Shown here: piece after piece, positions 1-64,000 of the stretch | How the letters are laid out: each line of letters starts with the position of its first letter | Numbering within the stretch: position 1 is the first letter of the stretch | Made by a program: the position numbers and the translations under genes | Assembly: GCA_977017575.1 (NCBI GenBank) | Contig: CDRNVI010000055.1 | Location: 124,001 to 188,000, forward strand | DNA: 64,000 nucleotides | Source of the DNA: Paramoeba atlantica | Lineage: Eukaryota > Protista > Discosea | Direction of reading: 5' to 3' | The notes under the pieces: generated by a model | Told to the model about the DNA's origin: nothing | Seen by the model: the letters and a program-made list of their open reading frames with translations, nothing else | Databases searched by the model: none

Positions 1-13
1 AACCTCGGAGCAC

Positions 14-1702
14 GTGGCAAAGTGCTTCGAGGAAGTGCCTTACCTTCGCAGGCACTCCGTTGTTTGTGCACGCCGCTCTTCACGGCTAGCCAAGGCACAC
101 GACGCACACCTGCCTTTGCACTTTAAGAAGTCGATACCTGTTATCCATATGGATCAGGTTAAGGAGTGGATGAGCCTTTCAGCTGCCACTCGTTTTCGCA
201 AGGTAGTGGATGAATTGTTATGGGTACCTAAAGCCCCGTACCCCGAACCTAGTGTGAAAGGTTCGTTGCCTGAGGCGGACGTCCGATTGTTGGAGGACGC
301 AGGCATAATGTATAAGGTCCCGGCGCACGAGTTGAGAAAGCGCCCATCGATGCGGTTCATGATTCCCTTCACGGTTGTGGAGACCGATGATGAGGGCAAT
401 CAGCGCAGAAGGTTTATTTCGTGGACACGGGACGACAATGACAGACTTAAATCATATGAACCAAAGGTCCCTTTATATCATCCCTCCAAATACCTTCATA
501 AGGCGCACGAGCCGATGGCTGTGAAGCGGGACTTCACGTGTGGGTTTTACCAGATTGGTATCCCAAAGAGGGCGCGGCCCAAATTCCGCCTTAGAACGAA
601 CAGTGGAGACGTGTATGAGATGAACGTCCTCCCGATGGGCCATAGGTGTGCACCGGAGGTTATGCACACGGTTACCGCCGCGATTGCTGGCGAGGCGTCG
701 ATTTGTTCTCAGCGCTACTCGTTTCACCGAGGCGCTATCGACGTTTATGTTGACGGAGTTCGGTTTGCAGGAACCAACTCCGAGGCCACCACGTACTCTC
801 AGTTCATCGACGAGCGTTGCGACAAGGCGAACGGTCTTTTCAAAGATCGGGGTCAGCCCCCTGTAGCACAGTACGTGTTTAATGGGGTGGCGTTCGACCA
901 TAACGCGCATACGGTCTGCCTGGGACCGCGAGTGATCAGGAAACTGCGAGCCGACTCTTTCTTCAACATTTCCTTTGTTGACCTAGAGGCGGTGGTGGGG
1001 CGCCTCATTTATGGCTCCGCAGTTCTCCGACTCAAAATGCCGCGATTTTATTTCGCTTTAAAGGTGGCGCAACGGCGTATCAACTTGTTGAACCGTTGCC
1101 CGAAGTTATGTGACCGTCCGGTCGCACTCCCTGTCGTCACTCGCTCCATGCTAGCAGAGTGGAGAAACGAGTTGCTGGAGAATGTTCCACGGTCTCCACC
1201 TCCCCATCCCGATGTTGTTCCACACAAGCATCGTCTCTACACCGATGCCTCGGTGAAAGGATGGGGAGCGATTATGTATTTAGACAGTGGAGAGGTTTTG
1301 ATTACGGGTGAGGCGTGGCCTGAGTCATCCTCGTATGAGGTGAATCGTGCGGAAGCTGCAGCAGTCCGCTTAGCCCTCGAGAAGTTTTCCGCGCATTGCC
1401 CCCGTGGAACCTGCTTGGATGTTTTTGTTGATAACACCTCCTGTCAGGCTGCACTGAACAGGAGGATCTCCAAGTCAGAGGGGGTTTCAATGGAATTGCG
1501 CGAAGTCCTGCGACTGACAGAGGAGAAAGGTATTTGTGTGAAGGCAGCGTACATATCCACGGATGAGAACCCGGCGGATGCTGTCAGTCGTGGGAAGGAG
1601 GTTGAGAAGGAGAAGGTGGAGACATATAGAGGAACGATCGAGAAATACATTAATCATAATCACAGTGGTAAGGTAGACAGTCATTTTGAGGAAAAACCCT
1701 AG
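14..1702 (+). CDS. Reverse transcriptase-RNase H of YR retrotransposon #1 (5'-partial)
   Basis: RT motifs KRDFTCGFYQ, LPMGHRCAPE, DVYVDG; RNase H motifs LYTDASVKGWG, VNRAEA, VFVDNTS, NPADAVSRG. Confidence 0.92.
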   Translation: MAKCFEEVPYLRRHSVVCARRSSRLAKAHDAHLPLHFKKSIPVIHMDQVKEWMSLSAATRFRKVVDELLWVPKAPYPEPSVKGSLPEADVRLLEDAGIMYKVPAHELRKRPSMRFMIPFTVVETDDEGNQRRRFISWTRDDNDRLKSYEPKVPLYHPSKYLHKAHEPMAVKRDFTCGFYQIGIPKRARPKFRLRTNSGDVYEMNVLPMGHRCAPEVMHTVTAAIAGEASICSQRYSFHRGAIDVYVDGVRFAGTNSEATTYSQFIDERCDKANGLFKDRGQPPVAQYVFNGVAFDHNAHTVCLGPRVIRKLRADSFFNISFVDLEAVVGRLIYGSAVLRLKMPRFYFALKVAQRRINLLNRCPKLCDRPVALPVVTRSMLAEWRNELLENVPRSPPPHPDVVPHKHRLYTDASVKGWGAIMYLDSGEVLITGEAWPESSSYEVNRAEAAAVRLALEKFSAHCPRGTCLDVFVDNTSCQAALNRRISKSEGVSMELREVLRLTEEKGICVKAAYISTDENPADAVSRGKEVEKEKVETYRGTIEKYINHNHSGKVDSHFEEKP

Positions 1703-2217
1703 GGGACAGGATCACCAAATACAAAAAATAAAAAAAAAACAAAGACAAGAAAAAAAGAAAAAAAAACTAAGACAAAAAAAAAAAGAGCGGTCCTGGGGTT
1801 TGGAGGTTGTCCCTATAATTTTGGAAGGTTATGGATGTTAATCGGTTAACAGGCTTTATTCTCACGCCTTGTTTCCTTTTCGGAAGCAAGGTTCCCCAAT
1901 GTGAGGTAAATATGAGTAAAGGTTTCCTTTACTCAACGATTAGCGCCTTAATGTTTTTTGACCGCGTCACTGTTGACACGGCCGTACACCACGCCTAGTT
2001 GCTCCACACTTCTAGGTCCCAAGTTGGTGCATGGGCAGAGGTTGAAAGCGTAACCTGTTTAGCTCGTGTGAGCTTGTAAAGGGCGTGGCAGTGGACTGGT
2101 CATCTATTGCTATCGTTATCCTTTTGTGAGTTCTGGGAAGTTTGAAGCAATCTTACTATGTGAATGGGCATTGCTTTTGTCATTTATATTTGATTGTGTG
2201 ACGTGTGTGTGGGCAGG

Positions 2218-2885
2218 TTGGCCGAGGGTTCCGGTGGGGGGGAACCCCGTTAACAACGTGACATTGAATGTTTTTGTTCTATGCAGGCGTGTTTCCTTTT
2301 ATCTGTGTTTGTGCGTGTAAATTATCTACGATATGTTTTGGTACAATTTGAGAGTAAGATTGGATTATTCATACTTGTTTATTTATATATGTTTGTTTAT
2401 TCATATATGTTTTCATGTATATGTTTCCAGGGAGCCCCTCGGCGTGGATTTCTAATAGTCCACGTTTTGAAATTTAGCCGAGGGGCTGTTATGTATTTGC
2501 CTGCTGGCCCTTCGGGGCACATAATTTCTTCAAATTATGATTTGTGATCTATAATTACATGGATATTTTACTATTTCTGATATATCCTTGTTAGGTTGTT
2601 GCTTCTACTACGTTTAAGTTTTTGTGCCCACCCACCAAACCCCCAGCCATTTGGCCGAGGGTTCCGGTGGGGGGGAACCCCGTTAACAACGTGACATTGA
2701 ATATTTTTGTTCTATGCAGGCGTGTTTCCTTTTATCTGTGTTTGTGCGTGTGAATTATCTACGATATGTTTTGGTACAATTTGAGAGTAAGATTGGATTA
2801 TTCATACTTGTTTATTTATATATGTTTGTTTATTCATATATGTTTTCATGTATATGTTTCCAGGGAGCCCCTCGGCGTGGATTTC
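2218..2885 (+). repeat. Split direct repeat B1 (2218-2452) / B2 (2651-2885) of element #1
   Basis: Two near-identical 235-bp copies, both ending ...CCTCGGCGTGGATTTC. Confidence 0.9.
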
Positions 2886-3402
2886 AGATTTTATTCTCGC
2901 TTTACGAACAAAAAAGAAATGGTACTACCGTCTACGAGGGATTTAGTTGCGCGTACTCGGAGCAGCTCTCCGTTAGAAAGTCTACATCGTGAGGAATCGC
3001 AACGCGAAGAACAACGTGAAGATGGAGGTCGAAAAAACCCGTTGAACGTCAATCGTATGCGTGCCATTTGTACTCGAATTCGGGAGTTCCTTATGTTGAT
3101 GCCGGGAGAAAGTCCCGCTCTTGGCATTACCGCGGAGTGGAAACGGAAAGACTCGCCTAATTCAGAGATTCGTAAGACGACGGCAAAAGTTAGCAAGGAA
3201 GGTTTGGACCTATGGGCTCTCTGGGAAAATGAAGCAAGTAAGGAATATCCGTTTCCGCATCCTGACATGAATTATTATGATATTGAAATTGATTCGGAAA
3301 TTAACCAGGAACAAGTGGAAGAGGAAGCCCAAGCGGAGAATGAGATTGGTGAGCACATGGACCCCAATAATTTGGATCCGTACGAGCCCATCACTTTCGA
3401 GG

Positions 3403-5432
3403 GGCTCAAGCACTTTGGGGCTCAAGCAATCCTCACTGAAGTTGTACAAAAAGCATTGCGCGGCAATGAACCAGTCTTTTTAGGATTCATCGACTTTCAA
3501 AGCGCTTTTCCATCTGTCTCGCATGATACTATAGCAGATGCCTTAGAAGCCTTTTCTGTTCCTCCAATGTTGCGTAGAATGATTTTGGCTACCTACGAAT
3601 CACCCACTGGTCATGTAAAAACAGATTTTGGTTACACAAAAAGTTTTGAAATCTCGTCTGGAGTACTGCAAGGGGACGTGCTTGCACCGTTTCTCTTCAT
3701 TATGTGTCTAGACAGAATTCTGGCTCTGGCAATGAAAAACCCGAATTATGGACTGACTCTGTTTTCTACAGGAACCAAAAGCCGAGGTGTTTCAAAGCTG
3801 CGTATCACTGACGTTGATTACGCAGATGATGTTGTGTTCTTTGCAGCAACGCGTGAAACGCTTCGGGACATGATGATAGCACTTGTCGAGGTAGCAAAAA
3901 ATGCAGGCCTGAAAGTTAATGTTGGTCCTACGAAAACGGCATGGATGGTAATAGGCAGGAAGACAAGCCAAATGCGCTATGAAGACATTAGTCTTCCTGA
4001 ACAAGGTGTTGTACCTAAAGTGGATTCGTATCGCTATCTGGGTCATTTAAAGCATGAAACAAAGAAGCAGCTGACATTCAAGATCGATTGCAGATAACAT
4101 GGAGAGCATTTCATCAATTAAAACCCCTCTGGAATATGCAACTCTCCGTGGCACTACGCCTCAAAATTTTCAACGTATTGGTGTCATCCGTGCTGGTGTA
4201 TGGGGCTGCCTCGCTTGTACCAACTCAACAGGAATTGAATACCATCGACATAGAAGTGAATAAAATGCGTCGGATAGCAACAGGAACGCCGCTCTGGGAT
4301 GGACATAGTCGTACCCCAACGGACGCCCTATACAGAGGTGACCCGCGATTTTCAACAGTTTTGAAAATCAATAGAGCGAAACTAGTAGGTCACCTACTGC
4401 GGCATGATTCTCCTTTTCATCACGTCATGATGTGGGTACCGAGAGACTGTGCACGAATAAAATCACTATCCGAAGCTTGTGCTGACGACATAGGAATTGA
4501 CGTTCTGGACATGCAAGAACGTGCACAAGACAGGATCTCGTGGCGCAATTCTGTTCAAAGCCTATACGCTAAACTGGAGCCAACTGCACGATATAACTAC
4601 AACCAGATTTCCACAGCGAAGAGGGAGAAGGATGTCGCAAAAATCATAGGCTCACAGATGAATTTACTCGAAAAGTGGAAAGCATTACAATTTCAAGAGG
4701 AGGGTGCTGTTTTGTGGCCATATGGCAGTTTTATTCACATTTATTGCGATGGATCTGTTCGAAAATTGAACAACGTTTCCTATGCGGGGGCAGCAGCTGT
4801 TGCCGTCAAAAATGGTAGCATTGGTGCTACCAAAGTAAAGAAATTGATGGGAAGCGCAACATCCATTCGAGCAGAGCTTAAGGCCTTTCTTCTCTCTTTG
4901 TCCATGGGTCAGAATTTCAATGCATTGTTTGTAATACATGTCGATTGTTTGTACATGTCGATTCCGAGTATGTCTGGAAATTTTGGCATTGCCAACGCGT
5001 AGCTTTTCAGCTGGATAATTACGCCGACTTCCCGAATGCAGATATCCTATGTCAAATACAAGAACAAGCGGCCAAAATACTTGAAACATGCGAAATTTTT
5101 GTTGTTAAAGTTAGAGGGCACATAGGCAATCCCATGAACGACTTAGCTGACAAGCTAGCTTCTGAAGTGGCAACAGTAGAAGCAATAACGAACGACGGGC
5201 CATACTTTCAGCTACCTACCCTGCTCAACTGGCAAGGATTAACTAAAACGCCAGCTCGTGAAATAAAATCGGAATGCGGCCACAAATGCAAAGACAAGCG
5301 AGTGTGCCTCCATAAATGCTGCAAGAGACATTTTCCAACAGGCTAGGAAGTCGCGTTTAGTGTTTAATGTTTGAAGTCATGATTGATAGACTCCTCACCA
5401 CTAAGAACAAAGTGGTACATTATTATTATTAT
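3403..5432 (+). mobile_element. 5'-truncated RTE-like non-LTR retrotransposon with RNase H and a (TAT)n tail
   Basis: 13-bp TSD ATCACTTTCGAGG at 3390-3402 and 5433-5445; microsatellite tail CATTATTATTATTAT immediately before the right TSD. Confidence 0.9.
3427..5346 (+). pseudogene. RT + RNase H + terminal zinc motif of the RTE-like element (frameshifts near 4085 and 4950)
   Basis: RT motifs FIDFQSAFPSVSH, GVLQGDVLAPFLF, DYADD; RTE-like LVGHLLRH and AQDRISWR; RNase H motifs IYCDGS, RAELKA, VKVRGHIGNPMNDLADKLA; terminal CGHKCKDKRVCLHKCCK. Confidence 0.85.
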
Positions 5433-5941
5433 ATCACTTTCGAGGCATGGATTATGTCGGCGGACAAATTCAAAGTGCGAGATTTGATACGGGAGTTGAA
5501 AGATGCGCCTGAATTCGGTTTACGCATAAATCAATTCTTTGTGGATCGAACCTTTATCAAACAACAAGAACGGAATTTTGAGAACCTTTTCGTAAAGTGG
5601 ATCATCTACGCTCGACAAACCCCGAATTGGAACAAAGGCACATATCTGGAAATCGGTAAAGGTATCATACAACTCTTACGAGACTCATACTGGAAGGCAC
5701 GAAGAATGGATGTGGAAGCGGTGCACCAGAAAATGAGCAAAGATGAACGTCCTCAAGATAAATTTTACCAGCACATTGCAGAGCAGATGGAGGAGCGTAA
5801 CAAGCAGTGGAACAAAAGTGTGTCTATGCGAGGACGGGGACGAGGATTTCGCGGTGGAATGACCAGTTATCGAGGGCGAAGCTACGCTCAGAATGAATTA
5901 TTATGCTATCATTGTCGTGAACCGGGGCATATGCAACGATT

Positions 5942-8791
5942 TTGTCCTGCATTGAAGAAAGAACAAGAGAATTTTCGTCGCAGGGTGTCTGGCCCTGCCG
6001 AACAAGGCAGCAAAAGGTATTAGGAATACCACACCCAAACGGCCAGTATGAAATCTGCAAGAACATCGCGAGGAAACAAGAAACGTTTATTGAACCAGAA
6101 ACCAATCAATCTGCAAGTAACAAACAAGAGGAAGCCAGCAAGCACTTTCGAACGAATCTCGAAACATCGAAAGCTGGATGCACCATGTGTGAAATGCACG
6201 AAAGGCAGACCGCTCTCTTCTATGAAATTGTATGGAGGTACTTTGAGCTTACAAACCAATTGGCATGCAAAGCAGGATTTGCTGAAGCACATGATAGGAA
6301 TAAAAGAAATTACACCTCAAATCAAATACGCCATGGATGCGATGTCCCAGACATGGACGAACAGCACATGGAACACAAGAAGCAGGCTATGGGAAAAATT
6401 GAGCACATTTTGCCAGTGGCGAAACATAGATGTCAATCCGATTCATGCTGTAGCGTTCTTAACACAGCTGCCGATAGCGTTCCAAACAAAGTTGACGTAC
6501 GCCAGGAACTTACAAACATTGCTCAACCTCATGACAGCAAACACACTACCCCTAAAGCTATATTGCCGCGCACTACAAGAACAGGGATCCGAAGAACCAA
6601 TCCACCAAATGAAGCCATTAACACCAGAGCTATTAAAACACACCAGAAGCCGGTTACCTCACCGAGAAAGTCTTGCGCTTCTGCTGTCGTGGAAACCAGC
6701 GGCACGATGGTCCGAAACAGCGGCTCTGACAAGGGACAGATTTGTGGAGGTGAACAATCATCAAGTAGTCATATGGTGGGGGAGAATGACGAAAGCTTCA
6801 CGATAAAATCCTTACCGGCGGTCGATGTACACAGTTGTGACGGGACCCGGTACATCAGAGATAGCAAATTTTGTAAGGACCTTAAAGCGGCACCAACCCT
6901 TGACAGAAACGACAGTAAGACAAATGGACCGTCTTTTAGTCCAAATACTGGGGCCAGGATACGGCACCCATTCAGTGAAACGCGGCGCAGTTACTCATCT
7001 GTTCAAAGAAGTGGCCAAGGGAGAAATATCTTTGGAAACGGTGCAAACGCTAGCCAAGCATCAGGAAGTAAGCTCTCTACTCAGGTACAATGCGGATCCC
7101 ATAACGACAGCGTTGGCCCTCGGAACACAACAAGCCACGCAGAAGCTGCCGACGCATTAGAGGAGGAGCAAGCATACCGCCAGTTTATGCGGGATATCCC
7201 GTATATCAAGACCAAGTATACAATATTACGAACGAGAAGGTCTTCTAAAGTTGCAAGTAAGGTTGACATGAAAATTCCTTTGCATGTAAAACATGGAATT
7301 CCACGTATGGACGTGGATAAAGTATTTGACTTAATGAACAATGAGGCCAAAGAAAGGTATAATAAGTTGTGGAAGATGATATGCTCGACCGAGGGTTCTG
7401 TAAGCGTAGGCAGTCATGGAATTCAGGACAAATCAGTTTCGACTATGTTCTTGTGCGACAGCGATGTGATGAGTTTGATAGAAACGGGCGTTGTGTCCAA
7501 GGTAACGCCGGAAGACCTTACATCACGACCGACCATTCAAATCATTTTACTATTTACTGTTATTGAAACCGATGAGCATGACACACTTGAACGTCGTCGA
7601 TTTATTGCATGGTGTAAGGAGGATAATGAACGATTAAAAGATTTGTACGTCCCGTATGTGCCGTTGCGACATGGATCATACTATCTACATCGGGCTAGTT
7701 ACGAGTTTGGACTAAAGAGAGATCTTGCGTGTGGCTTCTATCAAATACGACTTCCCGAACATGCACGTGCCAAATTTAGGTTCTCAGATAAGGAAGGAGC
7801 GACATACGAATTAAATGTATTGCCCATGGGGCACAGATGTGCCCCAGAACTAATGCACATGATCACAGCTGCTCTCGCAGGCGACCCCAATTACTGCAAC
7901 ACAGAACAAAGCTTTACAACAAGTGCTTTGGATATATACATTGATGGATTTCGGTGTGCAGGGGATTACGATGCAGTCAAGAAGTTCGGAGATTTTGTCG
8001 ATAAAAGGGCAGTTTTCATTGGGGCAAAATATAAGGATGCAGAAGAAGAACCTAAAAAACAATACGTCTTTAATGGCGTGCACTATGATCGTCGTACTGC
8101 GAAAGTTTGTCTGGCGCCAAAAATTATTCATCGGTTATCAAAGGATATCTACTTTGGAATTTCGTATGGACAGTTGGAGTCATCTGTAGGAAGATTACTT
8201 CACGCATCAATGGTTTTGGGGAAATCGATTCCGGAGCATCATTTTACTTTGAAGTTAGTAAGAAGGCGCATTAACGCTTTAAACCGTGATCCAAAACTTT
8301 TGTACGAACTGAGCCCTCTGCCGTATGCCGCTCGGATGGATCTTCAGGAGTGGACTCAAAGTATGGTCCACAACACGCCCATTTACCCTCCCCCACGCCC
8401 CGATACGGTCCCGCACTGCCATACACTTTTTACAGATGCTTCGTCGCACGGGTGGGGAGCGGTGTTGTATTTGGATCATGGACAGGTTGTGATCGCAGGT
8501 GAAAAGTGGCCAGATGACTTTGATTACGAAGTTAATAAAGCAGAAGCAAGAGCTGTTTCGAAAGCTTTTCAAAAATTCGATCAGTACTTTCGGGGAGGTA
8601 CTTGTGTTAAACTATTCGTGGATAACACATCATGCGTGTCTGCAATAAATCGAAAAATTACTTCGTCAGACGGCATAGCAGAAGAGCTGCGAAAGATATT
8701 GGGCTTCTTAAACAGGAAAGACATGGCAGTTGACTGCTCATATGTGCACACATTGAAGAATCCGGCCGATGCACTGAGCCGAGGGCTATGA
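5942..8791 (+). CDS. RT-RNase H ORF of element #2, overlapping the whole YR ORF in the -1 frame
   Basis: Uninterrupted 949-aa ORF with KRDLACGFYQ, LPMGHRCAPE, DIYIDG, LFTDASSHGWG, NPADALSRG. Confidence 0.92.
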   Translation: MSCIEERTREFSSQGVWPCRTRQQKVLGIPHPNGQYEICKNIARKQETFIEPETNQSASNKQEEASKHFRTNLETSKAGCTMCEMHERQTALFYEIVWRYFELTNQLACKAGFAEAHDRNKRNYTSNQIRHGCDVPDMDEQHMEHKKQAMGKIEHILPVAKHRCQSDSCCSVLNTAADSVPNKVDVRQELTNIAQPHDSKHTTPKAILPRTTRTGIRRTNPPNEAINTRAIKTHQKPVTSPRKSCASAVVETSGTMVRNSGSDKGQICGGEQSSSSHMVGENDESFTIKSLPAVDVHSCDGTRYIRDSKFCKDLKAAPTLDRNDSKTNGPSFSPNTGARIRHPFSETRRSYSSVQRSGQGRNIFGNGANASQASGSKLSTQVQCGSHNDSVGPRNTTSHAEAADALEEEQAYRQFMRDIPYIKTKYTILRTRRSSKVASKVDMKIPLHVKHGIPRMDVDKVFDLMNNEAKERYNKLWKMICSTEGSVSVGSHGIQDKSVSTMFLCDSDVMSLIETGVVSKVTPEDLTSRPTIQIILLFTVIETDEHDTLERRRFIAWCKEDNERLKDLYVPYVPLRHGSYYLHRASYEFGLKRDLACGFYQIRLPEHARAKFRFSDKEGATYELNVLPMGHRCAPELMHMITAALAGDPNYCNTEQSFTTSALDIYIDGFRCAGDYDAVKKFGDFVDKRAVFIGAKYKDAEEEPKKQYVFNGVHYDRRTAKVCLAPKIIHRLSKDIYFGISYGQLESSVGRLLHASMVLGKSIPEHHFTLKLVRRRINALNRDPKLLYELSPLPYAARMDLQEWTQSMVHNTPIYPPPRPDTVPHCHTLFTDASSHGWGAVLYLDHGQVVIAGEKWPDDFDYEVNKAEARAVSKAFQKFDQYFRGGTCVKLFVDNTSCVSAINRKITSSDGIAEELRKILGFLNRKDMAVDCSYVHTLKNPADALSRGL
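6048..7160 (+). pseudogene. Tyrosine recombinase of element #2 (premature TAA at 6804-6806)
   Basis: WKPAARWSE (catalytic R), TKASR, GTHSVKRGA (HxxR), LAKHQEVSSLLRY (H...Y). ORFs 6048..6806 and 6825..7160 are in the same frame. Confidence 0.88.
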
Positions 8792-9086
8792 TAGAGAAGT
8801 AGTTGTCGAAAACTTTTTTCAATTAGTATTTTCAAAGCGTGAGGTTCACATCATTAGGATATAAATTTACAATACGTTTTTTCATAATTAAAGAATTCTA
8901 TTTTTCTGTAAACTTGTGTTAGTAATTATACTCGGAAAGTCAGGTAATCGTTCAGTTCAAAGATATGATTTTATTGAACATTAGAAACCATTTCCATAAG
9001 TTAAAAGTTTCACAACACCATCTACCCTACGCCGCGTTCCTACTACTACATCGGAAGATGATGCAAGACTGCCTTTTGCTGATGCA

Positions 9087-10196
9087 TTGCTTAACCTGTT
9101 GGAAAAATTTGATGATCTCAGCGCAACCGTTAAAAAGCTTGGCGAGCAGCAGCTAGAACAAGGAAAAGCTATGGATGAGCGGTTACGTGGAATTGAAGCA
9201 AAGAAAATCGTGTCTTTTCGTACGAACGATTCAATTGGATCGCGGCCCCGATCTGATCAATCTAATCCCGCTGAAAGTACACAGCCGACTGAACGAAGAC
9301 TCCCAATTTCTCCTCTGTCTGATGAGATAATTAAACAACGCATTCAAGAGATATCAGATACATTGAAGCTTAATGAAGTGAAGGTAGAGATTTCCTGGTT
9401 TAATACTTCCCAAGGCCCACAGTCGATCGAAATCTGGCGCGGCGAACCTGAAGTACTGGAGGATGTGCACGGAAACCTTACCATGCAGATAGCTTACGAG
9501 AACGGAGCAATTCTTCCTTTACCGAATCAAGGGGTATCGTACACCCGCATTTCAATAACTCCACGAGTACAAGAGACAGAACCGAGTGTAGCAACAGAAA
9601 TATTTCGCATACATGACATTATGACGTGGAACATTTACTTTCAGTCTGCATCCGAGTTTGCGTCCCAAATGCTTCTACAACAGATCCAAGACGAATTAAA
9701 GCTTCCCATAAATCGACCTCAGCACATCGACGAAGCTTGGGAGGCCCTGAAGTTATACGTTCAAGACACCTTTCTTCGGGGTGGAATTGATGCAGTAAAG
9801 AATGCACCCCATGCCCAGAGAGGACAACAAGCGGTAGATCACCTCAGAATTCTCCTAGCCGAACTACGTGGAGGTGACGGACGTTACATCCGAACACAAT
9901 GTCGGATCGACAGAAACCCAAACGATAAACTCGGTAACACTATCGATAAGGCGCTCAATTTTTCGCGATCACGTACTACAAATCGTACTTATGGGTCGTA
10001 TCGAGGCCGAAATTTTAATTATAACACACGTGATGGGAAATACGCACCCAACAACAGTCAGTACGTTCCCCGCGGAAGAGGACAACACAATCATCCTAGC
10101 TATGAACGAGGTCAGTATAATCCATCATACAACCAGACGCAGGTACGAAGTCGATCGCAGGATTTCGATCGACGGGGGCCTGGCGGAAGCAAGTGA
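9087..10196 (+). CDS. Gag-like ORF of element #3 (start codon uncertain)
   Basis: 369-aa ORF immediately after A1, with an RG/Y-rich basic C-terminus homologous to the ORF at 42676..43089. The frame is open from 9000 but has no ATG there. Confidence 0.7.
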   Translation: MLNLLEKFDDLSATVKKLGEQQLEQGKAMDERLRGIEAKKIVSFRTNDSIGSRPRSDQSNPAESTQPTERRLPISPLSDEIIKQRIQEISDTLKLNEVKVEISWFNTSQGPQSIEIWRGEPEVLEDVHGNLTMQIAYENGAILPLPNQGVSYTRISITPRVQETEPSVATEIFRIHDIMTWNIYFQSASEFASQMLLQQIQDELKLPINRPQHIDEAWEALKLYVQDTFLRGGIDAVKNAPHAQRGQQAVDHLRILLAELRGGDGRYIRTQCRIDRNPNDKLGNTIDKALNFSRSRTTNRTYGSYRGRNFNYNTRDGKYAPNNSQYVPRGRGQHNHPSYERGQYNPSYNQTQVRSRSQDFDRRGPGGSK

Positions 10197-10271
10197 CTAA
10201 ATACAGTCCGCCCCCATGGGAAAAGCCAGTTAAAAAGCGGCATCACGCCGATAGTCAGTACAAAAGTAAGT

Positions 10272-11480
10272 ATGGAATCGGGTACATTCGTAATTCTCAA
10301 CAAACCGATTGCAAACATAAAGTCAGTAAAACCGAACCTAAGAAAGAATATTCTAGAAACAATGTGTTCGGTCAAGCGGCAGCGCCTAAATATCCGCCGA
10401 GCACAGGTACCTTTAAACGCACAAGAAACATGTCCACCAAAGCAATATATTTATGTTCCATTCAGCCATATGAGCGCGCAGTCGATGAATCGGAAAAGAT
10501 TGGAACAAAATGGGGAAAACAATCATCCAGCGAACGAAGCACCGCGAGTCTCGACGAGGCCCGCTGCAAAAAAATTTCTACCCAGCTCACGAATAAAGAG
10601 CAATCTAACAACATGGGAGGATCGTGCGGAGTTTCTCTTAAAGAATTTTCTAAGAGTACGAATACCAAGCACCAGGAAGGCACTCCTTCATATGTGGGCA
10701 CCAACGACGTGGACAACGAGACTAAGGTTAGTGAAGAATCTCGTCGAACAAACGGGAAAAATCGACGACGACAATATCGTCGCATATATTCGTTCCATGG
10801 CGGTTACGAACCAAACCCGGAGTGTATATCTTCGCCATTTAATTGCGATAGCCAGCAGCCTAAACATTCCTGCGACAAGATCGAAAATGTATTGCAAGGC
10901 ACTGAGCAGACAAGGGGCATCGGTCCCGATTCATCAAGCGGAGCCCATTACGCCAGAACAAATTCTGCGCATTACACCGATGATGTCCGCCGAGATGGCC
11001 GCAATCACGATTCTGGCTTACAAAACTGCCTCCCGACTGGGCGAAGTTGCCCTCCTCAAGAAAAGCGATTTTATCTTAGTAACTCCAACGCGAATAGTTC
11101 TATACTGGGGAAGGAAAATGAAAACCTCCAAAGCCGAACCGTATCGACCGGATTCTTTCGCCGTAATAGAGGGGGCCCGTACGACTCAACTGTACAAGTA
11201 TCTGACAGCACTTCACCCCAACGATCGGTTATCGAACATCACAACAAATCAAGTGACTCAATTCCTGCAGGAGCGACTGGGACCAAAGTACTCATCCCAC
11301 TCTCTGAAGCATGGTGCGGTCAACACATTAATGAAGAGGGTGGCAACGGAGGAAATAAATCTGGACACAGTAATGAAATTAACGAACCACAAGCATCTTC
11401 CGACATTGCTCCGATATGCCGGAATAAACGAAAGCACCGCAATGGCCCTAGGTACACAAAACGCAACTCGGCTTCTTTAG
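10272..11480 (+). CDS. Tyrosine recombinase of element #3 (intact)
   Basis: YKTASRLGE, KMKTSK, SSHSLKHGA, LTNHKHLPTLLRY. Confidence 0.9.
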   Translation: MESGTFVILNKPIANIKSVKPNLRKNILETMCSVKRQRLNIRRAQVPLNAQETCPPKQYIYVPFSHMSAQSMNRKRLEQNGENNHPANEAPRVSTRPAAKKFLPSSRIKSNLTTWEDRAEFLLKNFLRVRIPSTRKALLHMWAPTTWTTRLRLVKNLVEQTGKIDDDNIVAYIRSMAVTNQTRSVYLRHLIAIASSLNIPATRSKMYCKALSRQGASVPIHQAEPITPEQILRITPMMSAEMAAITILAYKTASRLGEVALLKKSDFILVTPTRIVLYWGRKMKTSKAEPYRPDSFAVIEGARTTQLYKYLTALHPNDRLSNITTNQVTQFLQERLGPKYSSHSLKHGAVNTLMKRVATEEINLDTVMKLTNHKHLPTLLRYAGINESTAMALGTQNATRLL

Positions 11481-12749
11481 GTGAATCCTTGGACAAAAAG
11501 CAAGTGCCATTTAATTTGGCGAACACAGTGTGGCAACATGATGACGATGACGCATTGTGGGCCCCTAGACGAACATTCACTCGTATTAGGCGAAAAACCC
11601 CAAAAACCTACGAAATCAGAAATGGAATACCCTTTACACACGGACTCTCTTAATACTATGGACATTGGGGCGGCACGGAAACTAATGAAACCACAAGTAC
11701 GCGACCGATTTGATGAAGTTCGGAAACTCATAAACGAACCCCCTGTTACGGAGTATCAACTTCCCGAAAGTCATGAATTTACGTTGAGTCGACAAGATGT
11801 GCAAACTTTAGTTAAAGATGGGATACTACAGAAAGTAACTGAAGATGAGTTATATCGTAATCCTACGAAGGGATGTATTAAACCATTTACAACGGTTGAG
11901 CACCGCACTCAAGGTCCGCGCCGTCGATTTATCTGTTGGCCTGAGCGTCAGAATGCTGCGGTACAAGAAGTCTACCAGCCCGATCTTAAAATTAACCAAC
12001 CGTCAACCTACATTCCACGAATACAGTATTCGGGGGCGGTGAAGCGTGATCTGAAGTGTGGCTTTTTTCAAATTGATATACCACTATACGCCCGACCGTT
12101 CTACCGGTTTAAATATGAAGGCACTGTCTATCAAATGTCCCGCATGCCCATGGGGCACATGTGCGCGCCTGAGCTTCAGCATATCTTAACATCTGTTTTA
12201 TCAGGACATCCGGATTTCGTGGCATCTCCTTATCCCCAGGAGGGTGTGCTGGATGTTTACCTGGATGGGTTTCGATGGTGCGGATCGCATCAAGAACGAA
12301 AGGAATACGAAGTTTGGGTCGAACGTCGAGCTAGTCGTCTCCGTGCTACTTTTAAGCAAACAGATTCCGTCAACGCGAATCAGTATGAATTTCTGGGTGT
12401 CCAGTATGATCACGTGGCCAAGCGTTTCAAACTTACTGATCGATTTATGAAGAAGGTGCCCGATGACATACCCAACCAGTTACGTTATCACGAGTTAGAG
12501 AGCCTTACGGCACGGTTTATATATATGCCAGTGGTATACTTCGAGTAAACCTGCCTCAATATTATTGGGCGATAAAATACGCTCGTCGACAGATTTCGCG
12601 GTTAAACAAACGACTTATAGCTGACGAGACAATTAATTCTCCTCCCCCCTGTGTCACTTATCAATTTCAAAAGTGGATAAAGCTTGTAAAGCAGAATTCG
12701 TGGGTATTTTATAGACCGATACCGGAAGACACGCCGGCCGAAATATTTA

Positions 12750-15700
12750 CCATAGTCTAACTAGTATACTAGTATATACTAAAACACTAGTATTCGGCTA
12801 GTATATACTATGAGATACTACTTTTTTGTAGACTGGGTATTTACTAATCGTAATCAACGGACGCATGGAAAACCTCAAGCAATTCAACGTTCAAGACAAA
12901 GGAAGCAGGAGAATATGCTGAATGCTTCATTCTCCAACAGTTACTTAACAAATCAACCAATAAACTTCCTTAAAAATCAGGAATTGATTTGGTTTACCAC
13001 AGCGCAGATGCGCACAGAGAGGTGAAAGGATGCTTATCCTGAGCGAAAGTTGAGTCGAGTGCTTGAAAAAGTGAGTTGAGGGGTGAAAGGAGCTCAGATC
13101 TCGCATTCCGCGCACAAACGCTTCCTCACATATTTTTCATTGGTATATGATGTAAGAAAAGAAACAGATCAAGAGCGTGTAGCACGAATATACGAATAAA
13201 ATTAATATATGGTAGTGTAATAAAAAATACTAAACGTGGCTATTTTCATCAATGCATAAATATTTATTTATATGTTATTCTGAATTGATAAAGATACCTG
13301 AAGGAATACTTCAAGGACTTACACGACACTGAGTTAAACCACAGAATCCAGTGCCGACGTCAATACATAGTGCGTAATAGTACAATAAATCGTTGCTGTG
13401 GACTAAAAAAATATTTCGCTTGTTGAACACTGAGAAAAAAACCAGAGAAAAATATCTCAGATACGGAGAAGAAATACCACAAAACGGAGCTCTGGACGTA
13501 CGAATATTATCGCAATATTACCACATATTCTATTTACCGCAATTCAATTGATATTTACCGCAATGTATACCCTGTATGCTACGATACTCTATATGTATGA
13601 TACTCTGTGCGCCATGTAGTTCGATATTATTTAATATGGAGTGTTCCGTGTCAGATCCACGCTTTGCCGCCTTTTTTGCACGACTTGTACGATACGGTAG
13701 CGAGTTCTCGTTTCCGCGAAGAAACATTTGTGTCGCTACAACATCTGTTCCAATGCGAGCTTGACGGGCACAATATTTCCAGGAAAGCACCGAAAGGATA
13801 GAGTCACATGCCGTCACTAGCGGAGGAAGCCATAGGTAATGCAATGCAGCTTCAAAAATTGTCGGAAAATGTTTCAACCCAAGTGTTTGCCACCACTCAA
13901 GATCGCTCATGCCGGGTGTCCACTGGTAATCGTCGCAGTTTACGTACGTACTCCATTCCTCAATAGTAGTGTCGAAAATCGGGTCGCCAGTTCCCAACAA
14001 ATCATTTACCCGTTCCACTGAAAGGGATTCCTTCTTGCGAGGTCGAGCGGATAAGACGACCCACTCAGACGAAAACCACATCACAGCTGCCCATACCTTC
14101 ATCTCGTGGTTTGAGCATACTCTATTGACGTGCCGATGTATCGACTCTAAGAAATGCCTGAGTGAATTCTCAGCAGACTCGACAAGCTGTCGCAAAGTTG
14201 GATGAACAAGAGTTGCCATAGGACGATCCTGCATGTCAGAGAATTTTTCTTGTGCGATGCGTAACGGCATACAGTCTTTCAGGAAATCCTTCGCAGTCTG
14301 CATCAAGTCGTTCAAAGAGTTGTTTTCGAACAAATCAGCCAAATGGTGGACAGATTGAGGGGCTCGCAGAGTTTCCAGTTCACTTTTTATGAAGGATGCG
14401 ACAGTAGGCAACTGATCAGCCAAAAACCTCATGCTTTCGAATTTATCCGCGAGCCATCGCGTGACCCCGCCAAGTTTGGGAGAAGTGACGGCTCGAATTT
14501 CATGAGAATGTGCAATGGATTTCACCACACTAGCACCTTTCGCAATTAGAATCTCACATTGGTCTTCTATTTCCAGAGTTTGATTCAGTTCGGCAAACAC
14601 ATCGCGTGCCTTTAAAGATACTTTCGAGAGAGTTTGCAATGCTTCCTTGAGATGAGCTATGGTGTCCCTGCGACCCCTCTTGTCAAGTTTTTCGCTGTTC
14701 ACAGAACGATAAAGAGATTTAAAGTACGATTCAGCTTTTTGAGTCTCTTCGTCAAAGGCGCTTAATATATCTTCAAGAGCTTTTCCGAAATACTTCCCCT
14801 TCTTTGCCCCCACACGGTCCCCTGCATAGAAAATCCTGGAGAAGTATGTTCTTACTTTCACAATTGGCAGATTTGCGTAGTGCTGCATTGCATCTTTGGC
14901 CATATTATGAAACAAGTGTCCGAAGCATGGTAATAGCGCGACACGTGGACAGTGCTTCGTCACGCCAATTACAATGTTCTCCCGGTCCGTGCTTCCGATA
15001 GAGCTGAGGCGCGAGTAAAATTCTTCCTCTGCGGAAACAAGAGAGTCACGAATGCCTAACATAGTGGTTTCTATTTCCTGCCTAGCCACATTATTTACTG
15101 GGGCTCCGTCTGCCATTATGAATCGCAACTTTAGGAGTCGGCTCTCGGAGAGGCATGACCGAAGTACTTCTATCAGGGATTGTGCCATCTCGCTACCGTT
15201 AAATGATTTGTGCTTAGGGTGGTAGATAGGTGGGAGAATAAAGTGGCGATCCACAACATACAAAATGGCGATAAGTACATGTTCGCTAAGAACCCTGTCA
15301 ACTTCACCGTCGATGGCGAGGCCAAAGAATTTAGCTCCATCTATGGTTCGTCGAATGTCTTCCCAGATCATGTCGGCAATTCGACGTTCACTCATATGAA
15401 ATTCGCGAGGAGAAGGAAGGATCGATGCAGCTTCTGAAGGATGTATGTCGGGGGGAAATTCTTGAAATAAGTTCTTTACGCACTCGAGGAATCCTTCGGT
15501 AGAAAGATTGCTCTGAGCTGCGAAACATGGGAGAGCTTCGGAGATGTACTCCTCTAGCGACTTGGGATTTGCAACTTCACTGGAGTCTTCCATCCCCTGC
15601 TGCGCCTTCGAGCTTTCTTGTGTTTTCGGGGGTGGGGGTTGAAGGTGCGCTTTCCGAGTTCTTTGAACGTTGCGTCATTTAAAACAGTGAGTGACAAGGT

Positions 15701-15908
15701 GATTAAAGGAAGTGATAAGGTGTAAACAAAAAGGCTGAGCAATACTTGTGTACCAGTCCTAAATGTCGCAATAAAGACAAATCTTTCCATTCATATACAG
15801 GGAAAAACTACATTTCTATAGACACTTAATAAGATTATAGACACCTTCGAAAAGTAGTATCTCATAGTATATACTATAGTATATACTAAAATACTAGTTA
15901 GACTATGG
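12750..15908 (-). mobile_element. hAT-like DNA transposon (3159 bp) with terminal inverted repeats
   Basis: Perfect 18-bp TIR CCATAGTCTAACTAGTAT, extending imperfectly through TAGTATATACTATGAGATACTACTTT; TTTA duplicated at 12746-12749 and 15909-15912; internal transposase ORF. Confidence 0.9.
13530..15593 (-). CDS. hAT-superfamily-like DDE transposase
   Basis: FGLAIDG (D1), FIMADGAPVN (D2), CFGH (CxxH), VTRW, and a C-terminal WW..L..KHFPTIFEAA...LPPLVTACDSILS dimerisation-like region. Confidence 0.8.
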   Translation of the reverse strand: MEDSSEVANPKSLEEYISEALPCFAAQSNLSTEGFLECVKNLFQEFPPDIHPSEAASILPSPREFHMSERRIADMIWEDIRRTIDGAKFFGLAIDGEVDRVLSEHVLIAILYVVDRHFILPPIYHPKHKSFNGSEMAQSLIEVLRSCLSESRLLKLRFIMADGAPVNNVARQEIETTMLGIRDSLVSAEEEFYSRLSSIGSTDRENIVIGVTKHCPRVALLPCFGHLFHNMAKDAMQHYANLPIVKVRTYFSRIFYAGDRVGAKKGKYFGKALEDILSAFDEETQKAESYFKSLYRSVNSEKLDKRGRRDTIAHLKEALQTLSKVSLKARDVFAELNQTLEIEDQCEILIAKGASVVKSIAHSHEIRAVTSPKLGGVTRWLADKFESMRFLADQLPTVASFIKSELETLRAPQSVHHLADLFENNSLNDLMQTAKDFLKDCMPLRIAQEKFSDMQDRPMATLVHPTLRQLVESAENSLRHFLESIHRHVNRVCSNHEMKVWAAVMWFSSEWVVLSARPRKKESLSVERVNDLLGTGDPIFDTTIEEWSTYVNCDDYQWTPGMSDLEWWQTLGLKHFPTIFEAALHYLWLPPLVTACDSILSVLSWKYCARQARIGTDVVATQMFLRGNENSLPYRTSRAKKAAKRGSDTEHSILNNIELHGAQSIIHIEYRSIQGIHCGKYQLNCGK

Positions 15909-16506
15909 TTTACTGACGCATCTATGCAAGGGTGGGGTGCAGTCCTCAATCTTCCCACAGGAGAAGTTTACGCGACAGGAGCACCATGGATAAACCAAAT
16001 GGAAATAAATGCTGGTGAAGCCATTGCGGTGGAACGAGCATTAAATTTATTTCAACATCACTGGCAAAAGTTTAAAAACATCCACCTGCGCATCGACAAC
16101 ACAAGTGTTTTAGCCGCATTACGGAAAAAATGGAGCGACTCCGAAGGAATATCAAGTACATTGAAGCGCCTTATAGAATTTCAAGACCACAACAAGGTAA
16201 ACATAACGCAGTCATACGTGCGAAGCAGAGAGAACTTGGCTGATAGCTGGAGCAGAGAGTTCTACTAAAGTTATATTAGTTTGCATTTCATCTAAAATTG
16301 GTTTTTGATTAATTGTGAGCTGACTATATGATTAGTTTTAAGACATTACTCCATAGATCGGGGGCCGCCGAAATATGGGGAATAGAACGAAAGATGATAC
16401 TTGGGTGCGGATTTTCTTTAAAAAATAATAATATCGAAATTATTATACCTACCAGTATAGTTTTCTTTTCTTTGTCAACGTGCGAAAGGGATATATACTT
16501 GCGATT

Positions 16507-17108
16507 GGGCCGAAACTAACGAGGACGAATACGAGGATAAAGCCCAAGCTTGAGTATATAGTTAGTGAGAAACTTTCATTGTTTTTGACTATATCATAGA
16601 AGGGCCCATAAATATACCTTTACTAATATACATGAGCTTGTAAAATATGTAAGCACGATATAGTAGCGGGAGATAATCTTTACTATACTGCATAGGAATT
16701 ATTCTATACGATTACCGCCCCATGTATGCATTCCGAGAGAATTATGTAAACTTGTGTTAGTAATTATACTCGGAAAGTCAGGTAATCGTTCAGTTCAAAG
16801 ATATGATTTTATTGAACATTAGAAACCATTTCCATAAGTTAAAAGTTTTCCCACCCACCCACCCACCCAGGGCCGAAACTAACGAGGACGAATACGAGGA
16901 TAAAGCCCAAGCGTGAGTATATAGTTAGTGAGAAACTTTCATTGTTTTTGATTATATCATAGAAGGGCCCATAAATATACCTTTACTAATATACATGAGC
17001 TTATAAAATATGTAAGCACGATATAGTAGCGGGAGATAATCTTTACTATACTGCATAGGAATTATTCTATACGATTACCGCCCCATGTATGCATTCCGAG
17101 AGAATTAT
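16507..17108 (+). repeat. B1-A2-linker-B2 block of element #3
   Basis: B copies (~239 bp) are near-identical; A2 (~104 bp) matches A1 at 8907-9010. Confidence 0.92.
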
Positions 17109-17239
17109 AAACGTACAAAAGGGAAGGGACAACCCTTTGTTCGTTTACAACAGACATTATAATGCTTTTTTATTATTAGCAAAATCGACATCGAACTGGC
17201 GTGCGGGATAAAAATTGTATAAGACTTGCGATCGGGTGG

Positions 17240-17882
17240 TCGCCGCCGAGGCTACCCGTTCGCTAGAGAATATGCAGTTCGATGGAAATATTGTTAATGG
17301 GGTACCCCTTTTTGATTTTAGCATAAGACGCATGTTTTTGCAGAAAAGTGATGATATACTCAGAAGAGATCATAGCAATTTTATCGTACACAAAACAAAC
17401 TTGAAGACATTTAGTTTATTTAGTTTTACGTATTTTAGAGAATATGATCGACGCAGCGAAATTCTTGAAGTCTACGGAAAGAATTTTTCTAGAAGATTAT
17501 ATAGGTTATTGAGATGATTTTATAGCATAGTGATTGTATTTCATATGTTCAAGTTGATATGTAGAATATTGGTTCATACGTTTTCATCTGTGCGTATAGA
17601 TTTTATTCTCGCTTTACGAACAAAAAAGAAAGCCCACCCACCATCCCCCATCCACTCGCCGCCGAGGCTACCCGTTCGCTAGAGAATATGCAGTTCGATG
17701 GAAATATTGTTAATGGGGTACCCCTTTTTGATTTTAGCATAAGACGCATGTTTTTGCAGAAAAGTGATGATATACTCAGAAGAGATCATAGCAATTTTAT
17801 CGTACACAAAACAAACTTGAAGACATTTAGTTTATTTAGTTTTACGTATTTTAGAGAATATGATCGACGAAGCGAAATTCTT
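17240..17882 (+). repeat. B1-A2-linker-B2 (truncated) block of element #2
   Basis: 17240-17466 is repeated at 17656-17882; A2 at 17598-17631; linker GCCCACCCACCATCCCCCATCCAC at 17632-17655. Confidence 0.88.
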
Positions 17883-19130
17883 TTGAGTCTGTTGATGGGG
17901 GTAAGCAGGATTACTCCCGAGGTACGCGTGGCATTGGACGCGATGTCCGGAATGTGGAGCTCGTCGACGTGGGAAACACGAGCAAGGTTGTGGGAAAGGT
18001 TCCTGGTATATTGCACCGGGAATCATATAAGACAGACACCCCTTCACGCAGTGACGTTCGTGCAACTTCTGCCAGTGTCAATACAAACCAAGGTGTCCTA
18101 CGGAAGGGCGCTAATGACCTTATTCAACCTGATCGGATTAAATACTGTCCCAATAAAATTCTTTTGCAAAGCTCTTCAGGGACAAGGAGCAGAGGAGCCA
18201 GTACATCAGATGCAGCCGTTGACACCATTCCTACTGAACAAGATACGAAGAAGGTGCACCCAATCCGAAAGTCAAACATTGCTAATGTGCTGGAAGGCAG
18301 CATCCCGTTGGTCCGAAACCGCCAATTTGACCAAGGACAAATTCGTGGAAATATCACCGCAAAAGATTGTAATTGCTTGGGGAAGGGGGACAAAGGCTAC
18401 AAGGTGCAACCCGTGGCGCGAATCGATGTACACAGTCATCCAGGGCCAGGGCACAATCGAATTGGCTCAATACGTACGTACGCTCAGGTCATGGGATCGA
18501 ATGTGCCGGACAAATGTGAGAGAGATGGACAGGAATATAAAGAGGGTGCTGGGAGAGGGTTTCGGCACACATTCCGCCAAGAGAGGGGCGGTAACGCAAT
18601 TATTCCAGGAAGTTGTCAAGGGGACAGTGGGAATCGAAGATGTGAAAAAATTAGCGAAGCACCAGCAAATCGAGTCCCTGTTGCGTTACAATTCAAACCC
18701 AGTTACCACCGCCAGTTACCACCGAGACATTGCAGCGTGAGAATGACACCGCCCGGTACCGGATATAACAAGGTACTAAGGAACTAGGGTGGGTGTCATT
18801 CAGCATAATCTTTGGAATGTGTTGTGTTTTTTCACTTCAAAAGAAGTGTTTTTTTAAGAAGAAGATAATAGAATAAAGAATATTTTCTTGTAGCATATAA
18901 AAGGAGTTAAAAAAGATAAGCTGGCTGCTCGCGCTCGATCTGGTCAAATCTTCGGATTTGACTTGCGTGCTGCGTGGCACAGCTCCTAGCAAGCGATAAG
19001 GGGGGGCTTGTCCTAGGGAGGTAACATCTCCTCGGAGATATATTGCCTAAAAATCATCAAATCATCATCAGTTACCACCGCGCTAGCTCTAGGAACGGGG
19101 AAGGCGACAGCCAAACTGAGGACGCTTTAG
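17883..19130 (+). pseudogene. Tyrosine recombinase of element #4, interrupted near its C-terminus
   Basis: WKAASRWSE, GTHSAKRGA, LAKHQQIESLLRY; after the insert it continues PVTTALALGT and stops at 19128-19130. Confidence 0.82.
18725..19068 (+). mobile_element. Short non-coding retroposon (SINE-like or LINE 3' end) with an (ATC)n tail
   Basis: 13-bp TSD CAGTTACCACCGC at 18700-18712 and 19069-19081; tail AAATCATCAAATCATCAT; homologous to the 3' part of 59617-60111. Confidence 0.85.
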
Positions 19131-20779
19131 CAATGAAGGAGTTATTTCGAGAATATTTGCGGGACATGCCGCAGGAAAAGCATCGATACACGATTGTACG
19201 TACCAGACGTACGACAAAATTGGCCACGGAGGAAGATTTAAAGCTACCACTGCACGTAAAGAAAATTCCTAAAATGGATGTCAATGAAATTGAGAACATG
19301 ATGAATGGAAGTACAAGAAACCAGTTTAGAGAAACGTTGAATACTTTGTTGGATCGGAGGAAGAAACCCGATAGTGAGCCAAAGGTAAATCCACGATTGA
19401 ACATGGAAGATATTAGTCATTTGCTAGACGCACGTATTGTTTCGCGTGTTTCCCCTGAGGAGGAGAACAAAAGACCATCCAATCAATGGGTGATACCGTT
19501 CACAGTAGTTGAGCCTGCGGACGATAAAGGGGAAACGGAGAGGCGGCGCTTCATAGCGTGGACGAAGGAGGATAATGAGCGAATTAAGAACGAGTACATG
19601 CCGCACGTCCCGTTAAAACACGCGGCTTATTATCTCCATCGAGCGCAGGAAGCTTTTGGTGTGAAGCGTGACCTGACATGTGGATTTTATCAAGTACCGA
19701 TTCCGGTAGCAAGTAGAACAAAATTTCGATTTCGCGCAGTAAACGGTGAGTTGTATGAACTTAATGTGATGCCAATGGGGCACCGGTGCGCCCCGGAACT
19801 GATGCACACCATTACATCCACAATCGCAGGAGATCCGGAGTATTGCAGAGCCGAGACGGCGTATACAGGACAGTTTAAGGTCGATGTATATGTGGATGGA
19901 TTGAGAGGTGCAGGTTCACTAGACCAAGTTCAGCAGTATACGGAATTTGTGGAAACTCGCGCGGAGAAAGTTAACGCCACGTTTAAGGATAAAGAAAAGG
20001 AGCCCATGAAGCAGTATGTTTTTAATGGCGTGGAATACAGCCATACCGAAGGTAAGGTAAGAATGGGACCGAGGAGCGTGAAAAAGATGCAAGGCGATAC
20101 TTTTCGGAATGCAACGTACGGAAAACTAGAATCAGCTGTGGGTAGATTAGTCCATGCATCAGCAGTACTGGGAGAACCCTTTGCCAATTACCACTTCACC
20201 TTAAAATTAGTGCGGCGCCGTATAAATGCGTTAAACAATGATCTGACATTATTGGATGTGAAGGTTCATCTTCCCCCCAATGTAACCATGGACTTGACGC
20301 GATGGAAGAAAAAGTTGATTTCAAACATATTCGTGGCGCCGCCGCCTCATCCCGACACTGTACCACATAACCACGTTTTGTATACGGACGCTTCGTCAAA
20401 AGGTTGGGGAGGAATAATATATTTGGACCACGGTTCCGTGATATGTGTGGGAGGTCGCTGGGAAGATGATTTCGATTATGAAGTCAATCGAGCGGAGACG
20501 AGGGCCGTTAGTCTCGCGTTCGAGAAATTGTCGCACCATTTTCAACGAGGTACCTGCGTAGACCTATTTATTGATAATACATCATGCTTAGCTTCCATAT
20601 GCAAAAAATCGACCAAATCGGATGGAATAAATATCGAATTGATAGGTGTACTTAAGTTTTTAAAGAGACAGGGTATAATAGTACAGCCGCATTACATTCC
20701 GTCAAAACTGAACCCTGCGGATCCAATAAGCCGAGGAGGATGGGATTGCGACAATGTGGCGAAAGGGGTGAAAGATTGA
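19082..20779 (+). CDS. RT-RNase H of element #4 (its N-terminal overlapping extension 17954-18712 is cut off by the insert)
   Basis: KRDLTCGFYQ, MPMGHRCAPE, DVYVDG, LYTDASSKGWG, NPADPISRG. Confidence 0.9.
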   Translation, partial: ASSRNGEGDSQTEDALAMKELFREYLRDMPQEKHRYTIVRTRRTTKLATEEDLKLPLHVKKIPKMDVNEIENMMNGSTRNQFRETLNTLLDRRKKPDSEPKVNPRLNMEDISHLLDARIVSRVSPEEENKRPSNQWVIPFTVVEPADDKGETERRRFIAWTKEDNERIKNEYMPHVPLKHAAYYLHRAQEAFGVKRDLTCGFYQVPIPVASRTKFRFRAVNGELYELNVMPMGHRCAPELMHTITSTIAGDPEYCRAETAYTGQFKVDVYVDGLRGAGSLDQVQQYTEFVETRAEKVNATFKDKEKEPMKQYVFNGVEYSHTEGKVRMGPRSVKKMQGDTFRNATYGKLESAVGRLVHASAVLGEPFANYHFTLKLVRRRINALNNDLTLLDVKVHLPPNVTMDLTRWKKKLISNIFVAPPPHPDTVPHNHVLYTDASSKGWGGIIYLDHGSVICVGGRWEDDFDYEVNRAETRAVSLAFEKLSHHFQRGTCVDLFIDNTSCLASICKKSTKSDGINIELIGVLKFLKRQGIIVQPHYIPSKLNPADPISRGGWDCDNVAKGVKD

Positions 20780-21028
20780 CTGGCGAAAGGGTGGTCCCCG
20801 CGTGGACACCCGTTCGAGAAAGGGAGGGTAGGGAGTTCTCTCCAGGAAAAAGTTCATGAGGTATATAAAATAGATTTGATACTTACTTCGCGAAGTTGAT
20901 ATTACAGTAGTGGTGAAGATAATGTCTTTTACTCTGTTGTCCATGATGGATGTTATATTTCGGTAGCTCTGCAGTTCTACAGATTAAACATTACAGTTTA
21001 CATACGCTTACTATATCTGATTGACTGT

Positions 21029-24000
21029 ATGTTTTTCTTCCGGAAGTGCAATTCGGAGACGACAAACTCAGTGTTCCACGAATGTCAAACACCGCCTCCT
21101 TTGGATCAGCGCACAACTCATAACTTTGGAGACACGGTTTCACCTATCAGCGCAGAAGGAGTAAATACAGGAGTTATGCCCCATGAGAAGCTTAATCGGG
21201 AAGAAGACAAGAGCCAAGAAGCGATTGCTCATGAAATGCGATTATCAATCCGACCCGGAGTTGATTTTCCGATGGCATTTGAAAAACTGCAGGAAGAAGC
21301 CGAGAGCTCCGAAGTAGGACACAAATGCGCAGTGGCCTGGTGTTTCGATCAACAGCCTTTGTTGAACATATCTTCAGGGACAGTGCAATCCGCGAAACGG
21401 AAATATGGCAAAAGACAGGTCGTTCTTTCATACGAAGGAATTTATGGACATAAGGAAGGAAATGGCTTCACGGGGGTGCTTCCACCGCAAACGAGCATAC
21501 GCATCTACAAGATCATATGGCTGAGAATTGGAGGAATTGCTAAAACGGAAAAAAGTAAAGCTGACGATCGCAAGACCACGTCTACGCAACCCAAGGTGAA
21601 TCACACTGAAAACGACCTAGATTTCGAACCTTTGCCCACTAGTAAAAGCATCGAAGCGGAATTCATACCTTGTGTTATCTCCATATACCGCGAGCTGATG
21701 AGGGACTATTCAGACAGTTCCTACGAATATCGGAATAAGGTATGGAACAGAGTCCTGTCCGCCATGAAGTTCTCTTTGACCACGATTCGCGAGGCCAGTA
21801 AGAAGCGTCGTCGGAGACGACCGTTCCCCGAACCTTTGTCCCACAATGTAGAGCAAAACGAAGATTCTAAAGACAATAGAGCAATTAAAAAAGCCACGCG
21901 GCTTATTTTGGAAGGTTGTGTCACCAAAGCCACCAAGGCTCTGGACCAAGAAAACCAAACGAGCATATTGTCGGATCAAGAAATCCTTAAAAAGCTGCGA
22001 GACCTGCACCCAGATTCGGAATCGAGCATTCAGCAGCCGGCCGACGCTCCACTCATTGCTTTTATTTCAACCCAGGAACTGAGGACTGGGGGGCGTAGAC
22101 TAGCGAAAGGAGCAGCTCCAGGCCTTCCGGAACAACTGATTGCATCGTTCGTCTACTACTGGACGATGAAATATGCTGTTCGGCATTGTGCCATATGATA
22201 GCAGATCTGATTAACGGTCTACTCTCTACAGAGGTAATGAGTCGATTGAAACGGGCGCGGTTAATTGCGATAGAAAAGAACGGGGGTGGGATCCGTCCAG
22301 TCGCAGTTGGGGAGCTATTTCTAAAATTGGCGGAGGTGGTAATGTTGCAGAGATATGAACACACATTGGGCCCCCTTTTTGAACCGTGGCAGTTTGGAGT
22401 CCAAACGAGATCGGGCTGTGAGAGGATAATACACAATCTGCAAGAACTGCATTCTCAAGGGAAGGCAATTCTGTCGATAGATTTAAAAAACGCGTTTAAC
22501 TCTCCAAGACGAGATGAAATGGCACGATCGCTTCTATCATACGCAACGCTGCGCCCATTCCAACGGTTATTCTTTGCAGAATATTCGTCAAAGTCAGAGC
22601 TGTTGTACTACGGGAAGGATGGTAAACTGTGTGGAATCGTAGAAAGCGCCTCGGGTGTGCGCCAAGGATCGCCGTTGTCTACCCTCATTTTTTGCGCCTT
22701 TTTACAATCAGTTCTCGCGACAATTTCTCTGGAATTTCCCGATATTAAAATTTATGCCTATATAGACGATATTAACTTGGTATCTAACGACGCCGGGATG
22801 CTATCTAAAGCCTTCTTTCGGATCTGGGATCTACTGGACGAAAGAAATGTACAGCTGTCCAATGACAAATGCATATGGTTCCAAGGGACAAGGGGCACGG
22901 AGATTCCAGAGGAGCTAGAAAATGCAAAGGTGAGAACAGAAACGACAGCACTCAAAGCCCTGGGGGCATATATTGGTAAAGGTGAAACCGTAAATAGTCT
23001 ATTATTGCAGTGCCTGCGAAAGCACAAAACGATTTTCAGACGGCTGAAAAAGATGGGAGCAAGTAATGTGTCATGTCTGGTCTTATCGAAATGCGTCAAC
23101 GGGAGACACCGCTACCACATCAGGGCACACAAACCTGCATGTACAGAAAACCTTACACGGGAGTTCGACGATGAGGTGGAAAACGTGCTCCATAAATGGT
23201 TCGGGAAGCTCTCCGAAACACAAATAGCATGGGCTAGACTACCCCTCAAGATGGGAGGATTGGGTTTACCTTCGACGCACAAACTCAGGGAAGCCTCTTA
23301 CAATTCTTCGCGATATGAAGCTTTCGAGCACAAAAAAATCTATTCTGCTCAAGCTACATATCCGCAAATATTGAAAGAGACCCACGCCCCACCGGACGAA
23401 GAAAACGCCACGGAAAAGAAGCATAATGAGACCATTAAGAAAGAACTGTCCAAGAACACCAAAATTGCGCGCATCATGGCGTCCACCTGTCAAAAAGGGA
23501 GCTATCAATGGCTGCAATCCACGGAGCGTTATATACCGTCGCCGCAATATACTCTTGCAGCAATGCCAAGATTGGGAATTAAACATCCGAAACTTCCGTC
23601 CGCTCTCTCCTGCCCCGGATGCAAAATTGTTCTGGATCCGGAAAATGCTCTGACACACATTCCTGGATGTGTGCGATGCTCAGGAACCAACAGCACCACG
23701 AAGCACAATGCACTGGCCAGATACATATATGATTTATGTCAAAAGGCCGGCATTCCATGTGGACGAGAACCTAGGGAGTTCTCCGCTTACATATGCTCAA
23801 TATGCAATTCAGAAGTCGAGGAGGAGAGGGAGTCGCAGCACTCGAAGGTTTGTCACGGCAGCACTTTCCGAAGATCAGGACCCGACCTCGTAATATATTG
23901 GGCTACAGGCCCGATATTCTACGATTTAACAGTAGTACACGATCTTGCTCCATCCATGAAATCGATGTCAGTGCAGAAGGCGTTCCGCGATGCTATCACA

Positions 24001-24255
24001 CGCAAGGAAACCAGGTACGTAGCGTCGAAACTGATTCCGAAAGAGCAATTCAAATGCCTCCCGGTCCTCTCGAGCGGGGCGATGCACCCAAATACTAAAG
24101 AAGTGTTGCAAATTTTGGCGGAGAAATGTGGACGTGAACAGCAATCCATACAAAGGGACTTCACACTCCACCTTCAAGAAATAAACGGCGCAATCTGTCT
24201 CTCCCAGCTCCGGAAATATGTCGCACAAGAGGACGGGGACAATATTTCCTTCTGA
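21029..24255 (+). pseudogene. CRE-type RT-RLE polyprotein (ORFs 21029..22198 and 22186..24255)
   Basis: A one-base deletion in the PGPSGTTD motif joins the two ORFs. Confidence 0.87.
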
Positions 24256-24360
24256 TTCTAGGTAGAACGGCGAACTAGGGGAGATTTAAGAAAAATTAGG
24301 GTAGGATAAATTTAGGGTAGGATAAATTAGGGCAGGATAAATTAGGGTAGGAAAAAAAAA
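21040..24360 (+). mobile_element. CRE/SLACS-like non-LTR retrotransposon, 5'-truncated, one frameshift (~22130), poly(A) tail
   Basis: RT motifs GGIRPVAVGE, DLKNAFNS, GVRQGSPLS, YAYIDD; CPGC...HIPGC zinc knuckle; RLE GPDLV...YDLTV...KETRY; 3' UTR with TTAGGG repeats and A9. Confidence 0.9.
24296..24351 (+). repeat. Four tandem TTAGGG(T/C)AGGATAAA units in the CRE 3' UTR (also at 57224-57279)
   Basis: Read directly from the sequence, just before poly(A). Confidence 0.9.
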
Positions 24361-24366
24361 GTCGAG

Positions 24367-24606
24367 TACTAAGTGACATATCCTTCCGCAGTCAAACGAG
24401 GCTCCACAAGAGGTGCATTTGTAGGAAGTGAACTGTCGGGGCTCGCGCTCACAGGGGATTCCAGCTTTCATACATAAATTATAAATCCGTCTGACTAAAG
24501 CATCGTGCTTTGTTGTCACGTTACTCCCTGAACATTGCGCGCATCCGGATACATGGGCCATTGCAGCTTCGGCTGAAAGAAGAATGTGGCAACCAGGGCA
24601 TTGTAA
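24367..24606 (-). pseudogene. Fragment of a CRE-like zinc knuckle / RLE region
   Basis: CPGCHILLSAEAAMAHVSGCAQCSGSNVTTKHDAL...CEREPR. Confidence 0.75.
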
Positions 24607-25693
24607 ACACGGGTAGTGAATCTCCTCCCCGTCGACCAGCATCCTGTTTCGCGACCGTGTCGCTGTCGACACAGGCCCGCGCCTGCGCCCTCCCATATAG
24701 CAAGGGAAGGGTTCACAAGTCAGGCCGCGGAGAGGTCGAAAGACCCGGTCCGGAACGCGCGAATGGATTGGGCCTGGATTGCTTGTTTTTATTGCTATTG
24801 TTATTATTGTTGTTATACTTACGGGAGATCGAATTGCTAGTTTTGGGCTCCAAAATATGAAATTGCTAATTTGATTGCTTGTTAAAAAAAAGTCCGAAAT
24901 GCACAGTCCGAAATGCTAGCTGGGTGGCCGCGGGGTCTTTCGCTGAGCACTACGCCTCCGACCAGAAAGCTCGACAGCGCCGTGAATCTGAGTCGGCGGG
25001 AGGCGACTTCACAGCAATGGTCGTAGAGAGCTACGGCTCTTGGAGCTCTAGTGCCTTAGCAGTACTCCGGAAAGTAGGAGAACGTCGGGCCAAAGCGTCC
25101 AACGGCATTCTCAGTGACGGAGCAGCTACGCTACAGCTCGTCACAGACTTGAACATAACGCTGATGCGTCGCCAGGCACGTATGATGATATCAAGAATGC
25201 CGGTAGACGACCTTCCCACTCCGCTGATCGAGCAATAGCTTGGTAACGGAGGAGTAAGTAGCCCTCGTGGGATAATCGTTTCCTAACCACGCCGTTGTCG
25301 GCACAGGCCCACGTTTGCGCCCTCGCAAACAACTGATCTGGAAGCTGGTCGAGTCGACAGAGTCTATGCTCACGCCTAGCTCGCGAGGGCTAGGTACCCC
25401 AAGCGAGGTAGTACACGGGTAGTGAATCTCCTCCCCGTCGACCAGCTTCCTGTTTCGCGACCGTGTCGCTGTCGACACAGGCCCGCGCCTGCGCCCTCCC
25501 ATATAACAAGGGAAGGGTTCACAAGTCAGGCCGTGGTGAGGTCGAAAGACCCGGTCCGGAACGCGCGGATGGATTGGGCGTGTATTGCTACCTTTTTTAT
25601 TATTATTGTTATCAGAATCATAAATAACTTAAGGCAGGTTGAATTACTAGTTTTGGGCTACAACATGTGAAATTGCTAATTTGATTGCTTGTT
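24607..25693 (+). mobile_element. Two tandem 5'-truncated copies of another RLE non-LTR family (24607-24891 3' UTR with A8; 24892-25693 RLE C-terminus plus 3' UTR)
   Basis: A ~280-bp diverged direct repeat (24607-24883 and 25413-25693). ORF 24879..25238 has RLE C-terminal motifs DFTAMVVESYGSWS and LMRRQARM. Confidence 0.7.
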
Positions 25694-28563
25694 TACAAAT
25701 CACCGCTAAGCAACGACGTTCCTATCAATTTACAAACGCTATACAAAATCTCAAGTAACAAGAAGCGTTTTGATACTTTCGTGCGTGAGCATGAAAGTCA
25801 CATCTCAAACCTAGTTCGACAAGAATGTCAAATTCTGGAGAAAAACTTTAAGAAAAGACCTCGAGGAGCTTGGAAAATGATTAAAGATGTCATTGGGAAT
25901 GAGAAAAGGAGATTACATATAGACGGCAGTACGACGAAAGAAAAACTACAGGCTCTGAAAGATCATTTTCAAGCTACATACCAGAAGCATGAGGAAACCG
26001 ATAATGTAAAATTTGAGGTTGTCGAAGGAATAAAAATAGGTGATGAACCGTTCTCCCAGGATGAGCTGTTAATCGCGTGTAGACATATTATGAAAGGAAA
26101 AGCTACAGGGTCGGACGAGATTCCAATAGAAGCATACTCTGCTTTATTGGAAGACGTCAAGCTGAACGAGAGAATATTGATGATGATTAACGCTGTCTAC
26201 GCCACAGGTTACATGCCTACCACCTGGCGAGAAATCCTGCATGTACCTATTCCAAAGAAGGGAGATTTATCAATGCTTCAGAACTGGCGGGCGATATGCT
26301 TAACAAATCACATTGTGAAACTAGTGAACTACATGATTCTGAACAGGCTGCAACAGGAAATCAAACCAAAACTTCGAAATACACAATTTGGTTTTCGCTC
26401 TTTCCGCTCTACGACTACTGCATTGGCAATTCTCAATGAGGTTACACAGAAAGCATTACGTGGACCACAGGACGTTACACTAGGCTTCATTGATTTTAAA
26501 GGGGCTTTCCCTTCCATTTCCCATGAGGCGATTGCAGCAGTTTTGAAAGCCTTTACAGTACCGGAAAGGCTGAGTGCTATGATTTTAGCTGCATATAATA
26601 CTCCCGCAGGATACGTTCGTACAAGTTTCGGAGATACGGAGCTTTTCGAAATTACGTCAGGTGTACTTCAGGGAGATGTTCTAGAACCTTTTCTGTTTAT
26701 CTTATGTCTTGACAGAATTCTTAATCAAGCAATGCAGAACTCGTCTTTTGGGCTGACTCTTCATAGATCTGGAACCAAAAGTCGAGGAGTTCAAGAAATT
26801 AAGATAACTGACATTGATTACGCGGATGACGTAGTTTTCTTTGCACCAACACGCGAAATTCTTAAAGATATGATGGTAGCCTTGATTTATGAAGCATAAA
26901 AGGCCGGATTAAAACTCAATGTGGGACCTGCGAAAACGGCTTGGATGGTGATAGGAAGAAACGCAAGTTCGCAACGAAATGCTTCCATTGAACTTCCAGG
27001 ACTAGGTATCATTCCACACGTTGAATCGTATCGACACTTAGGTCTTCTAAAGAGTGCATATACGAGATCCTTTTCGGTAAAAGATCGTTTAAAGCTCGCG
27101 TGGGCGGCTTTTCATTGTCTAAAACTCCTATGGAGCAACGGATTGCATGTTTTGCTTCGCCTACGTATCTTCAATGCTTTAGTGAGCTCAGTCTTATCAT
27201 ACGGTGCAGCCGCGCTGGTACTAACTCAAAAAGAGCTCAAAGAAGTAGATACCGAAGTAAATAAGATGAGAAGGTTAGCTACAGGAGTCCCTTTATGGGA
27301 TGGTCAGAAAGGAACACCAAACAGCGCCCTTTACAGAGGAGATCCGAAATTTTCCACAGTTATTCGCGAAAACAGAGCCAGGTTGGTAGGGCACATGCTG
27401 AGACACGACACACCCTTCGCAAATGTCATGCTTTGGAGTACGAAAGAAAATGCTCGCATTAAATCACTTTCTGAAGCATGTGCAGAGGATCTTGGTATGG
27501 ACGTAGCGGAGTTAGGGGAATTGGCACAGGATCGGGAAGCATGGCGTGCAGTAGTGGGGAACTTTTTTTTTTTTCGTACATGGAGAAAATCTTTGCCACA
27601 ACCGCCTCGACCGCCACCCGGTGTCCAACCGGCAGGCTTTTCTTGGTCGAGTGAGCTGGCCACCTTCCAGTGGCAAGATGAATGGGTGTTTCCACCCACG
27701 CACCTCAGGGGAGACACCCCATTACAGGGTAGTGCGAGACTTGCATACCAGAGTTTTGTTGAATCTCGGATTGCGTAAGAGACTCTGGTAGCTCACTCGC
27801 TAAAAACTCCACTGCTCCGGATTGTTAGTCCAGGAGCGCTCCTAGCGTGGAGAAACGAAGGACCTAGCCTAGAAAAAAGGATCTAGTCCCTTCGCTTCTC
27901 CGGGAGATGGGGAGGGATAAAACCTCAGCTAGCACCAATGCCGTTCCACCTCCACCGAGGGGGTAGGGTTAGCGCGCTCGCTAACAACATACATGCCTCG
28001 GCGACGGGATGCTACCCCGTCTATGCCCCGGAACGCGGTTAACGACGCCGCGAACAAGGGTTGAACAGGAATAGGAACAGACACATTCCCTCCTGCCAGC
28101 TCGGAAACCCTTATGTCGGAAGGCTGGGGTGGCCACGCCCCATCACCGGCAACGGTCCAATGCCGGGCTCCTGATTTTATCTTCCCCTTCTGACGCACCC
28201 AAAAGGATATGCCGTGGCAATGGCGATCCAGTTAGGATAAACAAAAAGGGGGTATTTTGGGGAACTTGCGAGAGCGCCTAGAACCAATTGCGCGCTACCG
28301 TCCGGTATCGTCCTATACGAAGACCGAGGTCAATAAGATTTTGCTGTCTCCCCAGCTTACCGAGCTAGAAAAATGGGAAGCTCTGCAATTCTATGAAGAA
28401 GGTAAGGAGCAATGGCCCGATCATGAGCTACTGCACATATATTGCGACGGTTCGATGTACCGCAGAGGAAACCATGTGGGAGCAGGAGCTGCCATAGTAA
28501 TATGCCAAAGCGGATTTCTAAAGCTTACTTCAAAAGAGAAACTAAGTCCCACGTATGCTACAC
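25694..28563 (+). mobile_element. RTE-like RT-RNase H non-LTR element, copy 2 (truncated at both ends, nonsense at 26897-26899, SINE-like insert)
   Basis: IPKKGD...NWRAICL, FGFRS, FIDFKGAFPSISH, LQGDVLEPFLF, DYADD, LVGHMLRH, HIYCDGS; colinear with 3427-5346. Confidence 0.88.
27565..28257 (-). mobile_element. ~690-bp non-coding poly(A) retroposon
   Basis: 10-bp TSD TGGGGAACTT at 27555-27564 and 28258-28267; T12 run at the left end is the minus-strand poly(A); removal restores the RTE frame WRAVVGNLRERLEP. Confidence 0.88.
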
Positions 28564-28616
28564 CAGAGGCAATGCCGCGTTTCATGCTTCTCCCCCCTTA
28601 TTAAAAAGAGAGAAAA

Positions 28617-29268
28617 AAAGCGGACGGGGTCCTGGGATTGGAGGTTGTCCCTATAATTTTTAGAAGGTTATGGATGTTAATCGGTTGACAAACTTTATCC
28701 TCACGCCTCGTTTTTTCGAAAACAAGGTTCCCCAATGTGAGATAAAGGTGGGTAAAGTTTTCTTTACTCTGCGATTAGCGCCTTAGTGTTTTTAACCGCG
28801 TCATTGTTGACACGGCCGTACACCACGCCTAGTTGCTCCACACTTCTAGGTCCCAAGTTGGTCTATGGGCAGAGGTTGAAAGCGTAACCTGTGTAGCTCG
28901 TGTGAGCTTGTAAAGGGCGTGGTAATGGACTGGTCATCTATTGCTATCGTTATCCTTTTGTGAGCTCTGCATATTTTGATATTTAATATCAACTAATATT
29001 TTACTACGTGATTGGGCATTTTGCGTTTATTGTGACGTGTGTGTGGGCAGGTTGGCCGAGGGTTCCGGTGGGGGGGAACCCCGTTAACAGAGTGACATTG
29101 ATTGTGTTGTTTTATGCAGGCTTGTTTCTTTTCCATCTTTGTGCGTGTGAATCGATTTAATGATATGTTGTGTCATTTTGAATTACGATTGAGCTATTCA
29201 TAGTTGTTCGTTTATTCATATATGTTATCAGTGTATATGTTTCCAGGGAGCCCCTCGGCGTGGATTTC
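28617..29268 (+). repeat. Solo 3' UTR plus one B repeat of a relative of YR element #1
   Basis: Colinear with 1786-2452 and ends at the identical terminus GGCGTGGATTTC. Confidence 0.85.
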
Positions 29269-30715
29269 CTATTTGAAGAGAAAAGTCTAGTTATTGCTTC
29301 CAAGAAATGCACGTGGTTTGGGGTAACACGCAACTTGCAGATGCCGGCTCGGCTAATGGACCTAGAGGTCGTAAGCGAAAATCAAGCAATCAAAATTCTG
29401 GGTGCTTTTATTGGAGACGACTCATCCGTGAGCGAACGTCTGATAGATTCACTGCGAAAGCACAACGACATGTTCCGAAGACTAAAGCTAATGGGCACAA
29501 ACAATATTTCCTGCAAATTGCTCGCAAAATGCGTCAACGTTCGTCAGAATTACCATCTACGAGTCCATAACCCTGACGCTTCGAAGGCACTCGCAAAAGA
29601 GTTTGACCAGGAGATAGAACACGTGCTGGAATCGTGGTTCGGACCGATTTCGAAAGAGATTAGCAGTACTTCGACTACCGACCAAGAAAGGAGGATTAGG
29701 TCTAACTGATTGCTTCTCGATCCGTGAAGCGGCTTTTAGCTCGTCACAATATTCAATCTTCGAGCGCCAAATCGAAAATACAGCTCAGATTGGAAACGGT
29801 GCGACAAATGCCCCTTCGGACGCGATCTGTCAGCGGAGACCTCCGCCGGACGACGAACCGACAAAAGCAGCAGAACTGCACACACAGACATGGAAAAAGC
29901 TGAAAGAATCTACCTCGCGCACAGCAAAGGTTCTGGAAAAGGTGTCTTACAAAGGGAATAATGAATGGCTATTGTCCAACGCTCGTTTTGTACCGTCACA
30001 CCTCTTCGCATTAGCCCTCATGCCGAGACTAGGGATCACACATCCAGACCTTCCTTCTCAACTGCTTTGCCCAGGATGTAACATTCTTTTGAAAGACGAA
30101 TCAATATTGCCACACATAATGGGATGTTCAAAATGCTCAGGGCTTAACGTATCGGTCAAACACCATACCCTGGTTAACTTCATCTACGAACTATGCATGC
30201 GTACCGGCATTCCTTGTGAGAAAGAACCTCGACTGTTTTCTACATTCCGCTGTGTGCAATGTAATGAAGCTATTGACCCGAAATTAAGAAAGACGCACGA
30301 GAGAGTTTGTGGAGGACGATCGTTCCGACGCTCAGGACCCGATGTGGTGATTTACTGGACCACGGGGGAAGTTTATTACGACTTAACGGTCATCCACGAA
30401 CTCGCACCCTCGAATCTAGAAACCAAATGTGTTCATCTTTTCAAGGATGCCTGCAAACGCAAACATGCCACATACGTCCAGAGCAATAAAATCTCCGCGA
30501 ACTCTTTTAAATGTATTCCCGTGCTTTCTGGAGGCTGCCTACATTCCAACACCAAGTCCCTGCTGGACGCACTTGCGGATGCTTGCGGTAAAGTTAGAGG
30601 GATGGTACGATCGGAATTTCAGCTCCTGCTGCAAGAGCTCAACGGTGTCGTAGTATATTCCCAATTGCGGAAATCTCTGGATAAGAACGTCACTGGACAA
30701 GAATACGGACTATAA
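29269..30715 (+). pseudogene. CRE-like RT C-terminus and RLE fragment (frameshift ~29680-29700)
   Basis: KILGAFIGD, RLPIKKGGLG region broken by a frameshift, LALMPRLG, CPGC...HIMGC, GPDVV...YDLTV. Confidence 0.82.
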
Positions 30716-30823
30716 GAAGGAATAATAATAATATCAAAAAACTATAATATAATATCATAATACGGAATCTTGAAATTCAATATTACAATTCAAAATTAGG
30801 AATATAAGAAGGAAAGAAAAATA

Positions 30824-31100
30824 ATTGATTGATTGATTGATTGATTGATTTTAAGGGCATTTATCCCATAGGGACGTACCCTCCCGGAGATAGCCGGGCA
30901 CTATCCAAAATTAACTTCTTTTAGCCGCGCGCGCCAGGCTATGAAAATCATAGCTTTTGCCATGCGTCACAGTTTTTAGGCTGTAGGCATTACAGACTGC
31001 ACAGCGGCCAAGCATCCAATGATTATTAGTTGGTGCGTATGGGTATTTACCCTAGTTTCCTAGTGTTTCGTTAATAAAAAAATGTTTCGTTAAATAAATA
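30824..31100 (-). mobile_element. Short non-coding retroposon with an (AATC)n tail
   Basis: (GATT)n at 30824-30850; minus-strand 3' end GGATAAATGCCCTTAAAATCAATC resembles the end of 18725-19068; partial structured motif at 31049-31075. No TSD found and the 5' boundary is approximate. Confidence 0.6.
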
Positions 31101-31229
31101 AAAAAGATATTTTATTTATAAAAGGATTTTCTATAGACGCAAATAAGCAAAATTTCCTGTTGGAGTTTCTTGAATCACACTTATTCTGAAATATTTAAGA
31201 AACTACGACATTAATTTCCCGCCATCTCA

Positions 31230-32114
31230 ATGCCGGAAAGTCAGCCCTCCGTTTCTGACGTCATGCGTCAGCTGTCGATATTAACTTCGAAATTCGAGTC
31301 TAGCGCGAGCCAACTTCAGAGTTTGCAGGAAGGAATGCTGCTTTTGCAATCTCAAATGGGGCGTTTGGACCGTATGGAAGGCGATCTGAGCCGCTTAAGT
31401 ACGCAAAATAAAGAAGCTTTACAAATGGTGGCGCGCGCGTCCGACTCGCCGTCTGCTTATGATATTTCCATCCATGACCTGCCACAGGAACACGTTTTGC
31501 AGCCGGAACACTGGAAACCCGAGCATTACTGTTCTGACAATTTGCGTCGACAGCTCCTCCAACGCGTAGAGCACGAGGTGCGAAAGCTCTTCGGAAACTC
31601 TGCGGATCCGACTGCTGTGCCAGGAGATTCTATTGGTCTAAAAGATGCATTAGACACTATCCAAAGTCACTTGGAGGCTTGCGACGAGCTGGTGAAACGG
31701 GGCCAGGCAGTTTCCATGAAGTCGATTACTCCGGCGATCGAAAACGTCATTTTCCTCAGATACAAACACAAGTGGGGTCGGCGTGTCGCGCTCCAATGGA
31801 AAGATGCTCTAAAAAGTTCGCCGATCGGGTCAAGGTATGACAATGCTCACGACACCGCTATGGAGTTTTACAAGAACTGTTCGATCGTTCAGGGCGCAGT
31901 GTCTCTATCGCAGGCAAAAAACGGCGGAGGGCGCGGGTTCGCTGCCAGTGGTCGAGGGAGAACCCGCGGGCGCGGAGGGCGCGGAGGTCGCAGTTATGGC
32001 GGAGGTGGCGGAGTGGCAAGAATTCAAAGTTTGAAGCACATGGTGCTCAGATGGCGAGTTCAAACCCGCTCATCGCAATATTCCTGGCGGCCTCACTCTA
32101 AGAGGCTGGGCTGA
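31230..32114 (+). CDS. Gag-like ORF of element #5
   Basis: ATG 21 nt after the A repeat; coiled-coil-like N-terminus; RGG-rich C-terminus GRGRTRGRGGRGGR. Confidence 0.65.
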   Translation: MPESQPSVSDVMRQLSILTSKFESSASQLQSLQEGMLLLQSQMGRLDRMEGDLSRLSTQNKEALQMVARASDSPSAYDISIHDLPQEHVLQPEHWKPEHYCSDNLRRQLLQRVEHEVRKLFGNSADPTAVPGDSIGLKDALDTIQSHLEACDELVKRGQAVSMKSITPAIENVIFLRYKHKWGRRVALQWKDALKSSPIGSRYDNAHDTAMEFYKNCSIVQGAVSLSQAKNGGGRGFAASGRGRTRGRGGRGGRSYGGGGGVARIQSLKHMVLRWRVQTRSSQYSWRPHSKRLG

Positions 32115-32167
32115 GAACCGACTAGGCCCAGTACTCGGAGGACCGTCCCGGACCCTCCCCTCAGGGA

Positions 32168-32458
32168 TTGTTGTTGTTGTTGTTGTTTAACCCGTTTGGC
32201 CATGACTGGCTATGGGTTCAGAGTACACCCTAGTTATTTAGTGCTCGTGCGAAACGGCACCGGGTATTACCGTACTCCGTGGGTGGTACGCTGTAAGTCG
32301 CGCGCAGACTTTCCCAGAGGGATGCCGCACTCGCAGATAGACGAGCAATACCTGTCAGGTTGCGTGGCCTGACTCGTCATCCGTGACTTCAATGCCCGAT
32401 GGATTCGCATCCTAGGGCAAAGAAGTAGTGGATCAGTCGTTATATTCTGTTCCACCAC
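32168..32458 (-). mobile_element. Non-coding retroposon 3' end with an (AAC)n tail
   Basis: (GTT)n at 32168-32187; structured motif at 32221-32277. The 5' boundary is uncertain. Confidence 0.6.
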
Positions 32459-32527
32459 CAGGGATGACTCACGCTAGGGTGTGTGGAGCTTGCGAGGCTC
32501 TCTCACCAGCGGAGCTCGACCACATAT

Positions 32528-32551
32528 AGATACAGTTTCTGTACCTTGTTG
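32528..32551 (+). other. Spliced-leader exon remnant (3' 24 nt)
   Basis: AGATACAGTTTCTGTACCTTGTTG versus the kinetoplastid SL 3' half GATACAGTTTCTGTACTATATTG; not followed by a GT donor plus intron. Confidence 0.75.
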
Positions 32552-32578
32552 TTTTTTTCTCTTATCTTTATCGTTACC

Positions 32579-33280
32579 ATGACGCGACCCCCTTCACATT
32601 GCACTCATGCTGATGCGCCGCAGGACCTTACAGGAGGACCACGCGGCGTTGATATGTCAACCGTTGATCTCTTAGACCATGGACGTCCCGTCGACGAGAA
32701 TGGAGCCCCCTCCGAACGACCATCATGCGTCACGCCAACCGAACTAGTGACTGCAAATATGGTACCGCAAACCCCCATGACCCACGGAACACCACGTAAA
32801 CACAGGTGTCTCAACAAACGAACATGTCTTCACCCGTGTTGTAAGAGGCAACAGCCTCGCATAAACAAAATCGATATTCCTACAGCACCGAACTTGACGA
32901 ATATAAGCACCCCACCGAGATTCTTCGGGAGAGTATATTGCATCATCGAAGCATTACTGGCGACAATATTCATGAAAATACCCTACTTCGTAACCCAACC
33001 TGCATATTGCCGAAACTCTACAGAACCACCTCAAACGAAGCCATGTAAACATAAATGTCTAAACAAAAACACATGCAAGCATGCCTGCTGCAAACGCCAC
33101 TTAGTACACACTACTCCAGATCAAACGAGCAACCCCTACACGGAGCAGACCCTCAAGGTTGCAATACTATTTCATAACGTGAAGTACCTCATGGAACTAT
33201 TCTGCACACTTGTCCACTTAATATTCGCACTCACATGGTATGCGCTCAGTCTTTTGCGAAGTGTGATTATCATGCAGTAA
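32579..33280 (+). pseudogene. N-terminal part of the plus-strand NeSL-like polyprotein
   Basis: ATG 27 nt after the SL remnant; two H-x-C-x2-K-x2-C-x-H-x-CCK motifs; hydrophobic stretches. Confidence 0.65.
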
Positions 33281-33362
33281 ACTGCAGAGATTAAAACAGA
33301 AGAAGATCGGGTGTATCCCTTTAGTGCGCCCAAAACGCACTTCTTCTTCTGACATGCCCACC

Positions 33363-36300
33363 TCATTGGAAGCTTGGCATATACCAGTTGGGGTTCTCCC
33401 GTTGTTGGTATATGTGGAAACTTCCTAGTAGTGCTCGCTGCACTAGTTTTTCCCTACACTTGGAGGCTTCAGCCTTAGTTCCAAAGAGGGAGTTTATCGC
33501 ACGTGCGGAGGAGTTCAGCTTTCCTCTCGCACCAACTTCAAAAACCAGGAGAAAGGTCGACGGATTCGCTAGCCTGCGCTGCGTGTAAAGATGTGTGTAC
33601 TTACGAACCTTCCGTTCGTGGGCGTATTCCAAGTTCTCTTCCCATGGGGATGTAAGTTCAATTATGTACTCGGACCCGTTGTGCAGCCGCACCCATCCAT
33701 CTGGTCTCAGTTCAGTTCCGTGCGAGAGCCAGGGAGGAGAGTTGCGGTACAGGTCCACGTCAAAGTGGTACGAGGATGTGGTGGGAGAGTTGGCAACAGC
33801 GTCTGCAAGGGCGAGTAGTATAAGATCATGGCGGTATGTATACCGTCCTTGCTCAAGGGACACTTTGCAGCCTGTTAAGATGTGGCGCGGGGTCTGGGTC
33901 GCTTCGCCACAAATTGGACATGCGACGTTCGTGTGTGACGATATGCCCCACCGGCGGAGAGAGGAACGCGTAGGAAGTGGAGTTTGAGTGAGCACGGATG
34001 CCGCGAAGCGAGAGAGGGAGGAGCTTTTGACATTACATAGGGCAGAAGCGAAGTCTTTCGCTAGGTCGCTTTCTGTAGCCATTTGAAACCATTCGCAGGC
34101 TATGGTGGTGCGGCGTTGTACTGACTCGATCAAGTGCCTTTCATACTCATCGTTAATTGTTCTTCGGAGGTTATCGGGGTCATCCCGCATATCATAGAAC
34201 CTCGCTGCGGGCCTCACATGTCCTGATGAGCGTCTACGTTGCTCGTTGGCTATCCTGTGTCGTAATGCGTACTGTACCGCTGGGTCACGAGATTTGGACA
34301 TTTGCGAGATGGCTGTGGCCGTACACTGCAGCCAAAGCTTAGAGATGCTCATCATCCGCCAGCCGCGCTCAGAGTAGAAGAGTTCACTTGTGGCCGTTTT
34401 CGCAACGTTAAGCCATTTCCTGATTTGGTTTGTGGCCAACTTTTGGAGACGGAGGATATAGTTGAAAGTGATCCCTGTGTTCACAGTCAGGACGTACCGG
34501 AGACGGGAAATTATTGCGTTATTGTAGATCCACATTTTCGCTGCTTGATCAAATGCGCTTTCCGTAATGTTTCCGAGCCACTTCCGCAACTTACATTGCA
34601 GGGTTTTGAATAGAACTTTTCCTTGTTGTGCCCCAGGAGCTAGCGTCATTCCGAGAAAGAGACTTCCCTTGTTACAGATATGTGGAATTACCTGCCCATC
34701 CGCGACTATGCGAGGGCGATGTGTCTTGTAACCTCCGTTGAGGACTGCCATGTGTTGCACTCGGCACTTCCCGACGTTCAGCCGGAGCCCCATAGTGGTG
34801 AGAACCCGGTGCAGAACGTTGGTCGCCCGCTGTAATTCGTCAGGGGTGCTCGTGACAAGGGTTAGGTCATCAGCAAACGCTTTTATGAAGGTTTCTCGCG
34901 TGTCCCATACAATACCATATTTTGGCAGGCTAGATCGGAGGTACCGAAGGACCACTTCCATTGCGATGAGAAAGAGAACAGGAGATAAGGTATCGCCTTG
35001 GAGAACGCCACGTGTTATAGAGATATCTCCGGTCAATCCCTCTGCACACTTCACTTGCATGGAAGCTCCCGTGTACAGGGCTCGAATGTACGTGATAACG
35101 TTGGTGGGAAGGCGAGCCCATTCCAGGGCAGAGAAGAGCACATAGTGTGGGAGTGAACCAAAGGCATTTTTGAGGTCGTACTGTCCAAGGCAGTATTGGC
35201 GTTTGTGTTGCCGTTGGTGGTCAAGAAGTTCACAAAGCGCTTGGGTATGTTCGATACAGCCATTCACACCAGGCAGGAATCCCTTCTGGATTGTAGTATC
35301 TATTACTCCCGATCCTGTGACATGTTCCTGAATCCGGTGGCTGACAATGCTGTGGAAGAGTTTCCCGAGACAGCTCGTAAGGCTTATGGGCCGCCAGTTG
35401 GAAACGTTCTGCGTAGGGCCACTTTTATGCACAAGAAGGGTAACCGCTTTCTTCCAGTTGTCGGGACAGACCCCAAATTTGAAGAGGTCGTTAAACGATT
35501 GGGCTAAGAAAGGGTGTAGCGCGGGGCAGCGCTTTAGCAGCGCATTGCTAACGGTGTCAGAGCCTGGTGCCGCTGTATGGCGCTTCGATGACACAGCGGC
35601 TGCGATCGTGGCGCTATCTATTGCTTCCCATGTCATGTCTCTATCCGCCTGGGGGCCCAGAAGCTCTTTTGGAGGAAGTCCACATTCTTGAGTTGTTTCC
35701 ATAGAGCCCCTGAAATAGGACTCTACTTCGGCGGGGGCGATGTCTGGATGCTTCCCATTACGTTGCTGTGCTTCTTTTTCGTGGTTATCAATACATTCAC
35801 TACCTGCCGTCCAGGGATTCCTTTGAAATCTTGTGTGGGCCCAGCGCTGAGCCATCTCCAGTCGCTGCGCTTCTCCTTCTGCCATGTAGACCTTCTGAAG
35901 TTTCACAGCCTCTTTCAGTTGACCCTTGACGTGGTTCCGCTCGGCCCGTCCGTGGGTATATCGCAGTGTTGCTTTCAGTTGTCGAACGTGAGTTTCAAGC
36001 TGCTTGGCCGAGCGCTCCGCTGCCAGGGGGCGTGTTCTGCGACGGTTGTGACGCGCGTTTGTTCTAATACGGAATCCCCCGGTTGGGTCTGCCTCGCTGG
36101 CCACCTCGTATGCCGACACGGCGAGACATGCCGTGAGTAGTTCTGCTTGTGCGGTAGCCTCGTCGGCACTCTCTGCGGGACTCAGAAATTTGGTACATCT
36201 TTCCAGTGCCTTTTCCTCCGTGCGCTGCCACTGTGCAGAGGAAAGATGTATCATGATGCGGCCTCCTTCTATGGTGCGTAGTGTCGATAGAAGAGTTCCG

Positions 36301-38099
36301 GGTGTATCCTGCACGTTCTCCAATCGGGACGTTGCGGCCCTCGATCGGTTCGCATTAGCCATCAGAGAGCGGGAAGATCGAAGCAGTGGCGGTTCAGGCT
36401 GGTTCTCAGGGTTCCTTATCAATTGGGGTGAGTTGGGAGTTGGTTGATCGTTCTCATCCCCCGACGAGATCGAGTTTCTCTGACCGGTGGATCGCGTCTG
36501 GCTGCTTGAGGTCGTCGATGTGGTTGTCGGCGTGGTGGTTGGTGTCTCTTCCGTGGATTGGTTGAGGCGAGAGTTTTGACTTCTGGAAATACTGATGTTT
36601 TGCACGGATCCGTCGGGGTTGATCTGTCTCTCTGCTGGGGGTCGTGACCCTAGGAATAGACTTCGAAGACTCCAGCATGACGATTCAGCGGATGAGGGCC
36701 GCGCGGAAACTAGTACTCCTTCTTTGCAGCACTTGTGTAGGCATCGGGCTTTGTCCTGGCATTTATGCAGACACGGTCGTCTATTGACTTGTACCTCATT
36801 GCTAAGGGCAGGTGTGGAGTTGTTAGGAATCGGCAGTGGATCGGGAAGTGCTGTGACATGAGGGTTAGTGTCTTCTAGTGGGGCATTTGCTGCATGGGCC
36901 TCGGTTGTCACGTTGTCAGAGAGCTGCGCTCGCTCATTTTGTGAGGTCCACGGTATGAGACTCCTCAGGGACCAACGGGCTGCAGAGGGGCGCGTTTCCG
37001 AGGCTCTATCGCTGTCGTAGTCGTGCGCACGCCTGGTTTCACGGCTCTGGTACGCACGGGGTTCATGTAGTGCTGATTGGACGGTTCGGGTGCTCCGCTC
37101 GTCAAGGGAGGGTGTGAGAGGAGTTGCCGTTGCCCGTTCTGGGTGAGGACGAGGGGAGATGGGGACTCCCACCTTGCAGCATCGATGTTTGCAATTCGCT
37201 TTATCTCGGCATATGTGCTTGCAGGGCCGATGCGTCACCGAGGTGGGAGGGCTGCTTGGCGTGGAGGGAAGTGGTGCTGGAGTGAGATTTTCTGCATGCG
37301 GCTCGCTAGGGGAGTCAGTTGTGGTTGGTACCTGCATAGCTGCGCTTACGGGTTCAGGTAAATGAGGATTTCCGCTTTCCGGGTCGGTGATTTTGCAGCA
37401 GGGATGTTTGCATCTCATTTTATTGAAGCAACGGTGTGCGCAAGGTTCGGTGCGTGCTGATGTAGGGGCCGGTTCTGCGGGGGTGTTCCGTGTGGGGAGG
37501 ATTCGGTAGGGTTCGTCAAATTGGATTTTCGGCTTGGTCCACCCGATATCTGCGTCTTGTTGTGGCTCAGGGGAGACATGTGATATTGCGAAGCGGGCCA
37601 GTGAGGGTATTACACGTCCGTTGAGTCGTTTTTGTATGGCCCGTCCTAGGGATCCCGCTGAGGAATAATCCTGGTCGAGCTTCATGTCTTTGTCATTATA
37701 CGCTGAGGCCCAGCTTGTGTGTCGGTAGATCGAATATGGCGCCGAAGTTTCGCGGAAGAGGAAGAAATCGCATGCTTTGTGGTCCATAACGTCGTTCAAA
37801 GTGCATCTTTGGACCACGATTCCGTCGGAGCGCTTCGCTCCTGATGAGAGAGTTCGTGCGAGGGAAAGCTCCGCTGTGATTTCCGCTTGGAAATGGTCCT
37901 TCTCAGTTAGGAATAAGGCTGCCGCGTGCGTGTCGGGGAAGTAAAGCCAGTGTGGAGACTCCGAGTTTCTGAGACGTAGGGATACTGCCCGATTCTGGGT
38001 GAGGCGGAAGCTTTTCTCTCGAGGTGGGGGCGCGCTGGCAGATCCTCGAGGGAGGTCGCCTGGCGCTAGGGGGGGCGGGGTAGGAGGGTGAAGTGTCAT
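33363..38099 (-). CDS. Intact 1578-aa RT-RLE polyprotein
   Basis: NWRPISL, QKGFLPG, YDLKNAFGS, GVLQGDTLSP, AFADD; CPICG...HILTGC, GRYTYRHD, RPDG...IIELTSPWE...KVRKY...FEVGARG; three N-terminal zinc motifs. Confidence 0.95.
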   Translation of the reverse strand: MTLHPPTPPPLAPGDLPRGSASAPPPREKSFRLTQNRAVSLRLRNSESPHWLYFPDTHAAALFLTEKDHFQAEITAELSLARTLSSGAKRSDGIVVQRCTLNDVMDHKACDFFLFRETSAPYSIYRHTSWASAYNDKDMKLDQDYSSAGSLGRAIQKRLNGRVIPSLARFAISHVSPEPQQDADIGWTKPKIQFDEPYRILPTRNTPAEPAPTSARTEPCAHRCFNKMRCKHPCCKITDPESGNPHLPEPVSAAMQVPTTTDSPSEPHAENLTPAPLPSTPSSPPTSVTHRPCKHICRDKANCKHRCCKVGVPISPRPHPERATATPLTPSLDERSTRTVQSALHEPRAYQSRETRRAHDYDSDRASETRPSAARWSLRSLIPWTSQNERAQLSDNVTTEAHAANAPLEDTNPHVTALPDPLPIPNNSTPALSNEVQVNRRPCLHKCQDKARCLHKCCKEGVLVSARPSSAESSCWSLRSLFLGSRPPAERQINPDGSVQNISISRSQNSRLNQSTEETPTTTPTTTSTTSSSQTRSTGQRNSISSGDENDQPTPNSPQLIRNPENQPEPPLLRSSRSLMANANRSRAATSRLENVQDTPGTLLSTLRTIEGGRIMIHLSSAQWQRTEEKALERCTKFLSPAESADEATAQAELLTACLAVSAYEVASEADPTGGFRIRTNARHNRRRTRPLAAERSAKQLETHVRQLKATLRYTHGRAERNHVKGQLKEAVKLQKVYMAEGEAQRLEMAQRWAHTRFQRNPWTAGSECIDNHEKEAQQRNGKHPDIAPAEVESYFRGSMETTQECGLPPKELLGPQADRDMTWEAIDSATIAAAVSSKRHTAAPGSDTVSNALLKRCPALHPFLAQSFNDLFKFGVCPDNWKKAVTLLVHKSGPTQNVSNWRPISLTSCLGKLFHSIVSHRIQEHVTGSGVIDTTIQKGFLPGVNGCIEHTQALCELLDHQRQHKRQYCLGQYDLKNAFGSLPHYVLFSALEWARLPTNVITYIRALYTGASMQVKCAEGLTGDISITRGVLQGDTLSPVLFLIAMEVVLRYLRSSLPKYGIVWDTRETFIKAFADDLTLVTSTPDELQRATNVLHRVLTTMGLRLNVGKCRVQHMAVLNGGYKTHRPRIVADGQVIPHICNKGSLFLGMTLAPGAQQGKVLFKTLQCKLRKWLGNITESAFDQAAKMWIYNNAIISRLRYVLTVNTGITFNYILRLQKLATNQIRKWLNVAKTATSELFYSERGWRMMSISKLWLQCTATAISQMSKSRDPAVQYALRHRIANEQRRRSSGHVRPAARFYDMRDDPDNLRRTINDEYERHLIESVQRRTTIACEWFQMATESDLAKDFASALCNVKSSSLSRFAASVLTQTPLPTRSSLRRWGISSHTNVACPICGEATQTPRHILTGCKVSLEQGRYTYRHDLILLALADAVANSPTTSSYHFDVDLYRNSPPWLSHGTELRPDGWVRLHNGSEYIIELTSPWEENLEYAHERKVRKYTHLYTQRRLANPSTFLLVFEVGARGKLNSSARAINSLFGTKAEASKCREKLVQRALLGSFHIYQQRENPNWYMPSFQ

Positions 38100-38145
38100 G
38101 CCCCAATGGGGGAAAGTAACAGTTAGTACGAAATTGAAAATAATT

Positions 38146-38169
38146 CAACAAGGTACAGAAACTGTATCT
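38146..38169 (-). other. Spliced-leader exon remnant (3' 24 nt)
   Basis: Identical 24-mer on the minus strand, 46 nt upstream of the 38099 ATG. Confidence 0.75.
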
Positions 38170-38393
38170 TTATCATAGCATACCTCTAGTTCCAGTGGCA
38201 ATCAACCAGATCTATCTAACCCTCTCCAACTTCAAAACGCCTGTCTCACGGAAATACGATGAACTTTGGTTGCTACTTGGGAAGACCAAGAAGACATCAA
38301 CATCGACCATCATTTTGGAACTTGTAAAATTACCACTACGCATCTTTCTCTGGTACATAGACTTCCTTACCCCCAAAGCTCCAAGCGCGCATA

Positions 38394-41300
38394 ATGTACA
38401 AGCAGAGAATGATGAACCCAATTGTACGAATCCAACTATTGCACCTTGAAAATCGCGCTCCCAAGCAACCAAACTGCGACAGCAAAAACGACGCCGCGAT
38501 AGCTACCTCATGCAGTGCCACTAAAAACGACGAGATCCCTGGATACGAAAACCAAAATACAGAATCTCTGTATCCCGAGGTGCTCGCTCGCCTCCCTTCC
38601 CCACTACCGGTACCTAGCGACTCCGTAGACCATCACATCCTACCGGAAGAAAGCACGGACGAAGTTCCCACCTGGGTGTTCAACAACCAACACTCGGGAA
38701 ACCTAGATGACGCCGCCACAACACCTACTGGACTGAGTGCATCGCTTCAACACAAACAAAATCTTCATTTTGTCCAAAGCCGGGCGCGCCCCTTAAAAAT
38801 AAGAACACTCACAGATCTCACCTGGCGGTATTTTCCAGACGTCCGGGCCGCCAGCGAATCCCCTCTAGTCAAGGCCAGAATTGCTTCTCATCAAGCAGCG
38901 CAAGCGGCACTCAGTAAAATGCTTTCAGAGAACGGAAGCTCCCACGACCTAATTGTTCAGCCAGCCTCACTGGACGAACTCATGGATCACCAGGGATGTG
39001 ACTACATAAGGGTTGTAAAACAAGCGCACGCACAAGAACACCGACGGCACGCCAGCTGGGCTTCCCTCTACAAAGATGATACCTTCAAACTTGGTGAGTC
39101 ATACAGCTCCGCGGGAGCACTCGGCCGCGCAATCCTTAAGGTTCTTGCCGGAAGGGATGTGCCCCTCCTTCAACATCTGCATATTACACTACATAAGCGG
39201 GAGGAAGATCCCTCAGACGTACACTATGAAAAGAACCCGCGCCGAGAAGCATCCCCTCACCGCATCCAAACTATCAGTAGGGCACCTACGAAGCTTAGTT
39301 TGCACCCGTGTCAGCACACATGTCGAAACAAACCGGAATGTGCCCACAAGTGCTGCAAAGTATACGGACCAGTGTATGCCCGGAGGAACACTACGCAAAG
39401 AGACACCGAAGACTCAGAGACCGATGCAGCAGCCATCCAGCACCCGAACAGCCCTCCTCCGGCTGCAGAGTACCCTACCTCCCCCGAGCAAGAAGCCTAC
39501 TCTCGAACCAGATTGCAAACGCAACTTCTCCAGAAGCACGAAGCCATAAGCGGAGGTAAGGTTACGATACGACTAAATGAGGTACAGTGGCGGATTGTCG
39601 AATCGAGAGCGAAAGAGAGATGCATTCAACTACTTACCCATACACCGGATAAAGAGGCAGCTGTACGAAACGCGGAATTACTCAGTGCCGCATTAGCGGT
39701 CTCAGCACATGAAGTCGCCATAGAAGCAAATCCGACGAAAGGTTTCCTGATAAGGACCAGTACCGGACATGCACGACGTAGATACCGACCACTCGCGGCG
39801 GAAAGAACCGTAACCGATCTCAAACACCATTTAGAAACGATGAAACGATCGCTACGTTACACGAGGAACCGGGCGGAACGCGAGAGAACGCGGGCACAAA
39901 TTAAGGAATGTCGCAAAGAGATCAAGCTGAGGGAGGAGGAAGCTACAATGCAACGCAGAGATCTAGATGAAAGATGGGCCGCACAGAGATTCTCTAGAAA
40001 CTCGTGGACCGCGGCATCCGAAACGATTGATAAACCTAACGGAAGAGAGGTAGAAAACACCGCACTTCCCACCTGTGACAGATCTAGCATTGAATCATAC
40101 TTTCAAGAAAGTTTTACCCCCAATGAGCAATCCTCGCGTCTCCCTCCTTCAGATCTACTAGGTCCGACAGCTAGCCAGCCAATGCAATGGAACCCGATCT
40201 CCCATGAGGATGTCACTGCAGCTGTCACAATGAAGCGCAACGCCAGTACTCCAGGAACCGACACGATAACTAACAAAATACTCAAAAACTGCCCATCGAC
40301 ACACGAATACTTTGCATCTGTGTTCAACGATCTAATGACTTTCTCTGTGTTCCCGCTATCATGGAAAACCGCAGTAACCAGGCTGATATATAAAGCAGGT
40401 AGCAAAGAAAATCCGAAAAACTGGCGCCCGATCTCCCTTACTAGTGCTCTAGGTAAAACCTTTCACACGATCATCGCACATCGACTGACTCAACACCTGA
40501 CTGAACACCATGTCATTGACCCTCAAATACAAAAAGGCTTTCTCCCTTCCATTAAGGGTACACTGGAACACACCCAAACTCTTTGCTCACTCCTGCGACA
40601 TTACCAGAAACATAAAACTCAATATTGCCTCGCACAACTCGACCTGAGCAATGCCTTCGGGTCTGTCCCACATCATATCATACATGCCGCTCTGAAATGG
40701 GCCCAAGTACCGCCGGAGGTCATCCACTACATCAAAAATACCCTAACGGATGCGCACATGCGCATTAAGTGCTACGAAGGTCTTACGCAACCTATCTTTA
40801 TACGAAAAGGTGTCCTCCAAGGGGATACCCTCTCTCCTATTGTCTTCCTGATAGTGATGTAAATTGTTTTGCGATATGTCCGATTCTCCTGCCCGCACTT
40901 CGGTATGAAACTCCCAAACGGTCTGAACAACTTCCTTAAGGCTTTTGCTGATGACTTAACTATTCTTACTGAAAGCGACGGAGACATGCAACACGCACTT
41001 GATGCAGTTACCAAAGTGCTGGGCGAGCTAGGCCTTAAGATTAACGTGAAGAGTCGAATACAGTGCATGAGCACCCGTAAAGGCGAGGAACATCCAGGCT
41101 ATATGACAAGACGTCCGGAAATAAAAGTCTACGGAGAGACCAGACGACACATATGTGATGTCGGTAGCACCTTCCTCGGGATGACCTTGGCACCGGGGTC
41201 CCAACAACTGAAAGAGCTGTTTCGTAAACTCGACTCAAAACTAAAACAGTGGATGGAGAACATCACACAAAGTGCCCACAGCCTTCCCGCTAAGCTTTGG

Positions 41301-42473
41301 ATGTACAAAAATGCCGTTCTCTCACGTCTCCGTTTTCAGTTCGTTATTCACCCCTGTCTATCGTTCGGATCCGTGCTACGCCTTCAGAAGCGAGCCACGT
41401 CTCACATACGGAAATGGATAAACATGGCGCGTGCCGGAAGCTCTGAAGTCCTGTACTCTTGCCGAGGCTGGAATCTTACGAGCCTGTCAAAACTTTGGTA
41501 CGAATGCACGGGAGAATCTATGACGCAAATGAACAAACCCAAAGATCCAAATGTCCTACATACACTTCGCATACGCATACAGGAAGAGCAACACAAACGT
41601 CAAAGAGGTCAAATACGACCCGCTACTTTAATTACAGAACATCTGGATGATCCCCGAATGACTCGTCAACGGCTTCGTGAAGCACATGAGGAGGAAATGA
41701 TCACGCGCTTGCAGCAACGCGCGCCCATCGCAGCCCTATGGTGGCAGTTTCCTACGGATCCAGAAATGGCCCAAGAATTCGCTTCTGCCATAAATGGGAT
41801 CCGGAATGCGAAGATCTCCCGCTTTGTAGCATCCGTCATGACTCTTACACCGCTCCCTTCCCGAGCAGCGCTTGTTCAATGGAGCCGCAGCACCTACAGT
41901 AACATGAAATGCCCTATTTGCAACGACCGAGTGCAAACCGTCAGACACACCCTTTCCGCCTGCACCACTTCACTTCAGCAAGGACGATATACTTTCCGTC
42001 ATAACCTTGTCCTTGCCGAATTTGCGAAACATATTAGGGAAGCACAGGGAACTGAGTTTGCATATTTCGACCTACCAGGAGAGCGTAACCCACCAGCTTG
42101 GCTGAGGGAACACGATACACTGCTCCGTCCCGACGGTTACATTAAACTTCACAATGGGACAGAGTTCCTCATCGAACTCACAGTCCCATGGGAGGAGAAT
42201 GCGGAGAACGCTCATCGGAGAAAATCCGAGAAGTACAACATCCTTTTACATACACGGCGACAGGAAAACCCGGACACCTACATAATAGCCTTTGAAATAG
42301 GTGCCCGGGGATTCCCCAATGGGTCATGCAAATATATTAATGCCATCTTTAACGGCGACCATATTTTGGCCACAAAGTGTCGAGAAAGCATGACACAGAT
42401 GGCCCTCAGGGGGAGTTACATACTCTGGGCTCGCCGAAATGAGGCGACATGGTCGGAGGAGGAAACGTATTGA
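38394..42473 (+). pseudogene. RT-RLE polyprotein of the plus-strand NeSL-like element (nonsense TAA at 40860-40862)
   Basis: Colinear with 33363..38099; DLSNAFGS, QGDTLSP, AFADD, CPICND...HTLSAC, GRYTFRHN, RPDG, FEIGARG. Confidence 0.9.
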
Positions 42474-42675
42474 CATTGTCTTCTAAAAAGGGGGCAATCC
42501 CGTTGAATGCGGGTCATACCCCCGACTTACTCTACTGGAAAGTATGAAAAAAATAAATCATGGAGCTCGACTTCACATTTTAATAGTATTGAGAATTCGT
42601 ATATTTGTGTTTACTAATTAAACCCATGTTTCTTATTTCTACTATGATATACTGGAGCACCGAATCCGGATTGGA

Positions 42676-43089
42676 ATGCAATTATCTACCGTGCTAACCC
42701 CCGAATTACAAGGAGTATGGGAATTCTTACATCAGTGGATCGTGCTAACGCAAAGCAAAGGAAGTGCAAGTTTTGATGACAAGGAACATTTAAAGTTAGG
42801 ACAAATGCTCTTAGATCGATTAAGAATCAAGCAGGCAGTGATGAAGGGAGCCGACCCACAATATGTGGAGACGCACTATGGGAATCAGCGTGATCCAACA
42901 GATCAGCTCGGAACGATGTTGGCTACCAGTATCCAATACAACCGATCTCGGGGACGATCGTACACAACTAACACCCGGGGAATGCGCCGACCCTACGCGA
43001 CCCGACGGTATTATGACCAACCACGATCGTACGAAACCAAGCCATCACGCCCGGATTTTTATTCGCGGGGGTCTGGCGGAACAAAGTGA
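42676..43089 (+). pseudogene. Gag-like C-terminal fragment of element #6
   Basis: Homologous to the C-terminus of 9087..10196 (DPTDQLGTML...YNRSRGR...GGTK). Confidence 0.7.
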
Positions 43090-45997
43090 CTCAGAGAAGT
43101 CCGCCCCCGGGCAAAAAGCCAGTTAAAAGCAAGTTTGGAGTTCGGCAGTTTAAGGCAAGTAGTAAGGAAGAAAGAGTCGCAGAAGATAAGTCAGTTACGG
43201 CGCGCCAGAAAGATTCAGAGCGTGCTAAAAAGCAAGTTCAGCGTACCGGGTACCACGAACGGGGGACAAGAACCGCGGGAGGAAGAGAAACCCCGCCAAG
43301 ATACGATACCTGGGCGAATCGATACGCCCCACTCCGCCCCGACTACGGCAGGCGTATATATCCGCGAAGTGCGATACGTCCTGATGGAAATGGGAATAAA
43401 CAATTCCAAAACACAGAGGCAGCTGCTAAACATGTGGGCACGGACGACATGGTTGACACGGGGCCGTTTATTAAGGCAAATGCGAGCAGCAAACCTGACG
43501 CTAGAGGACGGCAGTGTGGTAGCATTTGTCGCGAGCCTCAACGTGCGCAAGCAGACGAAGCACACATACATCAAGCACCTGATCTCAATCCTGACCCAGG
43601 CCAAGAAGCCGGCAACACACTCGCAAATGTACGCGAAGACACTGGTGCGGGAAGGAGCAGCGATACCAGAACGGCAGGCGAAACCGATAACAAAGGACCA
43701 AATAGACAGATTACTCCCGAGCATGACAGCGGACATGGCAATAGTGGTATTAGTCGCGTACAAGACGGCATCTCGTGCAGGCGAGGTATCGAAAATGAAG
43801 AGAAGCGATGTTATAACACTACAGCCAAACCGTGTAGTAATACATTGGGGACAACGAACGAAATCAACGAAAACGCAACCATTTCGCCCCGATTCTTTCG
43901 TGGTGATCGAGGGGGATTATACCGAACGAATATATCGAATATTAAGACAACGAAATTTTTACGGACACACCTGGGCAACGGTTGCACTTCTCACAGCCTC
44001 AAACATGGGGCAGTCCACGGTTTAATGGAACAGGTATCACGAGGAAATCTTACACTCGAAGAGGTAGTGAGAGTGACCCAACACAAGCAATTGGGAACAC
44101 TACTGAGATACTCGGGAACGAACGAGACGACAGCTTTAGCTTTGGGTACCCAAAGGAGTACGCGCACACTGTAAAAATGAACGAGAACACTTATGGAAAA
44201 CAAGGTACGGAACCAATACGGGAATTGCGCGTACAAAAAGGAGGCGACGAGCGGCTGATCGCATGGTGGGATCGGAGCGCAAAGGATAGCGCGTGGAATC
44301 CGCGTCGTGTGTGGTCACGACTGCATAGGAAAACCGAGCGACCTACTCCAGAGATGATGGAAGCAGTACCAATACATGCGCAGCGAGTGGAGCCCTTAGA
44401 CCTGGAACGGGCTAAGTGGTTGATGCTACCACATATAAGAGAGCGATTCGATTATCTGTGGAACGAAATTACACGACCGTCCGTCTCGCCATACTTGAAA
44501 AATAATTCGCCCGTCAGCAAAGATGACTTAAGCCACGCCGACGTCAAGTCTCTACTCGGAGCGGACATCATCGAAAGAGTGGATAACGAAAGCACAGAAC
44601 CCACAAGAGCATGGGTATTTCCTTTTACCAATCTGGAACAACGAGAGGGAAAGTTCAGAAGGCGATTTATAGCGTGGCCGAAGGAGCATAATAATGCAAT
44701 CGAAGAATCATATGACGCGGTGGTACCGTTACAACAACCGGTAACGTACACGGCCAAGGTACAGGAAGAAACGGCAACATTGCGTGACCTCGCCTCGGCA
44801 TTTTATCAGGTGGAATTGCCAGGAACAACAAGATCATACTATCGGTTTCGACATAACGGAGCGATATATCAGATGAAACGCATGCCGATGGGGCACGCTA
44901 TGGCCCCAGAAGTTATGCAAACGCTAACGGGGATTATAGCGGGGCACACGGCTTATACGACGGCTCCCAGTGAATGACAAAGGTGGGGCTCTCCTGACAT
45001 ATATGTCGATGGGTTACGAATGTGTTCGTCATGGGCGGCGTGTACGGATTATGGAGCTTGGGTCGACGCCCGAGCAAAATACATTGGGGCAATCTTCAAG
45101 GAGAATGATACAACGGCAGTCATTGACTATGAATGGCTCGGTGTGCAGTACAATCATGCAAAGAATAGTTATAGAATGTCAACACGGTTCATTGATAAAA
45201 TCCCAGGAACTTTGCCGTTACAGTCTTATTTCTGTTATTACGAAACGCTATGCGCACGACTGGTATACGCGTCCGGAATCTTGTCTATAAACATGCCCAA
45301 ATATTATTGGACCATCAAGTACACTCGCAGACAAGTGTCAAAAATGAATAAGGGTCTTATCGGGGAGATGAATATGACGCAACCTCCCGAAGGCGCCCTG
45401 AGGCAGTTGCATACATGGGCACACGAAGTACGAAGTAACGAATGGCAACAATATCACGAGCCATCTTTCCAGGCCGCGACTATGTACACCGATGCATCCT
45501 TAGACGGCTGGGGGGCAGTACTATTTCTTCCCGATGGCACCGTGTACGGAACAGGGGCGGCCTGGGCGAAGAAGACGAAGATAAATGAGGGCGAGGCCCT
45601 GGCGATAGAAAGGGCGTTGTACGCGTTTCAAAAACATTGGGACCAAATGCTTAAAATCTATATACATATTGACAACACAAGTGTGCACTACGCGTTGCGG
45701 AAACAATGGGCCGAATCAGAAGCAATAGCCCGCGTGCTGGCGAGGCTACTGGAAGTAGCAGCGACACAACGCATGACACTCATTCCAAGATACGTAACGA
45801 CTAAAGAAAACTGCGCTGATCCGTGGAGTAGGAATCGGTTTGATACCTGGCGAAAGGGGGGAATATACGAACTGATTCAAAGTCGGACTGGCGAAAGGGC
45901 GGGTGCGGACGGCCCGCTCGTTAGTAACAATGCAAGTTTAACGGATAGAGAAAATGAGCATGCATACACGAATAAAGGACAGTATTTGAAATTATAA
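43086..45997 (+). pseudogene. RT-RNase H of element #6 (overlaps YR in the -1 frame)
   Basis: LRDLASAFYQ, MPMGHAMAPE, DIYVDG (shifted frame at ~45000), MYTDASLDGWG, HIDNTS, NCADPWSR. Confidence 0.85.
43135..44174 (+). pseudogene. Tyrosine recombinase of element #6
   Basis: YKTASRAGE, RTKSTK; after a frameshift, TSHSLKHGA and TQHKQLGTLLRY. Confidence 0.85.
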
Positions 45998-46130
45998 TAA
46001 GGTGGAAGCAAATAATTTCCTACAAATTATGCAAGTAAGTTTTACCTTTTACTAATCCATAGTTACGCTAAATGACTTCGAAGAATGACAGATGTACGCC
46101 GCAACCTGATTACTACTCTTTTTCTTTGAA

Positions 46131-49100
46131 ATGGGCATGCTCACGCGTGCCAAAGCGAAGGAGACGGGGGTAGCTCCCGTCGTCCAGTCGCTTCCCCCCA
46201 CACGCCGGAAGAAGAGACTCCCCGCGGAAAAGCCAACGCTACTACCGCCGCCATCGCCACCACCGCCCCAGCAACGATCGCCACCACCACCACAGCCACC
46301 ACTGCAGCCACCACCGCAACGATCGGACCAATCGTCAATCAATTTCACGGCCCCGAAGTCGCGTGAGCCATCATGCAACAGACCGGAGAAAGGCAGCGCG
46401 AGTTGCGAAACAAGCGTATCAACAAAGAACACCTCCCTAACCTCTTACCCTTCAATAGGCAAAGCGCCGCCCGGTAAAATCGTCATCCGTCGACGCGGCA
46501 CTCGTTATAGATCCTTCCAGCACCTGCTTGATACAATGAAAGAACAGGAGGCTGTCGCAAAAGAAACCGCCACGAAGGAAGCTGCCGCGAAAGCGATAAC
46601 AGCGAAACAGGCTTCACAAGAAGGACTCGAAAAAGTAATTCCAAACCGGGTAGCGGTAAATCAGACAAATCGGCTGGCGGCCATCGGGAAAGTGGCCGAT
46701 TTTGTCGGGAAAACAGTCTGGAAGGGACTTCAAACCCTCAACGGAGCTCATTTATTGAAGAGAGATGAAAGCCCACTAAAAAAACAATACGTCAACGGCT
46801 ACTCAAATCATGGGGAGGGATGGTTTCACGACGTGCGAGGTTTCGACATCTTCTCCGACGCGCCCGAAGGGGATACACCTGATACGTATTTCACGCCTGT
46901 AAAACCCGATTATCGGACTCCCAACGATGATGAAACACCACCTACATGTACATCGCGTGCATCACAATCGGAGCAGGATGAAAATGAAACGGCGGGAGAC
47001 TTCCACGATTGCGAATCTCCTCCACCCTTTTCCACCACCAAGGCAGAGGCCGCCGTCTCGAATGCACAGGCTGGACACGCAGAAACAAGAACTCTTTCTC
47101 CGCAATATCCCCCCCTCCCAGCACCTCTTCCGGTAGACAACGAAAACAACCCGTCGATCCCACTACCGATCGGTGAACTTTACACTGCCGGAGTGGTTGA
47201 AAGAGAGGATGGTGATTATAGCATAGGGGAGATAATTCAACCCACCGAAAATCAGGAAGGTACGACAGAAGGAGGACACGAGCCCGACAAGGTCAACTCG
47301 ATCGATCCGCATGCCAGACACGACGACTTAGAAAGAATTTGCTTCGACGAAGAAGTCGATTCTGGACGGCTATGCACTGAGCTTGGGTCTATGTCACCGC
47401 AGTCTCACTATCCGATTCCCGCCGATCATTTGTGGAATGCCTCGAAACATGTCAAAAAGGGAGCGATGTGCACCATCGCATGGACATTCGATAACCGAGA
47501 CCAGATCAATATATCTATTGGCAAAGTTACCAGCGTGAATAGGAGAAAAGGTGTCGCCAAATTGAACTTGCAATACAAAGGTATTGCAGGCCACAAGATC
47601 GATGAAGAATTTTTCGGAACGCTGCCACCACAAGAAACGGTTAGAGTGTACAAAATTATATGGCACTGTACTCCACCGCCCCCAGAAACCTGTCCACCAA
47701 AGCTGAACCAGTCGATCCCGCACATTCCCAATGCAGCCCTTCCCGTCCCTGATTGGACTGACGACGACCTGGACCGCGCACCTATCCCAACATCACGAGT
47801 TATGAAGCCTGAGTTAATACCAGGCGTCATCGTCACTTACCGAGAAATAATGAGTGACTACGCGAACGGCCCTTACCCACAAAGACACAAAATCTGGCAC
47901 GCGGTCCTCTCGGCCATGAAAACATCCTTAGCTACACTTCGACAACAATCCAATCGCAACAGACGTCGGCGACCATTCCCGCCGGAGGAAACAGCGCGAG
48001 ACTCAGCCCAACAGAATACGAAAGATGGGAAAGCACTTTTGGATCGTTCGAATGGAAAAGAAGACAATGGAGACGAACTTTCGGAGAACAAGGGAGACCT
48101 CACGGCTTCTGATAAACGAGCCATTAAAAGAGCAACACGGCTCGTGATAGAAGGATATGCCAGGAAAGGAGCTCAAGTGCTTGACCGCAAAATTAAGAAG
48201 CAATACTTATCCGAAGAAGAGACATTCAAGAAACTTCAAGACTTACACCCACAAAACCCATACGAACTTGATCTTCCATGTGACGCCCCCCTAATAGGCG
48301 GACTCACCCCTACTGAACTCCGCTCTGCTGGGTTGCGCCTCGCCAAAGGAGCTAGCCCCGGACCAACTGGTACGACGGACACGATAGTACGCATACTCAT
48401 CGATGACCCTGTATGCTGCGGGAGTCTTTGCCACATGATTCAGGACCTGATCAATGGATTTCTCACTAAAGAACTGATGCGCCGATTAACACGAGCAAGG
48501 TTAATTGGTATTCCCAAGCCTGACGGAGGCATCCGCCCGATCGCAATTGGTGAAGTCCTAATGAAACTTTCTGGCTTGGTCCTTGTTCAGCGATTTGAAC
48601 CCACCCTGCAACCGCTATTTGCGCCGCTCCAACAAGGAGTTCTATCCAAGTCAGGCTGCGAGAAGATTGTACATCGGCTAAACTCCCTATATCGCGACGG
48701 CTCGTGCATCCTATCCGTAGATGTAAAAAACGCCTTCAACTCCCCATCGCGACCAGCCCTGGCGAAAGCCGTATATGGTCTTGCTACATTGAAACCCTTC
48801 CAGAGGTTTTTCTATGCTGAATACGCAACGGCATCTGAGCTGCTATACTACGGAAATCAAGGTCAACATGTAGGAACAATTCCAAGCACAAATGGTGTCC
48901 GACAAGGGTCCACACTTTCATCGGTTTATTTCTGTGCCCTATTGCAACCAATCCTTGAAACTCTGTCTGCAGAGCACCCTGATATCACAATCAACGCTTA
49001 TGTCGATGATGTAACTATTGCGTCAAAAAACCCCGAGCGATTGGCCAGTGCCTTCTCCCGACTAAAAACGCTTCTAGAGGAACAAAATCTAATAGTTGCT

Positions 49101-50520
49101 CCCAAAAAATGTGTCTGGTTTGGCGGACTGGAAGAAGAACCATTACCACAAGAATTAGAGAGCGCCGGGGTAATCACCAAAAAAAAATTCCTTGGGGCTT
49201 TCATCGGGGACGACGAATCGGTCAGCGAACGCTTAATACAGTCACTGACGAAGCACAACGACAGCTTCCGACGGCTCAAATTGATGGGGGTTAACAATGT
49301 ATCGTGCAATCTGCTTTCCAGATGTATAAACGTTAGACAGGCCTACCACCTCCGTGCACACAACCCCACCGCTTCAGCTGAACTAGCGACCCGATTCGAC
49401 AAAGAGGTAGAAAACGTTCTTACATCATGGTTCGGACATCTCTCGGATGAACAAATCGCGTTGCTGCGAATGCCCACAAAAAAAGGAGGACTTGGCTTGA
49501 CAGACTGCTCTTCCACGCGAGAGGCCGCGTACCGCTCCTCATGCCACTCTGTTCTTGAGCGCCCCATAAACAATTCAGCTCGGACAGATGGAATCACGGA
49601 GCGAAATGTTGGATCAGCGGACCACCTTCAGAGCAACATACCTCCTGTAGACGAAACCACGACGGCGGCTCAAAAGCACATCAAAATTTGGAAAAAGAGC
49701 AATCAAACATAGCGAGCAATCAAACATAGCGAAGGTACTCGAAAAAGTAACACACAAAGGCAATAACGGATGGACGCACTCTGACGCGCGACTCATACCA
49801 TCACACCTGTTCAGTCTCGCCGTCATGCCCCGATTGGGAATCGCTCACCCAGATCTGCCATCACACATCACATGCCCCGGCTGCAGAATTCTTCTTGACT
49901 CCGATTCAATCTTGACACACATCATGGGCTGTACAAAATGCGGTGGTCTCAATGCCACGACTAAACACAACACTCTGGTCAACTTCATTTACGAACTCTG
50001 TATGAAAACAGGCATTCCGTGCGAAAAGGAGCCCCGTGCACTGTCAACTTTCCGCTGCACACAATGTAACGAGATCGTTAACCCCAATCACCGAAAACTT
50101 CACGAGAAAACGTGTGGTGGGCGGTCGTTTCATCGGTCCGGTCCTGACATTGTTATATATTGGGCAACCGGCGAGATATACTACGATCTAACAGTCATCC
50201 ACGAATTGGCACCCTCAAACCTTGACACAAAGTGTGCACATTTATTCCGCGACGCCTGTCGACGAAAACATGACACATACGTCAAGACCGGGAAGATCAT
50301 GGCTGAAAGCTTTCAATGTATACCTGTCCTCTCAGGGGGTGCAATGCATTCAAACACGAAGGCTCTTATGGATGCTCTCGCAGATGCCTGTGGAATGCAG
50401 CGCAAACGGGTTTATGCCGAATTTCAGCTATTGTTGCAGGAGCTTAATGGGGCGGTAGCATATTCACAGCTGAGTCGATACCTTCGCAAGGAGGATAAAA
50501 GTCGGGAATATGCCTTCTAA
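46131..50520 (+). pseudogene. CRE-type RT-RLE polyprotein
   Basis: GGIRPIAIGE, DVKNAFNS, GVRQGSTLS, NAYVDD, KKGGLG, CPGC...HIMGC, GPDIV...YDLTV. Confidence 0.9.
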
Positions 50521-50621
50521 AGCACGGAACAATGCGTCTTCGCCAGTGCACTGATTTCAATTCGCTGAGAATCTAACGCTGAGAATCTAAGAACATATAA
50601 TATAAGAATGAGAAAAAAAAA
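46131..50621 (+). mobile_element. Near full-length CRE/SLACS-like non-LTR element with poly(A)
   Basis: ORF 46131..49712 plus 49825..50520, broken by a 17-bp tandem duplication (49697-49730); A9 tail at 50613-50621. Confidence 0.9.
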
Positions 50622-51052
50622 GATATTTTCTTAAATGGGGGGTAGCGTTCTTTATAAAAAGATCCATGCAAAATAGATAAAGACAAGCAGGATGAATTTA
50701 ACGCCAATTTATTTGACGCGTGGCAAAAAAGTAACCATGGCCCCTCAGGGAACCAGCTCCCTTACCCGGCTTAAACCTCTTGGGTAAGCTGTGTTGACGT
50801 ACAATTCGTCGACGCATCGTGTCGGCAACAGCACGTTGGTGCCGCCTTGGGCAAGCGGAAACTGGTAAAGGACGTCGGCCTCGGAACCTCCAAATCTGTC
50901 TGTGAAGGGTCTGGCTTGCCAGTGACCATCCGGAGCAATGGATTTGGATTGGATTTGGCAGTTATGCATCTCCGGCTGCTCCCCCGTCCCAGTGACGGGA
51001 CCCCGGGGCCGGACGACCCCTGTCGCGGTACGGCTGTTCGGGAGGCCGTGCC

Positions 51053-53300
51053 GTGGAGAAAGTAAACTGCCCTGGTCCCGGCCAGGTCCCGATCAGAGAT
51101 TATATTTTAGGTCACGATCAGATTTTGAAAAACATAAATTATATAGAGCTTCCGGAAGACGTGTTAGACAGCCGCGTGCAACGAGCGGAAGACATTTTCC
51201 GCGAAAAGTTTTCTCCTGGAACGCAGGGGATCATGAAAAGAACATGGAGGAGATTCGTGAGTTTCGTGGAAGGAGTCCACACCTTGGGATATGTGCTAGA
51301 CGAAGAGAGAATGCTTGCAGCTTTCGCTCTCCATCTATACGACCAAGAGAAGGTAAAAGGTCAAACGGTGGTACACTACCTGTGCCATCTGGTAAACGAG
51401 TACTCGCTCTCGGGGGTAAAACTGGATATAGCTCGAATAGACGCTTTGAAAGCGGCCATGATGAGGAGGGCCACTCCCGCTATAAAGGCAAATCCTATGA
51501 CCCACGAACAAGTAATTCAATTTTTGGATCAACCGCAGTTAACAGAGATCGAAAAAACGTTCGTGATGGTTTATTGGCTCAGCGGACAGAGACCTAGAGA
51601 ACTGTTAGCTCTGGACGTAGACGAAGTGTCAGTGACTTCCGAGGCGAACGACGAAACTCACCTAGCCATATGGATGCTAAGTCATACCAAGAATGTTACG
51701 AATCAGGAAAGAAGTACTCCGCGCTGCATAAGAATGGTGGTCCCGCTGGTCTGGAGGACAATTCGGACGTCTCTGTGGAATGCTCGCCGGTTAGGTCGCG
51801 AACAGTGGTTCGAGGGAGTAGAATGGAGAACTCTAAATCTCGCCTTGAAGGAATTACCGGCGGCGCTGAATCACCCTCGACTGAGACAGTTTCAGTCTAT
51901 ATTCCATTCGCAGGGGAGCGCTCCAACACCTGGCGGCTTTGGAAGTCTCAGCGCAAGACATTCAATGTTTGACTCGGCACGTATCGGAAAACTCTCTCCG
52001 AGCGTATCTGGGATCCTATATGGATCCGAAAGCGGTAAAAGGTCTGGAAGTGTCCAGACTATTAGGACAACCCGCTCCCCTGTATTCAGAATTTCCTGTA
52101 GAAGAGAGTCGAACGACTACGTTGGAAAATACCCCGCGGACCCCATCAACGAGGGGGTCGATCATCGAGATCGATTCACCTCTCCCGGGGACCCAAATTT
52201 TCCCCAGGTTAATGGAGAAAAGGGTTCCTTGCGAAATGAGGCAGGCGGACCCATCGGAGCAACAGGACAGTTTTATACCCGTGGACTCACCTGTCGAAAC
52301 GACGAGTTTAAACCCCCCCTGCTCGAACCACCAGAGGTTCGAGACACCCCTGTATCAAAAGGTGGCACGAGCATTTCCGTTATCAAACCTGTTTCCTCAT
52401 TTTCCCCCGCCCGACAACGTGTCAATATTGGCCAGAAGCGTTCCTGTTTCCACCGTACCGGAACTCACTCCTCCGTTTTCCGAGAGCCCTTGCAAACGAG
52501 ATCAAAACCATCGATTCCCATCAGCACTACGAAACCCGTTTGGAACCCCCCCTCCTTTTCAATTGCTTGCCACCCCTGTTTTCGGGTCGGCCCCCCATCA
52601 ACAGGGTGTTCGAAGTCAATTACACTTTCCCCTTTCCCCTTGCCCTGTCCAGCCGAAGATCAATCGGGAAACAGATGCTCCAGTCCAGGCCTTATTTCTA
52701 GCCACGACACCACGGACAGAAAACCCAGATCCGATAAGGACCCCCTCTGCCTCGCGGTCCGAGGTCCCTCAGGAAGATACTCCGGATCCGAGGGGGGTTT
52801 CTCCTGCCCCTCGCGCGGCTACATCACATCTGAAGACGCTGGGTCAGGGGGAATGTTCGCATGCTCTTCGGGAAGCAACCCCATATCAGGAAGCATCAAA
52901 CCGCGCCACCCCACTTCTCACACCCGGTTTCGCCACCCCGCCGACCCCGTTCAATTTCCTGACGTTTCGGGATGCAGATCATTGGACCCCACCTCCGCAA
53001 CCAACGCCGCCACCAAACCCCGCCTCAATAATTCATTACGATCCCCCGCCGCAGATAAAAAGGCACAGAGTTCCTGCATACCTGTACAACCCAACGGGGA
53101 CGGACTACGCGTTCCCAGTTCAATCACGAGCGAGATTCAAAAAAGCCAAACTGGACGAACAAGAGCGGAAACTGGCAAAAGCGGAACAGGAGGATATGGA
53201 AGCTTTAAGAGAGATGGAGACCGATATAGAGCGGGACCTACATGTCCCAACAAAAACGAGGCGATCACAGATAGTGGAGCCTGCGTCGCCGCACCAATAG
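51053..53300 (+). pseudogene. Tyrosine recombinase of element #5 with a long Pro-rich C-terminal extension (1-nt frameshift ~51885)
   Basis: WLSGQRPRE and HTKN in the 51053 frame; YSIRRGALQHLA and LTRHVSENSLRAY in the 51939 frame. Confidence 0.8.
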
Positions 53301-54883
53301 GTGTCGGCACCTCGCCATGGAAAGTATTATATGAGTTCGCGTCATACGGGTATGCGCGTTCCGGAAAACTTTTCAGCGAGAGAAACATACAGAAACCGCC
53401 GCAATGGCCTTTGGACCCGATGCCAGCGACGCGTTTAAATTTAGAATTATTAAAAAGCCTAGCACAAGCAGAACACCTGGAAGCTGAAGTCAATATATTA
53501 AAATACTTAGAAGATGAACCTTTTAGCAGTTTGACGTGTACAAAATGTACACCTGTCTACAGTGGCGAATCCAAGTACCTCGCCCCCTTTTTAGGCGATT
53601 TAGTGAAAAGTGGTATTTTGAAACCATTACCGCGTCGAAAAGCGAAAATCTGGATGTCAGCGTTTCTAGTTCCAAAACAGAGAAAACGTACCTTAAGAGC
53701 GATACTAAATGCGATCCCACTGAACGAGATACAGGAGATGGTTCCCGGACCATTACAGCTTCCGGGGTTATCTGACATTGCAGACATGATTCGGAGGCAC
53801 GACTTTTTCTGCGAAACAGACGGGAAGAGCTGGTACAATCAATTCGATCTTCCACAAGCGGCGTTACCATTCTTTGCGATTCGTGTTTCGGGTCGCACAT
53901 ACGCTTGGTCTACATTACCCATGGGGTGGAAGAGTTCAGTGAAGATCGCACATGCCGCTACATCCATTCTTCACCATTTACCGGGAGCTAAAAGTGAAAC
54001 CTTGATGTTCATTGATAATGGCTACCGGTTCTCAAATTCAACAAAGGACTTGGAGAACGACCTCGGTGAAGTTTTAGTAAGAGCAGAAAAAGTCTCAGCC
54101 ACTTTAGTCGTTACAACACCGCCGCAAGCGGCGGGAACCATTTTAGGCGTTCAGGTAGATCTCTCTCGAAAGACCCTTTGTTTACCCCGCGAATTTATTG
54201 AGAAGTTGGTAGCTTTGCGCAACACGTTTGAAACTCCTCAACGAATCCAATCTAGGCCCTCACATCGCTTAGTGTGGAAGGTACTGGGAACTATTTTTTG
54301 GGCCGCACGAGTGCTGGGGATTGCACAATGCGACTACATAACGGTGATGCTATGGATTCGCAACAGAGCCCGGTTTCTTTCTTGCAATCCGATCTACTGG
54401 GACAAGGCCCGTTGGATGCGACCGGAATTTGTTACAGCCTTGATTGAACTCCTAAATCGTATCGAAATCAACATACCCCGGAGCGTTGGAGAGTCAGCAG
54501 ACGAAAGTGAGCGTATCTACGTGGACGCGTCACAGGGCAGATGGGGTCTCGCCTGGTGGGAAGCAGGGAATCTACGAGATCGCAGTGGTATTTTTCCCTC
54601 CTGGTTGAAAGAGAAGCCAATCGCCTATAAAGAACTGTATGCTGCTGAGATGGGTCTGAAGGAATGTAAAGAACGAAAATTAAAAAATGTGACCATTATC
54701 TCTGACAACAAGAATGTAGTATCATGGATGTCGCGCTGGTGCGCGGGTCCTCCTCTTATTATGTCGTGGTTGCAGCGTCTGCGAAATGATTATTATGTGA
54801 AGGGCACGTTCAGGGAAATCATCTGGACGAGTTCGGATACAAATCTGGCGGATGCGCCATCCCGACGGGGAGGATCAGCCTAG
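51890..54883 (+). CDS. RT-RNase H ORF of element #5 with a long N-terminal extension overlapping YR
   Basis: FLVPK...LRAILNA, TDGKSWYNQF, LPMGWKSS, FIDN, IYVDASQGRWG, KELYAA, ISDN, NLADAPSR. The 1276-aa track ORF is a product of the YR frameshift; the real start is unknown. Confidence 0.85.
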   Translation, partial: FQSIFHSQGSAPTPGGFGSLSARHSMFDSARIGKLSPSVSGILYGSESGKRSGSVQTIRTTRSPVFRISCRRESNDYVGKYPADPINEGVDHRDRFTSPGDPNFPQVNGEKGSLRNEAGGPIGATGQFYTRGLTCRNDEFKPPLLEPPEVRDTPVSKGGTSISVIKPVSSFSPARQRVNIGQKRSCFHRTGTHSSVFREPLQTRSKPSIPISTTKPVWNPPSFSIACHPCFRVGPPSTGCSKSITLSPFPLPCPAEDQSGNRCSSPGLISSHDTTDRKPRSDKDPLCLAVRGPSGRYSGSEGGFSCPSRGYITSEDAGSGGMFACSSGSNPISGSIKPRHPTSHTRFRHPADPVQFPDVSGCRSLDPTSATNAATKPRLNNSLRSPAADKKAQSSCIPVQPNGDGLRVPSSITSEIQKSQTGRTRAETGKSGTGGYGSFKRDGDRYRAGPTCPNKNEAITDSGACVAAPIGVGTSPWKVLYEFASYGYARSGKLFSERNIQKPPQWPLDPMPATRLNLELLKSLAQAEHLEAEVNILKYLEDEPFSSLTCTKCTPVYSGESKYLAPFLGDLVKSGILKPLPRRKAKIWMSAFLVPKQRKRTLRAILNAIPLNEIQEMVPGPLQLPGLSDIADMIRRHDFFCETDGKSWYNQFDLPQAALPFFAIRVSGRTYAWSTLPMGWKSSVKIAHAATSILHHLPGAKSETLMFIDNGYRFSNSTKDLENDLGEVLVRAEKVSATLVVTTPPQAAGTILGVQVDLSRKTLCLPREFIEKLVALRNTFETPQRIQSRPSHRLVWKVLGTIFWAARVLGIAQCDYITVMLWIRNRARFLSCNPIYWDKARWMRPEFVTALIELLNRIEINIPRSVGESADESERIYVDASQGRWGLAWWEAGNLRDRSGIFPSWLKEKPIAYKELYAAEMGLKECKERKLKNVTIISDNKNVVSWMSRWCAGPPLIMSWLQRLRNDYYVKGTFREIIWTSSDTNLADAPSRRGGSA

Positions 54884-55249
54884 ACGGAAAATTGCTATTC
54901 GTGAAAAGCGAGGATTAAGATAAACTTACTGGAATTTCTATAGTTTCGCTTGGATAACAGCAACTAAATCCGTGGAACCGGAGGACGACCAACATGGTTA
55001 TACACTTATTCTGAAATATTTAAGAAACTACGACTTGAATTGAATATAAGCTTAGTACTAACGAACAGAACTGTATTACGTTATTGTGTTATTCTCAAAG
55101 TAGAAACTGTTCCCAACAGTGAAATTGTTGGCGTCTACCTCATTTAGCACATCCTTTTGGTATCTATATTTTCTTCTTCGCTCGGCATGTAACTCAGACG
55201 CTATGGAAAAAAAAGCACAGACAGCCGCTGACCTAGAGGCCAAGAATGG

Positions 55250-55700
55250 AAAGATGAGTATCGACGAACCTCTGCCGCCCCTAGCCTCCATATGCTCCGC
55301 TCCTATCAACACCTGCAAGGATATTCCAAACAGTTGCCGACAAGCATGGGCCAAAATATTCTGCGAATGTCTATCCTCAGCTGTCCGGGAAAACACGACT
55401 GAGGCTTGGACGCTCCTTGCAATGTTGCCAAAGTGTGTGTTGCCGGCCCCAAGGCGCGGAGGTCATAGGGCGAAAACTTTTTACGCTTCACACGTCCGGA
55501 AATGTCTAGCTAAATGGTCGTCAAAACAATATCTATCACTTTGGAACGAAACATGTAAGACTTTGAAGCGTAAGAAACGTGCTGCGCAAGCAACAGGAAG
55601 TTTAAAGGAAAAATGTGGTCCCCGCGTGGGTTACCCGTTCGCAAAAATTATTTCATGTGCGGGAATAATTTCTTCGTGTTCGCGTGTAGACAAAGAATAG
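55250..55700 (+). pseudogene. Pre-RT fragment of another RLE non-LTR family
   Basis: DIPNSCRQAW...AWTLLAMLPKCVLPAPRRGG resembles the pre-RT region of CRE-like elements; short and truncated. Confidence 0.55.
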
Positions 55701-55839
55701 TGACAAAGAACACTACATAAGAAAAAGGTCTGTTTCAAAGTAAACTTCGTAGCCTGACATCTTCGTCTTCTTTTCTTCGTCTGACGCAATCGTCTCAAAA
55801 GGCGAGTTCACTTTCTTTTCTGTCCCGTGATATGTATTT

Positions 55840-56560
55840 CCTAAGTTGTGAGTACGCCACTGCACCATTCAGCTCCTGTAACAATACCTGGAACTCTGAT
55901 TTGATTTGTTGTCTCTGACTTCCGCTAGCGTCCGCAAGTGCTGAGAGCAGGGATTGCGTGTTCGTGTGCATCGCGCCTCCTGACAGGATGGGGATACATT
56001 GAAAGGAGCTTTTTTCCAGATTTCACGTATGTGTCGTGTTTGCGCTTGGAGGCCTCTCGAAACAGCTGGGCGCATTTCGTCGCAAGATTGGAGGGAGCGA
56101 GTTCATGTACAACGGTTAGGTCGTAATATATTTCCCCACTTGCCCAATAGATAACGAGATCTGGCCCGGACCGACGGAAAGATCTGCCTCCACATGCTCG
56201 TTCGTGGGTCCGTTTGTGGTTTGGTTCAACCATCTCGTTGCATTGCGTGCAACGGAGGGTGGAAAAAGTTCGAGGCTCCTTTTCACACGGAATGCCGGTT
56301 TTTAAACACAGTTCGTATAAGAAGTTGACCAGGGTGTTGTGCTTTACCGTTGCGTTTAAACCAGCGCATTTTGAGCATCCTGTAATATGACGTATCATGT
56401 TGTCAGAATTCAGAAGAATTTTGCACCCTGGACAAATAATATGGGAGGGCGAATCCGGATGTGCAATTCCAAGTCCAAATCCAAAAAAAAAAAATCCAAG
56501 TCTCGGCAATTCCAAGTCTCGGCATTATGGCAAGTCGGAAGAGGTGGGGTGGAATTAATT
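55840..56560 (-). pseudogene. CRE-like RLE C-terminal fragment
   Basis: LAIMPRLG, CPGC...HITGC, GPDLV...YDLTV; frameshifted. Confidence 0.8.
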
Positions 56561-56587
56561 TTGTGTCCGACGGTACCCACTCGCTGT

Positions 56588-57288
56588 TTCCTGGATGTGT
56601 GCGATGCTCAGGAACCAACAGCACCACGAAGCACAATGCACTGGCCAGATACATATATGATTTATGTCAAAAGGCCGGCATTCCATGTGGACGAGAACCT
56701 AGGGAGTTCTCCGCTTACATATGCTCAATATGCAATTCAGAAGTCGAGGAGGAGAGGGAGTCGCAGCACTCGAAGGTTTGTCACGGCAGCACTTTCCGAA
56801 GATCAGGACCCGACCTCGTAATATATTGGGCTACAGGCCCGATATTCTACGATTTAACAGTAGTACACGATCTTGCTCCATCTATGAAATCGATGTCAGT
56901 GCAGAAGGCGTTCCGCGATGCTATCACACGCAAGGAAACCAGGTACGTAGCGTCGAAACTGATTCCGAAAGAGCAATTCAAATGCCTCCCGGTCCTCTCG
57001 AGCGGGGCGATGCACCCAAATACTAAAGAAGTGTTGCAAATTTTGGCGGAGAAATGTGGACGTGAACAGCAATCCATACAAAGGGACTTCACACTCCACC
57101 TTCAAGAAATAAACGGCGCAATCTGTCTCTCCCAGCTCAGGAAATATGTCGCACAAGAGGACGGGGACAATATTTCCTTCTGATTCTAGGTAGAACGGCG
57201 AACTAGGGGAGATTTAAGAAAAATTAGGGTAGGATAAATTTAGGGTAGGATAAATTAGGGCAGGATAAATTAGGGTAGGAAAAAAAAA
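56588..57288 (+). mobile_element. 5'-truncated, nearly identical copy of the 3' end of the 21040-24360 CRE element
   Basis: Matches 23660-24360 with two substitutions seen by eye, including the TTAGGG-repeat UTR and poly(A). Confidence 0.92.
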
Positions 57289-59616
57289 GTCGAGACGCAA
57301 GAGGAGGAAAGAGTAAAGAGAAATGGGAAACGGTTTCCTTTGAATGCTACTTTCTCGAGTATTTTGGACATGTCCGATGTGCCGCTTGTCAATTTCTTCC
57401 AGGTTCTAGAGTGTATCTGGGCTGCCGTAGTTGTTGTGCCATTATACTTGTGTGCTGCTGGTCGTGGGCGCTTTGTATTTCGAGGTTGTCGGTCCGAGCT
57501 GAGTTGTTCACTTGTTGCTCAAGAACCGAGTACCTGGATGATTCATATGCTGCCCTTCTTGTCGTTGCGCATGCTGTTAATCCTAAGCCCCCTTTCTTCG
57601 TTGGCATGCGTATTAGCGACATTTGTTCTTCATTTAATTCTCCGAACCACGATTCGACCACTTTCTCAGTTTCCGTGTCAAAGCCCTCCGCTGAATTTTC
57701 GGAGGCGGCGGGATTGTGAACACGCATATGATATGTTTGTCTTACATTGACACACTTGGAGAGAATCTTGCATGACAGGTTGCTAGGGCCCATGCGCTTG
57801 AGTCGACGGAATATGTCATTGTGTTTCTCCAGCGACTTCGACAAACATTGACTCACAACTTTATCATCTCCAACGAACGCTCCCAGTACTTTGAACGCCT
57901 CGTCTTCCCCAGTGACTCCCGCGTCTCGAAGTGCGTGTGGCATACGCTTTTTCCGTTTCCACCGAACCATATGCATTTGTGGCTCGCCACAAATAAGCTT
58001 TGATGCGTCAGTAGCTCGCGGAGGTATAGGAAAGCATCTGTCAACTCTTCGGGGTTGTGAGAAGCTAGTGTGATGTCGTCAACATAGGCATTTATTTTAA
58101 CTTTCGGATACTTTGCCGCCAGAGTTTCCAACACTGGTTGAAGCAACGTGCAGAAGTACACCGTCGAAAGGGTCGAGCCTTGTCTTACTCCGTTCGTACT
58201 TAGAATAGTACCGACGTGCTTGCCTTCGTGACCGTAATAGAGAAGTTCTGAAGGAGCTGCGTACTCGGCATGAAAGAATCTTTGGAATGGTCGAAGTGTC
58301 GCCAATCCGTAAACTGCTCTGGCCAGGTCATTTCTTGATGGGGCGTTGAACGCGTTCTTGGCGTCGATTGACATGATACATGAACCTTCCTTGTATAGGG
58401 AGTTCAATGTATGTACAACCCTTTCGCAGCCGGACTTCGCCATCACTCCTTGTTGTATCGGAGCGAAAAGTGGTTGGAGAGTGAATTCGAAACGTTGCAC
58501 CAAAACCAAACCTGCTAGTTTCATTATCACTTCCCCAACTGCCATTGGACGGACACCCCCATTGGTCTTGGGTATTACAATGAGTCTTGATCTCGTTAAC
58601 CGCCGCATTACGTCTTTTGAGAGAAAGCCATTCACAAGGTCCATGAGCATATGACAGAAATTCGCACAACAGACGGGATCATCTATCAGGATACGGACGA
58701 TCGTGTCTGTCATTCCCGTGGGCCCCGGGCTGGCTCCCTTGGCGAGGCGTAACCCGGCGGAACGTAACTCAGTGGGATGCAGACCACCGAGAATCGGAGC
58801 GTCTCTGGGAAGATCGAATTCATAAGAGCTTTGCGGGTGGAGGTCTTGGAGTTTTTGTAAAGTTTCTTCGTCCGAAAGTTGATGTGCAGCGAACTTACGA
58901 TCTAGTATTTGCGTTGCTTTTTTCGTGGACCCCTCTATCATTAGTCGAGTTGCTTTTTTAATGGCCCGTTTATCGGTCTTTTCTTCCTTGGATTCTTCGT
59001 TCTCGCAAGTGTTCATTTCACAGCTCACAGGCCGTCGACGGCTTCTTCGGATACCAGCTCGTTGAATATCCGCGAGGGAAGTCTTCATCGCTGACAGGAC
59101 ACTGTGCCAAATTTTGTGTCTCTCGGGGTATGAATTTTGAATGTATTCGCTCATGATTTCACGAAACGTTGCTATAACTCCTGGTATTGATTCGGGTTTT
59201 ATGACTCGTGCTGTCGGAATAGGTGTGTGATCCAAGTCATCGTCACTCCACTCTAGGACCGGTAGAGCGGCTGGCACTGGCGAGGCAACGTTTTCAGGCT
59301 CGGTGGGTGACTTGGGTGTCGGAGGTGCAGTGTGCCAGTACAACTTGTAGATTCTGACGGTGTCATGAGAGGGGATAGTTCCTGAGAATTCTTGGTCGGG
59401 TTTATGGCCTACGACTCCCGTGTACTGAATTGACAGTTTGCCGAAGCCTTTTCTTTTGTAAATGCTGGTTACTCTCCCGATCGAGACGTTCATCCGTTCT
59501 TGATTGTCGAAGGCCCACGCAACAGTGCACATGGTGCCCTTTTTGATGCTTTGTGATGCGTTCCAAATTTCCGTGGCAGGAACCGGATATTGAAGCTGCA
59601 GGAACCGGATATTGAA

Positions 59617-60111
59617 CCCAGCTTCCCGAGCTAACTCACCCGGCGTCGCATAACAAGACGCTAAAGAACTAGGGTGAGCACAACGAAGACAATATGGATG
59701 ACACTACCCGGTGCCAGTAAAACGAGGCACTAAATAATTAGGGTGGATGTCATTCTGGCAACGTAGAATGGGTGGCACCGCCCGGTACCGAATATAACAA
59801 GGTACTAAGAAACTAGGGTGGGTGCCATTCGGGCTAATCTTCGGAATGTATTTGTGTTTTTTTTTTATCCACCCTCAAAAGATAGAGTGGTTTTTTTTGG
59901 TCAAGGGGCGCCTTATTTGCATTACCTAAGGTGCAGGGGTATAGCGCACCCCACCTCCCTAGCTGTAACCTAACTCCTCTCCAAGCGGAGGTCAGCCATA
60001 GCAAGCTACGGCTGGCTCTCCGGATACGTCGCAAGACGTATTCGGACTGCCCGTTTGGGGAGTTGAGGGGCCATAACTTTTCGGAGTCAAAAGGCCCAAT
60101 ACATCATCATC
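59617..60111 (+). mobile_element. Short non-coding retroposon with three tandem structured motifs and a (CAT)n tail
   Basis: 11-bp TSD ATTGAAGCTGC at 59589-59599 and 60112-60122; tail ACATCATCATC. Confidence 0.88.
59635..59827 (+). ncRNA. Three tandem copies of an unidentified structured RNA motif
   Basis: Copies at 59635-59678, 59698-59753 and 59773-59827 with compensatory changes in both stems; further copies at 18741-18801(+), 32221-32277(-) and 31049-31075(-, partial). Confidence 0.6.
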
Positions 60112-61652
60112 ATTGAAGCTGCGGGGAGAGTTGCGATAGTGATTCGCAAATCTCATTGGAGTCAACTTGCTCGGCGAATATGACTGTCTGAGCTGAATTG
60201 CAGTTGCGGCTCTCTGGATCAGTACAATTTGCCGATTCACTACTTTGTTCTTGAGTTGGTACGGTTGGCTCCGTCTTTGAATTGTTAATTTCGTCAACAT
60301 CGTTGGCTTCTAAACTCGTATCCAAAATTTGGTCCTTTAGTGTTTCGAAGGGGAGTGGGAGAGGACTGGGAAGCTCGTTAGGCTCGCCTTGCGGGCCTCT
60401 GTTTGACTTCGAGAGTATGCTATTTGAGATTTCAACCTCATGGGTCGAGTGGCGAGTTCCGTCGAATGGGGTCGAAAGAGAGGGGGATTCGCAATCGTAG
60501 AAGTTATCTCCCGTTGCATTTGCGTCTGGCTCTGTTTCCTGTGGGTGTTTCGGTGAGCACGTCTCGCTGTCATTGTTGTATGTAATGCGTACACGATTGT
60601 CACGCAATTACGCGACAGCCTACCAAAGGCCGCATGGCTAGGTTCTATCAATTCGTAGACCTACACAGCTGAAAGTTTTGATTGATTGATTGATCGATTG
60701 ATGTAAACTTGAAAGAGTAATTTTGGTTCCGTCATAGTCAGATGACGAAGTAAAAAATGTATTTGATAGTTTACGAGAGGAAATTTAGACGAGAACAAAT
60801 ACGAATTTGAAAAGACTCCTTTTTCTCGAATGGCCCTACGAGGCACATAATCTCTGAATATATCTAAATATAGGATGCTCCTTTGTTGTCTTCGTATCAT
60901 TGTTTATCGAAGCGCGTGGGTGTAGTGTGTGTTGTCGGTGTTTCCTTCTGTTTCGTTGTCGGCGTTTCAACGTTATTCGTCCTCACTGTTTCAACCTCGG
61001 GCGCGCCGGAAAAGATATCGAATCCGCGGACGTCATGAAACCATCCGTCTCCGTGGTTGGAATATCCGTTAACATATGCTTGCGCACCGAGCTAAACTGA
61101 ATTACGAAAACGTGCGACATGCTCTTCAACTAGAAATTGAAAAGATGTCAGCATACACAGTCGTAACTCAACTGCGAGAGTACATCCCAACGGAGAACTG
61201 GATGGGAGGCCTTCGGCTTTAGAGAGCTCCAGGAAATTCTTCAACCGTGGCGATATCTTTCTTTCCTTTCGACCATTCTCTTCCTATCATTTCGGAATCT
61301 TTCGATTAGCTTCGAAAGACCGGGAAAAGAACCCTCCAGTGCGTTTTTATGGTTTACGGTTTACGATTGGTTTACGGTAATTGAAGCATTTATATGTAGA
61401 ATAAGAAGTATGCATGCTGAACGAACTATTTATAAACGAAAAGGGGGTTATAAACAAAAAGGGGGTTATAAACAGCCAAATTAGATTTATGCACTCGTGA
61501 TTGCGCGCTCCGAATTAAAAAAAAGCGTCAAAGACATTAACATATTGACTTTTCGGTGGGCTCTCATTTGTATTCGACAATAGTATTCCTTGGAGGGTCA
61601 GATTCCTTGGAGGGTTTCTTCAGATTCCTTGGAAGGTCAGATTCCTTGGAGG

Positions 61653-61669
61653 GTTTCTGTACCTTGTTG
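61653..61669 (+). other. Spliced-leader exon remnant (3' 17 nt)
   Basis: GTTTCTGTACCTTGTTG, 33 nt upstream of ATG 61703. Confidence 0.7.
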
Positions 61670-61702
61670 AATTCTTTTTACTACTTTGCTTTTCTTTCTT
61701 TT

Positions 61703-63230
61703 ATGTCAGAACCTCCCCCGAGGGCGGCGCAAGGCACGCCGTCGCATCAGCAGCAGAACACTGCAGCAGTGAGGTCCACTGGCGTAAAGGAGCACAACTT
61801 GAACTTTACGGAACAAGCGAATAGACACGAGATTGGATCATGGGACCAGTTTGAGGCAAACAAGAAACTCATCCAAGACGCTAGCACGTACGACGACCTC
61901 ATGTACACAACCCCCATTCCACAGCATATTCCCCTCAACTGGCAAAAGAAGATGGAACACAAAGCGCAAAGCATCGAGAAAAACCCAACGTCAGACCACG
62001 GCCGCCACAACGCGAAAGACGAGGAAACCGCTTTTGCCAGTGTTCGGAGAAATGAAATTCTACGAAGAAGTCAAACTGGAGAGTCATCCTTGAAAATTAA
62101 GATCAGAAAAGAGACACGACTGAAGAAAACTCCGAAAAAGGTAAAAGTGATACTCCGTAGCTCTGATCTAACGAAGGCGAACCTCGGACAAGCGGACATG
62201 TCACATGACGAAGGATCGGAGAGCTCATCTGCATCAGGATCAGACATCTCGGAGGACGATCGGGTGCCCGAGGTCGCCGAAGAAACAATGAAAGCTCCGG
62301 ACCAAATACTAAAGATAATCAAAGACTGGGGAAAAGGAACTACTTGCGAGCTACATTGGAAATTCCGCCACAGCAGTGAGATTTATCAGTCGATTGGAGA
62401 AGTTGTTACGCGACATTCTAGAAAAGGTGCAATCAGGGTAAAGATTTCCTACACACCGCAGCATCAGCCAGGTCCATCAGGATTTCTATATCTACCTGCA
62501 TCTCACAAGATTAACATCTTCCGATTACGGGTGGTAAAGCTCAACCGTATTGTGACACAAACGCCATTTTTGGATATCGAAGAAACACAAGATTGCGACA
62601 CGGGCTGCGACTTAGAGCCTCTTCCCCCACTCGCCCACATCGACCCCACGTTCGCCGCTCACGTCATAGCAATCTTTAGATCAATCCTGCGAGGATATCC
62701 CACGCTCAAGCTTATAACAGAGAAAACATCCGTCTGGCACAAGTTTCTAAACGCACCCCGCGACTCACTCACCACTGTGCGACAAGCGATCCAGCGGAAG
62801 TATCATGTGCCAAACAAACTGCGCAACGAGGAGCCGGCGTTCTCCTCAGCTGACGAAAAACTTGAACGTGAAGTCGACCGCCGATCAATCCGCAGTGCGC
62901 TTCGAACGGCTAGGGCTGGTAACCTAAGCAAAGCTACGCGTATCCTCGACAACGTATATTTTGACTCGAACCTTAGAGTTGAGGAGAAAGTAGCGAAGCT
63001 CAAGAGTCTACATCCCGATGGAGAGCGCCCACAAGCTCAGACGGGCGCAGACCCCCGAACAGGAATCATCGAAAAACACGAACTTCGGGCCGCGATAGAG
63101 AAACTGGCTCCGGGAGCTTCCCCGGGCCCTACGGGATTGAGTGAAGCCATGTTGCGCCTACTTGCGGATGACGAGGAATCCAGCACCGCGCTCTGCCATA
63201 TGTTACGTGATGTAGTGAACGGGGACATAC
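61703..63230 (+). pseudogene. CRE-type polyprotein N-terminus with an Ataxin-2/Pbp1 LsmAD-like domain
   Basis: WDQFEANKKL...STYDDLMYTT.I...DEETAFASVRR at ~61841-62049. Confidence 0.75.
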
Positions 63231-63994
63231 ATTTTTTTTGCATGGTTTTCTACTTCTGACTTGGATTTTCAGAACAAAAGAAAATTGTCTACCCAGGCCA
63301 ATCCAATGTCCCGGACAATGCGATTTGAAACTCGCTGTGCAATAGCCGGGGCCCATGACCATCCCATGGGCATGGAAGAAAATTGAATACTGCATGTTTC
63401 TCCTCTAGCGTGACCTAAAACCGCTCCAAAGTAGGATCGGATCTCGGGAGCGAGGGAAAATTGGTAAAAGTAACTCCGTGCGTCCGCGTGAGCCATCCAT
63501 TCCGAATCTAGCAGATTTTCAATCACGTTATGTATGGATGGTAGGTGCATTGCGGGGGGGCATTCGAAAACTCGGTTGAGTTTCCTACAATCGCAGATTA
63601 GACGAAGTGTGGAGTCTTTCTTCGGAACTGTAAAGGTACGATGTACTACTATCGGTCCTTCGGTCTTCTCTACAACCCCCATGCGTAATAAGTCTGGTAA
63701 ATGATGTCTCATAAATCGAGACACTGGTCGATTGCCTTTAGGTGCACGCAGCATGTGCGCGTGAAAGGCGTTGACGTTCTGTAGTAGATGTAAAAAGTCT
63801 AGGCTGCCATCGTCATTCATATTGTTAAGTATAGAATATGACAGTCTTGTGGTTGTGATAGGAGCTATTATTCCCTGATTTTTGTACGCTCGCACGCTCG
63901 GTGGTCGGGTGAGCTGCCCGCGAGACATAGACTGATTGTTTGTGTCTTCAATTTTCTTCGTTGCAATGTTAGCAATGTCCGTTGAATTATGCAC
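63230..63994 (-). pseudogene. RT fragment of YR retrotransposon #7 (family D, related to family C)
   Basis: FTVPKKDSTLRLICDCR, ADARSYFYQF, MPMGWSWAP, WVDN; stop at 63269-63271, after which the frame continues KSKSEVENH. Confidence 0.8.
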
Positions 63995-64000
63995 GTAGAT

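Follow-up and report, generated by a model that had tools for sequence, protein, structure and literature searches.

A bulged RNA hairpin shared by LINEs and SINEs as a candidate docking site in non-LTR retroposons

Three tandem copies of a structured motif lie at 59635–59827 of the window, by which we mean the whole stretch of 64,000 nucleotides that was analysed. They raise the question of which kind of RNA is formed here, which elements carry it and what it does for them. A reading made from the sequence alone had assigned the motif to retroposons and had proposed either an undescribed ribozyme or an element bound by reverse transcriptase (RT) or a host protein.

Fold of the cassette and its copies in the window

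The tandem triplet is present at this place on the forward strand, the outer stem of its last unit extending 3 nt further to position 59830. Each of the three units M1, M2 and M3 folds alike, singly or jointly, into a bulged RNA hairpin of 45–65 nt, hereafter the cassette. In the triplet (59635–59830) the outer stem is variable in sequence, comprises 7–14 bp and invariably closes in CCC/GGG. Stacked directly on it is an inner stem of 6 bp with the order G·U, G-C, three variable pairs and C-G, which carries an A-rich loop of 9–11 nt with the conserved pattern A..AAC(A/G)A and thus AC(A/G)A at its 3′ end. On the 3′ strand a one-sided 9-nt bulge, AANNAAYUA, adjoins CCC/GGG. The consensus of the sequence-only reading was right overall and needed one correction, since the G regarded there as an unpaired junction base pairs with the U of CUAA, and among 68 distinct copies 55 have G·U here and 5 have G-C. 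The 5′ strand thus runs on without interruption, and AANNAAYUA is a one-sided bulge. An alternative CTA-N6-TAG mini-hairpin, thought to be possible in all copies, could not be upheld: CUA is replaced by CCA or UCA in some copies and UAG shows no compensating change.

A covariance model (R1) was built from 37 distinct copies and detected exactly five copies in the window. M1 (59635–59678, forward strand, 60.3 bits) is composed of the outer stem CUCACCC/GGGUGAG, the inner stem GGCGUC/GACGCU, the loop GCAUAACAA and the bulge AAAGAACUA. M2 (59696–59755, forward strand, 64.8 bits) has a 14-bp outer stem interrupted by a 1-nt bulge, the inner stem GGUGCC/GGCACU and the bulge AAAUAAUUA, and M3 (59766–59830, forward strand, 67.6 bits) has a long outer stem, likewise with a 1-nt bulge, the inner stem GGUACC/GGUACU and the bulge AAGAAACUA. 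A single cassette of the M3 type, copy A, is located at 18741–18801 on the forward strand (64.6 bits) and differs from M3 of the triplet by a compensated exchange of G-C for A-U in the outer stem. The fifth copy, a B-type cassette at 32219–32279 on the reverse strand (46.8 bits), has the outer stem CGGAGUAC/GUACUCUG, a 7-nt internal loop on the 5′ side and an inner stem of 4 bp plus G·U. A sixth copy had been counted at 31050–31062; this stretch fits the 13-nt tail pattern alone and gave no match to the covariance model even at E 10 with filters off.

All five window copies sit in short non-coding retroposons with target site duplications (TSDs), inserted in larger elements. The window cassettes are thus parts of nested SINE-like inserts and not of the neighbouring RT genes, which explains why the motifs occur beside and not within these genes. 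The triplet belongs to a slightly 5′-truncated copy of a family named SINE-C (59600–60111, forward strand). Its host is a LINE on the reverse strand, with an RT open reading frame (RVT_1, 57853–59532) and without cassette. In the insert, 14 extra nucleotides that repeat the target precede the leader end and M1–M3; two T-runs and their hairpin lead on to the body, after which a 3′ hairpin and a (CAT)n tail follow. The insert is flanked by the duplication attgaagctgc (59589–59599 and 60112–60122). Empty sites exist: the flanks 58800–59602 and 60112–60575 are contiguous in the contigs C54, C92 and C43, where their overlap of about 11–14 bp represents the target site duplication, and a DNA contig of a public run joins position 59588 to 60112.

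The remaining two window copies are carried by related inserts. Copy A lies in a 5′-truncated SINE-A (18712–19069, forward strand), with M3 as the only cassette left before the body and the (CAT)n-like tail; the insert interrupts an RT element and has 11-bp TSDs (agttaccaccg, 18701–18711 and 19070–19080). A location of copy A between ORF1 and ORF2, or a role as stop-codon read-through signal, was considered and rejected, as the reading frame merely enters the SINE insert and the uninterrupted element is found elsewhere. The B-type cassette belongs to a copy of SINE-B of about 355 nt (32170–32524, reverse strand).

Selection on the fold of the sense transcript

The pattern CCCGG-N16-28-TARNNAAYTAGGG has 306 matches in the 45.7-Mb assembly and none in the reversed control, and the genome search with R1 yielded at least 150 matches with 55–68 bits. 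Covariation was scored among copies that all derive from one organism. In a MAFFT alignment of 37 distinct copies (A2) the inner helix is paired in 96.8% of cases, and the covariation score reaches 0.385, compared to 0.241 ± 0.016 for shuffled alignments (none of 500 reached the observed value) and 0.07–0.18 for slid partners. An alignment of 68 distinct copies fitted to the model, which for this reason leans towards it while A2 is independent of it, gave 0.409 versus 0.250 for shuffles (again none of 500) and 0.07–0.15 for slid partners. In this alignment 97% of the inner-helix cells are paired, and 5 of the 6 inner pairs, and 11 of all 13 pairs, are changed on both sides. The covariation of both stems noted in the sequence-only reading was thereby confirmed, and RNAalifold predicted the identical fold unaided.

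Indeed, two compensated exchanges affect the two most conserved pairs. In a further SINE family, missed by the search pattern, the outermost pair of CCC/GGG is changed from C-G to G-C (GCC...GGC) and the top pair of the inner stem from C-G to U-A. Among eight subfamilies of the SINE head 16% of the columns vary in the cassette cores, 36% in the outer stems, with compensation, and 66% in the spacers. The sense strand folds with a minimum free energy of −88.3 kcal/mol (z −6.2) and the antisense strand with −69.6 kcal/mol (z −1.6), and the near-invariant G·U closing pair as well as other wobble pairs would be A·C on the opposite strand. It is the sense transcript that adopts the fold, and selection maintains the cassette.

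Beyond its unusual cassette, the family with GCC/GGC (loci L191–L193, L195 and L196, e.g. G000 C4:212430–212760) shares the leader end GCGATCCCAGCCTCCCGAGCTAA and terminates in the 3′ hairpin CATAGCC..GGCCAAACGG and an (ATCTT)n tail. The same 3′ hairpin was seen in other families with (CAA)n, (AACAAT)n and (TAAC)n tails.

Retroposons that carry the cassette

All copies examined belong to retroposons or to a retroposon-derived satellite, and no host gene or host RNA with the cassette was found. At least six families of short non-coding retroposons have the cassette in common. They are dispersed, with TSDs, 5′ truncations, simple-repeat tails and an empty site, as is typical for SINEs. The SINE-C repeat of about 500 nt (59614–60113) has at least 40 genome copies of 92–98% identity; the right end is constant (...CATCATCAT) and the left ends vary, the 5′-truncation signature of non-LTR retroposition. 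Comparison of 20 copies revealed that full-length elements of about 540 nt start precisely at GTCAGGGCAUCCGG (GTCAGGG...), have TSDs of 11–14 bp and contain a structured 62-nt leader before M1, the triplet forming the 5′ head. SINE-A is a sister family, whose full-length member (L018:1293–1801) carries the leader and M1–M3. In SINE-B, with at least 30 copies of 97–99% identity, about 55 nt lie between the single cassette and a 3′ hairpin downstream of it (CAUAGCC..GGCCAAACGG), and the tail is (CAA)n. This family is the only one with the cassette near the tail, whereas SINE-A and SINE-C carry theirs in the 5′ head, some 240 nt away from the 3′ end.

Further families differ in layout. One combines two cassettes with a (TAAC)n tail and is inserted within a LINE with a weak LsmAD match in ORF1. 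Another has a single cassette, a C-rich 5′ region and an (ACATA)n tail, and a third contains a C-rich region and, 48 nt from the end of the element, a cassette. The family with the (ATCTT)n tail has the leader and one cassette. The number of cassettes per SINE thus ranges from one to three, and the cassette-bearing SINEs have at least four different tails and 3′ hairpins, with (CAT)n, (CAA)n, (TAAC)n, (ATCTT)n and (ACATA)n. Moreover, the identical head of leader and triplet is joined to either a (CAT)n-type or a (CAA)n-type 3′ module. SINE heads typically derive from RNA polymerase III (pol III) transcripts (tRNA, 7SL or 5S RNA). ARAGORN detected no tRNA-derived head in these elements, and the full-length SINE matched no Rfam family that would indicate a pol III RNA.

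Several features of these inserts were noted in passing. Directly 3′ of the last cassette a T-run, a short hairpin and a second T-run (59831–59900 and 18802–18850) are conserved between SINE-A and SINE-C, with the terminator-like sequences cacttc-aaaa-gaagtg-T7 and ccaccctc...gagtgg-T8. Such T-runs are stop signals in a pol III transcript, so that the full-length SINE RNA is probably a read-through product of RNA polymerase II. At the 5′ junctions of SINE inserts short extra copies are present (59600–59613 and 18712–18719; also at L185, L187 and L006). Those in the window, of 14 nt and 7–8 nt, repeat the target just upstream, and others repeat the first 13–19 nt of the element itself (GTCAGGGCAUCC...), up to three times in L187. 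Judged from the sequence, this looks like template jumping of the reverse transcriptase at RNA 5′ ends. In L043 (G000 C87:170500–177500) a tandem unit of about 2.3–2.5 kb, repeated at least three times, combines a cassette-bearing element with a tRNA-Ser(UGA) gene about 930 nt downstream. The locus L038 (G000 C4:245163–255162; compare window 61654–63228) contains a 3.9-kb LINE with ORF1 and an RT-encoding ORF2, the LsmAD match of ORF1 (E 0.0013) being below the Pfam cutoff. Every unit of the 4.9-kb L038 array has the same SINE insertion with a 13-bp TSD, hence the array arose through duplication once the SINE was in place.

The cassette also occurs in the 3′ UTR of an autonomous element, LINE-X, a LINE with a single ORF and motifs for RT, a CCHC zinc finger and a restriction-like endonuclease. 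In the copy L170, on the reverse strand, the RT reading frame (RVT_1, 4e-13) stops 190 nt upstream of two cassettes, and another 75 nt or so lie between these and a poly(A) tail; the CCHC and PD..D..K endonuclease motifs of this frame were recognised by eye in alignments. A sequence search of LINE-X against solved structures gave no match, so the designation as R2/CRE-like rests on the RVT_1 match together with the CCHC and PD..D..K motifs. Two cassettes are present as well in a second subfamily (L017, L034), whose protein is 69% identical and whose UTR is unalignable upstream of them. The 22-nt inner hairpin of M3 in the SINE is identical to that of cassette M2 in the LINE-X 3′ UTR. A third subfamily with an ORF of 1196 amino acids (64% identity) and a 215-nt UTR with poly(A) has no cassette, which is consequently not indispensable to that RT lineage.

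Some further observations concern LINE-X, its relatives and other LINE copies. Satellite arrays at C192:1–43000 and C85:73000–91200 consist of at least 25 tandem units of 1.86 kb. Each unit joins the C-terminal end of the LINE-X ORF to the cassette-bearing 3′ UTR and also contains poly(A) tracts and an additional fragment of a cassette. The array was considered as a source gene of the cassette and discarded, the unit being a satellite from the 3′ end of LINE-X without Rfam match. A distant relative of LINE-X in the window (ORF 22186–24255, 37% identity) closes in (AAAUUAGGGUAGGAU)4 followed by A9, with sites at 24293–24361 and 57221–57289. The 15-nt repeat (AAATTAGGGTAGGAT), of which only five arrays exist in the genome, resembles the 3′ strand of the cassette, AAYTAGGGT(A/G)G, and is a lead only. 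Furthermore, at the start of LINE copies the 5′ UTR is directly preceded by the 3′ part of a spliced leader of the kinetoplastid type (..ACAGTTTCTGTACCTTGTTG; window 32525–32552, forward strand; L038 about 2495–2520, reverse strand), and a SINE-B is inserted right at one such 5′ end. These joints suggest that trans-spliced LINE mRNAs may serve as templates of retrotransposition. A literature search with the spliced-leader string gave no match.

A pattern scan of metagenomes matched at least 120 stretches. Among the 80 listed loci (L044–L123) that were re-scored with the covariance model, only two reached 23.6–24.3 bits, compared to 47–68 bits for real copies. These re-scored matches are thus attributed to chance, and the 80 loci provide no evidence of the cassette outside the source organism. 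The ENA assembly ERZ24900291 contains identical cassettes; it probably stems from the same organism and is therefore not an independent source. Surveys of kinetoplastid mobile elements describe CRE, INGI, TATE and VIPER as well as derivatives of truncated LINEs, with Pr77 as the known 5′ RNA element (PMC12278014), and mention no such cassette.

Function of the cassette and comparison with known systems

We regard the cassette as probably a modular cis-acting RNA handle of non-LTR retroposons, a candidate docking site for a protein of the retrotransposition ribonucleoprotein or for a host factor, and not as a self-cleaving ribozyme. The docking role is what we infer from fold, conservation and distribution. 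The bulged hairpin would display the conserved unpaired nucleotides of loop and bulge as a sequence- and shape-specific site, and possible binders are the RT of the LINE, or its RNA-binding surface, and a host factor with a role in stabilising or localising the RNA. With cassettes in tandem the avidity would be higher, so that non-coding RNAs could compete for the LINE machinery, and the pair in LINE-X as well as the triplet in the SINEs would fit such a model. The head of the SINE-A and SINE-C type can be understood as three diverged cassettes plus the structured 62-nt leader, combined with different LINE-type 3′ hairpins and tails.

The two halves of the original proposal fared differently. 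An undescribed, covarying retroposon RNA of the sense strand is indeed present, and a candidate binding element is the best-supported reading of it; the ribozyme is unsupported, given the lack of an Rfam match, the nested fold, the varied positions and the lack of a defined truncation site. The sequence-only reading had itself seen no hammerhead, HDV, twister or pistol core, and this held true: cmscan against Rfam, applied to the whole window at gathering thresholds and to the triplet and the full-length SINE at E 10, returned chance matches of 13–17 bits only, none to hammerhead, twister, pistol or hatchet, and the CUGANGA/GAAA core is absent from the sequence. HDV-like ribozymes fold into a nested double pseudoknot (P1, P1.1, P2, P3, P4). 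Such a fold was not matched by cmscan up to E 10, and covariation supports just two nested helices, a simple hairpin without multi-helix core, junction or pseudoknot. A new self-cleaving ribozyme that trims retroposon transcripts would account for the near-invariant unpaired nucleotides and for the tandem copies, as in some ribozyme-bearing retroelements, and three or four independent 5′-truncated SINE-C copies do start within 15 nt just upstream of M2. Nevertheless their starts (72, 82, 83 and 86 of the 500-nt window copy, 59614–60113) lie loosely before M2 and define no single nucleotide, truncation points being scattered among copies, and the 5′ end of the full-length SINE (GTCAGGG) is located 62 nt upstream of M1, off any cassette, so that no cleavage site coincides with it. 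Moreover, hundreds of retroposed copies have kept their cassettes intact, be it at a 5′ or internal position or in the 3′ UTR, and we consider self-cleavage most improbable. Very unlikely as well is a bolder idea, namely a new, very small class of self-cleaving or catalytic RNA, or a "universal adaptor" aptamer by which one SINE head could hijack several unrelated LINE machineries; activity or binding would then reside in the conserved bulge and loop, and the retroposon RNA would be processed or loaded with the help of the tandem copies.

Promoters can be built of tandem units as well, such as the "monomers" of the mouse L1 5′ UTR, and the position of cassettes at the 5′ head of the most abundant SINEs and their varying number would suit promoter monomers or protein-binding DNA repeats. 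A role at the DNA level is very unlikely, however, in view of the compensatory changes, the near-invariant G·U, the difference in z between sense and antisense strand and the presence of the cassette in the LINE 3′ UTR and near SINE 3′ ends. Kissing between cassettes, within one RNA or between SINE and LINE, could be mediated by the palindromes of the bulge, CUAG or, in M2, UAAUUA, one of which is found in essentially all copies; with 4–6 nt the contact would be weak, and a covariation test of it is impossible as UAG is invariant. We attach hardly any probability to this explanation. A module unrelated to RT, which would bind a cellular protein for stability, export, localisation or 3′ processing, for example together with U-rich tracts, is a less remote explanation, though still rather unlikely. 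It would agree with the use of one head with several LINE-type 3′ ends, with the LINE-X subfamily that manages without cassette and with the T-runs or polypyrimidine tracts that LINE-X, SINE-A, SINE-C and the L005-type element have behind their last cassette. On the other hand, no U-tract follows the cassette in SINE-B or in the L024-type element, and the restriction of all examined copies to retroposons or their satellite, with none in a host gene or host RNA, speaks against such a module. The mixing of heads and tails and the cassette-free LINE-X subfamily weaken a simple 3′ recognition signal and leave real room for a host factor acting on stability, localisation or processing.

If the docked protein is the LINE RT, the cassette would offer a compact and mutable system for template choice by R2/CRE-like RTs, of relevance to RT-based gene insertion; if it is a host factor, the cassette would mark an interface between retroposon and host in organisms with polycistronic transcription. 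In either case the cassette adds a structured RNA family, so far uncatalogued, that numbers hundreds of copies and covaries cleanly, from a little-studied, kinetoplastid-like protist that uses a spliced leader. It comes with an unusual SINE design, whose head is a tripled LINE-UTR hairpin instead of a pol III RNA and is recombined with several LINE-type tails.

Among small structured RNAs, the preQ1-I aptamer is formed by a hairpin of 5–6 bp and an A-rich tail, which pairs with the loop to an H-type pseudoknot. The cassette also has a hairpin of 5–6 bp followed by an A-rich tail, ending ..AAAAACUA-GG. However, its tail pairs with CCC 5′ of the hairpin in a nested fold, its loop contains no partner for UAG, it resides in a eukaryotic retroposon, and the preQ1-I model RF00522 gave no match at E 10. 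At the 5′ end of trypanosomatid retroposons of the ingi/L1Tc type stands Pr77/L1TcRz, an HDV-like ribozyme and promoter (PMC12278014). Like the cassette, Pr77 is a conserved structured 5′ element common to autonomous and non-autonomous retroposons. Unlike it, Pr77 fills the first 77 nt and cleaves at +1, whereas the cassette starts 62 nt inside the SINE, occurs in 3′ UTRs as well, and shows neither a double pseudoknot nor an HDV-like Rfam match. Conserved central domains of obscure function are shared within SINE superfamilies (CORE, V, Deu and others). They resemble the cassette as modules of many SINE families that differ elsewhere; the cassette is set apart by being short, tandem, clearly structured with covariation, placed in the head and not in the body, and hosted by a kinetoplastid-like protist. 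For trypanosomatids, a survey of mobile elements lists only the truncated-LINE derivatives RIME, NARTc and SIDER as such short elements (PMC12278014).

Stringent LINEs recognise a 3′ stem-loop that is common to their partner SINEs (PMC4176376). In UnaL2/UnaSINE1 and ZfL2 (PMC4176376), as here, a conserved hairpin with specific unpaired nucleotides is found in the LINE 3′ UTR and in non-coding SINEs, the cassette being shared by two LINE-X subfamilies, each with two copies in the 3′ UTR, and at least six SINE families. The stringent hairpin stands directly before the tail and is partner-specific, while the main SINEs have three cassettes in their 5′ head and combine these with several 3′ hairpins and tails. 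The SINE tails (CAT)n, (CAA)n, (TAAC)n, (ATCTT)n and (ACATA)n do not match the poly(A) of LINE-X, and with so many tails and 3′ hairpins the cassette is not a partner-specific 3′ recognition signal.

Protein-binding RNA motifs at both the 5′ and the 3′ end of R2 were reportedly described by Christensen, Ye and Eickbush in 2006. The R2 protein binds its own 3′ UTR with an affinity that depends on two stem-loops (PMC11194090). The cassette differs from these motifs in sequence, shares no Rfam similarity with them, and is absent from one LINE-X subfamily; LINE-X ends in poly(A) and is not known as rDNA-specific, and the cassette is a putative binding site. Nevertheless, in both cases structured RNA occupies the UTR of a LINE that has one ORF and a restriction-like endonuclease, the two stem-loops for R2 affinity have a counterpart in the two cassettes of LINE-X, and R2 uses RNA modules at its 5′ as well as its 3′ end. 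A structured RNA module common to a LINE and SINEs is of a known kind; its tripling in a 5′ head that is combined with several tails is new.
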